A DNA stretch of 64,000 nt, taken from contig ML992508.1 of assembly GCA_010093995.1 (NCBI GenBank), positions 716,506 to 780,505 of the forward strand, given 5' to 3'. This DNA is from Elsinoe ampelina (Eukaryota). The notes beneath the pieces were generated by a model. The model did not search any database, was not told where the DNA came from, and saw only the letters and a program-made list of their open reading frames with translations. Each line of letters starts with the position of its first letter. Within the stretch, counting starts at the first letter, position 1. This document shows, one piece after another, positions 1 to 64,000 of the stretch. The translations under genes and the position numbers were made by a program.

Positions 1-655
1 TTGTCAGAGCGTCCATGGGGTCCTCGCTCGAAGCCGGAGTCATGACTGCCGCCGCTGTGTCGGATGCCGAAGATGCGGTCTCAACGGACATTGCATCAGT
101 GGGCAGGCCGGACTGCTTTGGCGAATGTCTCGTCCGAACAGGTGAACTTCGATCTTGTCGAAGCATTGACCGTCTGCCGTCCAAACCGTCGTTCACAATG
201 AAGAAGTCATAATTCCGTGGGAACATATGCTTGTCTTGTAGATGGAGACGACGCTTTTGCCATGTAGCACAAACCTTGTCGCATCCCTCTACGAAGCACG
301 CATAAGTCTTATCTCCTCTGTCCTTCTTGGTGGCCATGATAGGGTCGTGGTTCTCAGCAATATGGAGTGAGAGGAAGTGATCAGTCGGGAGATTCCTGTG
401 GCACTCCAAGCACCGATTGACATGTGACTTGTTGTAGTGGATCTCGTATTCATCGTAAGATTGAAAGGGTTGTGGGGCGTGTGGTGGTAGGTGACAGTAT
501 ATACTTGCCGGCCCTGGAGCTAGATCTGTATGTACCACCTTCGAAGCGTTCTCATGCCCATCATCGGCCTCATTCTCCACGTGTCCAGATCTGCCGGTGG
601 TCTCCTGTATGGCCCCATTCACCGAGACAGATGAATGTCGTGGTCTCTTTGCCAT
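1..655 (-). CDS. C2H2 zinc-finger protein, ZNF511-like (3' end runs off the window; absent from the ORF track)
   Basis: Manual translation from ATG 655: MAKRPRHSS...IYCHLPPHAPQPFQSYDEYEIHYNKSHVNRCLECHRNLPTDHFLSLHIAENHDP...KTYACFVEGCDKVCATWQKRRLHLQDKHMFPRNYDFFIVNDG. The frame is open to base 1. Confidence 0.85.
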   Translation of the reverse strand, partial: MAKRPRHSSVSVNGAIQETTGRSGHVENEADDGHENASKVVHTDLAPGPASIYCHLPPHAPQPFQSYDEYEIHYNKSHVNRCLECHRNLPTDHFLSLHIAENHDPIMATKKDRGDKTYACFVEGCDKVCATWQKRRLHLQDKHMFPRNYDFFIVNDGLDGRRSMLRQDRSSPVRTRHSPKQSGLPTDAMSVETASSASDTAAAVMTPASSEDPMDALT

Positions 656-1171
656 GCTTCAGATTGGCTTCGTGGTTACGTGGCTTCGTCTTTCCACAGC
701 GGTATCTCCTCACCGCTCACCATAACGAGCCAGCTTCTGGCATATGTTAGATATTCGTGAAGATCAGGAAGAAGCAAAATGTCACGTGAAGAGAGGTGAA
801 GCTTTGCAAATGAATGAACCATGTGGGGTGGACGCGAGCCATGCAGATCCGGACCCGCGTCCGCCAAGAGAATGGTGTGTGACTGCAGATGTCGAGGGTG
901 TCCATCTTCTCCCATCTTTTCATCCGACATTTGTTACACCTACTCACATTCGCCGATTACGCTCATCTCTTCGCTGTCCACCGAGGTCAGCACTCTTGTA
1001 TTACCGACAGTGCAGCAAGCCGAGATCTTGTTGCATCGTCACTCTCTGTCAGGCTTATGGATTTCATCGGGTCATCTCGCGCCTCCGTCCGTATACCTCA
1101 TATCTAGCAGTGGCGACGACCGTGGGGTCACCAGTTCCCTATGAAGAAGAGCAAGGAACATATAAGAAGAA

Positions 1172-3606
1172 ATGACGACAGTAGAAGCCCGGCATTACAT
1201 CCGGTCAGCTCGATACACCTCACGCAACTTCGACATCAACTGACCCGACACAGGGCTATCAATAGTATTGATGCCGAAGTCAGGGAGGCCGTGAAAAGCC
1301 CTGCCAATGCCGATCAGCATCCGCAGATTTTCCAGCGTCTGCTCAGACAGTGAGTATACCATCAAGGTCTCCGAATCAGAAGCTGAGTAGTAAAGATATC
1401 GTACGACAGTTGAGGAGCTTTGCGGGAAGGATGTGCTCATCAACCAGGCAAACAGCACTCATACCCTCTTGTGGACTGCTCATAATCTGATCAATGCCTT
1501 TTGCCGGAAAGGTCTTGCGAAACTTCGCAGCGACCCAGCAAAACCCGTCGAGACTAGAAAGTTCATCAAGGGCTATCTGGAGTTCTTGAAGGACAGTCGG
1601 AAATGGTACCGTACCTTCATCAACCTTCTCACCAAGACCTACGGGTGGATGCCCGGTCTCGAGCAGATTACTGGAGACACTAGCCATGTTACTCCTCATC
1701 CAAATCCCGCTGCGTACCAGCACTCCGCTGCTTTGTGCTACCATGCGCTCATTTCGCTCGGAGATCTTTGCAGATGGCGGGCCGCTGAGAGACTGGACAA
1801 GGAACCCACTTGGGCTCATGCCGTTGGCTACTACGACCTAGCGGCTGCTCTAAACCCAGCAAATGGTGCGGCCTTCCATCAGCGAGCGTTCGTCGAGATG
1901 AGCCAGAAAGATCACTTCCGTGCCATCTACTACTTCTACCGCTCGATCGTGGTCGAAGAACGATATCCGAACGCTATCAATAACCTTGCTACGGAAATGA
2001 AGTCTTTGCGCAAGAAGTGGGGATCAGACGAACTCAGCCTGAAGACAAATTCGAAAGATGGCAATGGCAAGCGCAAGGCTCTGGTGATGTGGTACATCCG
2101 TCTTCAAAGTCTATGTTATTCTGGCGAAGAAATTCCCGGACATGCAGAGCTTGAGGCTACCGTCATCAGCCACATCGAGGGTGTTACCAAAGTGCCAGAT
2201 AGTGCTGGTCTTATCCAGAAGGTTATTTTGGCAAATATGGCTGCAGAACGTACGACACTGCACAGACTGGAGGGTGGGTAAACCGGGAGAGAATCGTGGA
2301 CATTCGCTAATTCACCAACAGACGCTCAAGCGGACGAATCGGAGGCTATTATTGCCGCCTACAACAATTACCACAACCTGAACCTGAAGACACTAATCTT
2401 GTTGCTTCGCATCTTCGAGAAAGAGATCGAAGTCGCCACTGCGGCCGGACGACGCAGCGGTGTCGGCAAGCAGCATTCCTTAGAAGACAAGATCACCCCT
2501 ACCATGCACAACGTGCTTCCTGCGCTTCGCTTATACCAGCACAATTTGCTTTCGAATTACCAATTCACACGTCCAGATGAAAGCGGCTCTCCAGGAAGCT
2601 TGATCGCTGCGCAACTTTGGAATACACTCGCTGGCGCCTGTTCTGCCGCTGCCACTGCGTTCCCTGTTGCTCAACTGATGGAAGCGCCATATATGCTTGA
2701 AGAGGATGTAGAGGTCACAGCTTTTAGTCCTGCGATATCGGATGCTACAAGGACGGTCTGGCACGGCGATGACGGGAGCGCAAAGAGGCGGTTCAATGAT
2801 CGAGGCGTCCAACGACTCTCGACGACTTTGGAAATGCTAGCCAGGATTAGAGATCTTCAGGTTGCAGCATTACACTTGTCCGTACTGGAGGTGAGCAGAT
2901 CTGTACTCAGTTGCAATACCGGCAGATCATTCCGTGCTAACAGAACCAGGACACGCCGATCAGATTTGACAAAGGTCAATTTTCCACCGACGCTGCTGAC
3001 CCTTCGCCAAATCAGGCGAATACCGCTGAAGCACAAACTCAAAGTGTGACCATGGCGAAGCCACCTCCCAAGGCGGCCATGTCGAACACACCCGGGCAGC
3101 ACAATCGTCGCTCGACACCTTCCTTGGACCAGAAACTCCACCAGGCAGGACCAGATATTAACGGTGGACCGTCACATCGAGCAAGGGCACGTCAGCTCCA
3201 GTCGCCTGTTCAGATGAGCGCAACAAGACCTCCTGCTTTGAATGACAACCTGGAAGATAGCGACGAGCTCGACTGCCAAGATCTGCAGGCATCTAGGATG
3301 GTGGACGATCTCGTCGGGCCAGACGACAGCCCTGTGACGATGAGTCGGCCAGTGTCTGGACTCGACATTCGCCCGCAGCAGAGAACACCATCTGTACCGT
3401 CGTCCTTTGCTCCTACCCCACCAACCAATCGTATTGGATCCCGGGTTGACAGGCTGCAGAATGGCTCGCTCTTTGGTCAACAGGGACAGAATTACAGTCC
3501 TGGAATGCACAGTCCGCTTCTATACGGCAATGGTGGCCCATGGGACCCTGCCATGAACGCTAGAAGCAAGTCGATTGGGACGCCACCGAATGGTCAGGCC
3601 CGCTGA
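1172..3606 (+). CDS. EST1/SMG7-like TPR-repeat protein (NMD/telomerase-associated family), 5 exons
   Basis: Motif LISLGDLCRWR...AVGYYDLAAALNPANGAAFHQRAFV...HFRAIYYFYRS. Introns 1204-1253, 1350-1395, 2274-2321 and 2891-2950 join the ORF pieces in frame. Low-complexity C-terminus. Confidence 0.85.
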
Positions 3607-4105
3607 GGAGACGAACAAGGGCTTGGAGGTATAGATTTTCGAGGCTTCAGACCCCTACCAATACGCTGCTGATCTATATGTGCCATCCCGGGACGGGTCT
3701 GCCTGACTGCACCGAGTCCGCGCGCCTCCAGCTCACCAAGAAAGCCACGCAACCCCGCGATCAACGAGTGGAGCCAAGTCCAATCAAACGAGGCTCTGCG
3801 CACGTTTTGGTGAACACTCAGTAGTTTGATATGATACTGGACAGGTCGCAATGGTTTCAGGGGGTCTGAAAGCGAAGGCTTTGATATCGTTGCATATCTT
3901 ACAAAAATGCTTTAGTCTGTCCATGCACTGTGCATCTATGTCCGCATTCGTTCTATACATTTGTGTGATCTCCCGATTTTGCTCGCTCTCTCTCGGCGAT
4001 GTTGGTCCCGTCGGCCGATGTGTGATGTGCAGCAACGTCGTACGACAGATGCTAGGTTGAGTGAACACTCGTATGCTGTCGGCATTGTGTATACATGTAA
4101 ATTTC

Positions 4106-5180
4106 TTATCGCTTGACCCAAGTAGGCATCTTCCTGGCCTTCAGCTTGCCAGCCTTCTTCCTCTCCACCTCCCTCGTATCCCTCGTCACACATCCAGCTG
4201 TCGAAAGTCAGTACGAGCACCGTCCCCCGAGCACAATCAGACTCACCTCTCCTCAACGCCGGCTTCAACCCAGGCTCATGCGCCATCAACGCCTTCGCCA
4301 ACCCCAACGTCATCGCCTCCGCCTGCCCCGTCGTCCCTCCACCTCTCACGATCGCCCAGACATTATACAAGCCCAATCTCCCCGTGCTCTTGAGCGGCCA
4401 CACCGCGGACTCCCTATCATGCAGTCTCCCGAACATCTCACTCAAACTCCTCCCGTTGACCTTCACCTCTCCCTCGCCCTCCACAACCCACACCACAGCA
4501 TGACTCGTCTTTCTCCTCCCCACCGCCCTGCTGCGCCCCCACATGTCCACCACCAACGGCTTGGCCTGGTTCTCACTCGGCTGCACCGCCCTTTTATACC
4601 GCTCCAATTCCGCGAGCACCTCCTCCGGCACAACAGCAGGATGGATCTGATTCAACCGATGCAGCGTCTTGAGCAGCTTCGCGTACGACGCCTTACGGAT
4701 GGGCTCCGTGTTCGACATGGTGTATTGCTGGTACGTGAGCCAGGAGACACGGGGCTGTTCGCCGGGCGGGAGCACGGGGAGGACGGAGTGTTTGCGGAGT
4801 AGGTCTTCGAGGCGGAGGAGGTCGTCGGTGAAGCGCGGTAGGGCCGTGAAGTAGGATGGGGAGGCGGGGACGACGCGGTAGGACCGCAGGCGTGCCTCGG
4901 CGTGGTCTTGGGCGTCTTCTTCGTCTTCGGCTTCTTCTTCGTCTTCTTCGTCTTCTTCGTCTTCTTCGAACTCTTCCTCGTCGAATTCTTCATCGGGTTC
5001 GGTGGTGGGGTTGCGGTTGCTGAAGGACGGGAAGGATCGGTTGGGTGGGAGGGAGCTGGGGGTGGTGCTGTCGGAGGTGGTGGTTGCGTAGGTTCGGGGG
5101 CGGAGGCGGATGGGGAGGGTGATCGGTCGGCATATTTGGAGAGCGCGCTGGAGGCCGGCGCGGATTGTGCGTGCCTCCAT
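4106..5180 (-). CDS. MRPS9: Mitochondrial small-subunit ribosomal protein uS9m
   Basis: [35 protein letters not shown]. Intron 4198-4246 gives ...[33 protein letters not shown]. Arg-rich presequence. Confidence 0.93.
4912..4995 (+). repeat. Coding trinucleotide microsatellite (TCT/TCG)n encoding an Asp/Glu tract of uS9m
   Basis: tcttcttcgtcttcggcttcttcttcgtcttcttcgtc... translates on the minus strand to [27 protein letters not shown]. Confidence 0.85.
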
Positions 5181-5712
5181 GATGGGTACGATGGAGCGGT
5201 GATGCTGGATGGAGAGCTTGAGGAAGTTTTGACATATCAGGTAGTTTAAGGTTCGCGCTAAAATTGAGAGCCAAGATTTTGCCTCTAACCTCTGAAGCTC
5301 GAGAAGTCCTCCTGCGCTCTCGACGTGGTATAACGAAATTCTTGTATTACGACTAGATTGCTCAGCGATGATCCTGTGCGTCATGATCACAACGAATGCT
5401 ATCTTGCGACGGATCAGCACAGCATAGCTGATGTGGTAGGACAGCGCATCCTTCAATCTGTGGTTGGTCGAGTTGATGACCTACCCATCGCCGAGCTTGC
5501 AGCATGCCAGAGGATTGGCTGCTTCTGTCCACGGTGGTCTTGCACCAAAGGGAACCAAGTTGTGGAATGTTGTGCTCGGGTATTCAGTAGAAACCTGCGT
5601 AAGATCTGGTGTTTGGGTTTCACGAGTCGAGAGGACAGTATTTTCTTATACCCCATACCATATCTGATTGCGTGTTTCTTACTGCACACTTGTGAACAAA
5701 GTTGTCGGAGTC

Positions 5713-6751
5713 ATGACTTCTATGTACCTCGGTATTGGTGTGTCTGACGCCGAATGGAAAGAGACAGGGGCGGAATGTCTTGCGTATCATGAAGACGAGT
5801 TCATAGCCGCAGCACAAAGAGATCAGGGGCTAAGTATGGATTTCGACCAGCCTCAGATCTTGCGTACTAATCGCCGAAGAATGGCTAATGAATCCTCCAC
5901 GAGGAGTGAGCATACTCACCACGCCTTCTCTCAACATCAACGAAACTACAGCACGACCCGAGATCTTCATGCTCGCACTCTGCGGCCCGCGCGGCAGACG
6001 TCCATCCGACACTCAGCTCATCCAAATCGCCAGCACCCTCGAGCGCTACGTCCGCGGCGTCGGCAACCAAGCTCAACCCACCCTACCCGCCTTCCGTAAC
6101 TCCCAAGGCGCCGAACTCGCCCAAGTCGTCGGCGCAATCGACACCACCGTCCCGGGCCCCTGGCTACGCGAATGGACCACCCGCACCGAAGACGCCAGCC
6201 GCCGCTACGCCAAAGACTGGTACGAATGCCGCGCCATCAACATCATAGCCAGCACCCTCCGCGAACGCATCGCCACATACCGCGCCTTCCCAGGCTACCA
6301 AACCAGCACCCCAATCCCCTGTGACCTCATCATCGCGCTTGGACACACCAATTACCCCTCGCGTCGCCAGCGGGACCTCCTCGCCCACGCAGGCACGGGC
6401 AAAAACTCACTCTACGCCATCGACGCGGTAAGCAAGACGTTGTTCGGCGAGGAGATGCGGCTGAGGTACTTCACGCTACAAGTCGTGCACAGACGGGAGT
6501 GCACCAAGATGGCGTTCCGGATCTGTATGCATCTCATGGCGCCGTTGCGAAATGTGGATCCGGATCGGGATATGTTGGAGGATGAGCCGGGGACGCAGGC
6601 GACGGACGAGGATTACTGGAGGAATTTTGGGCAGGTGATTTTGATGGGGGGCTGGGCGAGGAGGGCGGCGAGGTTGAGTGCGGAGTTTCAGAGGAGGATG
6701 CAGGAGGCTTTTGAGAGGCAGCATGGGTTGCCGGATGTGGATTCGGATTAG
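5713..6751 (+). CDS. Hypothetical fungal protein (start may lie further upstream)
   Basis: 287-aa ORF with coding-like codon bias. Upstream exon 5713-5833 splices in frame via intron 5834-5879 (GTATGG...ACTAAT...AAG). Confidence 0.65.
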
Positions 6752-6830
6752 GATGGGGGGTTTGGGGTTGGTGGGTTTATGCATTTGGGAGATATGGCTG
6801 CTGGCTGAGATGACTGTGCCTGTCTTCGAT

Positions 6831-8651
6831 TTAGTCGAAGCCTTCGAACTCGGACTCGCTGTCCTCTGTAGGATCCGCATGATCTGTTGAGGCCATAGCA
6901 TCCCCGTTTGTACCTGTTCCGTCATCCCTTATAAAGCCTGCAACGAAGAAGCCCATCGTACCCTCATCCGTCCCTTTTGCGCATCGAATACACGCCTCCG
7001 ATACCTGATCCGCATCTACGATGCTGCTCGCGCCCTCAATACTCGCGACGAACTGTTTCGTACCGTCCGGATCCCCTCTTCGCTTTCATCTCTGCATCCC
7101 ATCCACCTGCTCTGCTCTCGTCATCACTCTCCAGCCTCTCTCCCTGGCGACGTCAGAAATGAGTGCCTTGACGACCACACCCTCATTCTCCTCAACATGG
7201 ATAGAGCAAGTCGAGTATGTGATTCGCTTTGCTCCGGAAAAGCGGAAGGCATGCAGAAGTAGCTTCAGCTGGAAGCTTGACAGCGCCCGCAGCCGCTCTT
7301 TCAGCTTCTCCCCTTCAACGACTTGTGTGTATTGGGCATCCACTTCTTCGTCTTCAGGAACCACTTGCGATTCTACAGGCGCATCGCCATTCGTAGCACT
7401 ACCTCTCGGTTGCGCAGCGTCTTCCTTCCCTCGCTTCCTCTTCTTTCCCTTGCCCACATCCTTTGACTCAGCTGTGCTAGTCTTCTTTGGATCGACGGGA
7501 AAGATGATCTTTCTTCTGGTTCCATCATCTCGTCCTACGATACCACTTCCGCTACAGCTCGGATCAAGCAGTATAGCACTAACATCTTGCCAGTCGTCTG
7601 GCTTGAGCATGAGAAAGTCTTGGCCTGCTCGGACGTCGATGACTTTGTCGGCGCCGGCTTTGCGAACCATGGTCTTCAGAGTTTCTGCTCTGGGAGGTGA
7701 GCGCTCACAAGCTATGACTCGCTTGCTATCATTGCCTGAAGCCAAGTCTTTCTCGTGCAGTATGGAAGCGAGGTGGGTAGTTTTGTTCCCAGGAGCAGCA
7801 CAACCGTCGATCACCCTGCCATCAGATGGGTCGAGTAGAAAAGCTGGAAAGCACGATGCTTTGTCTTGCAGGATGATGTGGCCGGACCTATAGGCTTTTG
7901 TCCTGGTTAGATCCACCGAGGGGTGGAGGGCGAGGAGACTCGGAATGTGAGGGTCCACATAGATCCCATTTGGTGTGCTGGATAGAGCTGCCAGAGTTGA
8001 GACTGTCTGATGTGTTGAAAAATGCTCTGACGTGACTGCATCCACTGAAGTGACAAGCGTGTTGACCCTGACCCAGCGAGGATGGAAGCCGCCAGCTTCT
8101 ATATCGACTGAAGTAGCTGTAGCATTGATCTGGGATCTCAGAGCATCTAGAGAGGGCAAAGAGCGCTTGATCCGGGATCTCGTAAGCTCTGCAGTCAAGC
8201 GAGCCCGATGTTTTGTGATCGTGTCATAGAGAACATGCTTCTTCGATAAGGCGAGCCCATTCTTGGCCAGTAGTATGTCATGTACAAGAACAACAGACAG
8301 AGCTGGTGTGAGCTGGGCATGTCAGGAATGCCTTACGGAAGACGTAGGAGGGAGAAGTTTTTTTTTTGCCGTGGATATGAGATCACATTTGTGGATGGAA
8401 CAGGATTGGAAGAGCGGAAATAGTATTGGATACATGATGAAAGAACTCACCTTGCGTTCTAGAGACAGCACCTGGCTTCTATCTATGACTTCTGAGAGTA
8501 TCTCTGACCACTTGCCGGCCTCGCTGACAAGCGCAAAAACTGTTGCTGGGGAAGATTTGAGCTCTTTGTCCTTGAATACTCTCTCCTTCAATGAGATGTG
8601 TTTCTCATTGATGTCCTCGAGAATCTTCGCGGCCTCAAAATAGAGTGACAT
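6831..8651 (-). CDS. RCM1: 25S rRNA m5C methyltransferase RCM1/NSUN5, carrying an in-frame TGA at 7086-7088
   Basis: MSLYFEAA; intron 8313-8450; RWVRVNTL, IILQDKASCFPA, IDGCAAPGNKT, LLDPSCSGSG, YSTCSIHVEENEGVV. After the TGA the same frame continues ...CIRCAKGTDEGTMGFFVAGFIR...EFEGFD* to 6831. Confidence 0.9.
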
Positions 8652-8873
8652 TAATATGTCGTAATGATATAAGAAAATGAGTCAAAGTCCGAAGAGAGAC
8701 TTCATATCTGGCTTTGCTTCTGAAGGCTTTCTCACCACGGACAGCTCATCGTCTTTCTTTCCAATCACCGTTTGTCCCGCGTCTTCGGTATCATCAAGAT
8801 TATTCAACAGAGTACTAGCGAAAGTTCTCCAGCTACCTCCTTTTGCCAACGAACTCGAAAGCTCACGGTGGCG

Positions 8874-9926
8874 ATGGCTGGCACCAGAGCTGGGATCAAA
8901 CGCAAACGAGCAGAGCCTCTGACAGAAGCCGATGACAACATCGACAATGTCAAGGTCGAGGATACTGCATCAGAGACCAAGGATGATAACTTCAAATCCA
9001 GCCTGAAACGCTTTCACTACTCATCCGCCACCGATACTCCCATCGCCCCTCTCGCCACCTCACCAAACACAAAATCACGAAAGCCATCGACCATCTTATC
9101 ATCTTCTCGGGAGAGCATACGAAAGACTCCTCAAAAGCCACTGCCTCACCCCACTGACTCCCCTCTCTCCACATCCACCACTTCCTCTTCCTCCACCCGC
9201 AAACCCAAATCCAAGCATCAAACCGGCTATGCCCCACCCAGCACCTACGCCCATCTCCCCGTCCTCACCGACATCATCACACCGGACCTAATCACCTTAT
9301 TCGTCGGAACCAACCCTGGCATCCGAACCGCCACAGCAGGCCACGCCTACGCCCACCCCTCGAACCTCTTCTGGAAGCTCCTCCATACCTCAGGCTGCAC
9401 GGACCGCCGCCTCGACCCGTCCGAGGACGTGGATCTACCTCGCCTCTATGCCATGGGCAACACGAATATCGTCGAGCGACCGACACGGAATGCGGGGGAG
9501 CTGAGCCGGGCGGAGATGGTGGCCGGCGCGCCGATCCTGGAGGAGAAAGTGAGGCGCTTCAGGCCTGGGAGCGTGTGTATCGTTGGCAAAGGCATTTGGG
9601 AAGCTGTGTGGCGACATCGATATGGCAAGGGTTTCAAGGAAGGGGAGTTCAGGTATGGCTGGCAGGAGGACAAGGAGAGGATGGGTGGGACGAAAGGGAA
9701 CGATGGGGGAGGAGAGTGGGAGGGCGCGAGGGTTTTCGTGTCGAGTAGTACGAGTGGGTTGGCTGCGAGTTTGGGCCCGAGGGAGAAGGAAGAGATTTGG
9801 CGGCCGTTTGGGGAGTGGGTGAAGACGAAGAGGGAGGAGAGGATGGACCTGGGCATGGAAAATCCTGTATGGGAAGGGGCGACTAGAGTGAAGAAGGAGG
9901 AAGGGGAGGTGGGTTCATACGAATGA
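8874..9926 (+). CDS. G:T/U mismatch-specific DNA glycosylase (TDG/MUG family)
   Basis: LFVGTNPGIRTATAGHAYAHPSNLFWKLL, GNTNIVERPT, SSTSGLAA. Confidence 0.92.
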   Translation: MAGTRAGIKRKRAEPLTEADDNIDNVKVEDTASETKDDNFKSSLKRFHYSSATDTPIAPLATSPNTKSRKPSTILSSSRESIRKTPQKPLPHPTDSPLSTSTTSSSSTRKPKSKHQTGYAPPSTYAHLPVLTDIITPDLITLFVGTNPGIRTATAGHAYAHPSNLFWKLLHTSGCTDRRLDPSEDVDLPRLYAMGNTNIVERPTRNAGELSRAEMVAGAPILEEKVRRFRPGSVCIVGKGIWEAVWRHRYGKGFKEGEFRYGWQEDKERMGGTKGNDGGGEWEGARVFVSSSTSGLAASLGPREKEEIWRPFGEWVKTKREERMDLGMENPVWEGATRVKKEEGEVGSYE

Positions 9927-9984
9927 CAATACCTTGGTCGCAAAAACATCATCATCTTCGACTTGAGGAGGAAGGGGATGTCGG

Positions 9985-10098
9985 CATACTAAGGCGACAT
10001 CTCAGTGGCAAAAAGACAACCCCCCTTACTTACTTACCTGACATACTAAGGCGACATTTCAGTGGCAAAAAGACAACCCCCCTTACTTACTTACCTGA
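9985..10098 (+). repeat. Direct tandem duplication, 2 x 57 bp, 1 mismatch
   Basis: catactaaggcgacat(c/t)tcagtggcaaaaagacaaccccccttacttacttacctga at 9985-10041 and 10042-10098. Confidence 0.95.
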
Positions 10099-10313
10099 TT
10101 CGACTGGACCACGTTACCAGGGCTTCTAACTCATGTTCACCGCATCGCACATTAAATTTGTGGTGGTCGGCTACTGAGAGAAGAATTCGAACCCGAGGTC
10201 TTTGCACTGTAACAGTACTACGCCGAATGTAAGGGTTAAGGGCGTCCAAACTCGGTCACATGCTTTTTACGGCATGGACTTGGTTTCAGCTGAACTGACT
10301 GAGCTACCTGAGT
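10067..10313 (-). mobile_element. tRNA-derived Pol III unit or putative SINE (degenerate tRNA head with about 70 extra nt, unique body, (TAAG)3 tail, T5 terminator)
   Basis: Minus strand: A-box TAGCTCAGTCAG (10306-10295) and B-box GGTTCGAATTC (10193-10183). ACTCAGG and TCTCAGT pair in exact acceptor-stem register. Tail GGTAAGTAAGTAAG; the first T-run of 4 or more is at 10071-10067. Confidence 0.55.
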
Positions 10314-10484
10314 AGACTCGCGTCGTTGTTCGCTGGGATAGGGAGGGGGCTGCAAATAATATATAGTCATGCCTATGGTCATGCCTAGTATGAGGACGTC
10401 TTTTCGTCAAGATATGATATACATGAGCAGCAATCTATCCCACGATGATCATACTGTTTCTCATTGAGCAAGGAAATCCCTCAC

Positions 10485-11573
10485 TCACTCACTCGTATCA
10501 CTTCCCTCATCCTCTCCTACCTCCTCGCCCTCCCACAATGGCACCAGCCTGAAGTCCACAAACGCCACTTCATCCCTACCCCCTTCCTCCCCCATCTCGA
10601 TCAAGAATTGCAAACTCAACACCCCCTGCCCATCAATCCTCAAACTAACCTTACTCCCCGCCCTCATGGCATTCATCCCCTTCCTCACCGTCCCAAAAGC
10701 ATACCTCCCCCTCACCCTACCCTCACACAAGAACGTCTCCAGCAATTTACTCCTCTCCTTCACGCCAAACCCCCCACCCACCCCCGTCCCTTCATCCCCA
10801 AACTCAATCCTACACTCCCCGCCACTCCCCCCCTCCCCTCTCAGCACCAAATACGGCGCCGTCCCATCCCCCTCCACAACCAAGACATCCGGCGGTCCCA
10901 GCGCACCAATCTCCCCCACCGCATCCCCAAGGACACTCGCCGGGAGAATGACCTTGATGCGCAAATCCGTCCTGTCAAACGGAATCCCCTCCACCACCGC
11001 GCCTCGCCCTCCCCCCTGCCCCTGCCCCCCATCTCCCCCCTCACCCCCTGGCCCCATCCCAAAATCATCCACAAAAGTCGCCAACTCCGCCCCCGTCCTC
11101 ACGCCCCCCGTCTCCGGCACAGACAACTCCAACCCTGCCCCCTCGGCTCTGTACACGATCCTTACCGCCCCTTGCGTCCCCAGCACCGACGGCGAAAAGA
11201 CACTGTGGCGCGTGAGGCGGTGCGCGGCAAAGGACGAGGAGTAGGCGTCTGAGGTGGAAGGGGAGAGGCGGTAGGATGTGAAGAGGGTGGGGGGGAGGGA
11301 GATGGATGCTGGGGACGGGTCAGTTCTGGAGAGGACAGCGTGAGGTCGAGATTTGGATGAGGGAAAGGGAGGAGTGGCGAGGTGGCTGGGGTAGGGGGTG
11401 TTGGGAGCAGGCGTACCTTCGAGAACGCCGGGTTCGGTGACGAGGAAGCGGAGGCCTTCGGGGGTGATGCGGACTTGTACTTTGCTGCCGAATGAGATGG
11501 TCCGGAGGAGGAGATACAGCTGTCGAGCTGATGTCGCGACGGCGCTGAAGAGAGGGACACCAGAGTCGGCCAT
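10485..11573 (-). CDS. RAD1: 9-1-1 checkpoint clamp subunit, Rad1/Rec1/Rad17 family
   Basis: LFSAVATSARQLYLLLRTISF...VRITPEGLRF; SKVSLRIDGQGVLSLQFLIE; FVDFRLVPL. Intron 11309-11416 (108 nt, in frame). Confidence 0.88.
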   Translation of the reverse strand: MADSGVPLFSAVATSARQLYLLLRTISFGSKVQVRITPEGLRFLVTEPGVLEGTPAPNTPYPSHLATPPFPSSKSRPHAVLSRTDPSPASISLPPTLFTSYRLSPSTSDAYSSSFAAHRLTRHSVFSPSVLGTQGAVRIVYRAEGAGLELSVPETGGVRTGAELATFVDDFGMGPGGEGGDGGQGQGGGRGAVVEGIPFDRTDLRIKVILPASVLGDAVGEIGALGPPDVLVVEGDGTAPYLVLRGEGGSGGECRIEFGDEGTGVGGGFGVKERSKLLETFLCEGRVRGRYAFGTVRKGMNAMRAGSKVSLRIDGQGVLSLQFLIEMGEEGGRDEVAFVDFRLVPLWEGEEVGEDEGSDTSE

Positions 11574-11973
11574 TGTGGTTGCTGCTGTGTGTGAATGCTC
11601 AAGGAGGTGAGATGTGGCGAATAGGTGGGCGTCGATGATGATGGAGATGACGCAGGTTTGAGCCCATCATCTTCGGAGTGTCCCAGAAATCAGATCATAT
11701 CGACAAGACCAACGAAAAATTCTTAATGTCGTTGTCGTTGATGAGACTGGACGCCTTCTGTGGCTTTGGGTGAGCTCGAAGTCTACCGCCACAAATTTCA
11801 CACCTTCTTCCACATCTTTTGAGAGCACGCGAAAGTCCTTGGAAAGAATAACAATGTGTCATTTCTATGAAATGCTGTCTTCGCCAGCGAAACAAGAGTC
11901 CTCATCAAGCAGGTCAACTCTGGGTATCCCGAACATAACTCGTAAGCGACTTTCTCTCGCTGTCCATCATCAC

Positions 11974-13405
<1,432 letters not shown>

Positions 13406-14754
13406 GTTTGGCGATCTATGCTATGCAAGTATGTACAGGTCGTGTCGAGCGTTATGAAGTGCTGTGGCAATGTATCAGCCAAGGATATGGTTGTTGAAGC
13501 GATGCCGAGGAATGCTTGTATAACTCTGGGCCAGGAATGCTGGGACCGGTGGACGTCACTTTGATGTCGTAATAATCGTGGCAATGCTGGATTCTATGTG
13601 CGAAGAATGCTCGTTAAGGATACTAGACGTTGTTCTGTTGATGTAGGACCAGCCTCCGATGGCGGGTTGTTTGCCGAAGTCAATTGTCAATTTGCGCAAG
13701 TTTCTCGAGAGACTTCCTGTCGCGCTGGACGATGAAAGTCAGACAACAGCAAGTCGCAAAGTAAGGATGGCGACGCTGAAATGGCAGAGATGCCTGACTG
13801 ATGGTGTTGGAGGGAATGGAGTCAAAGATGATCAGCGGCCCGAGGTGGCTGAAAGAGGAGAGATATCAAGATCGTTCCAATCTCGGCGCCAGGGAATAGA
13901 AATACCAAGACCCCTTGCGATATGAAAAAGATGCAAGATTAGAGGTTGAACCAAATCATATGCTGTGGGGCTCATCTATTCAGGAACCTGTTGTTGCATG
14001 CGCTGACTTTCCAAGGTTGCTCAAGGCTCTGTTCACCTGCCGGCCGTGCATCTCCTGTCCAAAGTCAGGCGCCATGCTTTCCCGTCGCCCCAATCGGGCC
14101 ATGTGTGGTTCGTTGAGCATCGACGTAAGCAAGCACTTTGAAAGCGACAGTGACCGTATGGGCAAGACACGGAAAAAGGGGAGAAAGTGTACCTGATCGG
14201 CAAGCACATTTCCATGTTTCATAATCGACGCGAGTCATTTTACTTTCTCGTCTCATGCATCTGATTGGCTGGCAAAAGACTGGATCCTTTTTTAGAAAGC
14301 TTGAGTTCGAGGCGGCGGTCACAGAACGATTCTGGCGCCAGTTCTGCCAGCCACACAGACGCGTCGCCTCGAACCTCCTTCTCACATGTTGCCCCAAATT
14401 GCTGCTGATGCCCCACTGTTGAAGTCGGGTGAGTTCTATTCACTGCATACCAACACCTTGCTTGAACGCCTGATCGTCAACGTGCACGCCCTGGTAGACA
14501 CGACCGCAAGGCTGGACGACTTTGGATCATTGCTCAATGCGTCATGTTTGTCCCGTGATTGAATATGGTTGATTGTTTGATGACGACCACTATCTCCGAC
14601 CCCCTCGTATGGACAATAGCACATCATTTCAGTCACGTCTATGTGTGTATGCCCACTCTGACTGATGCTATGGTTTGCAATATGCTATTCTTATCTGCAT
14701 TAGCGCCTTCATCTGCTTTTCATAACGCCATCGTGAACGCTGACAGTCCGTCCT

Positions 14755-15397
14755 CTAGTACAGCTTATCCGAGCCCACTGACGGACCACCGTGAGCAGTC
14801 TCACTAGGCTTGTCCTCAGCCGGAGCACCACCCATCATACCCCTACCACCATCCTTGACTTCCTCCTTGCCCAACCCTCGCTGAAATGCGAATTCCGGGT
14901 CATGAGAGTCAACATTCCCTCTCTGGGGGACTCCGCTGGCACCGACACCCTCGAGACTGCCGCGCTCTGCCTTCCTGTGGGTCTTGCCATCATGATGAAG
15001 CTCGCTGCTGCTCTGGCCGACAGGAGGCTTGCCGAGACCGGTGTGGACGTCACCTGACGTCGCGCCGCCTAGAGTATCGCTCGCTGCTGTCGTTCCTGCG
15101 CCCTCTGTGGCACCAGTGGTAGGGACATCGCTGATGTTGTTGGGCTTGAAGGTCGAATCGGTTGGTGCTGAACCTGCAGGGAGGGTTTGAGCTTGGAACT
15201 CCTCGGCGGCGTCCTTCTCGCCTGCGATGCGCCCTGGCTGGTGCTGGAGAGGGTCAGTGGAAATGCCATCAGTGCTGTCTTCAGTAGCCACGTACTCCGT
15301 GTGTGGTCAGTGGCTCGTCACGAGGACGGCTGGAGTGGAATTGTCCGCTGGCGCCTTGGCTGTTGACAGCGGCGTCGGTGTTCCTGGTGGCAGACAT
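14755..15397 (-). CDS. Conserved fungal hydrophilic Gly-rich (hydrophilin-like) protein
   Basis: MSATRNTDAAVNSQG...PRDEPLTTHG | intron 15244-15295 | HQPG...EFQAQTLPAGSAP...GATSGDVHTGLGKP...ELHHDG. Confidence 0.75.
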
Positions 15398-15847
15398 GTT
15401 GAGTTGCGTTGAAGGTAAGATTAGAGCTTGGAGATCTGTAGAGGTCTTGAGTATGATTGAGAGGTATGAATTGCGCAAGGAGAAGTGTGTTTACAGATTC
15501 AAAAAATTCTGCTATATTCCACAGCTGCCTGCGGCTGACGTCAAAAGCTGTCATGATGAGGTATCGAAACACTGCAGCGCGAGAAATATGACCGCATCAG
15601 AAAGAAATAAAATCACATGCCAATCGTATGCTCATCTGAGATCGATGAGAGCGCCTCTCCTTGTGTCAGAATGCTCGATATGGCCCATATCGTAGCATCA
15701 TTGCATTAAAGTTTGAGGCTGAAGAAGAAATGGAGATCTACGAAAGCATGGATAAGATCTGTCCTAGAAGCTATATCTGGTCAACTGGAGCATAAAACCG
15801 GTTGCCCATATATCAACCTCTGCAGCCCCTCCCTCTGCTACTTTCCT

Positions 15848-16450
15848 CTATGCCTTGGTCCTCTTGACACGACCGAGGAACGATTTCAATATGCTCTGCT
15901 TCTCTGGCTTGGGCGGGTAGTCAACAATCTCTGGCGTGTCCTTGAAGTCCTTGATCCTCTCATCTGCATGCGTAAGAGCAAACGCCATCATCTCATCCAC
16001 GTCAAAGCTTTGATCCACTCTCCCGCCTTCTCGCAGGGCATCGATAGCACTTCTCGCCCAAGTCAAGCAATTCTCCTCCTGCTCCTTGCTGACTTTCGGC
16101 ACTGGAAGCCGTCTGAAGAAGCTGTCCAGGTCCTCAGATATCCAGACGTGAGTGGAGCTTGCACTCGGGATCCTGACGGCGCCGAGATATCGTACCACCT
16201 CAGTGAGCGTGTTGGTAGTCTGGTGGCGGTAGACCCAGTTGCGATCAGGGTTGATGTCCTCGCCGGCGTCGTTCAAGATGATGGCATCGGTCACATCGTA
16301 GCGATGGTACTGATGCTTGTCGCCGGTCTGAATGTGAACGGCGACAGACCAGTGAAATGCTGAAAGGCCCAGGCGTTGGCGTTCTGCGCCTACTGAGTGG
16401 CGATCACGATATTGCAACGTGACTAGGTACTCAGTCTTTAATTTGGCCAT
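15848..16450 (-). CDS. Hypothetical protein with HW...NCxxW motif (uncharacterised fungal family, possible papain-like fold)
   Basis: 200-aa intronless ORF: YLVTLQYRD...AFHWSVAV...RYDVTDA...LPVP...ENCLTWARSAI. Confidence 0.7.
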   Translation of the reverse strand: MAKLKTEYLVTLQYRDRHSVGAERQRLGLSAFHWSVAVHIQTGDKHQYHRYDVTDAIILNDAGEDINPDRNWVYRHQTTNTLTEVVRYLGAVRIPSASSTHVWISEDLDSFFRRLPVPKVSKEQEENCLTWARSAIDALREGGRVDQSFDVDEMMAFALTHADERIKDFKDTPEIVDYPPKPEKQSILKSFLGRVKRTKA

Positions 16451-16719
16451 TGTTGACTGCACAGGGCCGGGGCTGAATGATAGTGTTGTAAACAGTGTTC
16501 AGCTAAGCTGATATGCTCAGTCAACGATGGGCACAATGTTGTTGCAGTGTGTTGTTGATTTCAAACGACGCAGTTGCGAGCTTCATTATGATAATCGAGG
16601 GAAGTGTTCACACAAAGAAGTGCAAGTTGGAGGTTGCACAGAAGTTGAAGGTTCTCACGCTGCGCCGCATTCCTGCAGCTACCGGCGTCTAAATATCATT
16701 TCCATCACATCACTTTACC

Positions 16720-18162
16720 TCAATACATGCTTCTCAATTTGCCGACATCTGTCAAATTCCCAATGTTCGTGAACGCTTCATAGGCTCTAGTAGCCCGATC
16801 CTCCCCGATAGCAATCGAGACCTGATCCATAAACTTCTTCTTCAAATCAGCTATGGTCAACGGATTCTCCACACTACCAATAGCATGCTCGATATGCTTG
16901 TCCAGCTTGCTGCCGTCGTTGAAAGTGACGGTAACATAAGCCTGTGCATTGTCCACCGTCTTGTCAGTAGTAACGTTGACCTTCTTCCTCATGTCGATGA
17001 CAGTCTGGTTCTTGACGACTTCGTCTGTGAATTGAGATGGAGTGGCTACGCCGTACAGTAGGCCGATTGCTGTGGCATGGAAGATGCTGAATTTGCCCTC
17101 GAGTCCGGTCTGGGGATCAGTCTGGCCGGTCAAGATCAGGACCTGTGGGTTCACTCGGAGATCGATGCTTTGTACGTCGTCGAAAGACTTGCCCTCCTCG
17201 AGAGTCTGGTTGTGTAGCTGAGTGGCGCCGTCGATCGATGGGTGCATGACGATACCGCATGGGAAGGGCTTGAAGGTGTTCTTCTCAATTTCCCATATCT
17301 CGCCGAGCTGGTCGAAGTAGGCCGTGGCATTCTCGCGGGTGCTCACGACGTGCAGCCAGCCGAACTTGGCTTCGAGGCCTTGGAGAGAGCTGGTGTAGCC
17401 ATTGCTGGCGAGTAGAGCACCAAGCATGCCACCTTGAGCTGCTCGACCGACGTGAAACGACTTGGTGTCAGAACCGAAATATTCCTGCATTCCTACCACC
17501 TGCGTAGCTGCTATACCTATGGCGTTTTGAGTGGTGACAGTGTCGGAGCCGAGCAGCTTGCTGACAGCCACCGCAGCGCCGATGGAGCCAGTCGTGCTTG
17601 TGATGTGCCATCCGACATCATAGTGCTCAGGATAGACTGAGAGACCGAGCTTGCATTCTGCTTCTACGCCGGCCACGAATGCTGTGATGAAGTCCCGCCC
17701 AGAGACAGGAGCTTTCCACTCTGCTACGGCCAGGAGTGCGCTCGCGACCGGTCCAGCTGGGTGAATGATTGTCTCGAGATGCGTGTCATCATAGTCGTCG
17801 ACGTGAGATGCGATACCGTTGATGAAAGCTGCGACTTGGGCATCGGCAAAGCCATTGCTGATCGAGCTGTTCGCCCCGAGTATGCTGGATGTCGCCGGCC
17901 CACTGAACGCCGCGAGAGTTGTGTTCTGTGCTATTTGTGGGGCATCTTGTATATAGCCACCAATGGCACAACCACCCCAATTGTAGAGACTCTTGACTGC
18001 AGAGTCAATGACACCAGTGGTCAAGTTCGCATAGGTCAGATTGGTCGCCCAAGAAGCGAGCTGTAAAGTTGCCATGTTGTGATGAGTCCGTCTTGCATTA
18101 TACAGAGGCAACCTACCTATTTGAACAAGTCTCTGGCCGAAGCCGCTCAGTTTAATAGCCAT
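16720..18162 (-). CDS. MmgE/PrpD family protein (2-methylcitrate dehydratase / cis-aconitate decarboxylase-like); alternative ATG at 18075
   Basis: NGIASHVDDYDDTH...IHPAGPV, GWHITSTTG, DTKSFHVGRAAQ, FKPFPCG, GKFS. TATAAAT at about 18298-18304 argues against the 18408 start. Confidence 0.9.
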   Translation of the reverse strand: MAIKLSGFGQRLVQIGRLPLYNARRTHHNMATLQLASWATNLTYANLTTGVIDSAVKSLYNWGGCAIGGYIQDAPQIAQNTTLAAFSGPATSSILGANSSISNGFADAQVAAFINGIASHVDDYDDTHLETIIHPAGPVASALLAVAEWKAPVSGRDFITAFVAGVEAECKLGLSVYPEHYDVGWHITSTTGSIGAAVAVSKLLGSDTVTTQNAIGIAATQVVGMQEYFGSDTKSFHVGRAAQGGMLGALLASNGYTSSLQGLEAKFGWLHVVSTRENATAYFDQLGEIWEIEKNTFKPFPCGIVMHPSIDGATQLHNQTLEEGKSFDDVQSIDLRVNPQVLILTGQTDPQTGLEGKFSIFHATAIGLLYGVATPSQFTDEVVKNQTVIDMRKKVNVTTDKTVDNAQAYVTVTFNDGSKLDKHIEHAIGSVENPLTIADLKKKFMDQVSIAIGEDRATRAYEAFTNIGNLTDVGKLRSMY

Positions 18163-18826
18163 GACGTAAAATACGCCCGCTGTGCGGATTGGACGGCACG
18201 ATGTCGTTGCCGTGTGTATCAGCGATACCTCGTCAATCGCAACAGCAAGATAATCAAAGGAGGGGAAGATACTTGGGGTGCAATGCGGGGTGAGGGCATT
18301 TATAGGAAGTGATCGCTGGTCTAGATTTACGCGAAGCACCCGGGATGATGCTTGGGCATTTCTTGAGAGAGTCAAGCCGAGTTGATATCTTGGCTTACAT
18401 GACGGCATGGTGGCCTTAGCCTGGTTGGTATTCCATTGGCATTTTTCCGCATGTGCTGCTGAACCTCGTCCATGTCGTTAATGGAGAAATCTTCGTTCAT
18501 GTGATCCTTCGCGAACAACGCGATGCGGAGGTCGAAGCGAGTTCAGAGTCACGGGATCATTCGCAATTTTGACTGCCAATGGCGAAGTTCTCGAGGCTGT
18601 CCGTGAAAGATTCATCTCCAAGTGATTTGGCCGGCAAATTGTGCCATGGTCTGAAGCAACTCTGGTAGCTGGCACCTCCGATATCGCTCCTCCTCGGTCA
18701 CTTTTGAAGTTGCCGCTTATTATTATCACCCAATCAGATGTTGCATTGAGAAACATATCTTTCATCGCTCTGCATACCTTACGGTCACTCTTCCCACGAC
18801 TCTCTGCCGTCTGTCATGTGCTTCGA

Positions 18827-19684
18827 TCAACCACCCAATTCTGCGAGGCTACGCTTGAAGAACCCACACACCTCTCGACTACAATCAATGTGGACCATCC
18901 TCTCAACCTCCTCAAACATCACCCGCCGAGGACCATATGTGATGTCCTCGATCAGCAGATGGATGTACTGCATCATCGTCTTGCCTTCCGAGATGGCTTT
19001 GGCACCCCCGCCATAATTCTCCCAATAGCTAGTCTGCAGATCTTCGCAAAAGTAGATGCCACCCGGCTTCACGGCTTTCCACAGATGCTGCAGACTGGTC
19101 TTCTGCTGCTCCATTGTATGACCACCGTCGTCGACAATGATGTCAAAATCTTTGCCATGCTCCGCCATGAATTTCTCCAGGAACACCGGATCTCCTTGGT
19201 CGCCAGTTATGATGGTGGCACCCGTTGTCTTGTCAGCCCACTGCTCTGCGCATTTGGCGTCGTATTCCATGAAGTACAGATCGACGTATGGGAAGTACTC
19301 GAGCCAGGTATAGTAACTTGCGCCTGGACCATAGCTCATGTCGCAGCCCAGGCCAATTTCCAGCATTTTGAACTTCTTGTACCTCCAGGCTGGTAGGTGA
19401 TTTTCGTACATGTCTTGATAGCTGTGGTCGGTAACCTTGTCGGTACCGTGCTTGAGGGCTATCTCGTAGAAGGTAGGAGCAGTGCTCATGACAGGAGCAA
19501 GCTTGGAGACCTGATGGGATCCAGGTTGTGAATCAGCATTGTCGGCAGGCTTGAAAGGCCAATACTTCTTGGTGGCTTCTGGCAAATGGTCACGAGATTG
19601 GTGAATCATCCCAATGATGAAGACTATGGTGGCCGCAATACCAACATATAGTGGCCAACGGCCCTTGGTGCTGATTGCTGTCAT
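18827..19684 (-). CDS. Type II membrane SAM-dependent O-methyltransferase, MycE-like catalytic domain (CHIP5-like)
   Basis: Short basic N-terminus, TM helix WPLYVGIAATIVFIIGMI and stem; HGTDKV..HSY, MLEIGLG, TGDQGD..FL, FDIIVDDGGH, VKPGGIYFCEDLQTSYW. Confidence 0.85.
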   Translation of the reverse strand: MTAISTKGRWPLYVGIAATIVFIIGMIHQSRDHLPEATKKYWPFKPADNADSQPGSHQVSKLAPVMSTAPTFYEIALKHGTDKVTDHSYQDMYENHLPAWRYKKFKMLEIGLGCDMSYGPGASYYTWLEYFPYVDLYFMEYDAKCAEQWADKTTGATIITGDQGDPVFLEKFMAEHGKDFDIIVDDGGHTMEQQKTSLQHLWKAVKPGGIYFCEDLQTSYWENYGGGAKAISEGKTMMQYIHLLIEDITYGPRRVMFEEVERMVHIDCSREVCGFFKRSLAELGG

Positions 19685-20008
19685 AGTAGAGTGCACTTGA
19701 AGGATGGAAGGCTAGCTGAAACGTTGGCAGTAGATTCACCTAAGAAAATCATAGCGTTATGAAGGAACCCAAGTAGCTGATCCCTCTGCATACCATACGA
19801 AGATGATCTCCAAGTCCTTGCTTGACGTGGAATGTGAATCCGGCTTCATATCTCAGTCCAGCCAAAGCTGACGCTGCAAAGGGGCTAGCCAGCCTGATCT
19901 GCCCCGCCCAACATTCATTAACGACCCTTCCTCCTCCTGGTTTCAATAGGAGGGTCACCCCCTCGGAAACTTGATGAATCGTTTCCACTTTGATGATTTG
20001 CATTGAGC

Positions 20009-21467
20009 ATGGCGTTTTACGAGATAAATCTGGTCGTCCTGGTCCTTATCAACATCGCTCTTTACCTTCGGCAATGGAGGACCACTTCATCTCCGGACAC
20101 CGACCACGATGATGGAGGCGAACAACGCGCGGAAGACGCAAAATGGCAGGACAATGCCTCGAGGAAGTCATCCTTTGTTCGGACGTATCTATCAGCATAT
20201 CTGCTTGCGACAGCAGGAGATTGGCTTCAAGTGCGTGATCATGTTATCGCTGTCCATTCGCAAGGCTGTCGCTGACCATCGCAGGGACCGCACATCTACG
20301 CAATATACCGCTACGAAAAGGCGCTTCCAGAGACTACCACTGCCGCTCTCTATGCTACAGGCTTCATCTCTGGCGCCGTCGCCGCGACTTTCGTTGGACA
20401 ACTCGCTGACAAGTATGGCCGGAAGACTACATGTCTCATCTACTGCGCTTCCTACATTGCCTGCTGTCTTGCTATGCTGTCTGATACACTGCCGATACTC
20501 TACCTAGGCCGCATCTGTGGAGGTGTATCGACCACTATTCTGTACTCCGCCTTCGAGACGTGGATGATCACCGAATTCCATAACCAAGGTCTCGCAACTA
20601 CTGGTCTCTCCACAGCTACCATCTTTGGCAGGCAAACGACTTTCAACTCTGTTGTAGCCATCTTCACAGGCATAGCAGGCGAAGCTCTCGTAAGCGCTAC
20701 TGGAACCCGGAAAGCACCATTCCTCCTCGCAGTCGCTGTCTTCGTCTTGGCCGGGCTTTGGATCGCTACAACCTGGTCCGAGAACTACGGCAACGCAGAA
20801 GATGGACGGCCTCGCTCTTCTCTGAGCGAGATTGGGTCCGCAGCCAAAGACATGTGGCGAGACAAGCGTGTCTTTGCACTCACAATCGCTTCATCCGTCT
20901 TCGAAAGCATGATGTACCTCTTCGTCTTCTTCTGGTCAGCGGCGATCAAGTCCGCTCGTTCCATCGCCGGGGTCAAAGACGACCCACCCTTCGGCCTGAT
21001 CTTCAGCTGTTTCATGTGCGCCATGATGGCTGGGAGCCTGCTATTCACAATGTTCAGCGCCAGGCATGATGTGTTTAGCACGAGCTACGTGCTGAAGATT
21101 GCCATGACATTTGCGAGTCTGGCGTTAATGAGTACCATCGTCAACTACAGGGAAGATTTGGTCTTCTGGGCGTTCTGCATCGTGGAGATGTGTGTTGGGC
21201 TTTACTTTCCTAGCATGAATTTCTTGAAGGGGGCGATCGTCGAAGACGGGAGGAGGGGGAAGATTTACAGTCTCATGAGGCTGCCTCTGAATGCGTTTGT
21301 GGTGATCGCCCACAGTCTAGCGGAGGAGGGTGAGTCGTTCCTATCCACGTCCTGGATGTCCCGCGTGCTGACATGCTATAGGCGATCATCATCGGAACAA
21401 CGTCTTCTTGAACTTTGGCGGAGGACTGCTCGTTGCATTCATAGTCGTGCAGAGATTCATCGAGTAA
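20009..21467 (+). CDS. MFS transporter, MFSD5/MFS_5 (DUF791, annotated as molybdate-anion transporter) family, 3 exons
   Basis: YLLATAGDWLQ|GPHIYAIY, GQLADKYGRK, GRICGGVSTTILYSAFETWM, FESMMYLFVFFW, PPFGLIFSCFM, YSLMRLPLN. Introns 20231-20284 and 21330-21381. Confidence 0.9.
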
Positions 21468-21677
21468 ATTTAGACCTCATAGAATACAAGATACCCTTTC
21501 TGCGTCTACAACGAGCCGTCAATGTCGTTGCCGGGTATCATTACATCTTCTGTCTGTCGCCGTGCCCTTGGTCATCCATCGCGACTTGCTTCGCGGTAGC
21601 TCCGGGTCTTCAGCCTGGTCGGACCTTTTGAAAGCCATGTATTGCTGCCAAATTGCGCCTCCGTATATCACTTGATA

Positions 21678-22014
21678 TCATACGTAGACGCCCACTGCGC
21701 AGATCATGTATACCGCTCCGAATCCGAAAGCTAGCGATGCTGGAATGCCAACAACGGGAACATTGGTGAGAGACGGGTCTAGGAAAGTCAGGTATGGTCT
21801 CTCGACTCTCGAACATGGTTGTACTGAGACTGAAATATCCGGCCAGAATGATAGCTATAGCCATGTCAGAGAGTGCTCGCGAGGATTCCAAGGAGTCCAT
21901 ACCGAAGGACAGGAGCGAGAACCCAACGAGGAAATGGCTGCCTTTGCCTATCGCTGGCTCATAAGGCGAGTTGATGGCAGTGTTCCAGACATCCAGGAGA
22001 GGCTGTGACGCCAT
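21678..22014 (-). CDS. OST5: Oligosaccharyltransferase subunit OST5/TMEM258, 3 exons
   Basis: Spliced product ends ...PVVGIPASLAFGFGAVYMICAVGVYV*; N-terminus has SPYEPAIGKG. Confidence 0.85.
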
Positions 22015-22334
22015 TTTGAAATTGTCAATGGTTCGTATATTCAGCTGCGCGACCTGTGCTGGGACTGGTGAAGTTGACAGCTTGGAGTGTAGGAGCTCGG
22101 AATGAATTTATGGTCAACCGTAGTCGCCGGCCGAAGATCGGTGAAAGCACGTGGAGACCCCAGACCTTCAAGGGTCGATCTGGTTGCCATCTTCAAACCT
22201 CCTTCACCACACGACGAAGCCCACCTCGACTCGGCTTGAGCAAGCTGTCCATACGTAGTTGAAGAGCTCATGTCATTGTGATTTGAGAACTTAGTCACAA
22301 CACCTCAACCAGCGCTGAGGGCGCAGACCCGACC

Positions 22335-23644
22335 ATGGCGCCGTCACTCGAAGATGGTAAGATTGTCCATTACTATCAGCTCATCTGACGGTCAACGACG
22401 TGCGTCTGCAATGCTGACTGCTGCCGACAGTACCCAAGCGTAAAGCCGAAGGATCTCCAGAGTCAACAGCTAGTGAGGCCAAAAGGATCAAGTCATCGAA
22501 CTCTCCAACGCCAGAAATCGAAAGAATCGCGCCCCGCGCTGTACCTTTCCCGGAGAAGCCAGCGGTGATTGAAGAGCGGAATGGCGAGATCGAGTTCAGA
22601 GTGGTCAACAATGACAGCAGACACGATTCGTACATCATCCTGACTGGATTGAAATGTATCTTCCAGAAGCAGCTGCCCAAGATGCCAAAGGACTACATCG
22701 CTCGTCTGGTCTACGACCGCACGCATCTCAGTATGGCCATTGTCAAGAAGCCTTTGGAGGTAGTAGGTGGGATTACATACAAACCGTTCAAAGGACGCCA
22801 ATTTGCGGAAATTGTCTTTTGCGCCATCTCTTCGGACCAACAAGTCAAGGGCTACGGAGCACATTTGATGGCACACCTGAAGGACTATGTCAAAGCTACT
22901 TCCGACGTCATGCACTTCCTTACCTATGCGGACAATTATGCTATTGGCTATTTCAAGAAGCAAGGGTTCACAAAGGAGATAACACTCGACCGACAGAAAT
23001 GGATGGGTTACATCAAGGATTACGAAGGAGGAACGATAATGCAGTGTTCGATGCTACCAAAGATCCGATATCTGGAGTCGGGGAGACTTCTGCTGAAGCA
23101 GAAAGCAGCAGCACATGCAAAGATCAGAGCCGTCAGCAAGTCTCATGAGGTCCATGCACCCCCAGCAGCGTGGCGCAACGCACCGAAAGGACAGCCACTC
23201 CCGGCGGTCGACCCATTATCAATACCAGCAATTAAAGAGACAGGTTGGTCGCCAGACATGGACGCCTTAGCTCGCCAGCCTCGACACAACCCATCACATG
23301 CTCTACTCATGCACCTCCTCTCTGCCCTGCAAAACTCCGGCAACGCATGGCCGTTCTTGCAGCCCGTCAACAAAGATGAAGTAGCGGACTACTACGACGT
23401 GATCAAAGAGCCCATGGACTTATCCACCATGGAGCAAAAGCTCGAGTCGGATCAGTACGAGACCCCTGAGGACTTTATCCGAGACTCATTATTGATCTGC
23501 AACAACTGTCGGCGGTACAATGGAGAGACGACACCGTACCACAAAGCGGCCAACAAACTCGAAAAGGAGCTTTGGAAGAAGGTCCGCGAAGTGCCGGAGT
23601 GGTCACACATCGAGCCAGAGAACTTTGTGAATACCGTCAAATAG
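22335..23644 (+). CDS. GCN5: Histone acetyltransferase GCN5 (GNAT + bromodomain)
   Basis: [51 protein letters not shown]...[12 protein letters not shown]. Intron 22357-22430. Confidence 0.97.
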
Positions 23645-23859
23645 AAGAAGACGGATAACGGAGAGACCAACAAGTCGCGCAGCAAGCGAGCAAGGCGTGT
23701 GAGAGTCACGATGAAATGACGCAACGAACGAAAGGTGCCAGGACAGGAGGCAGCGGAATGCATGATACCCATTTCTAGGCTCAGGATAGATGCCACCAGA
23801 ACCATCTCTTCACACATCCCTGTGTCCTCCAAGTTGCAATCTCCCAGAGTATAACTCCC

Positions 23860-26800
23860 TCACCCCTCCATCTCCACCCTAACCCTCATCTCCCTCTCAA
23901 ACAACAAATGATACACCCCCTCCAGCTCCCCCCTCCCCATCCCCACCGCCCCATCCGTATCAAACACCTCCAACCCCCTCAAAACCCACTCCTTGTTCAA
24001 CGGCAACCCCCTCAACCCATCAAAAAACACCCCCCTCACAATCGCAACCTGCGTCTCCACCTCCCTCTCCTCTTTCCTCCCCGCCCACCCCCCTGCCTTC
24101 CTTCCTTCTCCTGCCGTCGAAGTGGACACCCCTTTCACCCTCCCTTCCACTTCGCCCAGCACCCCGAGCTCAAAATCCAGCCACGCCCCCCACAGCCCCG
24201 GCGCGTGCGCCACCCTGCTCCCGTCCGTCAACAACGCCCGGCGGAAGAGGGAGCGCACCGCGTCTCTCGTCCCGCTGCCCTGCGCGAGACGGCGGAGGGC
24301 TTGGTCGATGGCGTAGCACCAGTTTGGGAGAGGGGAGGTGTGGTCTAGCTGGAGCCAAGGGCGGGAAAGGTTGTGCAGGTGGGAGGAGAGGAGGTCGAGG
24401 GGGGAGGTGAGGGTTGCGTATAGGCTGAGGAGGGTGGGGTTGGAGGGGAAGAGGGTTAGGGAGGTGGTGAGGGAGGAGAGGAGGTGGGTGGGGCGGTAGG
24501 GGCGGTGGAGGGAGAGGTGGGTTTTGATGAGAGGGGTTTGGAGGAGGTGGAGTTGTACGAGGAGGGATTGGGATTGGGTTGGGGAGGTTTGGTGGAAGGT
24601 GGAGGATTGGAGAGCGGTGATGTGGGATGAGAGCGTGGAGAGGGCGGAGGGGAGGGGGTCGGAGGAGGTGAGGTACGTGAGGAGGCAGAGGGAGGAGGTG
24701 AAGAGGAGGATGTTGGGGATGTCTTGTCTGAGGAGTGCGGCGTCGAATCCGGAGGATAGGTCGCGTTGAAGAGCGAGGCGGGTTGAAGCTGAAATGGCAG
24801 CGTCTCCATCGTCGTGAAGGTTGGCGATAGCTGCAGTCAATGCTTTGGCTGCAGAGGCCGTGTCTCCTCGATCCATCTCTGTCCATGCCCAGTCGTGACA
24901 GAGCAGTGTGAGGGTAGCTTGGTCATGCCACGTCTGCTGCTGATTATTGCTCTTGGCTTTGACCATAGCAGCCTTCTTGAAGACCGCTATGGAGCTGCTC
25001 CAAAGCTGAACAGCTTTTTGGTAGTTTCCAAGCACAGCTTCCGTGTGCGCGGCAGCATTGTATAGATGGACGTCCGTGGGGTACTGCTTGACCAGTCTTC
25101 TAGCTGTCTTTGCAGCTGTATCAGGGGTGTATTTCGTGCAAAAAGCTATAAAATACGGGCGAAGACTTGGTCCGAGTATATCGTGCGAGAGTAATTGCTC
25201 CAGACCTCTCCGCAGAAACGCGAGAGTAGATCTTCGCGCGGTCAAGCTCTCCGGAAATGTGGAACTCGAACGTGAGAAGAGGTTGGCAACGTTGGGCGTC
25301 GGTCCACCGACCCGATCCAGAAGAGGGTCACGGTCTTCCCCATTGCGCATCAATCTGAACATGGAAGGATCCGTTCGCCAAGGGAAAGGGGTGACTGAAT
25401 TGCCTGATAGTGATGGCAGATCGAAGAAAGCCAGAATACCATCCAGGAGGCACTCTTGCTGCAGACCTGCACTAGTAGCCGTGACGATCTCCTTGATATC
25501 TGAAAAGAGGATGATGTGGAATGCATCGTCCCCTGCCGTGTCAGCATATTCCTCGTTCGTTCTCCCTGGTAGCTCCAGAGCATCATGGAAATGTCGCTCT
25601 CGGTTAACGAACGATGTGAAGGATCCGAGGTTTCTCCACTTTGGTGAATCCCGTCCAGCGACATGTGAAGCTTGGGGGTCCTGAGTGGCAGGCTCTTCAT
25701 CGCCGAATCTTGGCCCCTCATCGTCCCACACTGTCTCAAACCCATTCACTCGATCAGCGAAGGGGTTCGTGTTGTTAGTCGTTGTCAAGTGTAAAGAGAC
25801 GGCGCTCTGGATGATCGCGATTGCGTGCTCGTCATAGCCAGCGTCCGCCATGAATCTCAATAGGCGGAGAAGTACGTGTACGTGCGTGACTTTCAGCGCC
25901 GCCGTGTCAAGGTGGTTCTTCGTGTTCCTTCGTAGTGCGTTGACTTGGTACAGTATGCTGACCACGCTGTTCCTGGTGGTTTCGTACTTCGGGACTGAAG
26001 AGGGACGTTGAATCATGTCCAGATACCTTATCCAAAGCGTGCTTGCGCTCGGATTGTCGTCCAGCGCCTTTCGCCATTTCTCTACCCTGGACGCAGTGTC
26101 CCACAATATGGCTCCTTCCGTAAGCATAGCCTCTAGCATGTCGATACGTGCCTTGCCGTTCAGTACCTTCAAAGCCTTGTCGTACATGTGAAGTCTCAGA
26201 TCTGCGAGGGTCTTCCTTTGTGTAGAAGAGAAATGTTCTGGATCCAGATCCGGTCTGACCAGCTTACACTGAAAGTCTATCAATGTCTTCCACACCTGTT
26301 CGTCGGATGGGTGTGATTGAGTGGCTTTGATCAAAGAAGCATGTTGCTTCCTAATCGTATCCTCGGCATCATGTCTAGCTTCGTCCGAATCATCGCTCGT
26401 CAGATCGCTGTCGGAATCTGCCATTGGATTTGCCTTTCCCTCAATGGACCTGTAGTCTAACGCATCCTCCGTGGGTGAGGGGCTGCCGCGCTTACGTTTT
26501 CTAGTCCTCCTTATCGACAGAAAGGCATCGTTGGCAGCGAAAGAGTCTTCGGTCCTGTCAATCCTGACCAGTTTCTGGCGTCCATCTTTGTTTTTTGTCG
26601 GTTTCATAGATGCTAAGGTCCTTGACTTGTCCACGGCGCCGCCGAAACCATTGCGTTCCAAAACGAGTTCAGATGTGCTACTCAAGTCGCGGTCGATCTT
26701 GATACCACGCGGGAGACCTACAATACGGCCGTAGCCAGCACGATGATAGCGTGGAATACTGTATTTGTGCAAAGTGCCATACGTGAGGTTCTTCGGATCC

Positions 26801-27063
26801 CCCCTCATGTCGACAATGAACACTTCTGGACTCTCGCCATCTTCTTGGACGGACTGTGTGACGTTCTGGTCTAGTGACTTTGGTAACCGCTCCTCACGAT
26901 GACGCGATGGTTTGCGCGATTCTCTTCGATGGTGGTGGCCGACTTCATGGTCTCGTTGATGCGATCTCTCAGGTGACTTTGGCCTGGCATCCTCACGCTG
27001 TGTTGCCTCAGGCTTAGGGATTTTAGGCTTGTATGACTTGAATTTGGGTATAATCCCGGTCAT
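23860..27063 (-). CDS. NRDE2: NRDE-2 family nuclear exosome/RNAi regulator
   Basis: FIVDMRGDPKNLTYGTLHKYSIPRYHRAGYG; HAT-like helices; FETVWDDEGPRFG; C-terminal GLRGLPLNKEW...EREMRVRV. Confidence 0.85.
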   Translation of the reverse strand: MTGIIPKFKSYKPKIPKPEATQREDARPKSPERSHQRDHEVGHHHRRESRKPSRHREERLPKSLDQNVTQSVQEDGESPEVFIVDMRGDPKNLTYGTLHKYSIPRYHRAGYGRIVGLPRGIKIDRDLSSTSELVLERNGFGGAVDKSRTLASMKPTKNKDGRQKLVRIDRTEDSFAANDAFLSIRRTRKRKRGSPSPTEDALDYRSIEGKANPMADSDSDLTSDDSDEARHDAEDTIRKQHASLIKATQSHPSDEQVWKTLIDFQCKLVRPDLDPEHFSSTQRKTLADLRLHMYDKALKVLNGKARIDMLEAMLTEGAILWDTASRVEKWRKALDDNPSASTLWIRYLDMIQRPSSVPKYETTRNSVVSILYQVNALRRNTKNHLDTAALKVTHVHVLLRLLRFMADAGYDEHAIAIIQSAVSLHLTTTNNTNPFADRVNGFETVWDDEGPRFGDEEPATQDPQASHVAGRDSPKWRNLGSFTSFVNRERHFHDALELPGRTNEEYADTAGDDAFHIILFSDIKEIVTATSAGLQQECLLDGILAFFDLPSLSGNSVTPFPWRTDPSMFRLMRNGEDRDPLLDRVGGPTPNVANLFSRSSSTFPESLTARRSTLAFLRRGLEQLLSHDILGPSLRPYFIAFCTKYTPDTAAKTARRLVKQYPTDVHLYNAAAHTEAVLGNYQKAVQLWSSSIAVFKKAAMVKAKSNNQQQTWHDQATLTLLCHDWAWTEMDRGDTASAAKALTAAIANLHDDGDAAISASTRLALQRDLSSGFDAALLRQDIPNILLFTSSLCLLTYLTSSDPLPSALSTLSSHITALQSSTFHQTSPTQSQSLLVQLHLLQTPLIKTHLSLHRPYRPTHLLSSLTTSLTLFPSNPTLLSLYATLTSPLDLLSSHLHNLSRPWLQLDHTSPLPNWCYAIDQALRRLAQGSGTRDAVRSLFRRALLTDGSRVAHAPGLWGAWLDFELGVLGEVEGRVKGVSTSTAGEGRKAGGWAGRKEEREVETQVAIVRGVFFDGLRGLPLNKEWVLRGLEVFDTDGAVGMGRGELEGVYHLLFEREMRVRVEMEG

Positions 27064-27193
27064 TTCAACCTGTTCCGTCTGTCAGGCAGGTCCCTGACCA
27101 CGCATTCGAATCATGACTTACCTGCAAAAAGGCAAGTCGGGAGGGTGAGGCTCGTCGTCGTCACATGATGATGCGACGGAACGGCGGCCCGAC

Positions 27194-27215
27194 GAAAAAA
27201 ATCCTTATCGATAAG
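27194..27215. promoter_or_regulatory. A-tract plus 12-bp palindrome CTTATCGATAAG in the NRDE2/UTP10 bidirectional promoter
   Basis: gaaaaaaatccttatcgataag; palindrome at 27204-27215, about 77 bp upstream of the UTP10 ATG. Confidence 0.45.
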
Positions 27216-27291
27216 ACCAGCATCTTTTTCTCCCGCCATGACCATTGGAAGTAACTTTGCTGCTCTCGTCTCGACTCCAAGGTCAAACAAA

Positions 27292-30200
27292 ATGGCGAGT
27301 GCTCTGCAGCAGCAATTGGCTGCGATCGCCGAGAAGAGTACCAACCAGTTAGACCTCAAAGCGCAGAGGAATCAGCATAGCCAGTCTCTCCTCTTCGATC
27401 CCAAGGAAGCTGCAAACCAGACCTTTGATACTATCTACCAAGTCGCACTTGATGGATTTGAAGACCTTTGTATGCTGGACGCCAGGTTCACAAGCTATGC
27501 TCACAACCTGTTCAGCGAGCAAAGTAAAAGCGAGGATAGGACACAAATGACTGCAGCAGAAAACGAGGAGCTGGATAAAGTCATACACAACTTCCTTGGA
27601 CTCGTGAGCGGTCGACTACTTCTTAGTCCTGGACAGAAGACGGTCGAGTGGCTTGTACGAAGATTTCGGATCCACGAGTACAACACCGAGTATTTCATCC
27701 TGGCATTCCTACCTTACCACGACAAGAACATCTTCCCTACAGCTCTTTCGATTTTGCCAAAGTCTCGAGCACTGTCACCAGCACTCAAGTTTCTGCAACC
27801 ATATATCAAGTCACTTTCGACACTACCACGCCATGCAGTCGTGTACAGCGCCATCAACAACCCATCTTTCTTTGCTCTGCTCAATCGCTTTGCGCTGTCC
27901 ACCGCGAAGCAGGGCAACCAATCCGCCAGTCTCCTAGGCTTCTGGGCTAGTATACTGGCTCAGGCTATCAATGGTCAGCTTGATGCTGCACAGTCTGGTC
28001 GGCCAGATATCAAACGTCAGCGAGAAGAGGAAGTTCTACTTCGGGTCATTCCTGTGCTACAGGAAGCATCTCAAATTTCGGATGTGACAGAGCTTTTCCT
28101 TGGTTGTTGCATGATCGCAGTCATTCTAGCTACCAAGATTGACCTCAAAGACGACGTTCTGGACGCTCTGATGGACACAATCTCCGGCAGCTGGACCAAG
28201 CAGACCTTCAATGATGGGATTGCGTGCCTGTCAGTCATTGCACAGGAGAAGTCAACCGTAGACCTCCCAAAAGCCACGGCGAGGAAGCTTCTCAATACCA
28301 CACAGATCTTCGAGAAACTCGAGGCCTGTTCGAAGCGGTATCCGGTCGATCGTCTGAGTACTGGTATCGCTGCCACGTTTGTCAAAGGTCGGCGACCCAA
28401 GGGAACCGGTAATCACTCCCAGCTACTGGTCGACTACTTCAGCATGAGTGCCGTGAGTGAGAACAACAAGGCTGATATTCTTCAAGCGGCGATAGAAGGA
28501 TCTTCCCAGGAGCGGGATGGTCATCCCATTCAGATTCGAGACGTCATTAGTGGTATAACCTCTGTGGTGCAAAGGAGCGCCTCACAGTCTCTCATAGCCA
28601 CATGCATTCGTCAGAAACGCTTCACATCTTCCAGTCTTGAGAAGGTCACTGGTTCGCCACTCCAGCTGGATTTATCTGAAGTCACGGAAGATAATCATGA
28701 GGTCGACGAGGAGATGCGGGACCAGGACACCTTGGAGGCGCCGGAAGCAGCAAAGGTCGATATCGAGGCACTCGCTTCGAAGTTCAAGGCGACGCATTCG
28801 TTTCTTGTTCCCGAGGCGCAGACCGCATATTCCAACCTCTCAAGGGTCTTTGCACAGTGCATTTCTCAAAAGGGAGACCTGGATGCGCTTACCGAAAAGA
28901 CCAAGTCGATTTCTGGACATGACACTGTGCCATTCCTTAGCTTGTTGGTGAAGATTTGGACTGTTCATCCATCTGCATTGGTCCGACGAGCAGCACTTCA
29001 AGTCGCAAAAAGCATTGTCAGCGCCACGGAAACACAAGGAGATCACCAATTTGTACTGCCATACGTTCTGTGTGCCCTACAGGATGACCAGGAAACAATT
29101 CGAAGATCTGCTGCCGAGCTCGTTCTCGAGTTGAAATCCTCCTTGAAAAGCGCAGATAAAGCAAAGGCCCTCGCAAATCTTACTGCTATGGGCAAAGATG
29201 ACTTGTACGGGCCAAAGACTAAGGCAGTCAAGTGGATGAAGCCAACCGACTACTACACCGTTCTCACAGAAGCCATCATCGGCGCCATGGAGGAATGCGT
29301 CGTTGATGTGGATGCGATACGACGCATACTTGCAGCAGCGATTGATGGATCCGACGATGATATTGAACTCAAGACCAGCGTGCGTGCGTCACTATACGCG
29401 AATCTGCTCAGTCACGCAATCACCACTCCAGTCTTACGAGCTCGAGTGAAGCTTTTCGACACGCTCAGCATAGTGGGGAAATCCGCTTCAGCTGCGAAGA
29501 AAAATCTTTTCGTCCCTGCGCTGAAGACGTGGATTGCTACATCCAATGCTGAACGAACAGAGATCTGTCGAATCGCGAATGTGGACCGTACTATGGTTGA
29601 CAAGGCATATATGGATCTAATCACCGGCGAGTCCGAAGAGGAAGTGGATTTGCTCAGATCGATCATTCAAGGAGAGACTGATTGTTCGAGCGACATGTGT
29701 TTTCTGGTTACGAAAAGACTGCGCGCCATCTGGTCTGATCTGAGAGATCGTGATCAGACGAATCTGGCGGAAGTGTTCCTGAATGCCTCGCTCGAGGATC
29801 ATGCGGACGATTCCGCCAGTGATCCTTCCAGCAATGCTTTGACACTTCTCCGCCAGGTGCGACTGTCCGGTGATGCTCTGGTAGCATTAATGCAAGGCGT
29901 GCATGCTTCACTTTCCATGCCCGACACAGCACCGGCTACGAAGCGCCGACGAACAAGCAGTTCTCGTTCTCGCGGCCAGGACGTCAACACGGAAGACATG
30001 ACGAAGATGATCCGGCGCTTGACCGTTGTGCTGGAACTTGTCGAGTCTTCAAAACCTGAGAGGCATCCAGAATTACTCAAGTACCTCTTCCATGCTCTGG
30101 GGGATCTGCAGCAGGTCAAGAGTCAGTTAGGCTCAGATCTTGTCTATTTGCAGCAGATGATTCTTGGATCACTCCTGGCGATGGTGAACACACTGAAGGG

Positions 30201-32655
30201 TACACCTGCCTCACGCATGGATCGCTCAGCACTACGCACGGATCTGGTTGTAGATTCTATGAGGTCGACCTCCAGCACACAAGTGCACAACTCGGCATTG
30301 TTGCTCATCGCAGCACTGGCAAGCTGGGCGCCAGAACTGGTTCTGCACTCCGTCATGCCTCTCTTTACTTTCATGAGTAGTTCCATCCTTCGTCAAGGTG
30401 ACGATTACTCTGCGCACGTCATCGACCAGACTGTCTCACAAGTCATCCCGCCCCTTGTCTCTTCGCTCAGGAAGAAGAACCAGGATTTAGTGACTGGGGC
30501 AGCTGAACTTTTGCTGAGTTTCACTGCTGCCTTTGAGCATATGCCGATGCATCGCAGACTGCAGCTATTCAAGCAGCTCATCACTGCGCTAGGTCCGGAG
30601 GAGGCACTGTCTGCTATCATCGCTATGCTGTTCGAGAAATATCCCTCGGACCGAAGGATTCCAAGTTTCTGCGCAGAGCTTGCTAGCCAGTATCCACCAG
30701 TGACGCAGATCCGTGCCGTCGTTCAGTACATCGACCTTGTAGCCGATGCGTTGCAGCCTAAGCGTACAGTCTCTGAAGCCATCTTCAGCTTCGATCAGAC
30801 CACGGATGAGCTAGTACAAGACAAGGCAGTTTTACTCATCTCGTCGCTGTCGTCTTTCCTCAATGAGGGGCAATTGCAGCATCAAGTCAGGTCGGCTTTG
30901 ACTCGCAACAAGGATGATATGATTGCGATTGAACAAATCGCAGGGGCTATGATAGACAGAAGTGTCGGATTCGCTAAGGGGATGAGCGCGAAGGGAGACC
31001 TGAGATCAGCAAGCAATGCTGTAGTGACGTCCGCTCTAAACTTGTTGCCTACAGCTCATTTCGCCCGAGCAGCTGTGCCACTACTCGACACACCCGACGA
31101 GAGTCTCGGTGTACGCATATTGGACACCCTCGAAGCTCGGACTAATGAAGTCAAGACGTCAGACGTCAATGCCCGGGTCGTTTTACTGGAGACTCTACCT
31201 GTCATTTGCAAACTTGCCGAGTCGAGCGCGAGTCAGGTGATCCAGCATGGAGCTATTGCTTGCGTCGATCGCATCGTCGAGAAGTTCGGAAAGAAGGACA
31301 CTGCCACCAGTTTGGAAGCTGCACGCACTCTTGCATCCTCCTCTATCCTTGGTCATGCTTCAGCTTCCATTCAAGCCATTGCTTTGTTCGCTTTGGCTAC
31401 AATGGTAGAGGTTCTTAGGGACGACATCATTGGCGTCCTTCCCACCGTGATCGACCACGCACTTCTCCATCTCCAGCAAGCCGTGACCACCAAACCAGAC
31501 CCGAAACTCTGCGATGCTTCATTGGCGTTTCTCACTACGGCGCTTGAGTATCTGCCTTGGACGATCTCGAAAGACTCCATGGGGCGCATAATTCGGTCGT
31601 CAATCGATGCTGCAGCACACCCTGACATTGCCATTCCGACTAGAGCAGCTCGAGAGACTTTCATCAACCTTGCCGCCGAGTCAGTAGATCTCAAGGTGCT
31701 AGCGGGCGCCATCGAGGTTTCGCTTGAGAAAGGTTTCGAGAGAGGCGCTGATGGGACCGAGGAAATACTCAACATCATCGACAAGGTCGTCACATCGGCC
31801 ACCAAGTCGTCGATGTCCAAGCACCACAATGCCATTCTGTCAATCTTGAAACAGACATTTGATCTCCGAGCCGGGCTATCTGCTGCAAGCGAAGAGGAGA
31901 GCCTCGACGATGAAGAGCTTGATGATCTCGACAAAAGAAGAGATGCCATCATGATGAGAACCATCATGAAGCTCAATGATGCCACCTTCCGTCCATTCTT
32001 CGCCTCGCTCGTAGAGTGGGCAACCGAAGACAGCGACGAAGAGGCCCAGATCGATCGCCAGCTTAGTCTTTACACGTTTCTCGCCACCTTCTTCGACACG
32101 CTCAAATCACTTGTCACAAGCTACTCGTCATTCATTCTGGATCACACCGCTACCGCTCTGACCTCCTTGTCTGTGGCGAACAGGACAGACCGACCTCTAC
32201 TCGCTAAAATAACCGCAGCTTTGACCGCCACGTTCACCCACGACCAAGACGACTTCTGGGCCGCCCCGTCTCACTTCGGCAAGATCTATCCTGCGCTCGT
32301 TGCTCAGCTGCAGAAGTCGCGATCGATCGCAAAGGAAGACAGCATCTCCATCATTCCAACGATCGTGGAGTTGGCTTCTGCGGCTTCTTCCCAGGATCAT
32401 CTCAAGGAATTGAACAGCGAGCTGCTGAAGATGATGCGTAGCCGTGAAGCACACGTGCGACTGGCGGCTGTGAAAACAGAACGGGCTTTGACAGAGCGAC
32501 TCGGAGAAGACTGGCTGGCACTGCTACCGGAGATGCTGCCATTCATTGGAGAAGTGCAAGAGGACGAGGACGAGGGAGTGGAGAGGGAAGTGCTCGCCTG
32601 GATCAAAGGGATCGAAGGCGTGCTCGGGGAAAGTCTCGAGGGAATGTTACAGTAG
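27292..32655 (+). CDS. UTP10: U3 snoRNA-associated protein 10 (HEATR1), intronless
   Basis: MASALQQQLAAIA...SLLFDPKEAA; EWLVRRFRIHEYN; KLNDATFRPFF; WLALLPEMLPFIGEVQEDEDEGVE. Confidence 0.96.
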   Translation: MASALQQQLAAIAEKSTNQLDLKAQRNQHSQSLLFDPKEAANQTFDTIYQVALDGFEDLCMLDARFTSYAHNLFSEQSKSEDRTQMTAAENEELDKVIHNFLGLVSGRLLLSPGQKTVEWLVRRFRIHEYNTEYFILAFLPYHDKNIFPTALSILPKSRALSPALKFLQPYIKSLSTLPRHAVVYSAINNPSFFALLNRFALSTAKQGNQSASLLGFWASILAQAINGQLDAAQSGRPDIKRQREEEVLLRVIPVLQEASQISDVTELFLGCCMIAVILATKIDLKDDVLDALMDTISGSWTKQTFNDGIACLSVIAQEKSTVDLPKATARKLLNTTQIFEKLEACSKRYPVDRLSTGIAATFVKGRRPKGTGNHSQLLVDYFSMSAVSENNKADILQAAIEGSSQERDGHPIQIRDVISGITSVVQRSASQSLIATCIRQKRFTSSSLEKVTGSPLQLDLSEVTEDNHEVDEEMRDQDTLEAPEAAKVDIEALASKFKATHSFLVPEAQTAYSNLSRVFAQCISQKGDLDALTEKTKSISGHDTVPFLSLLVKIWTVHPSALVRRAALQVAKSIVSATETQGDHQFVLPYVLCALQDDQETIRRSAAELVLELKSSLKSADKAKALANLTAMGKDDLYGPKTKAVKWMKPTDYYTVLTEAIIGAMEECVVDVDAIRRILAAAIDGSDDDIELKTSVRASLYANLLSHAITTPVLRARVKLFDTLSIVGKSASAAKKNLFVPALKTWIATSNAERTEICRIANVDRTMVDKAYMDLITGESEEEVDLLRSIIQGETDCSSDMCFLVTKRLRAIWSDLRDRDQTNLAEVFLNASLEDHADDSASDPSSNALTLLRQVRLSGDALVALMQGVHASLSMPDTAPATKRRRTSSSRSRGQDVNTEDMTKMIRRLTVVLELVESSKPERHPELLKYLFHALGDLQQVKSQLGSDLVYLQQMILGSLLAMVNTLKGTPASRMDRSALRTDLVVDSMRSTSSTQVHNSALLLIAALASWAPELVLHSVMPLFTFMSSSILRQGDDYSAHVIDQTVSQVIPPLVSSLRKKNQDLVTGAAELLLSFTAAFEHMPMHRRLQLFKQLITALGPEEALSAIIAMLFEKYPSDRRIPSFCAELASQYPPVTQIRAVVQYIDLVADALQPKRTVSEAIFSFDQTTDELVQDKAVLLISSLSSFLNEGQLQHQVRSALTRNKDDMIAIEQIAGAMIDRSVGFAKGMSAKGDLRSASNAVVTSALNLLPTAHFARAAVPLLDTPDESLGVRILDTLEARTNEVKTSDVNARVVLLETLPVICKLAESSASQVIQHGAIACVDRIVEKFGKKDTATSLEAARTLASSSILGHASASIQAIALFALATMVEVLRDDIIGVLPTVIDHALLHLQQAVTTKPDPKLCDASLAFLTTALEYLPWTISKDSMGRIIRSSIDAAAHPDIAIPTRAARETFINLAAESVDLKVLAGAIEVSLEKGFERGADGTEEILNIIDKVVTSATKSSMSKHHNAILSILKQTFDLRAGLSAASEEESLDDEELDDLDKRRDAIMMRTIMKLNDATFRPFFASLVEWATEDSDEEAQIDRQLSLYTFLATFFDTLKSLVTSYSSFILDHTATALTSLSVANRTDRPLLAKITAALTATFTHDQDDFWAAPSHFGKIYPALVAQLQKSRSIAKEDSISIIPTIVELASAASSQDHLKELNSELLKMMRSREAHVRLAAVKTERALTERLGEDWLALLPEMLPFIGEVQEDEDEGVEREVLAWIKGIEGVLGESLEGMLQ

Positions 32656-32760
32656 TTATGTATAGCTCAGAGATACCCATGTATTCATACAACCTCATCC
32701 ATTCATCAATGCAGTCATTGTCCACTCCCCTACCCCCTGTTTCAACTCCATCCCGTATCT

Positions 32761-33267
32761 CTACTTCTTCTCCACCGCATACTTCCTCAAGACCTCCAAA
32801 TCAATCTTCTTCAACGCACTCTCATTCGTCGCCTCAAGATACACCTTTGGCACAATCTTCTCCCCCCTCGGATCGCCTCCCTTTGCCTCGAACGCCTCCA
32901 ACCACCGACTCGCACACAAACACCACTTACACCCGCCCTTGAGCCCGACGGTCCGGAGATCATTCCCCCGCGACGCTGAGAAATCGAGGAATTCATCCGT
33001 CACTTCGGCCGCGACGGCGTGGTTGCCGTAGTCGCTCGGGGGAACTTCGCAGTAGCCGTTGCGGAGGAAACCGGTCATGGGGGAGGTGGAGTGGAGGGCG
33101 AGGGGGGTGCGGAGGACGTTGAGGGATTTGGAGGACATGGTTGGGTCGTGGGTGTCGTCGGGGGAGGGGTGGAGGAGCTGGAAGGGGTGTTGGAGTTGGT
33201 GGTGGTTGGCGAGGGTTGAGGTTGTGATGCTGCTGAGGAGGAAGAGGAGGTTGGTTGGGAGAAGCAT
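32761..33267 (-). CDS. DUF2237 family protein (alternative start at 33138)
   Basis: LNVLRTPL...PMTGFLRNGYC...GNHAV...FLDFSASRGNDL...GLKGGCKWCLCASRWLEA...PKVYLEATNESAL. Confidence 0.85.
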   Translation of the reverse strand: MLLPTNLLFLLSSITTSTLANHHQLQHPFQLLHPSPDDTHDPTMSSKSLNVLRTPLALHSTSPMTGFLRNGYCEVPPSDYGNHAVAAEVTDEFLDFSASRGNDLRTVGLKGGCKWCLCASRWLEAFEAKGGDPRGEKIVPKVYLEATNESALKKIDLEVLRKYAVEKK

Positions 33268-33572
33268 GGGGTGGCAGGGAGAGTTGGTCGGGTGGGATGT
33301 CGTGCTTGCGGGAAGAATGGTGGTGATGGAGGGGTGAGGTCGTTGTCGTGGATGGTGACGTGTGCGGCTCTGGGTGATCTGAGATCGCTGAGATCGGATC
33401 TTGATGGGAAGAGCTTGTCTTGAATATGCTCGTAATGTGGAATATCAGTGTTGGAAACGGGTTCTCCTATAATCAAATTACTATCAAAGTCTATACGAAA
33501 CCCAGTGTATGCCATCGCTATGCAATTACGGTGCTTGTGAGAGTCAGGACCATGATCCGACTCTTCTCGTAC

Positions 33573-35214
33573 TCAGTCTCTGATCGGTATCCGAATCCAG
33601 ACCTGCTCATCCAGCAGACTCGTTGTAGCCTCACTGACAGGCTGATCAACCTGCTCCTCCTTCTCCTCGTTCCCCTTCCCAACATCATCCAACTTCTCAG
33701 AGCCCTCCTTCTTTTCGTCCTGAAGGTTCTCCACCCCTGCCAGCTCCACTCCATCATCCCTCAACATCTCATTAATCAACCTCACATTCCCCTCCAACAA
33801 CTCCCTCCCATTCGCCGCCTTGCTAAACCTCTCCAACAACCAACTAAACAACACCCCAAAATCACTCTGACTGAAATGCCTACTCCCCACCGCATACCAC
33901 GCCCTCCCCGCCTCCACCTCCCCCCTCTTCGGCCTCAACAACCTCCTCACCTCCTCCAAATTCTGCTTCCACTTCCAAAACCCCTCACTCACAATCGCCA
34001 ACACCTTCCTCCCCCCCTCTCCCTCCTCCGTGAAAGCCGGTATCTCCCTCCCCCTCAACCCTCTCTGAAACGGGCTCAAAATCGGCATCATCCACGGATC
34101 CAAAAGCACCAATCTCGTCTCCCTACTCACCTGCCGCACCACCTCCCCATCCCGCACAGGAAACAACCCCTCACCCTTCTTCTGCTCCCCCGCCAACTCT
34201 TCCCGCCAGAACACGCTCTTCACGAACTGCACCACCGTCGCCGCCCCAAACGAGTGGCCAGCCCAGGTCACTCTCCCCGGCCGAAGATCCAGTCTCCCCT
34301 TGAACCTTGCCAGTACCTCGTCCCTCTCCCCTTTCGGCCCGGGATTCGGGTCGAGATTCCCCACTTGCTCCCCGCGGTGCACCCGTAGAAGCGAATCGTA
34401 AATGAGCCCCGCTTCCCAGCACCTAATCCGCAGCTGCCTGTCCCGAGCAGCGTAATTCTCCTCCGCCGCGGCGTAAGGGATGGTGATACTGGGGATGGTC
34501 TGAGCGGGGGAGGAGGGAGTGGCGCGCACGTGTGCCACGGGCGCGCTGCCGTCGCGGTGGGAAGGGGCGATGACGATTTGGCCGTGGGAGGAGAGGGAGG
34601 AGCAGAGGTGGGAGTAGAGGTTTCGGGAGCCGGCGAGGCCGTGGGAGAAGAGAGTTAGAGGGAAGAGGGACGGGGAAGGAGGGGAGGGGAGGAGTGGGGC
34701 GGAGCGGGTGGCGGGGAGGGAGATGTGGGATATCGGAGTTGGGAGGGCGCTGAGTGGGTGTTAGTCGGGAAGTGAGGGTGGTTTGAGAGAATCAGGGCTG
34801 GAGAGGAGGAAAAGAACAAAAGGGAGGCGGATATGGGTGCTGTTGGGGATCACGTGACAGATTTGATGGGATCGAGGCGGGAGGAGCAACAGGTTGAAGG
34901 AATTGAGGTACTCACGCTACGATCCCGGCAACCCTATCCCCTACTCCCATGTACTTTATGAAGCCCGCCAGATTCTCCCTCTGTGGCGACTGAATCCATC
35001 GCACCGGCCTGGCATAAGTAGTCGTTTTCTCGCAAGGATAGAAGATCCGATAAGCTACCGTCGCTGACGCACCGTCTGGTTTCGGGACAGGTGAGTGCAA
35101 GTCTTCGGCCGCGATCTCGACGTCGACGGTGCCGACTTGATATGGGCCTGGGAGTGGCGGGAATGAGGGGACCGGGCTGAGGCGGGAGAGGAAGGACATT
35201 AGGGGTTTACGCAT
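33573..35214 (-). CDS. PAF-acetylhydrolase family alpha/beta hydrolase
   Basis: GPYQVGTVDVEI, YRIFYP; intron 34750-34915; LFSHGLAGSRNLYSH...HRDGSAP; nucleophile GHSFG; LLDPW; HFSQSDFG. Confidence 0.9.
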
Positions 35215-35571
35215 GCGAATCTATGGAGATATTAGGAAGGAAAGGGACCGGACGCCGTGGAATGTACAGATGAGATTGTGCCGGGAAGATTGTGCCTGTG
35301 GAATTGTGAGTTGTGCAGAATCGGGTTGGCGGCGTGATGACGTTGGTAGTTCCAGATTTTGCCACGCACGTGCCTTCATCGGTGTGTTCACTTATCAGAA
35401 AACCGTGCATACTTGGTCACTTGTACCGGCTCATTACATTTCAAGATGCGTGTATAGTTCGTCATAATATCAACTATCCCTCTAGTCTATCATACAGTCT
35501 CTAGATGCAATTACTACAAAAGTACGACACTCGCTATACCCGTCCCAAACCCGCTGTAATGGAATCAACTC

Positions 35572-36753
35572 TTACACCTCCCTATCCAAACTCTGAGCCT
35601 TGCACATACCAGCATAAACCCCACCTCTCCTGCTCAACTCATCATGACTCCCCACCTCCACCACCTTACCTCTCACAGATACATATATCCTATCCGCTCC
35701 CCTGATCGTACTCAACCGATGCGCCACCGCAACCGTGATGCGCTCCCCTGACTCTGCAGCCTTATTCAACGCCCCTTGCACGACGCGCTCACTCTCCGTG
35801 TCAAGAGCAGAAGTCGCTTCGTCTAGTAGCAGGATGCGTGGGTTGCGCACGAGGGCACGAGCGATGGCGATGCGTTGTCTTTGGCCGCCTGAGAGGGAGA
35901 GGCCACGGTTGCCAACTTGTGTGTTCAGACCTTCGGGCAGGGAGGAGATGAACTCGGCGATATTGGCGTCGCGGCAGGCGGCGTTGATGTTTTCTTCGCT
36001 CATGTCAAGCTCGGTGGACTCAGTGGCGGAGCCGAGCGCGATGTTTTCGCGGATGGTACCTTGGTAAAGTGTTGGCTCTTGCTGGACGAGGGAGATGTCA
36101 GAACGGAAGAGACGAGGATTGAATGTAGAGACACTGGTAGCGTCGCGGTCGACTGAGCCCGAGGAAGGATCGTAGAAGCGCTCGAGGAGGGAGATCATGG
36201 TGGATTTCCCGGAACCTGAGCCGCCGACTAGAGCGATGAAGGAACCCTTCTTGGCGGATATGTCGATACCGCGGAGTACACGATCTTTCGGGCGAGTAGG
36301 GTAGGTGAACTCTGCTCTGCTGACACCGAGAGACTGGAGATCCTTGTCTGGGCCAAAGTTCGAGTTGCTAGACGTTTCGGCAACGATAGGTTTGATCGAA
36401 CGGAGCCACATGATGTAGTTGACTGCCCCAACGCCTTTTGTGATAGATGTGGCGTAAGTGAAGAACTGACCAGCTGCTTGACCTGAGAAGAAGACTGCGA
36501 CGAAGACGATGAAGAACTGCTTGACAGTGTACTCTCCAGTCGCCACAAGGCGGCACCCGTACCAGAACCCAAGAGCGAGAACGCCAAATTCGGCACTCTG
36601 CGAAAGAGCATACCAGAATGAGCTGTGAGCAATGAAAGGGGTGCTGTCCTTGAGAAGACCGTCGACCTTTTCGCCAAAGCGATCTAGCGTCTTGCCCTCC
36701 ATTGCCAGAGATGAAATAGTGCGAATGGCTGTTACTGCCTCACCTGCTAGCCC
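35572..36753 (-). pseudogene. 5'-truncated ABCB/MDR1-type transporter (end of TMD2 plus NBD2 only)
   Basis: LAGEAVTAIRTISSLA, two TM helices, Walker A GGSGSGKST, LSGGQRQRIAIARAL, LLLDEATSALD, VAHRLSTI. The frame is closed by TAA about 15 codons upstream and no TMD1/NBD1 lies upstream. Confidence 0.8.
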
Positions 36754-36861
36754 AGAATCGCAGGGCAGCTGCAGCCGAGAAGACAGCGTTACGATTTAAA
36801 AGCGCATCTTTGATGAAAAAGAAAGATCAACAAACAAATCACATTCACTCAGCCGCCCACT

Positions 36862-37188
36862 ATGGCGCCAACCAATACGGATCTCGAGTTCCTCAAGAAT
36901 CTCTGGGTCGACGCTCACGATAAAACGCAATCCACTCGTGCCGCGCTTAGACTGGCGACACGCGTCAGCGACGAAATGCAAAGCAAGAACTCGGTCGCTA
37001 CCTCATCAAATGATTTCGACAATGAAGCATTCGAGCAGAACGAGAAGAAAATTGCAAAGCTCCAGAAACAGCTCGAGGAACAGATCGTCTAGGAGGCAGG
37101 GCTCAAGCAGGATATCGAAAGTGAGTGCCCCGGGTTTCAAGGTTGGACAGACTAACACATCGTAGGCATGGGCGGTACTGTCCCATGA
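36862..37188 (+). pseudogene. Small coiled-coil protein gene with probable premature TAG (37090-37092)
   Basis: MAPTNTDLEFLKNLW...LQKQLEEQIV*EAGLKQDIE | canonical intron 37121-37165 (GTGAGT...ACTAAC...TAG) | SMGGTVP*. Confidence 0.5.
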
Positions 37189-37454
37189 GATCTTAAGGCT
37201 ACGGCTGCCACAGAAGCATGGTGGGTAAGGCAGTGAAATAGAAGAGACTAGAGCAAGAATTTTGCGGGCCAAGGAGAAAGTAGATCAGTATGCATACAGA
37301 GAATACGATATCGACCTAATCTATGGCTGTCATTTGTGCATAACGTGGTTCCAACTTCAAGGCAAGCTGTACCCTTTTGCGCACAGGTCTCGCCCTTTAA
37401 GCCGCCCTTTGGCTTTTCCCGTCTTGAAGCGTTGGTAATCCTCCCCTAGTAAAG

Positions 37455-38219
37455 TCAGCTATACGTTGTGCGTCTTATAGCTGCTGAATCAATCTTACTC
37501 CCTACCATGGACGTCCAGTGCGACTTTGCTGTTCCTAAGTCTCCCTGTTCGATGAGCCCTTGGCGTAAGAAGAACGGAAACTCGATCTTAGACCATAGAG
37601 CATGGAAGTCCTCGTTTCTGATAGTGCATTCATCGTACTTGATATAGAACTGAGCTAGCGATCTAGCAGATTCTTCACTCCGCCCAGGTTGTATTGTTCC
37701 ATTGCTTCTTAACATGTCGATATATCTCGGGATATAAGGCTCTATTCGTTCCTTACTTGGGTCACGGAAGATAATGGAAAAGTCGCTAAGATATCTCCCG
37801 AAGTCGAAGTTCTGTAATAGTTTTTGAAGGGCATCTACAGTATCGAAGTCGACTGGTAGATCAATAATCAGACTCTTTAGCACACTTGTGATTCCAGGTG
37901 GAAAGCGTAGAAGTGCAGCAGCGTAAGGCTCTACCGAGCATGGTTTGTCCGGAAGAGTAATAACGATTTCGACCGATCCGTAGAAGATAGTAAGCGCTTC
38001 ACTATACGTCGTCTTACAAGCCGTTGTAAGCGACCATATATAGGGATTGCGTTGGTCAGGATTGCGTTGGTTAGGCCCCCGTAGACGCCAGACTTGCTTT
38101 GTCGGTTCAATAGTACTTTGAGCCAGATAAAGACTATACTCGAATCGCTGCAAGGTCGCGATGCTTTTAAAGATAAGCATACGTATCTCTGGAGGGGCGG
38201 CTAGCAGATTGAAGACCAT
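37455..38219 (-). CDS. Hypothetical protein with N-terminal F-box-like motif
   Basis: MVFNLLAAPPEIRMLIF; LTTACKTTYSEALTIFY; lower GC and TpA-rich codons. Confidence 0.65.
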   Translation of the reverse strand: MVFNLLAAPPEIRMLIFKSIATLQRFEYSLYLAQSTIEPTKQVWRLRGPNQRNPDQRNPYIWSLTTACKTTYSEALTIFYGSVEIVITLPDKPCSVEPYAAALLRFPPGITSVLKSLIIDLPVDFDTVDALQKLLQNFDFGRYLSDFSIIFRDPSKERIEPYIPRYIDMLRSNGTIQPGRSEESARSLAQFYIKYDECTIRNEDFHALWSKIEFPFFLRQGLIEQGDLGTAKSHWTSMVGSKIDSAAIRRTTYS

Positions 38220-38849
38220 GATGTGTTATGAGTGACTGTGAGGAGGACGGAGAGGTGAATAGAACGAGAAAGGACCAGGATAGCCTAGTAAGAGAAAGGC
38301 TTTGGGAAAAGCAAGTTGTAAGTCTTACTGAAAACTTGACGACGCTTAAGTGAAATTTTGCTGCGGTGTCAATTTTGGTACACAACACGGACGAAAGCAA
38401 TTGACCGACGGGTCGTGGAAGCAGGACGTGCCAGCGATTATGAATCATGTTGGGTTTTACCTTCATCATTCTTCTATTACATGCCTTGATGTGGATGAGG
38501 CATTGGCGTCATTGGGTTCATCTGCATCGTCCCGCCCTCTATTCCCTCTAGGCCAAGCATATCAAACACCGACCTCCCGTCACCTAGCCAATTGCCAAGA
38601 AACATGCTCATGTCCGGGTGCTTTGATGTCCTGGAACAGCCAGGAAGCTGATGATCAGTGGGGAACGGCGACAGAGGTGCCGAAATGGGGCTCATTTCTT
38701 AGCCGCAACGGGAGTTTGTTCCTCTTTGCTTACTAAGCTTTGATGCTGCTTCATCCGCTTCATCGGAAGGCAAGTAATAGACCACATTTACAATATTCTA
38801 AGGGAGTACAATGCCCACCATCTAGCTCCATTGGTAGCTGGACCGGCTA

Positions 38850-40430
38850 GATATATATAGATATTTCTAAAGAGGTACCTCTAAGAGTGTAAGTTTCTTT
38901 AGTCTTAGCAGCTTTATAGAGTTATATTACTAACTATCTTATTACTTTAAGGCTTAATTATTCTATCAATTTTGAACTTAAAGGTGTTATTCTTATTTAG
39001 AGTAATTATTATAACCTTATACATCTCTATATTTCTTTCTTAGCTTCTTAAAAGCTACTAAACTATAGTACTTCCTTACCTTTTAGTTAAACTCCTTTAC
39101 TTCCTAGATAGCCTTAAGTCTTATATTAGTCTCTAACCTTATAGCTTTCTTCTAATTACGAACTATAAATATAAAGGCTTTAAGAGACTTCTTTTATTTA
39201 TAGTAGAGTATTTTATAAGGATTTAAATCTAGTAAAAAGGCTAGATAACTACTAAATTTAATACTAAGCTTCTTAATATAGTAGGCTATAATCTTTTAAG
39301 CCTTATAACAAATAGTGCTATTGTCTTTAATTACTACTATATAGCAGCTAGAGTTAGAGCCTTTAAGCTACTCTATATAAGGAAAGAGTAGCTTATTATA
39401 GACTTTAAAGGCATACTAGAGACTATTAAGTTTACGTACTTTAGCCTTAAAGTTGTTATATTTAAATAGCTATTCTAGCCTCTTCTTATAAGTCTTATAC
39501 TTAAAACTAGCTTTAGTATTACTCTTATTAACTTTATAGATATAGTATTAAAGAGCCTCTAGCTACTAGTACTCCTCTAAGTCCTTATTATAGATAGCTC
39601 GCTAGTGCTTCTTATCTATAAGCCGGCGGTTTATAGCGTTAATAACGGCTAGTTTACTCTTTAGATTGTACTACTTAACATTATTAAAGTTCTACACGAT
39701 ATAAGGCTATAGTATAGAGCAATTTTAAGCACTTATAGTAGCCTATTACTTATATATAAAGTTTAGTAAGATCTCTGTTCTAATTAGAGTTACTCCTTAA
39801 GGTATAGAGACTTATTTATTAGCTATACTACTAAAGGTCTACTTCTTTTTATTATAGATAATAAGAATAGCTTATTCTTTAATATATCTATAAAGCTTAC
39901 TACTATCCTTAGTGTATTTAAGTCGATGCTCTAGAGAATACTAACTAGGCTTCTTAATCTTATAATTGTAACTAATAGGCTTATTACTCTCTAGGTTGCT
40001 AGTGTAATAATCTAGATAGTCTTTAATATTAAAGACCTACTTCTTATAAAGCTTTAGAATGTTTATATCGAGTTCTTAGAGTACTTTATGCTTATTTATC
40101 TAGTTAGCGGAGATAACTAGATCCTAGCTACTATTTAGCTAGATAGTATTTTAAACTATAAAAGACTTAGCCGAGCCTAGCGTAATAAGTGGTTTTAGGC
40201 CTTATAGGCCTTTATTCTTTATATACTTTATTAATTTATATAATTTACTACTCTTAGCAGCCTTTAAAACCTTAGAGAATAGGCTTTAGAGAGTGTTCTT
40301 ATAGATTCTAAGGAGCTTCTCTACCTCTAAGATAGAGAGGCTAAGATTAAAGTAATAAGTAATTATAGTTTAATAGAGCTATAAAGAGAAGTCTTTACCA
40401 CGTCCTATAATCGTTTAAGCTTTAATAACA
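38850..40430 (-). mobile_element. RIP-degenerated Tc1/mariner (IS630-Tc1-mariner) DNA transposon; ends approximate
   Basis: Abruptly AT-rich, TpA-saturated block with almost no CpA/TpG and no ORFs. Minus strand about 39340-39190 reads VIKDN...KA*K...YLAFLLDLNPYK, which reverts by C>T/G>A reversal to EDN...KARK...HPAFSPDLNPCE. Confidence 0.8.
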
Positions 40431-40958
40431 CATTATTGATGGAGTAATGACTATATAGAGTTACGTGTGATGGAGTGGATAAGGAGGTAAACAACGCCAA
40501 GACCGAAGAAACTCGCACTCTCGGAGGTAGGAAGGGTGCCAAGCAATCGGGGTAATTCTGGCAGGAAATTGAGAGTCACCAAGTTTAAACATTTCCCACT
40601 TCAGGCACTTGCCACGTCGTCCAACAACACCGTTGCTATTGACGAGACTTGCAGTGATGTGAGACAACAAGGGTCGCAGTGGAGAAGGATGTGCAGAACA
40701 CCATGGGGTGCATCGCGGGCGCACGCATGGGGCTCACCGAACGAGCCGTTGGCGAACGATGTCTCGATAATCTGCCGCAAACGACTTTTGACATTAGTGT
40801 TATCACTGCACAGAATAGATTCCTGATAGTACAACGGGCATGAACGACCAAACACTGAGCACAGGTCCCATTTGCCGACCATGTTGTGCTCCTAAGAAGG
40901 TACAGTCCCGTCTCGAACACATTTCTGTCTGCAGACATAGAGAGTCACTATTATCAGC

Positions 40959-42930
40959 ATGAAATATTTCTTATTGGCTCCTTCACTCTCGAGTCTAGCC
41001 CTGGCAGCGGCATCGACAAAGTATGATTACGTTGTCGTGGGAAGTGGCGCTGGTGGCATTTTAGCTTCGCGTCTTGCTATAGCAGGACACAAGACTCTCC
41101 TTCTGGAAGCTGGAGACGATCAAGCTGGGAACCTTAACATCACAGTCCCTGGGTATCAAGGCCTTGTCACACAAGATCCAAAGATTCGCTGGGACGTATT
41201 CGTCAATCACTACAAGGACCAGACACGGGCAAAGAAGGATCCCAAATATGTCTACGAGACAGGCCCCTTCCAATACGTGACCAAGGCCGAATCAGGGAGC
41301 ATTCCCGAGGGGGCTAGCCCGAAAGGTATACTATATCCAAGAGCTGCTACTCTCGGTGGATGCATCACCCACAATGCTCTGATTTGGGTTGAGCCACACG
41401 TCTCGGACTGGGATAGGATCTCACAGTTGACCGGCGATGCAGCCTGGAATGGCTCCTTGATCCAACGAAAATATCTCGATAAGCTCTATACATGGCTTCC
41501 TACTGGACCAGCGGACACAGGTGTCACCCTCGGCGATTCCGCCATGGTTCAGCACTACGCCGCTGCTGCAGCCATGATGGGTGAAGTGCTTCCAAATAAC
41601 AAGAATGTTACCGAGGCACTGAATGCTACGCTACAGGCAGTCAATGTCAACTCCCCTTTGCCATCAAGAGATTCGACAGAAGGCATTTTCCAGATGCCCA
41701 TGACTCAGAAGAACGGTGCTCGATATGCAGTCCGAGACCTCATCGCAGCAACGGTCCAAGCTGGTTATCCATTGACAGTGCAGGGCAACACGCACGTCAC
41801 AAAGATTAAATTCAGCACGAAGAAGGGATCGAAGCCAAGAGCGGTAGGAGTTGACTTTCTCAAGGGGAAATATCTCTACCGTGCCAGTCCTGGTAGTGGC
41901 AAAGCAAAGGGCAAAGCGGGTTCCGTGCTTGCCGCAAAGGAAGTCATCATCGCAGGCGGTGCGTTCAACACGCCTCAGATACTGAAGCTCAGCGGCATTG
42001 GTCCAGCCAAAGAGCTTAAGAAGAAGAACATCAAAGTCGTCTCTGACCTTCCTGGTGTCGGTACCAACTTGCAAGATCGCTATGAGGTTTGTTCTTTGTC
42101 TGATGAACTCTGATGGAAAGGTGCTAATACGAATTCAGATCCCTGTCATCGTCAAGCATTCCAAGGTCTTCCCTGGTCTCGATGGCTGTACTTTCGATTC
42201 GAAGCCGCACGACGAGTGCCTCAAGACCTGGTTGGGCAACAGCAGTGTCATCAATGCCTCAGTGCCGCATTCAGGCGGCTACACCTCCAACGGGGTTGCC
42301 ATGACCATGACTTTCAACACCAATACCACTGACTCATCTGACATCGACCTTGTTGTCCTTGGAGGGCCCATCAAGTTTTTCGGCTACCTCCCCAACGGCG
42401 GTGATTTGACCGTGCGCAACCACGCCTACTTCACCTGGTCGGCTCTCCGAGCTCACTCAAACAACATGGCCGGCACTGTCGCTCTGCGAAGCACCGACCC
42501 ACTTGACCCACCTGTCATCAATTTCAACTACTTCGATACTGGCACCCAGGGTGGAGCATGGCAGAAAGACTTGGAAGCCTTGGTACAGAGCGTCAAGATC
42601 GGCAGGGAAGCGTTCAGCCGGTACCAAGACTACAATGCTTTGGGCGGCAGCAACTTTACCGAGATGCAGCCCGGTGTCGAGGTCCAGAGCGATGAGGACA
42701 TCGGAGAATACATCAAGGAGAACTCTTGGGGACACCACGCTTGCTGCACTGCGAGAATGGGTGCAAAGGGTGACAAGATGGCTGTTCTGGACTCCAAGTT
42801 CAGGGTACAGGGTGTGAGCGGATTGAGAGTTGTCGATGCCAGTGTGTTCCCGAAGATTCCTGGTATCTTCATACAGGCGCCTGTCATGATGATGGCGGAG
42901 AGGGCGGCGGATGTTATCCTTGGGAAATAG
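40959..42930 (+). CDS. Secreted GMC oxidoreductase (AA3-type)
   Basis: Signal peptide; YDYVVVGSGAGG; YPRAATLGGCITHNA; KEVIIAGGAFNTPQILKLSGIG; LPGVGTNLQDRYE | intron 42087-42138; WGHHACCT; GLRVVDASVFP. Confidence 0.92.
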
Positions 42931-43680
42931 GTTGGATGATCTTGTGCACTGACAGTGGAGACAAGATGACCATTGCACGGTGTGGTGTAGATTCTACACT
43001 CTGCACACTACAACATTATTTCTTAGCATGTATTACTTGTTTGTTTTAATTCGTACATAATATCTCTAATGTTTCCTTGTCGATCGTAGGAAGCAAAGTC
43101 AAAATCACATCAATATGCCTCATTATGACTTGTAATGACCTAGAATGTCTAGATTATCTTGTACATCAACTTTCCATACACAACATATAACAAAAATTGG
43201 ATTAAAAAGAATGCGGCTCAAGAACCGTGCCAGGCACTTGCAGCGACAAGCCGGACCGAGCCCGAGCAAGCCGGCTGAAGCCTTTCGATACGCTGCGCTT
43301 AAATCATCATCCTCGACTTCAATACTTTGTTTCAATCTACCGATGCGATCGCTGTTCAACACGCGGCCCTTGATTGCTAGCACTCCGTCGCCGACCCTGC
43401 TTACACGACATCGCGCACATAGACAATGGTCAGCACCGACCGACGCTAGACGTCGCCTCGCAAGACCGATCAATCGACCCTAAACCAAGTCCCTTACGAG
43501 CTCATGCCCAATTCGCAATCAATTCACCGATAGACGGAGCAGACACAACTCCGTCCTCCTTGCACTGGATCAGTCGCGGCTATCCTTCGCCCGTTCTGCA
43601 ATCGATACCGCCAGCCTGCCTTACTACCACCACCAACCCTCGACACCGCCGCGCCAAGTCCTTCAACAGGGCCCCTCAGC

Positions 43681-44607
43681 ATGTCCACCCGCCGCCGCTC
43701 ACCCCCTCCCTCGTCATCGCACTATGACTACCTCCTCAAGATCATCCTCCTCGGCCCCTCAGGATCCGGCAAAACCTCGCTCCTCCACCACTTCCTCCAC
43801 TCCTCCCCGCTCCTCCTCACCTCCCAAACCATCGGCGTCGAATTCGCCTCCAAAATCCTCGTCCTCGGCTCCGGATCCACAAAACGCCGCATCAAGCTCC
43901 AACTCTGGGACACCGCAGGCACAGAACGCTTCCGGTCCGTCTCCCGGTCCTACTACCGCGGTGCGGCAGGCGCAGTGCTAGTCTGGGACATCACGTCGCA
44001 GCGCTCCTTCGCCGAAGCGGAAACATTCCTGCGCGACGCCAGAGTCCTCGGCAGCCGCGGCCTCTCCGTCGTAGGGGTAGGGAACAAACTCGACGTGGCA
44101 GAAGGCCAGCACGACGACGACGACGAAGGAGACGGATTCGGCACAGTCACCAGCGCGACGCCCGCCTCGTACACCCCCAGCCTCTCCTCCCGCGGCAGCC
44201 GCTCCAGCTGGGCCTCCACCTCCCCACCCCCGGCTTTGCAGCGCGAAGTCCCCCTCCCCTCGGCCCTCTCCTGGGCAGCGCAGGCGCAGATCCCCGTCGT
44301 GCTCGAAACCAGCGCCGTGACGGGCGAAGGCGTGCAAGAAGTCTTCGAACGTCTAGCGAGGATGGTGTTGACGAAGATTGAGCTGGGGGAGGTGAACCCC
44401 GACGATCCGAACAGCGGGATACAGTATGGTGATTCGGGAGGGTGGGGCATCGACGCGGATGATGGGCGGAGTTTGAAAAGTGGGTTGACCGTTGAGGATG
44501 GCGGGAGTTTGGTGGGGTATAGTGGGCAGAGGATTAGGGGCCGGAGAGGAGGGGGCAAGGGGGTGCGGTTGGGGGGTTGGGTGCCGGGGAGAGGGGGGTG
44601 TTGTTGA
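43681..44607 (+). CDS. RAB4: Rab4-like small GTPase
   Basis: YDYLLKIILLGPSGSGKT, TIGVEF, LWDTAGTERFRSVSRSYYRGAAG, GNKLD, ETSA, IELGEVNPDDPNSGIQYGD, C-terminal CC. Confidence 0.88.
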   Translation: MSTRRRSPPPSSSHYDYLLKIILLGPSGSGKTSLLHHFLHSSPLLLTSQTIGVEFASKILVLGSGSTKRRIKLQLWDTAGTERFRSVSRSYYRGAAGAVLVWDITSQRSFAEAETFLRDARVLGSRGLSVVGVGNKLDVAEGQHDDDDEGDGFGTVTSATPASYTPSLSSRGSRSSWASTSPPPALQREVPLPSALSWAAQAQIPVVLETSAVTGEGVQEVFERLARMVLTKIELGEVNPDDPNSGIQYGDSGGWGIDADDGRSLKSGLTVEDGGSLVGYSGQRIRGRRGGGKGVRLGGWVPGRGGCC

Positions 44608-45044
44608 TGTTGACTTGGGAATGGACGGGATGAGGAGAGGGGAGGGTGTACTCGAGAGGAAGGAGGGTGGGATGTACAAGAGAAGAGGGAGGAAGCTAGA
44701 GGGGAAGAGTTGGATCTACTTGTCATTTGTCTTTTTGTTTTGGATATGGATACCCCTACAGCATTACTTTCCATTTGTCGAGCATGGCGCGGGAGGACAC
44801 AGCACTACATAGCGAGGACGGGTAATGACCAGGATGGCAGACAGGTATCGATGCAGAACTGCACTAATTCATGACCAACACCAGACCGCCTGTGAATGTT
44901 CTCCACATGTGTATTCTGTACACTCATCCACTCCCACTAATTGCACGCGAGTGCTTGCTACGATCTATATCATGGGTATCATAAACATTACTCCCCCCAC
45001 CTCCTCACCCTCGCCACTCTTCCCCCCACCTTCCGCCCTCTCGT

Positions 45045-46686
45045 CTAATTAATCACCCTCCCCAAAAACCCCAACTCCCCAAACAGTCCCCCCGCAAACC
45101 CCCTTCTCCCTCCCTCCTCACCCTCCCCCTCCCTGCCCTCCCCATCCACGATCCTCACCTCCGCCCTCGGCGTCCCCACCTTCTGAATCGTGACATCACT
45201 CTTCGCCGCCTCGGGACACCTCAAAAACGGCGACGGGGTCCGATCATACGCCCTCCCCACTCGCTCGCGCTCGTCGGGGTACAACCCCTGCAGGGCCTCT
45301 TCGTCACCGGTCTGTAAGCGGGAGAGACGGCGCTCGACGTCGTCGATTGCCATTGCTGTGTCTGTGTCTGAGGAGTCGGTGAAGGAGAGGTCCAGAGGGG
45401 AGGAGTGCAGGTCGAAGTGGAAGGAGGCCGAGAGGCGGTGGGGGGTGGTGAAGCCTGGGGTGCTGATGGTGTCGGCCGTGAAAGTGGGGGAGGCGAGGGA
45501 GAAGCCGGTTGGTGAGGGGAGGGCTTGGGCAAAGCCGGTGGTGGTAAAGTCCATGCGGTCGTTGGAGGAGACGGTGGGAGACTCGGTGGAGGTGGTTGGT
45601 GGGGCGTAGAAGGGGCGGGCGAAGTTGCGGGTGACTTTGTTGTTTGCGGGCTCGTGCGAAACCTCGTCTGAGATTTCTTCGGTCATCGTTATCCCCAGAC
45701 CGCTATCTTGAGCGGTCGGGTTGAAGTATGGTGGAAGTGCTGGTATGGAAGGTAAAGGCTTTTCGGCGAAGAAAGATGCCTTCGAATTGACAGTGTAGAA
45801 GCTCTGTCCACTCCTGCTGGATCCAGAAGATGATCCAGGCCGTGTTGGTGGGCGACTGAGCTCTTCCGTCGGCATTGTTGGCGCAAAAGGTACTAATGGT
45901 CGTCCGCTTGCTCTCGTAGGAGAGGAAGATTGTGATGAACCGCTAAGCGGCGTGAGTGGCGCTCTTCTCTCCCGTCGTAATGGCGTAGGTGAAGCATGAG
46001 CATGATATCTGATGAATGAGTTCGCTCGTGCAATGACAGGAGTCTGCTTAGTAGCGGACGACTGGAAAGACTCCTTCGATATCTGGTTGGGAAGTAACGG
46101 GCTGCCAGGAACAGATGACGGGTTGCTCTCCAAACCATCAGAGGAAGCATAGTGACGCATAAGCTTGAGCGGTTGCCGCTTTATCTTCTTGAAGCGATCC
46201 TCTGGGTCCATGGTCATGACAGGTTGATGTACAAAAGGTACAATGCTGACGGATGCGCTTCGTCCACGTGGCAATGCTTCGACAACTTCGATAGGGATAT
46301 CCAGTACATTCAGTCTTTGTCCAGGTAGAAGTGGGCAGTCGTTCGTCGTCGCAGTAGCCTGATCCGTGTATTCTTCGTCGTCATCAAGCCGATACTGGTA
46401 GTCATTAGCAAAAATTAGCCATCTGGCAGCGATCATGACATACAAAATACCAATACCTCCCACCCTGCTTCAATCCACCATTTCTCGGCTTGCTCCAATC
46501 CGGCTTGACACCATCAAAGATGATGTTCTCAAACTTATGACATCCCGTCCAACAATGCCTCCCCCTCAACAGATCCCGTTCCAGCTTCCATGCTTTCGAG
46601 AAGTTGTCCCAAGAACCGTACAGCTCCACCGTCCGTACATTCGCCGGCGCTCTCAGTACAAAAGTGAACAAGGTATAAGCGTCCAT
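45045..46686 (-). CDS. Protein with N-terminal AMPK-beta/CBM48-like glycogen-binding domain and disordered Ser/Pro-rich tail
   Basis: VRTVELYGSWDNFS...GGLKQGGRYWYF | intron 46395-46443 | YRLDD...CPLLPGQRLNVLDIP. Confidence 0.75.
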
Positions 46687-48396
46687 GCTAAGCCAAGACA
46701 AGCCAATGTCTCAATGCTATAAATTCCAGTCCAAAGAGTATGGTGTACAATCCATCAGAGCTCCAAAACAGAAGCAAGAGCAATTGGTTGAACAAAGGGA
46801 CGAAAGAGCAACCAGCAAGCTCAAGCAGACATGATCCTCCCTGCAAGGCGTTTCTTGAACAACGCTACTCGCCGCAAGATGGCAGGTGCGTTTTCCCTCG
46901 TTTTCGACCCGTCAGCAAGCCTCCCCCGGATATCCCGACGATCTGGCTGGCTGAAGTTGGACCGTTGTGCAATCTGTCGCGATGCAGCCACGCTAGACCG
47001 TTTGGCTGGGAGACTGTAACAAGCAGACGGTTGGACGGGGCAGCGGTTTGGAAGGGCTGGAAGACCGAAGCTCTCGAAGACTCAAGGAAAGTACTGTCCG
47101 TGTCTCGCAAAAAGTGCAAAAAAGCAAGGTAAAAAGCGTCGGCCGGGGCAGGCACGCAGGTACATACATACGCAAAAGGCGTCAATAACAAAGAAACCTC
47201 GGGCCCCATATGAGCTGATCCATTGGCGCTTACATGATGTCCGGACGGGGCGCCAGGAAAAACCTGGTCTTTGCAGGTGCAGGTGCAGTTCCGAACGCGT
47301 GGGAAGATGGAAGGTTTGGGTTCGTCATTTGACAAGGACAGGCGCCGCGAGCCGCAGGATGGAAGTGGAGGTTCTAGAGAGGTGGTTCCTTGGTTTAGGG
47401 TTGGAGGCAGACAGGGGACCAGCGTCTCACCATGCGCAGGGATTCCAGAGAGAGTTTGCACGGACAGGATGTGCCGGTCCCTCTGGAAGCTCTGCACCTG
47501 GCTGGCTTTTGGGTTCGGTCTGTTGATCGACAAACACCTGCTCGTCGAAAGCGTAGCCAAAAGTCTGAGCTATACAGGACACTCTTCACATGTAATAATG
47601 TCGTCCAACTCAACCCCAGCAGCCTTGCATGCCGATCTGCCTTTTCAAGAGATCTCGCAACGAACCGTGACCGCCTCCGTCGACCCAATCTGGCCTGGTC
47701 CCGCGTCTCCCGATCCCATCGTCGCGAGCGCGCCCGCCGAAAAAAGAATAATCCCAGTCTGCCGGGATGCAGAGATCATCAGAGTTTCCCGCCCTGGCCA
47801 TGCGCAATCTCCTTTTGTCCCACTCTCTGCAAGTGCGCAACCGTGTCTCGCTTTGTGGTATACGCGAGCCGCCACTTGATGATTTGCTCGAGCCGTGGAT
47901 GCGGTTGCTTCTGGATTACTGTCATTATTGCCGAGGACGTCATTGGGAGTGAGGGCTGTGTCTTGTGTGGAAGATGAGCAGGAGGGATTGATCGAGATCG
48001 AGTTGAACGCTGATCGATTCGCGAAAAGTGCGCGAACTGTGATCGCCCAGGGATCTTCGCGTGGCTTCTTCTTCCACTTCCCCTTCCGGAGCTGGTGGCT
48101 TGACCCCGGTCCAGGAAGATCTCCGTAAAGAGAAAAAAGGGGGTGAGCGCTGGGATGAATCGTTAAGCGAGGTGGCTCAATTAGCTATACTTTTGGGAGA
48201 CAGCCACAAGTCGGGAAATGCGCATCTAGATGCAATTGTAAAGCGACAGGTAGAAAAGTATGGATATCAACAAGATTATTCGACGTGTCCTGTACGCAAC
48301 CTGTCGTATCGTACACGAAATGAAGTCGTCTCCCCCTTTCAAGACTACCAAGACCCGACTCGGATTACAATATATCTGACGCCTTGGAGCTCTGTC

Positions 48397-49418
48397 CTAT
48401 TGAGTCTTGGTCTTGGGCAATCCCAACTTGGCCCTTTCCGCAAGATCACCTTCTTCCAGCCACTTGCTTGCCTTTACTACCTGGATGACGTTCACCCATT
48501 GCTTGAAAGCCATGATTGGAAACGAGATGATGCAGAGGATCCAGGGTACTGTGCTGTCCATCTTGTTGGCTCTGTATTCTTGTCAGTCACGATTCAACTC
48601 GTCCTCGACAGATGAGACACACCTTGCCATCTCCATGGCCGCCGCTGACCACGGACTCGCCAACGCGCTAGGCTTTGGCGATGCCGGGCTCCCTGGCAGT
48701 AGTGTTCCTGGCGCCGGTTGCAGAAGCGAAGGTGATACCAGTGGTGAAGAAAAGCAAAGCAGATATAGCGCAATGAAGAACAACTCGTTCGCTGCGCAGC
48801 ACACGAAGAGCACGTTCTGTCTCATGTCAGCTCCTGATGTCCTGATGATCTTCCCACCAACATTCGACCTACCCTGTTCGTATAGTACAGATGCATAATC
48901 TTGCTCCTCTTCTCATCCACCTTCTTATGGCTCGACCCACTCCCTCCCATGGCCAACGTCGCATACATGTGCATATAGTGACTCGTAAAATCCAGACTGA
49001 TCAGGAGCTGGAACACCATGCTCCACCTCGGCTTCGCTGTCGACAAGAACACCAGCAAGCAAGTCGTCGTGCATCGATCCGTCACCATGTCCAGCACCGC
49101 CCCGAACTGTGTCGATTGCTGGTAGTAGCGCGCGGCATAGCCGTCCAGAGCGTCGAGGAGACACGAAAGGGAGTAGAGAAAGGAGCACCGCCGAGGATGT
49201 AGAGGCATGTAGTATAGAGAGACGAGTGCGAGGACGACGCGCGCATAGCCTGGAGTCTTGTCAGCTACCAATCCACCGAGCCGGTGCAACCCTCGCCTAC
49301 CAATTATGTTCGGCACGAAGAGAAAGATGTTCTCCTTGGGTTGGGAAGAAGCCGCCGTCTCAGCTTCTGGTCCTTTCAAGGCGCCGTTACTCTTGCCTGA
49401 CCTTGTCCGACTCGCCAT
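48397..49418 (-). CDS. PIS1: CDP-diacylglycerol-inositol 3-phosphatidyltransferase, 4 exons
   Basis: ENIFLFVPNIIG|YARVVL; CDP-alcohol motif LDALDGYAARYYQQSTQFGAVLDMVTDR; LFVCCAANELFF; FKQWVNVIQ. Confidence 0.95.
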
Positions 49419-50226
49419 CCTGGATGAGTTGTGTTCGCGGCGCGGGAGCAGTGTCCGTGGGCAGAAGAATTAGTGGCTCGAGTCACTTGACCGATACCGT
49501 GCTATGATACAGCAGTGCTTCCTCGAATAGCTCGCGAGCTTGCCCACAATTTGCCGTGTGCAAGTACTGCTTGATCTCTCTCACGTGTCTGACCCCTAGC
49601 TCTTCAGGAAAAAAAAGTTCAGGGTCGACTGATTTGCTTCGGAGCTGTCTGCGAATAAGGTCGATTGCTGGTCCGTGATCGAGGGAAGGTGAAGCAGGAA
49701 GCCTCGTCAAGAGTGTGGAAGAGGTCGTGAAAGAATTGGGCAATGTTGGAATTGATAAGCAAGCGACAAGATAGTAGGAATCTAAGGGAACTAGAGGTCA
49801 TCTCTCAGGTACCCCAGGCTGCTCCCCGAAGCTATCCGCAAATTTGCGCTAGCCACATCAAGTATAGCTGTCCCTGGCACCGGAGTGTGGCACATGCTCC
49901 CTTCCACAAATCAAGAGAATGCTTTTGGAGTCATTATTATGAAGGCTAAAGACTGCTGATAGGCTGCAACATCCGTGGACGTGCCACACTGATAGCTATA
50001 CTTTCGTAAAACATGCATGCTTTTCTTTCTTCCTGCACATTTCTCGGCGCTCTCCATGGGTATCGTACATTAGCGGCCGTGGACCTGAACCTTTTCCATG
50101 TGCTATCGTACATCCAGCGCCCCTGTCCTCCCTTTACCCGCTGTGCTATCCTCTCATATGTGTGGCAGCCAAGTCTATGACCAGCTGCTCGATCTCGCCT
50201 CTCGGAACACTCCTGGCCGATTGCTT

Positions 50227-53034
50227 CTAGTCCCTCTCCAAGCTTCCAGAAAAGAGCTGCGATCCACCCAGACCCCACCCATTAATGTCGACCCTATGAT
50301 CTGCTTCATCACTGTCACTGCTACCGTCAAACTCATCTCCGAAGGTCATGCCAAAGTCGAGCTCCAGACGTTCGTCCTCCTTGCTGCGTAGATCCGAGAC
50401 CGAATAAGCCAAGTTTGGATCATCGCTACGCATGTTGGTGGATCCACGCTCGTTGCGCATTGACGCGAGCAGAGCTGATAGAAGCCGACGGGCGAATGGG
50501 AAAGCCCCCTGACCATTAGCATCCTGAGCAGCGTGGTTGTCGTCGAAATCTCGATTGGCAGAGGCCGCGCTGGCCACGTATCCACAGCGGCTGAGATCGA
50601 TCCGATCCAAGAGACGGGGCTCCTCAATTTCATCAAGACTCTCTAGCTCCTCCATGACTTTGACCGGCGCGACATCATTCAACAGAGCAACCCAGGAAGT
50701 GGCGCGAATCTTTGGCCCCGTGACAGGTAAAAGTCCATTCGCATTACGGGTTGGGCGGTTTGTCATCTGTAGGAGGCGTGGAATGCAGTCCGCCGTCAGT
50801 GAGACATTCTGTAAACTCAGTCGCGACAGACTCTCGCTTTGGATGTGTCGAATGAAGCTCTTGAGGACCCCATGTGTAAAGTAGCAATTGGTGAGGGTTA
50901 GGTGCTGCACATAGGGCAGATCAATGAGTAGATGCTGATCAGTCGAGTATAGTTCTTCCAGCAGAACGACAGGGCCAGGAAGAGCGCTTGTGAGATCAGA
51001 AAGCCGACCGCTGGCTCGCACGTTGGAAACCCAACCTACATCGAGCTCTTTCAATGTGGCGATCTTTCCGACAAAATTGTGCAGCAGCCAGAAGAGAGAG
51101 TCGCATGCTTCGGAGGGTGCGATGGGCCTGTCCAGGATCTCTTGGCCGGCACGTTCCATGAAGCGCCAATCTGGGCTTATATGCAGGGTGACTTTCTCAA
51201 GTGCCGGAAACGACGACCAGAAGTCACGTCGACTGAGTGTCGGGAGGAAGCGGCTTGAGAGAAAGGCGAAATTGAAGACCGTCACGTTCTGGAAGATCCG
51301 CTTGTTGTCCACCATCGACAACATGTATGATTGCAGGAAAGCACGCATAGCCCAGTCTGCCTCCAGTAACCATTCCTTTTGTGTCTGATTCAATTGCGCC
51401 GGGTTGAGGAGTCTCTCTTTGGGTGCACCTGCTAAAGAGGAATCGCCTTCTCTGTTGAATGCCTCTGGATCGAGGGGATCTTCGGCGACGTTCCTGACGG
51501 TCGCGGGCTGACCTCCCCTGTTACGGCCGGCAGCTCCAGCTTGAGTGATCCCTGCTGCGATCTGTGACCAGTGCAATGGTGGTAGACTCGCCACTCTGTT
51601 ATGAGATTCACGACGTCCACGATCTTGCGCCTGTGGGTTCACGAGATCTAAGTGCTGATCTGCGTCATCGCCACCCTCGTGGAAAATTGGTGCTCGAGCT
51701 GTCCCTGGCACGCCTCCACCACGACCTCTTGCTCCACCATGGCGACCTCTACGCCTCGGACCGTCACGATCTGCTGGACCGCCACGATCTGTTTGTCCGT
51801 CAATGTGATCGATTGGGTGATCCAGATTCAGATCAAGCTCTGGGAGTTGTCCGCGGGTGGTTGCGCGCGTGCGGAGACGTCTCTGAGGCTCTCCATTGTC
51901 GACCACAGTATTCTCGCCGGGATTCGTGGTATTTGGCACACCTGGGTGTTCGTTGTCAGCTCCTCCCGTATCCGGTCCGACAGCGCCCTGCGCTCTGTTC
52001 CCGAAGTCTGGCATGAATGGTCTAGCATTGCCAGGATTACGAGCACGATCGGCGTTCGGAGGCGCATTGTTGCGTCTTGGTACAGGCGGTTGGGGAGGAT
52101 CGTTGACCCGAGCGGCCTGCTCTCCAAAGTAATTGCGCCGGACGGCCCTCTCATTGAATGGGAGGAAGTCAGTAATTTCCCTCATTCGGTCTCGGACCAC
52201 TGTGAGGGCTTGGGCCGCAAGCCTTGTCCTTGGACTCAGGATACGATTCTCGATGATGGCAGACACTGGTGGTAGAGAGAAGGTTGTCGCATCGCTGACC
52301 CGGGGAATGGGAAAGACGTTGCCGAAGATGGGAGGACGCTCGCTCATTTGGTCGGTGGTCTCATCACAGGACAGCCATCCGAGACCATTGTTGAGTGATA
52401 GCCCAAGAGCCTTGACGTTCTTGAGGTGTTCCATAGCATCACGTAAATGTGAGATCTCATCGGCAGTGCGCTCGAGTGAAGCTAGCTTGTCGAAGCGGCG
52501 ATAATTCTCCGGAGGCCATTCGTACGATCCGTAGAAACTTTCGTGATGATCAAGTAGGACCTTGGAGGGAGGACGGCGCAAGTCTTCTTCGGTGACCTCG
52601 AAACTCATGCCGAAGTTACGGATGTGGCGACCGAATCCGCTGAAGACCTTGTATCCGTGGCCGCGATATGTATCATCGTCGGCAGCCAGACTTTTCATCC
52701 AGGGAAGTGATGATTCTTCGGCCAGTACATGATCGTCGTCAATGGCGGGGCGCTTGCCCTTGCCTTTTCCGGATTCACCATTCCTGGCTTGGATGTCACG
52801 CTTGACCATGTCCTGCAATTCAGAATTGAAAGGCACGACGACAGAGCGGAAGAAGTACGGCGAGATCTTCCCCTCAAATGTCTTATTGACCAGTCGCAAA
52901 GACTTTGCATCAGAGCGGTAGATGTGGCCTAGGATGATTTCGAATAGTTCAACAGGTAGATCCCCGAAAGTGGGCGGCTTTGGTGCAGAATCGTTGACAG
53001 GCGACGAGGACGTCGACGCGATGGTCGACGCCAT
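50227..53034 (-). CDS. F-box domain protein with LRR-like C-terminal half (935 aa)
   Basis: FGDLPVELFEIILGHI...KSLRLVNKTF; LEADWAMRAFLQSY; Leu-periodic C-terminal repeats. Confidence 0.8.
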   Translation of the reverse strand: MASTIASTSSSPVNDSAPKPPTFGDLPVELFEIILGHIYRSDAKSLRLVNKTFEGKISPYFFRSVVVPFNSELQDMVKRDIQARNGESGKGKGKRPAIDDDHVLAEESSLPWMKSLAADDDTYRGHGYKVFSGFGRHIRNFGMSFEVTEEDLRRPPSKVLLDHHESFYGSYEWPPENYRRFDKLASLERTADEISHLRDAMEHLKNVKALGLSLNNGLGWLSCDETTDQMSERPPIFGNVFPIPRVSDATTFSLPPVSAIIENRILSPRTRLAAQALTVVRDRMREITDFLPFNERAVRRNYFGEQAARVNDPPQPPVPRRNNAPPNADRARNPGNARPFMPDFGNRAQGAVGPDTGGADNEHPGVPNTTNPGENTVVDNGEPQRRLRTRATTRGQLPELDLNLDHPIDHIDGQTDRGGPADRDGPRRRGRHGGARGRGGGVPGTARAPIFHEGGDDADQHLDLVNPQAQDRGRRESHNRVASLPPLHWSQIAAGITQAGAAGRNRGGQPATVRNVAEDPLDPEAFNREGDSSLAGAPKERLLNPAQLNQTQKEWLLEADWAMRAFLQSYMLSMVDNKRIFQNVTVFNFAFLSSRFLPTLSRRDFWSSFPALEKVTLHISPDWRFMERAGQEILDRPIAPSEACDSLFWLLHNFVGKIATLKELDVGWVSNVRASGRLSDLTSALPGPVVLLEELYSTDQHLLIDLPYVQHLTLTNCYFTHGVLKSFIRHIQSESLSRLSLQNVSLTADCIPRLLQMTNRPTRNANGLLPVTGPKIRATSWVALLNDVAPVKVMEELESLDEIEEPRLLDRIDLSRCGYVASAASANRDFDDNHAAQDANGQGAFPFARRLLSALLASMRNERGSTNMRSDDPNLAYSVSDLRSKEDERLELDFGMTFGDEFDGSSDSDEADHRVDINGWGLGGSQLFSGSLERD

Positions 53035-54597
53035 CTCGGTGGCACGACGTGTGATCTCGCTTTCTTTGATGGGTATTCAACGAAGTGAAGGTGATTGTGA
53101 AGAAATTTGTTGAGCGAGGGGATCCTGAAGTTTGAGAACGGTGCCCCGCTGCATGCCGAAGCTTGCATATAAATTTGGCAGGCGCGGCGCCTTCGGAGGA
53201 GTCAGACAGGCGGCGGCTTTCACAGGCCAATGATTAGTGCTGGAGACACGATTGATCGTGCTTGCACGAGGACAGCAAACACGCAGAATCAATTGCAATC
53301 AGTTTTCGGTACACTATTCATTTGCATGTAATGCTGATTATAAAGCGGTCGTGGCCAGCGCAGTCGCACGCTAGGTTTCAGTGAGGGCCTTTTAGGCACA
53401 TCACGTGGTATATACCTGCCCCCAAAACGGAGCAGCCTCGATCCATGAAGCTCTCGGGAATGCCACCACCTGCTTCCACGCCTCTACGTCGTCTTTATCC
53501 CTCCGACAGCCCCAGATCCTGCAGTGTCCCTGCCCTGTTTCTAACGGAAATTTCACAGCCTAGAAGTTCTTGACAGTGTCGCCTCGGAGCTTTCCGCGGA
53601 AAGAATATTTGCCCTTTTAAAATGTCATCAGTTTGGATCTAAAGAACGCTGCCTGCTCGCTGGTACTGGCTAATCAGGACCACAAGAAAGAGTGGCTGGT
53701 AGGAGTAAATAGTAGGAGTGGCTGTATAATGTTGCTGAAATTTCGCGATCCCCAAGCCGATGAGTATCAGCTGAAAACAATTGCCCACCTCTTGGACCGC
53801 ATTGCCGGTGATGGGAAATGACTGACCTCTGTCGATCGTGCAACGTAGTATAGCGAAGCGGGAATGACGCCCATGTACAGAACAGTCAAGAGGGCTGTTT
53901 TCCGAGTCCATCTGAAGTATTCGTGTCGCTTGACGTACATGTCTGCATGCGTGATCAGTCCACCCGTCGTTCGTCATTCGGAATGCAATTGCTCACTGGC
54001 ATACCGCACCAAGGCGGGGTCCATGGCCAGCGTGGGCTTGTTGTGCCCTGCCATCTTGACTGAGTTGGAATGTCAAGCGTAAAGGTGGGGTGTGTGGAAG
54101 CAGCGGTGCTTGTCGATGAGCAGTCTCCAATCCGGACGATGTGAAGTCCGGCAAGATTGTCTTGGCAAGACCAGATAGATCACGTGTTTGGAGCCAAAAG
54201 GGAATTCGACCAGCGAGTCATGACCGATCGTCCTGGCCGTCTCGTCTGAGCCCGGTATCGACTCCGAGAGGTCAATGGCCAATCCATGATGCACAAGCTC
54301 GAGCTTTGGCCGAATGTCTTCAGGTACGCCCAATGTTTGACGTCGTCCATATCGATTACTTCTCTCGGGAACCGGGCAGCCCGAGGTCTTTACATGTGAA
54401 GATAAAGAGGAAACTCTGCACGGTCGTCCAACTTTTGTCCCGCAAGGTTTGAAGATTGTTTTCTTTCCATGATCATCACTCGCACCTTGCCCTTCAATTG
54501 CTACCGAAAAAGCGCACTCCACACTGCAATCGATTTCACTGCTACAGCCTCGGTCAGACTCGTGTCTCCGGCTCAAATACGCCCACGCTACTATACA

Positions 54598-55473
54598 ATG
54601 TCAAACGGAGCGTCAGATCAGCCCAAGATCGTTCTTCACTGGTACGTTTTTGCAGCATGGACAGTACCTAAAATACATGATACTTACTGCTCAGGCTCGA
54701 GAAATCGCGAGCTCAGCGCATCCTCTGGCTGCTCGAAGAATGCCGCGTACCTTACGAGATTAAGACCTACAAGCGTGTGAACCAGCTTGCTCCTCCCGAG
54801 CTTAAGAAGATCCACCCTCTGGGCAAGTCACCCATTGTCACTGTTCAAGGTCCGGGTCAAGCTGAGCCACTGGTGCTGGCCGAGTCTGCCTTCATCACCG
54901 AATACCTGGCAGAGCACTTTGCGAAACATCTCATTCCTGCGCAATACAAGGAAGGACAGGATGGCAAGGTTGGTCAAGAGACGGAAAGCTGGCTCCGCTA
55001 TCGCTACTTCATGCATTACGCTGAAGGCAGCTTTATGAGCATGCTGGTGACACGATACATTGTCGGAGGTATGAGCAATTGGTCTTGCAGCATGGTCAGT
55101 TATGTTGACATTTCTAGCTCTTGCTGGACCCCAAGTCCCATTCTTCATCAAGCCAATCACCAGAGCTATCGTCGGCAAGATGAACTCTATGTTGTTCGAC
55201 CCGAACATGAAGACCACGTTTGAGTTCCTCGAATCTCAGATTGCATCATCGCCTGAGGGAGGCGAATTCTTGTGCGGCAAGACAATGACTGGTGCGGACA
55301 TCCTGATGAGTTTTCCCTTGGTGGCCGTGAGGGACTCGATGGGCGGAGGTTTGGAGAAGGCGAAATATCCGAAACTTACCGAGTACGTTGCGAGATTGGA
55401 GAAGACGGACGGCTATCAAGCTTCGATTAAGAAGGCAGAAGAAGCGTTGGGAGAAAAGTACAGCGTGCTGTAG
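54598..55473 (+). CDS. Glutathione S-transferase (GTT1-like), 3 exons
   Basis: VLHW|LEKSRAQRILWLLEE, LAPPELKKIHPLGKSP, LAESAFITEYL, MHYAEGS, TGADILMSFP. Introns 54642-54694 and about 55069-55118. Confidence 0.92.
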
Positions 55474-56572
55474 GGCACGATCACAGGCGAAGATGCCTTG
55501 GAAGAATGGGAAAAGAATGGAAGGACGACAACTGATACCCTATTTGGAGGACTACCCCTTTAAGCGCTACCGGTGCTGTAACAATGGCACTGAACGTTGA
55601 GGCCGACCTCGTAAGTCTGGTAGTGCTCCGATTCCCTATGACTATTGCCATGATGACATGTTGACCGTAAGGACACTGAAGCAATTGTTAAGAGCCGATC
55701 AACTACGGCAAGGGCAAGACGTGCATGGCCTTTCAAAAGAAGCCCACCAAGTGTGTTGGTTGGAATCAGTTTGTATGGAATCTCTTGGCACCAGGCTTAA
55801 TAATACTGGAACTTCTCCCAAGTGTATGCCGCGGTTCAGAGCTTGGTAGGTTCAAATGCAGGTGGAACAAGCAAGAACCACACCCGAAAGTTCAGGGTTT
55901 AGCGAGGTTCATGGGATCGTGGTTTGCTAGATCAAGCTTCCGGACCATCATCCTCACGGTTGCAGATTGTTCGGTCCGATCTGACAGGTGTGATGCATCA
56001 TTCGATCCGAACTAAATTGTATTTGTTCGACTTCTCGAGAACGTTTAACGCGAAGCATTTTACCGGCAACAGATGAGAGTGGGCGTTGACATTATTGCGT
56101 GCACGGGAGGACGGCAGAGGCACCTCTTCGAATTGAGCTTGATTAATAATAAAAACAACCCGATCCGGTTCGTGCCCCGGCGGCTCACCGGGCCCCCCGC
56201 ATCGTTCGGTTCAATCTGGCTCTTCAGGTTGTTCTTTTTAGGGCCAATCGGGAAGTTACAGAGCTCCTTTCCTACCGGCTCCTCAATTTCTTCTTCCAAT
56301 CAGCTCTGAATTGTGGTCGAATGACCTGTCTCTACCATCAAAAATGGATCTCCGTACGAGGTTGGACTCATTACGAAGATGAGCAAGCAACCCCGAATTC
56401 AATGGCAGAATGACCGATGAAAGGACAATTTAGGGCCTCTGCAACGGCGGCGGCCGTGGCGGCCATCTACCTTGCTTCTCGAACGCCACGGACATTGTAC
56501 ATCTCCTCCACACCTGTGCCCTCTCCACTTCTCCAGATTTTCTTCCTATCCTTCTTTTCAACATAATTTACC

Positions 56573-57726
56573 ATGGACACTCTAAGCAAACGCGCTGTGC
56601 TGCCAGCAGAGGTCCTGATGGAGTTTCCCATCTTGCGATCCGTCGGCATCACCCTTCTCGTCCTGGTCTTCCTCTCCTTTGGCCTGCGTCTCTACGTCAA
56701 GCTCGGCATCTTGAAGACGTTTCGCAACGATGACATTGCTCTCGTGCTCGCAGTCGTACGCTTGACCATTCCTCAGCATGCCAGACCCCACTGACTCTTC
56801 CAGCTATCCTTCATTCCTCTCGGTGTCATAGGCCCTCTGTTCGCACAATATGGCGTTCGTCTCAATGAGGGTGACTTCAGTATCGTGCCCGCCATCTCTA
56901 CGGTAAGCCTTCTCCTACCCCGTCACTTCTCAAACCACCCTCTGACCCATCTCTCAAACAGGCCGCCCGAGTCTTCAACTCCGTTTACGTCCTCTGCGCC
57001 ACCCTCTGCAGACTCTCCGTCCTCCTCCTCATCCTCTCCCTGCTCGGCCCCCACGACCGCAAACTCCGCCTCATCGCCTACTTCATCACCGGCATCAGCG
57101 TATTCCTCGGCATCATCTTCTTCGGCTTCTGCTTCACCTGCGGCATGACGGATATCCAACGCCTCAACACCGGCACCTGCAAGCTCTACGACGCCGCCAA
57201 CGGCGTCTCCCTCGCCTGGTCCTTCTCCAACACCATCGCGGACATCGTCTACGCCGCCCTCTGCGCAACCCTCATCTGGAACGCGACCATGAGTTTCCGC
57301 ACGCGCATCACGACCAGTTTCCTCCTCAGCTTCTCCAGCGTAGGCGCCATCGCGTCCGCCCTCCGCGTGGCTACAACCCTCGGGTGGGGCTGGACGACCT
57401 TCGACGGCCAACGGCTCCACGTCACGAGGTGGTCCCTCATCGAAGCAGGGATTTGCATCATCGCTATATGCCTGTCGTCGACGCGGCCGCTGTTGAAGAA
57501 GATCTCGCGCCAGGACAGCAGCATTGGTACCGGGGGACAGTACGGGCCGTATGGACAGGCGTCGGCGTCCAAGGGGAGGGGGACGTTCAAGGGCCAGGGG
57601 ACGCAGCATGGGGATGAGATTCCTTTGAAGATTGGTGTGCAGACGATTGTGGAGGTAGAGCAGATTGAAGGCGGGGATGGGAGGGGGGAGGGGAGGAGGG
57701 GGAATAGTGTGAGTGTTGGTGTGTAG
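56573..57726 (+). CDS. PTH11-like (fungal rhodopsin-domain) 7-TM integral membrane protein without CFEM
   Basis: LRLYVKLGILKTFRNDDIAL; introns 56756-56803 and 56903-56961; NTIADI; ASALRV; WSLIEAGICIIAICLSSTRPL. Confidence 0.82.
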
Positions 57727-58008
57727 GATATGCATGAGTCGGCTGCAATTGGCTCTTGGGTAAAGCATCTTGTCGTACCACAGAGGGCTAGGTTGGACGC
57801 ATTTGGGTTCTTGGGTGGAGCCTATAAGAATTGGTACTGGAAAAAAGGAAAGGGAGATACCCGGCTCGCTCGTGTGTTTTGTTTCAGACACGCTGGAGAT
57901 ATGGTTGTAGATAATCTGTCATGGATGAACGATGTATTGATGATCTTCTACACCTTCCTACACACCCAACGAAGCAATTCTGCGGCCATGCTGGTACTAC
58001 ACGCTGTA

Positions 58009-59214
58009 TTATGTCGGTCTCCCATTAGCCCTCGGCTGCATCACCCTTCCCATCGCATCTCGCACTGTCGGATTCTGCCGCACGGTATTATCCACCAACC
58101 ATTGGCGCATCGACGTCTTGAGCTCCCTCATCGATGCTGGATCAGCGGCGAATGGTGATAATTCCAGCGCTGTCAAGAGATTGGTTTCCTGCTGGCCGGC
58201 TTTCAAGACTGCCTCCAGCCGATCATACTGAGGTTGCGTTGGTTCGGTGCCATCTACTGGCTGTGTTGGGAAGAGGATGGGTCCGAGCTGTGTGATGGCG
58301 ATGAAGAAGGAGATGAGGATTTGGCGCATTAATGCTAGGAGTTGGAATTGTAGGTATGGTGGATGATTCGAAACTCGTGTGATGATGGGATTGACGATGT
58401 AGGTCAGGAATGCTGGTGCGTCTGGTCTTGTGATGGTGTGTATCTCAAATGCAAAGAAGATGGTCATAAGGAGGTACCGCCACTACAGGTCATTAGAGGA
58501 GTGTGTTACCGTGCTTGATTTGACTTACAAAGTTGCCCTTCTTTAGGTAGCCAATCATGGACAGGATGAATAGCCCACCTATGCTACCCAGATAATACGT
58601 CAAAGCAGCCCAACTACCCTTGTACACATAGTCGTAAAGCGTCTTTGCATCCTGCCATTCGAAGACTTCGGGACCGAATCGATCATACGCGAAGCGTTTG
58701 GTTGGATCAATCAAGCCGTCTTTGCAATGCTTCAAGTGGACGTAGAATGCTTCTGCGAATTGACGATTGGTGTCCGAAGAGATCTTGTCTGGGTGATACT
58801 GAACAGTCCTGATAGCATCAGCATCGGTCCATACCATTCAATATCAGGGCCATACAATCGTCTAAAGCGAGACTGTATTGCTCGTTCGGTGGCGTCTAGT
58901 GGTACACCCAGAGATTGGTAGAAACTGGGCTCCTGTTGGAGGGTATAGTCCGCGTTGTAGACAGTGTAAGCTAGGTACGCTAGGATGACCGAGACAAATA
59001 TTCGTCTGTAGTCATTTGCATATCGCTGTGTGCCTGGCTGTGGTCTCGGTTCGCCAGCACGTATCCAGATGGCATAAAATGCAGATTGCGTCCAGCGTGT
59101 GACCCACTATCAAGCATCAGGGTCTCCGTTATGACTAAGTAGAAAATGATCCGCGCAACTTACACCTGGTAAGAAATACCATCCTGCGATGGATAGAAAA
59201 TCGAGCTGGACCAT
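58009..59214 (-). CDS. Membrane-associated DnaJ (J-domain) protein, 4 exons
   Basis: GWYFLPG|WVT...RAGEPRPQPG; FYQSLGVP...IQSRFRR|...YHPDK; KRFAYDRFG; TM segments; WLVDNTVRQNPTVRDA. Confidence 0.85.
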
Positions 59215-59573
59215 TTGGACGAGGCTATGCTATGCCTCCAATGATGACTCGTGGCCACTTATGCAACGTTATGAGTGCAAGACCGAAGGTATCAAAGAGC
59301 ACTTCATCGCAACAGATATATCCGACGGAGGATGCAATGCTAGTTTGCTTCTTCGTCAAAGCCAATATTGGACACGTATCGGAGAGGCTACATGTGAAAC
59401 TTAGTCGACCATGGAACAAACCCAAAGGTCGTTGGCCAGCAGAGCCGCATGCATTGGTTGCTTCATGGACAACCGGAGTTGCCGCACGCACATGTGGATA
59501 ACCGTGATTTTCTCCAACCTCGAGCATTTTTTACTCGGTCCTATTCTCTTCCAGGAATACCAGCAGCGCAACC

Positions 59574-61079
59574 ATGTCTACCGACGTTATGGACGTCGAC
59601 ACCCCGACTCCGAGAAAGCACGGAAAATCGAAAGACAAGTCGGAAAGAAGCTCGTCTAAAAAGCGCCGGCGCGAAGAGCAATTGCAGGAGGGAGCAACAG
59701 ACCCCGCCGTCACAGAAGAGACATCCACTCCTGAACCCAGCAAGAAACGCCGGAAGAGCGACAAGACTGATATGAATAGCACGAATGGTCACGCAGAGTC
59801 ACCGCAGGTGCTCACACAAATTAACCGCCAAAACGCCGAGGAGGAGCTGTCAGCGGCACGCAAGAGCAAGAAGAAGCGAAAGAGTGATCGCGGAGAATCA
59901 GTCATAGAGCTGCCAATAGAGGATGTAGCGAAAGTGCAAGCCGCGAGTAAGAAGAGCGAAAAGAAGAAGCACAAATCTCGCGCTGAGGACAACACATCAC
60001 TCCAGCGAAGCAAATCCCCCTCGATCACCGTGCTCCCCACGCCCGAGCCGGACGTTACCATCACCTCCTCGTCCACGACCTATCTCAACAAAGGTCAAGT
60101 AGAGAAGCACACCCCTTTCGTCCAAGAAACCGCCTCTCTCCTCTTCCCTCTCGCTCCCTCAGCCTTCAACTTCCCCCTCCAAGGTCTCTGCGCAGAACAC
60201 CTCTCCCCCTTACTCCTCACCTACTACCCACCCCTCGACGGCATCGTCCTCTCCTATTCCCGGCCACGCCTCAGCAACACCCCAGAGACGAATCCACCGT
60301 ACATCCGGCGCCCAGCCCACACCTACGCCAATTCCCAACTCCCCGACCCCTCCCCCGACACCTCCGACTCCGACTCCGACGCCTCCTCCTCCCTCTCCCA
60401 ACCCTCCTCCATCTCCGCCTCCTCCCGCTCGCCCTCCCCTTCCCCGACCTCTTCCCAGAAGAAGCGCAAAACCTACACCGGCCCCCTCGTCCTCGCCCGG
60501 ACCGTCGACGAATACAACACCCCCCTAGCATGGGTCACAGCCGACTTCCTCCTCCTGCGCCCTTCGCGAGGCGTCTGGCTCCAAGGCGTAGTCCAGGTCC
60601 AAAACCCGTCGTGGCTGGGACTGGTGTGCTGGAATTACTTCAACGCGGGGATACCGAGGCGGAGACTGCCGCGGGGATGGAGGTGGGTGGACGCCGTGAA
60701 GGCGAAGAGGGCGGTGAGGGAGGCGAGGAGGAGTATTGAGGTTGCAGACGGGGAGGGGGGAGCGCAAGGGGATGATGAGGGGGTCGAGGACGGAGGGGAG
60801 GGAGATGGGGATGTGGTGGAGGTGGACAAGGAGGGGGTGGTGGTCGATGCGTCCGAGGGGTTTTGGGTGGATGAGGCGGGGAGGAAGGTGCAGGGGACGA
60901 TCGAGTTCAAGCTCATAGATTTCGAGTCCGCGCCCAATACGGAGAGGGATAGGGGGTTTACGAGCTTTACGGGGACGCTGTTGAGTGAGAAGGAGGATGA
61001 GGAGGTGGATAAGGAGGAGCGGGAGAGGGAGAAGGGTGGGAGGGATAAGGGGAAGAGGGTGGAAAGGAACAATGTATAG
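59574..61079 (+). CDS. RPA43: RNA polymerase I subunit RPA43
   Basis: GLCAEHLSPLLLTYYPPLDGIVLSY; WVTADFLLLRP...LQGVVQVQNPSWLGLVCWNYFNAGI; Lys-rich N-terminus. Confidence 0.9.
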   Translation: MSTDVMDVDTPTPRKHGKSKDKSERSSSKKRRREEQLQEGATDPAVTEETSTPEPSKKRRKSDKTDMNSTNGHAESPQVLTQINRQNAEEELSAARKSKKKRKSDRGESVIELPIEDVAKVQAASKKSEKKKHKSRAEDNTSLQRSKSPSITVLPTPEPDVTITSSSTTYLNKGQVEKHTPFVQETASLLFPLAPSAFNFPLQGLCAEHLSPLLLTYYPPLDGIVLSYSRPRLSNTPETNPPYIRRPAHTYANSQLPDPSPDTSDSDSDASSSLSQPSSISASSRSPSPSPTSSQKKRKTYTGPLVLARTVDEYNTPLAWVTADFLLLRPSRGVWLQGVVQVQNPSWLGLVCWNYFNAGIPRRRLPRGWRWVDAVKAKRAVREARRSIEVADGEGGAQGDDEGVEDGGEGDGDVVEVDKEGVVVDASEGFWVDEAGRKVQGTIEFKLIDFESAPNTERDRGFTSFTGTLLSEKEDEEVDKEEREREKGGRDKGKRVERNNV

Positions 61080-61163
61080 CATGCGTGGAGATAGCATTGT
61101 GTGAAGCGCTGAATAAGCGATGCATTCCTTCTACTGAACGATATGTACTCCTTCTCCATCCGT

Positions 61164-64000
61164 CTACAGCTCATCCCTCGGCGTCGGCTCCGGCGCCGGT
61201 GGCTCTGCATCTCCCGCAGCCTGTCTGATGGCTTCCATCAGCTCCTCCTCGGTAGCTGCCTTGCCACCTTCGGGCAACTTGATTGTCTTTGGCTCCGGCG
61301 CATCAGACGCTGCTGCCGCCGCGGTAGTGGAGCTGGACGAGGACTTGCCCTTCTTAGCCTTGGGCTTGCTCTTCTTCGATGATGTCTTCTTCCTGGGAGG
61401 CATCTTGATCTTCTTACGGATGAGGTCGGTCATGGCCTGCTGCATCTCGGCACCTTTCCTTTCAAGGTCTTGGATGGCGAGGACCACGTCATCATACGGC
61501 TTGAGCTTCTCTTGAGCAGAGGTTTTCTCCTTCAGCCATTGTTGGACCGACTCGTAAGCCTCTGTGAGCGAGGCGAGGTCTTCTTTTGTGTAGGGATTGA
61601 ACAGACTTGGTTCGGCTTTGGCAGATGAAGTGGTTGAGGTGGATGACCCAGGCTCTTCAAGGTCGTCGAGGTCGTCCTTGGTGCTTGACTCTGGAGTCAC
61701 GGCAGAGCTGACGGAGGATGCGGCCTGCTCTGCAAGGGATGAAGCAGAGGCGGCGGCCTTCTCAATTTCCGAAGACATGTTATCAATCAAGCCTTTGGTC
61801 TGATCAAGTACTTGCTGAAGCAGCTTGACCTTCTCTGGTCTGCCCTTAGCCTCTTCCTGTCGCTTCTTCACAGGATCAATGAGCTTCTTGAATTCGGCCA
61901 ATTTTCCTTTCAAGACGTCCGTTGTCGCTGTGGCACCTTCTCCGTACAACCAGTCGCCAGTCGAGGAGAGTAGGTCAGAGACCTGTGTGCGGACAGCCTC
62001 GGTGGAAAACTCAGCAAAGCCTGCATCATCGAGCAGGTCGCGTGCGCGGTAGGTGAAGCCCTCGAGAACGTTGAAGGCTTCCTCCCGAGCAAGTCGTGCA
62101 CGATCGGAGCGATCGAAAGCGGCCAGTCGCTCAGCCATACGGCTGGTCTCTTCCTTTGCAGGAATTGGAATCCCAGCGTGCTTTACTTCATACTTGATCT
62201 CAAAAGACTGAATCTTGAGACTCGGCGGCTCGTTGGCTGATGCAGTCTTGTTCTCCTTTCCACTGGCTGATGCTGTGGGAGATGAAGCTGTCGAGGATGC
62301 AGACTCTGAAGAAGACTTGGATTCCTCGCCATCTTTCAATGGCTTCTGGTCATCCTTCTTGCCTCCGAAGAGTCCCTTCACAGAGTCTACAATTCCGCCT
62401 TTCGGAGTATCCTTAACGATGCACTGAACAATACCACTCTCAACCTCAGGAATGTTGTCCACAGGGTTGAGGCGCAGAAGGAATTTGACTGAGGCCTCGT
62501 CCGTATTGCATCCAAACTCATCACGGAGCTTCTTGAGGTTGTCGGTAACGTTCTTGGTCTCGATACTCGCGATCATCCTTGGCACGTCCTCCACCTTCTG
62601 GTAGATGCCAAATGTGAAATCCTCCCTGTCCTTAAACGACACTTGCTTGGGTACACCATTCTTGGACGTAGGAATGAAAATTTGTTGTTGTCTCTCTTTG
62701 CCAGATTGCGTTTGCGAGATACCCGCTGCGTAGACAGCTGCTTCCGAAGTCTTGAAGCCCTTCACACTGAACGATGGGCTGAGGTCTGCAGCTTTGTAGG
62801 CAGCTCCAAAGGCAGCTGATTCGTCGGCGTTGACATTGGAGCGGATCTCGGCTGCCTTGCCAATGATGGATTCGAGCTTCTTCTGAACGAAAGGAGTACG
62901 GGTTGCGCCTCCGTGTAGAATCACAGATGTCAGATCGTCGATCGTAATCTTCGCAGCTTCCAGCGCTTGCTTGATAGGTATTTCGACCCTGTCTGCGAAT
63001 GAGACAGTCAATTCCTCAAACTGAGTCCTGGAAAGCTTGCTGGCAAAGTCGATATCCTGATACAATCCTTCGAACGACGAACGGACGTCAGTGTTGGCGC
63101 TGAGCACCTGTCTGGCGCGTTCCGCCTCTCTCCAGAGCTTCGATGCCGTCCTGCCATGCTTCTTGACATCAGCAGCGGATATGCCAGCACTCGAGACTTC
63201 CGACTTCTTGGTGAACTCTGAGACCAAATGGTCGAGCACAATTGCATTCAGGGCGTTGCCCCCCAGCGTCCTGTCCCAACCTGCGCCGAGCACGTCAACC
63301 TCTCGGATCGTCTTGTTGAAGCTTCCTACATCCTTGACATCCCGTGATTGGAATCGGAGCACAGTGGCTTTTGTCGAGGTCGCGCCCATGTCAAAGACCA
63401 AATGAAGCTCAGCTTTCCCGCCCCTGCTGACATTTGGAAATTCTCTCTTGATTGAGTAATCCTGTCCGACCGCGAGACCATCCGACATAAGTCCCAATAC
63501 AGACAAGCCCGCAAGTTGTGCTGCTCTTTCGATAGCTTTGCGCTCATCTGCGGTGTAGAAGACAGGTACAGTAATGACGGTGTCAGTGACTCTGCTGCCT
63601 TTTCCGACGGTCACTTCAGCGTTGGTACGGATGTTCTTCAATTCCATCGCCAACAACTCTTCAACAGTCCATGGTTGTTCCTTGTCGCTGAATGCCCCTG
63701 ATTTAAAGGCAACTGACAGCTTCTGCTTTGTCTCGAGCGAAAGGGCTGGAAAACGCGAGGTGTATTCGCTGACGACGGGATCTGCACTAGGATCTATCCC
63801 CAGGAGAGGCTTGAGGTTGCTGTAGACATCTCCGGGAAATCGACCAGCCAACGCCAGGGCATCTCCACCGTATGCACGTTCGGGAAAAGATCCCAATTCT
63901 ACCGGTCCCTTCTTGTTTGGCTTGAAGGCTAGCGCGGCCGTCTCTTTCCGTTTCGAGTCCTTGGTGAGGACGATGTCAATTGGTGCTCCGGGTCGTACTA
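61164..64000 (-). CDS. LHS1: ER Hsp70-like nucleotide exchange factor LHS1/GRP170 (5' end outside window)
   Basis: PGAPIDIVLTKDSKRKE, VFDMGATST, GWDRTLGG, VILHGGATRTPFVQ, NVNADESAAFGA; C-terminal RDEL. Confidence 0.93.
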   Translation of the reverse strand, partial: VRPGAPIDIVLTKDSKRKETAALAFKPNKKGPVELGSFPERAYGGDALALAGRFPGDVYSNLKPLLGIDPSADPVVSEYTSRFPALSLETKQKLSVAFKSGAFSDKEQPWTVEELLAMELKNIRTNAEVTVGKGSRVTDTVITVPVFYTADERKAIERAAQLAGLSVLGLMSDGLAVGQDYSIKREFPNVSRGGKAELHLVFDMGATSTKATVLRFQSRDVKDVGSFNKTIREVDVLGAGWDRTLGGNALNAIVLDHLVSEFTKKSEVSSAGISAADVKKHGRTASKLWREAERARQVLSANTDVRSSFEGLYQDIDFASKLSRTQFEELTVSFADRVEIPIKQALEAAKITIDDLTSVILHGGATRTPFVQKKLESIIGKAAEIRSNVNADESAAFGAAYKAADLSPSFSVKGFKTSEAAVYAAGISQTQSGKERQQQIFIPTSKNGVPKQVSFKDREDFTFGIYQKVEDVPRMIASIETKNVTDNLKKLRDEFGCNTDEASVKFLLRLNPVDNIPEVESGIVQCIVKDTPKGGIVDSVKGLFGGKKDDQKPLKDGEESKSSSESASSTASSPTASASGKENKTASANEPPSLKIQSFEIKYEVKHAGIPIPAKEETSRMAERLAAFDRSDRARLAREEAFNVLEGFTYRARDLLDDAGFAEFSTEAVRTQVSDLLSSTGDWLYGEGATATTDVLKGKLAEFKKLIDPVKKRQEEAKGRPEKVKLLQQVLDQTKGLIDNMSSEIEKAAASASSLAEQAASSVSSAVTPESSTKDDLDDLEEPGSSTSTTSSAKAEPSLFNPYTKEDLASLTEAYESVQQWLKEKTSAQEKLKPYDDVVLAIQDLERKGAEMQQAMTDLIRKKIKMPPRKKTSSKKSKPKAKKGKSSSSSTTAAAAASDAPEPKTIKLPEGGKAATEEELMEAIRQAAGDAEPPAPEPTPRDEL

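What the first reader, a model, noticed from the sequence alone, without database searches (positions are those of the whole stretch)
18827..21467. Candidate glycan O-methylation module: lumenal sugar O-methyltransferase head-to-head with an MFSD5/SAMT-1-type transporter
Seen: two genes diverge from a 324-bp spacer (ATGs at 19684 and 20009). One has glycosyltransferase-like type II topology (short tail, one TM helix, stem) fused to a domain with the motif order of MycE-type sugar O-methyltransferases (TDK..H, LEIG, GDQ, DIIxDDGxH, PGGxYxxED). The other is an MFSD5/DUF791 transporter. Known: this family is usually annotated as a molybdate transporter, but the C. elegans member SAMT-1 is needed for glycan O-methylation and was proposed as a Golgi SAM importer. 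Inference: a lumenal methyltransferase needs imported SAM, so the pair may be a co-regulated unit that methylates fungal surface or cell-wall glycans. This would give a function to two poorly understood families. The next gene is the N-glycosylation subunit OST5, which may be coincidence.
Basis: partly seen in the sequence, partly recalled or inferred. Interest (0 to 1): 0.82.

Follow-up and report, generated by a model that had tools for sequence, protein, structure and literature searches.

The report
Fungal glycan-methylating enzyme–transporter gene pair
Many moulds keep a membrane-anchored sugar-methylating enzyme gene right beside a transporter gene whose plant and worm relatives are needed for glycan methylation, which points to a candidate enzyme for putting methyl caps on fungal surface sugars.

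Summary
Observation confirmed. An intronless 285-aa gene (18827-19684, minus) diverges across 324 bp from a three-exon 450-aa MFS_5 transporter gene (20009-21467; both introns seen spliced). The 285-aa protein has a short basic tail, one 18-residue hydrophobic helix, a stem, and a domain whose closest structures are MycE/SpnK, with MycE's two Mg ligands and catalytic His kept. The pair is conserved. Relatives carry consecutive accessions in 15 of 25 named species in which both genes were seen (not a blind sample), and two metagenome contigs nearest to Helotiales show the same head-to-head layout, so three fungal classes are involved. Ten species, mostly Hypocreales, appear unlinked. The two gene trees track each other, including off-taxonomy placements. 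Plant (GoSAMT) and worm (SAMT-1) MFS_5 proteins are needed for Golgi glycan methylation. Best reading (0.72): the transporter supplies SAM to a lumenal enzyme that O-methylates a cis-diol sugar on secreted or wall glycans. The lead substrate is terminal rhamnose, since Lomentospora has both the pair and 2-O-methylrhamnose caps. Activity, location and transported substrate are untested. I found no description of the pair in ten paper searches. OST5 adjacency looks incidental.

The parts
18827..19684 (-). Type II membrane, MycE-like sugar O-methyltransferase gene (285 aa, one exon; databases label relatives 'hard-surface induced protein 5')
19601..19657 (-). Signal-anchor helix, residues 10-28, after a 9-residue tail with two basic residues
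18851..19489 (-). [quoted passage not shown]
19118..19132 (-). DDGGH motif, residues 185-189: D186 = MycE Mg ligand D275, H189 = catalytic base H278
   Evidence: alignment, residue roles, conservation
19040..19045 (-). ED motif, residues 214-215: D215 = MycE Mg ligand D304
19685..20008 (.). 324-bp divergent spacer, candidate shared promoter (co-regulation not shown)
   Evidence: contigs reach 19817 from the left and start at 19959 on the right (contigs cannot show starts)
20009..20230 (+). MFS_5 transporter exon 1 (N-terminal hydrophobic segment)
20285..21329 (+). MFS_5 transporter exon 2
21382..21467 (+). MFS_5 transporter exon 3 with stop; whole protein 450 aa
21678..22014 (-). OST5 gene, 80 aa, three exons; a neighbour, probably not part of the module

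Best explanation
A two-gene Golgi (secretory-pathway) glycan O-methylation module. (1) The MFS_5 protein imports cytosolic SAM into the lumen, possibly in exchange for SAH (inferred from plant and worm mutants; transport not assayed for any member I read about). (2) The enzyme is held in the membrane by an uncleaved N-terminal anchor with its catalytic domain in the lumen (inferred from tail charge, helix length and paired cysteines). (3) As in MycE, Mg2+ held by D186/D215 chelates a cis-diol of a sugar, H189 deprotonates one hydroxyl, and SAM methylates it (residues shown; chemistry inferred). (4) The acceptor is a terminal sugar of glycoprotein or wall glycans in transit. The best single guess is the 2-OH of terminal rhamnose (about 0.4 given the module); mannose or another cis-diol sugar are the alternatives. 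The genes stay adjacent because the enzyme is useless without lumenal SAM and both are dispensable, so they are kept, lost or moved together (inferred).
For: Fold and sequence: the only 2 PDB sequences matched are MycE (E=4e-22) and SpnK (1e-17). Foldseek ranks 1-10 are all MycE/SpnK, E about 1e-16; the next listed is 1.5e-6. D186/H189/D215 are kept in 114/117/117 of 119 closest hits. MycE-type enzymes need Mg and a cis 2',3'-diol, as in allose and rhamnose (PMC9275233 passages), and a MycE-like Mimivirus protein was proposed to methylate a surface glycan (PMC10117803 passages). Topology: 85 of 93 near-full-length hits have an N-terminal hydrophobic window. In 68 of those 85 the N-side is more basic (14 equal, 3 less). 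The stretch has a median of 18 residues after a median 8-residue tail, and 1 of 85 has an A-x-A cleavage-like motif. Cys268/Cys273 occur together in 230 of 257 sequences of the eukaryote-rich sets against 4 of 46 in the other metagenome loci and face each other across a hairpin, as a lumenal disulfide would. Linkage: consecutive accessions or locus tags in 15 species (tally); head-to-head DNA in L001 and L003. Co-evolution: patristic r=0.73 over 22 species, partial r=0.61 given class and order, 1 of 5000 within-class shuffles as high. Family function: GoSAMT1/2 are Golgi MFS_5 proteins whose loss lowers polysaccharide methylation (bioRxiv 2021.07.06.451061; abstract, passages, Discussion). samt-1 loss lowers glycan methylation (PMC6422873 passages). 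Product lead: Lomentospora prolificans has the pair (PKS11718/9) and 2-O-methylrhamnose caps on conidial O-glycans (PMC4396840 and PMC7412847 passages). Wider family: fusions to an O-fucosyltransferase domain (P0332) and to glycosyltransferase/capsule domains (P0415), 2 of 25 long hits scanned. 11 of 27 non-fungal loci have a glycosyltransferase, sugar epimerase, sulfotransferase or ABC-2 exporter among the 1-2 flanking ORFs scanned (no background control, and one is probably a housekeeping GT28).
Against: No activity, localisation or co-expression data. 10 of 25 species with both genes have them on different contigs or far-apart tags, and L018 has the enzyme with no MFS_5 within about 7 kb upstream or 8 kb downstream. 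Colletotrichum, Metarhizium and Beauveria have the transporter but no enzyme among listed hits (only 120 of 501 and 120 of 1403 hits were listed). Tree correlation between two neighbouring or vertically inherited genes is expected in part from shared ancestry; I had no control gene. The AU test rejected the taxonomic grouping for the transporter (p=0.0016, 0.0003) but not for the enzyme (p=0.065, 0.35), and the groups were named after the trees were seen. MycE Tyr208 aligns to D115, not Tyr. Cys145 is also common in non-fungal loci (52 of 61), so the 114/145 pair is weaker evidence of a disulfide. No methylated glycan is reported for Elsinoe or Aureobasidium in what I read. Human MFSD5 acts in an organism where glycan O-methylation is not reported (PMC7773692 passage) and was speculated to carry ATP or other adenosyl compounds (PMC12130231 passages).
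Confidence: 0.72

Rival explanations
1. Same lumenal SAM supply, but the acceptor is a small glycoside or glycolipid (secondary metabolite, xenobiotic glycoside, GIPC or GPI glycan) rather than a glycoprotein or wall polysaccharide.
For: All characterised close structural relatives act on glycosylated natural products. Hypocrealean fungi have tandem glycosyltransferase-methyltransferase pairs that methylglucosylate small molecules (PMC8669486 passages).
Against: No glycosyltransferase or PKS/NRPS family among the 46 window stretches scanned (36 of the 83 long ORFs plus 10 nearer stretches). The conserved partner is a transporter, not a GT. Tail-anchor-stem architecture is that of Golgi glycan-modifying enzymes.
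Confidence: 0.13
2. The pair is functionally linked but the transporter carries something else the enzyme needs or makes (SAH only, Mg/Mn, a nucleotide sugar or another adenosyl compound), or the enzyme methylates a non-sugar acceptor in the lumen.
For: No in vitro SAM transport is shown for GoSAMTs. Human MFSD5 overexpression disturbs Golgi glycosylation and was speculated to move ATP or adenosyl compounds. The enzyme is metal-dependent by its motifs.
Against: Loss of the plant and worm members lowers methylation of several unrelated glycans, which is most simply a SAM shortage. The diol-binding residues are kept.
Confidence: 0.09
3. The adjacency is an ancient accident of synteny; the transporter is a molybdate carrier and the enzyme is unrelated to it.
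For: Databases name the family 'molybdate-anion transporter' after the MOT2 report cited. 10 of 25 species appear unlinked.
Against: The window's other neighbours (OST5, GCN5, PrpD, DUF6914, NRDE-2) hit none of the 80 metagenome loci, although only L003 has long flanks with the pair. The pair persists across three classes. PF05631 was scored 0 in Aspergillus nidulans and Neurospora crassa in a 2008 survey (PMC2409186 table rows); both need molybdenum for nitrate reductase (recalled), and old gene sets can miss genes. The GoSAMT authors note no biochemical or localisation evidence for plasma-membrane molybdate transport.
Confidence: 0.06

Closest known systems
MycE / SpnK / ElmMI / ThnM1 (actinobacterial Mg-dependent sugar O-methyltransferases)
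   Same: Catalytic fold, D275/H278/D304 equivalents, top sequence and structure hits.
   Different: They are soluble, carry an N-terminal domain of about 160 residues, and act on antibiotic-bound 6-deoxysugars. This protein has a membrane anchor and stem instead, paired cysteines, and no Tyr at the Tyr208 position.
Arabidopsis GoSAMT1-3 and C. elegans SAMT-1 (MFS_5, putative Golgi SAM transporters)
   Same: Pfam MFS_5 family and an N-terminal hydrophobic segment.
   Different: In the passages read, no linkage to a methyltransferase gene is described, fungi are not among the species listed for the GoSAMT tree, and the worm's glycan methyltransferases are stated to be unknown. I held no GoSAMT or SAMT-1 sequence, so orthology was not tested.
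Plant Golgi polysaccharide methyltransferases (DUF579 GXM, pectin methyltransferases)
   Same: Lumenal glycan methylation fed by a Golgi SAM importer.
   Different: Different enzyme families: no DUF579 or pectin-MT Pfam hit here, only Methyltransf_24 just below cutoff.
Mimivirus R132
   Same: Stand-alone MycE-like catalytic domain proposed to O-2-methylate a sugar of a surface polysaccharide.
   Different: Viral, in a sugar-synthesis cluster, 221 aa, also untested.
Beauveria/Metarhizium GT-MT methylglucosylation pair
   Same: Two-gene fungal unit that O-methylates a sugar.
   Different: Its partner is a glycosyltransferase and it acts on small molecules. I could not read the founding paper and did not compare its methyltransferase sequence.
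MOT2 / human MFSD5 'molybdate-anion transporter'
   Same: Same Pfam family and database label.
   Different: Genomic context here points to methylation, not molybdenum.

Membership tests
MycE-type metal-dependent sugar O-methyltransferases | Class I SAM-binding fold closest to MycE | tested here: met
   pLDDT 88; Foldseek ranks 1-10 are MycE/SpnK, rmsd 2.5-3.5 A
MycE-type metal-dependent sugar O-methyltransferases | Mg-binding Asp275 and Asp304 | tested here: met
   D186, D215 by the alignment (20-residue tag offset is my inference); roles; 114 and 117 of 119 hits
MycE-type metal-dependent sugar O-methyltransferases | Catalytic His278 | tested here: met
   H189; 117 of 119 hits
MycE-type metal-dependent sugar O-methyltransferases | Active-site Tyr208 | tested here: inconclusive
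   Aligns to D115; Y118 in the same loop is kept in 111 of 119 hits
MycE-type metal-dependent sugar O-methyltransferases | N-terminal domain (residues 1-160) of the soluble two-domain enzyme | tested here: not met
   Match covers only MycE's C-terminal domain; replaced by anchor and stem. Works like MycE; not filed as a member of the two-domain family
MycE-type metal-dependent sugar O-methyltransferases | Mg/SAM-dependent methylation of a sugar hydroxyl | not testable with these tools
   Needs an enzyme assay
Type II secretory-pathway membrane enzymes | Short basic N-tail, one uncleaved hydrophobic helix, stem, C-terminal catalytic domain | tested here: met
   (hydropathy and charge rules only; no dedicated signal-peptide predictor was available)
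Type II secretory-pathway membrane enzymes | Golgi residence with lumenal catalytic domain | not testable with these tools
   Indirect only: paired cysteines
MFS_5 (PF05631) transporters | Pfam MFS_5 score above the curated cutoff | tested here: met
   130 bits against cutoff 25; Atlas clusters 97-100% MFS_5 at score 0.99
GoSAMT/SAMT-1 Golgi SAM transporters | 13 hydrophobic segments (N-terminal one plus 12) | tested here: inconclusive
   A crude hydropathy scan found 8, including the N-terminal one; expected pattern
GoSAMT/SAMT-1 Golgi SAM transporters | Golgi location; loss lowers glycan methylation; SAM transport | not testable with these tools
   Needs experiments
GoSAMT/SAMT-1 Golgi SAM transporters | Orthology to GoSAMT1-3 / SAMT-1 in a tree | not tested
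   No named GoSAMT or SAMT-1 sequence was among the listed hits
Fungal GT-MT methylglucosylation module | Methyltransferase gene tandem to a glycosyltransferase gene | tested here: not met
   Neighbours are MFS_5 and PrpD; no GT family in 46 stretches scanned

The most novel reading that the evidence does not exclude
This anchored MycE-like family is the missing eukaryotic glycoprotein-glycan O-methyltransferase. In fungi it makes caps such as 2-O-methylrhamnose on surface O-glycans, and its anchored, often doubled relatives in diatoms do the same in algae, where no such enzyme was characterised as of a 2020 review. The gene pair would then be genomic evidence, independent of the plant and worm mutants, that MFS_5/MFSD5 proteins are Golgi SAM importers, and a portable two-gene cassette that has moved between fungal classes.
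Probability: 0.4. Interest if true: 0.85.

Novelty: new variant of a known kind. Interest (0 to 1): 0.76.

Why it matters
O-methyl sugars on fungal, algal and worm glycans are recognised by lectins and antibodies, but reviews I read state that the methyltransferases are unknown in C. elegans and microalgae, and my searches found none described for fungi. This pair names a specific enzyme with a predicted mechanism and a first substrate to try. It also bears on whether MFSD5-family proteins, labelled molybdate transporters across databases, carry SAM: a small dispensable pair in a laboratory-friendly fungus such as Aureobasidium makes both questions directly testable. An enzyme that O-methylates glycans in the Golgi would also be a glyco-engineering tool.

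Tried and rejected
No assembly is held for this window, so paralogues in the same genome could not be counted; synteny was read from accession numbers and contig lengths, which give adjacency but not orientation. Metagenome scan (best 80 of 514 confirmed stretches kept): of 6 fungal loci, two show the pair (L001, L003), one has long flanks without it (L018), and three have under about 720 bp upstream and are uninformative (L002, L023, L053). True enzyme-transporter fusion: looked for among 25 long representatives and P0429/P0428/P0444, none found. The 695-aa Aureobasidium transporters carry a Stc1 domain and look like merged gene models. A suspected tandem duplicate in E. australis was rejected: P0460 has no similarity to the enzyme. 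My first cysteine count used wrong positions (269/274) and was redone with 268/273. No listed run is on record as RNA. The laid contigs show splicing, but the enzyme gene has no intron, so its cover in 2 of 4 runs is only a weak sign of transcription, and contig depth cannot show co-expression. No solved structure matched the transporter. Viral relatives (331 stretches) were fetched and not analysed. 3-O-methylmannose as product was considered: a review says it is known only from Coccidioides and Uncinocarpus (PMC9409882 passages), and no Onygenales name appeared among listed hits, so it is not favoured. The Fonsecaea paper's O-methyl hits were analytical methylation only. The primary MycE, tectonin/SAMT-1 and GT-MT papers were not read; what I say of them comes from citing papers. 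'chip5' had 0 occurrences in the 15 papers listed of 20. No complex prediction was run. Earlier-findings look-ups returned nothing. No supplements were read; those of the GoSAMT preprint (tree, topology) may bear on orthology.
Full report
OBSERVATION. The sequence is as described. A one-exon gene of 285 aa runs from 19684 to 18827 on the minus strand, and a three-exon gene of 450 aa runs from 20009 to 21467, with 324 bp between the ATGs. Contigs of public runs skip both predicted transporter introns at GT..AG (intron 1 in 2 of 4 runs from two studies, intron 2 in 1 of 4) and both introns of the convergent OST5 gene (4 of 4) (Ost5 hit). The enzyme region is covered in 2 of 4 runs, which for an intronless gene is weak evidence of transcription. 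Exon 2 of the transporter is identical over 348 aa to a protein listed as Elsinoe ampelina.

THE ENZYME. Pfam gives only Methyltransf_24 just under its cutoff. The two PDB sequences matched are MycE and SpnK, and an AlphaFold model (pLDDT 88) finds MycE/SpnK chains at ranks 1-10, about ten orders of magnitude ahead of the next listed hit. With a 20-residue tag offset (my inference), MycE D275, H278 and D304, the Mg ligands and base named in PMC9275233 and PMC10117803 (passages), fall on D186, H189 and D215. These are kept in 114, 117 and 117 of 119 close hits (2 of 121 dropped for short cover). Tyr208 aligns to D115; a conserved Y118 lies three residues on. MycE's N-terminal domain is absent. 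In its place are a short tail, a hydrophobic helix and a low-confidence stem. Among 121 sequences, 93 had at least 45 residues before the TDK motif; 85 of these have a hydrophobic window, and in 68 of the 85 the N-side is more basic, against 3 less. The stretch has a median of 18 residues and 1 of 85 shows an A-x-A motif. Cys268 and Cys273 sit across a hairpin and co-occur in 230 of 257 scored sequences of the three protein-search sets, against 4 of 46 in the non-fungal, non-diatom loci. Cys114/Cys145 co-occur likewise, but Cys145 is also common in those other loci. Together this favours an uncleaved type II anchor with a lumenal, disulfide-bonded domain; it is inference, not measurement.

THE TRANSPORTER. 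It scores 130 bits on Pfam MFS_5. The GoSAMT preprint (10.1101/2021.07.06.451061; abstract, passages and Discussion read) places Arabidopsis GoSAMT1-3, C. elegans SAMT-1, human MFSD5 and Chlamydomonas MOT2 in this family. It shows Golgi location and reduced xylan and pectin methylation in the double mutant, and says in vitro transport remains to be assayed. PMC6422873 (passages) reports reduced glycan methylation in the worm mutant and says the worm methyltransferases are unknown. PMC12130231 (passages) ties human MFSD5 to Golgi glycosylation and speculates on ATP or other adenosyl cargo. A 2008 table (PMC2409186) scores PF05631 as one copy in 5 of 9 filamentous ascomycetes and none in 4, including A. 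nidulans and N. crassa.

LINKAGE. Comparing the two hit lists and cluster look-ups gives consecutive locus tags or accessions in Elsinoe fawcettii, E. australis, Sphaceloma murrayae, Aureobasidium melanogenum (three assemblies consecutive, one two apart), Zasmidium cellare, Apiospora arundinis, A. aurea, Pestalotiopsis fici, three Seiridium species, Xylariales sp. PMI_506, Microdochium bolleyi, Niveomyces insectorum (Hypocreales) and Lomentospora prolificans. Ten species show the listed copies on different contigs or far-apart tags: Myriangium duriaei, Diaporthe batatas, Coniochaeta sp. 2T2.1, Stylonectria, three Trichoderma, Cladobotryum, Tolypocladium capitatum and Purpureocillium takamizusanense. 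The tally is 15 of 25 (hand-entered). Class and order labels other than Niveomyces are recalled. At DNA level, L001 and L003, whose enzymes are nearest Hyaloscypha bicolor (89%, 65%), carry the transporter head-to-head about 1.1-1.4 kb upstream; L018 does not. OST5, GCN5, PrpD, DUF6914 and NRDE-2 hit none of the 80 loci.

CO-EVOLUTION. In quick trees both genes place Diaporthe with Myriangiales and Niveomyces with Xylariales-type sequences, away from the main, unlinked Hypocreales clade (the careful search did not finish). Over 22 matched species, patristic distances correlate (r 0.73; 0.61 after class and order; 1 of 5000 within-class shuffles as high). AU tests reject the taxonomic groupings for the transporter (p 0.0016, 0.0003) but not for the shorter enzyme (0.065, 0.35), and the groups were chosen after seeing trees. 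This fits joint transfer or joint ancient duplication. With no control gene, it does not prove co-evolution beyond shared descent.

WIDER FAMILY. The profile finds 17,707 representatives at E<=0.001. Diatoms hold anchored, often doubled versions. Of 25 long hits, one is fused to an O-fucosyltransferase domain and one to glycosyltransferase and capsule domains. In 11 of 27 non-fungal loci a flanking ORF is glycan-related; 25 of the 49 ORFs scanned had no family at 1e-12, and there was no background control.

MECHANISM AND SUBSTRATE. Shown: architecture, catalytic residues, family membership of the transporter, conserved adjacency. Inferred: Golgi location, SAM import, Mg-assisted methylation of a cis-diol sugar on glycans in transit. 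MycE-type enzymes favour the cis 2,3-diol of 6-deoxysugars, and L. prolificans, which has the pair, caps conidial O-glycans with 2-O-methylrhamnose (PMC4396840, PMC7412847 passages). Terminal rhamnose is therefore the first substrate to try, but this rests on one species; nothing I read reports methylated glycans in Elsinoe or Aureobasidium. Rivals are a small-glycoside or glycolipid acceptor (0.13), another cargo or acceptor (0.09) and accidental synteny with a molybdate carrier (0.06).

NOVELTY. Ten searches of the held library (listings, with passages of 15 papers) showed no description of this gene pair, of a fungal GoSAMT, or of a fungal glycan O-methyltransferase. Most subscription papers are outside that library. 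The logic (Golgi SAM importer plus glycan methyltransferase) is known from plants and the chemistry from actinobacteria; the anchored eukaryotic MycE-like family and its linkage to MFS_5 are what appear new. Verdict: a real, conserved two-gene module, most likely for Golgi glycan O-methylation; new variant of a known kind; interest 0.76.

Noticed in passing
P0127-P0129, P0135 (transporter); P0054, P0098 (enzyme): Diaporthe (Sordariomycetes) copies of both genes group with Elsinoe/Myriangium (Dothideomycetes) in quick trees, suggesting transfer between plant-associated fungi; in D. batatas the listed copies are no longer adjacent.
   Followed up: partly
P0173, P0181, P0206, P0215, P0216; P0050: Transporters of insect-pathogenic Hypocreales (Niveomyces, Metarhizium, Beauveria, Cordyceps) nest among Xylariales-type sequences, apart from Trichoderma/Tolypocladium copies; Beauveria namnaoensis lists two copies three tags apart.
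   Followed up: partly
L010:7518-9338, L011:7827-9614; P0431, P0434: Diatom-like relatives have an N-terminal anchor and two catalytic domains in tandem; neighbouring ORFs in L010/L011 also start with anchor-like stretches and were not identified.
   Followed up: no
P0332, P0415: Fusions of the domain to an O-fucosyltransferase domain, and to GT2/GT4 plus capsule-synthesis domains.
   Followed up: no
window 21381-21778: One contig spans the spliced transporter and the spliced, convergent OST5 gene, which suggests overlapping 3' UTRs.
   Followed up: no
window 16720-18078 (-): Full-length MmgE/PrpD-family gene just downstream of the enzyme; not found beside the pair in other loci.
   Followed up: partly
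window 38001-40000: GC drops to 36% against about 52% elsewhere, with no long ORF; possibly a mutated repeat.
   Followed up: no
P0263, P0264, P0459, P0429, P0444: Over-long database proteins that look like merged gene models (transporter plus Stc1 domain; enzyme plus neighbour) rather than true fusions.
   Followed up: partly
L081-L160: 331 stretches in viral contigs encode distant relatives of the enzyme, best segments 26-39% identical among the 80 kept; context not examined.
   Followed up: no
names: Many relatives are labelled 'hard-surface induced protein 5', a name I recall from Colletotrichum surface-contact screens; no paper on it was found. It may hint at expression during spore attachment.
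   Followed up: partly
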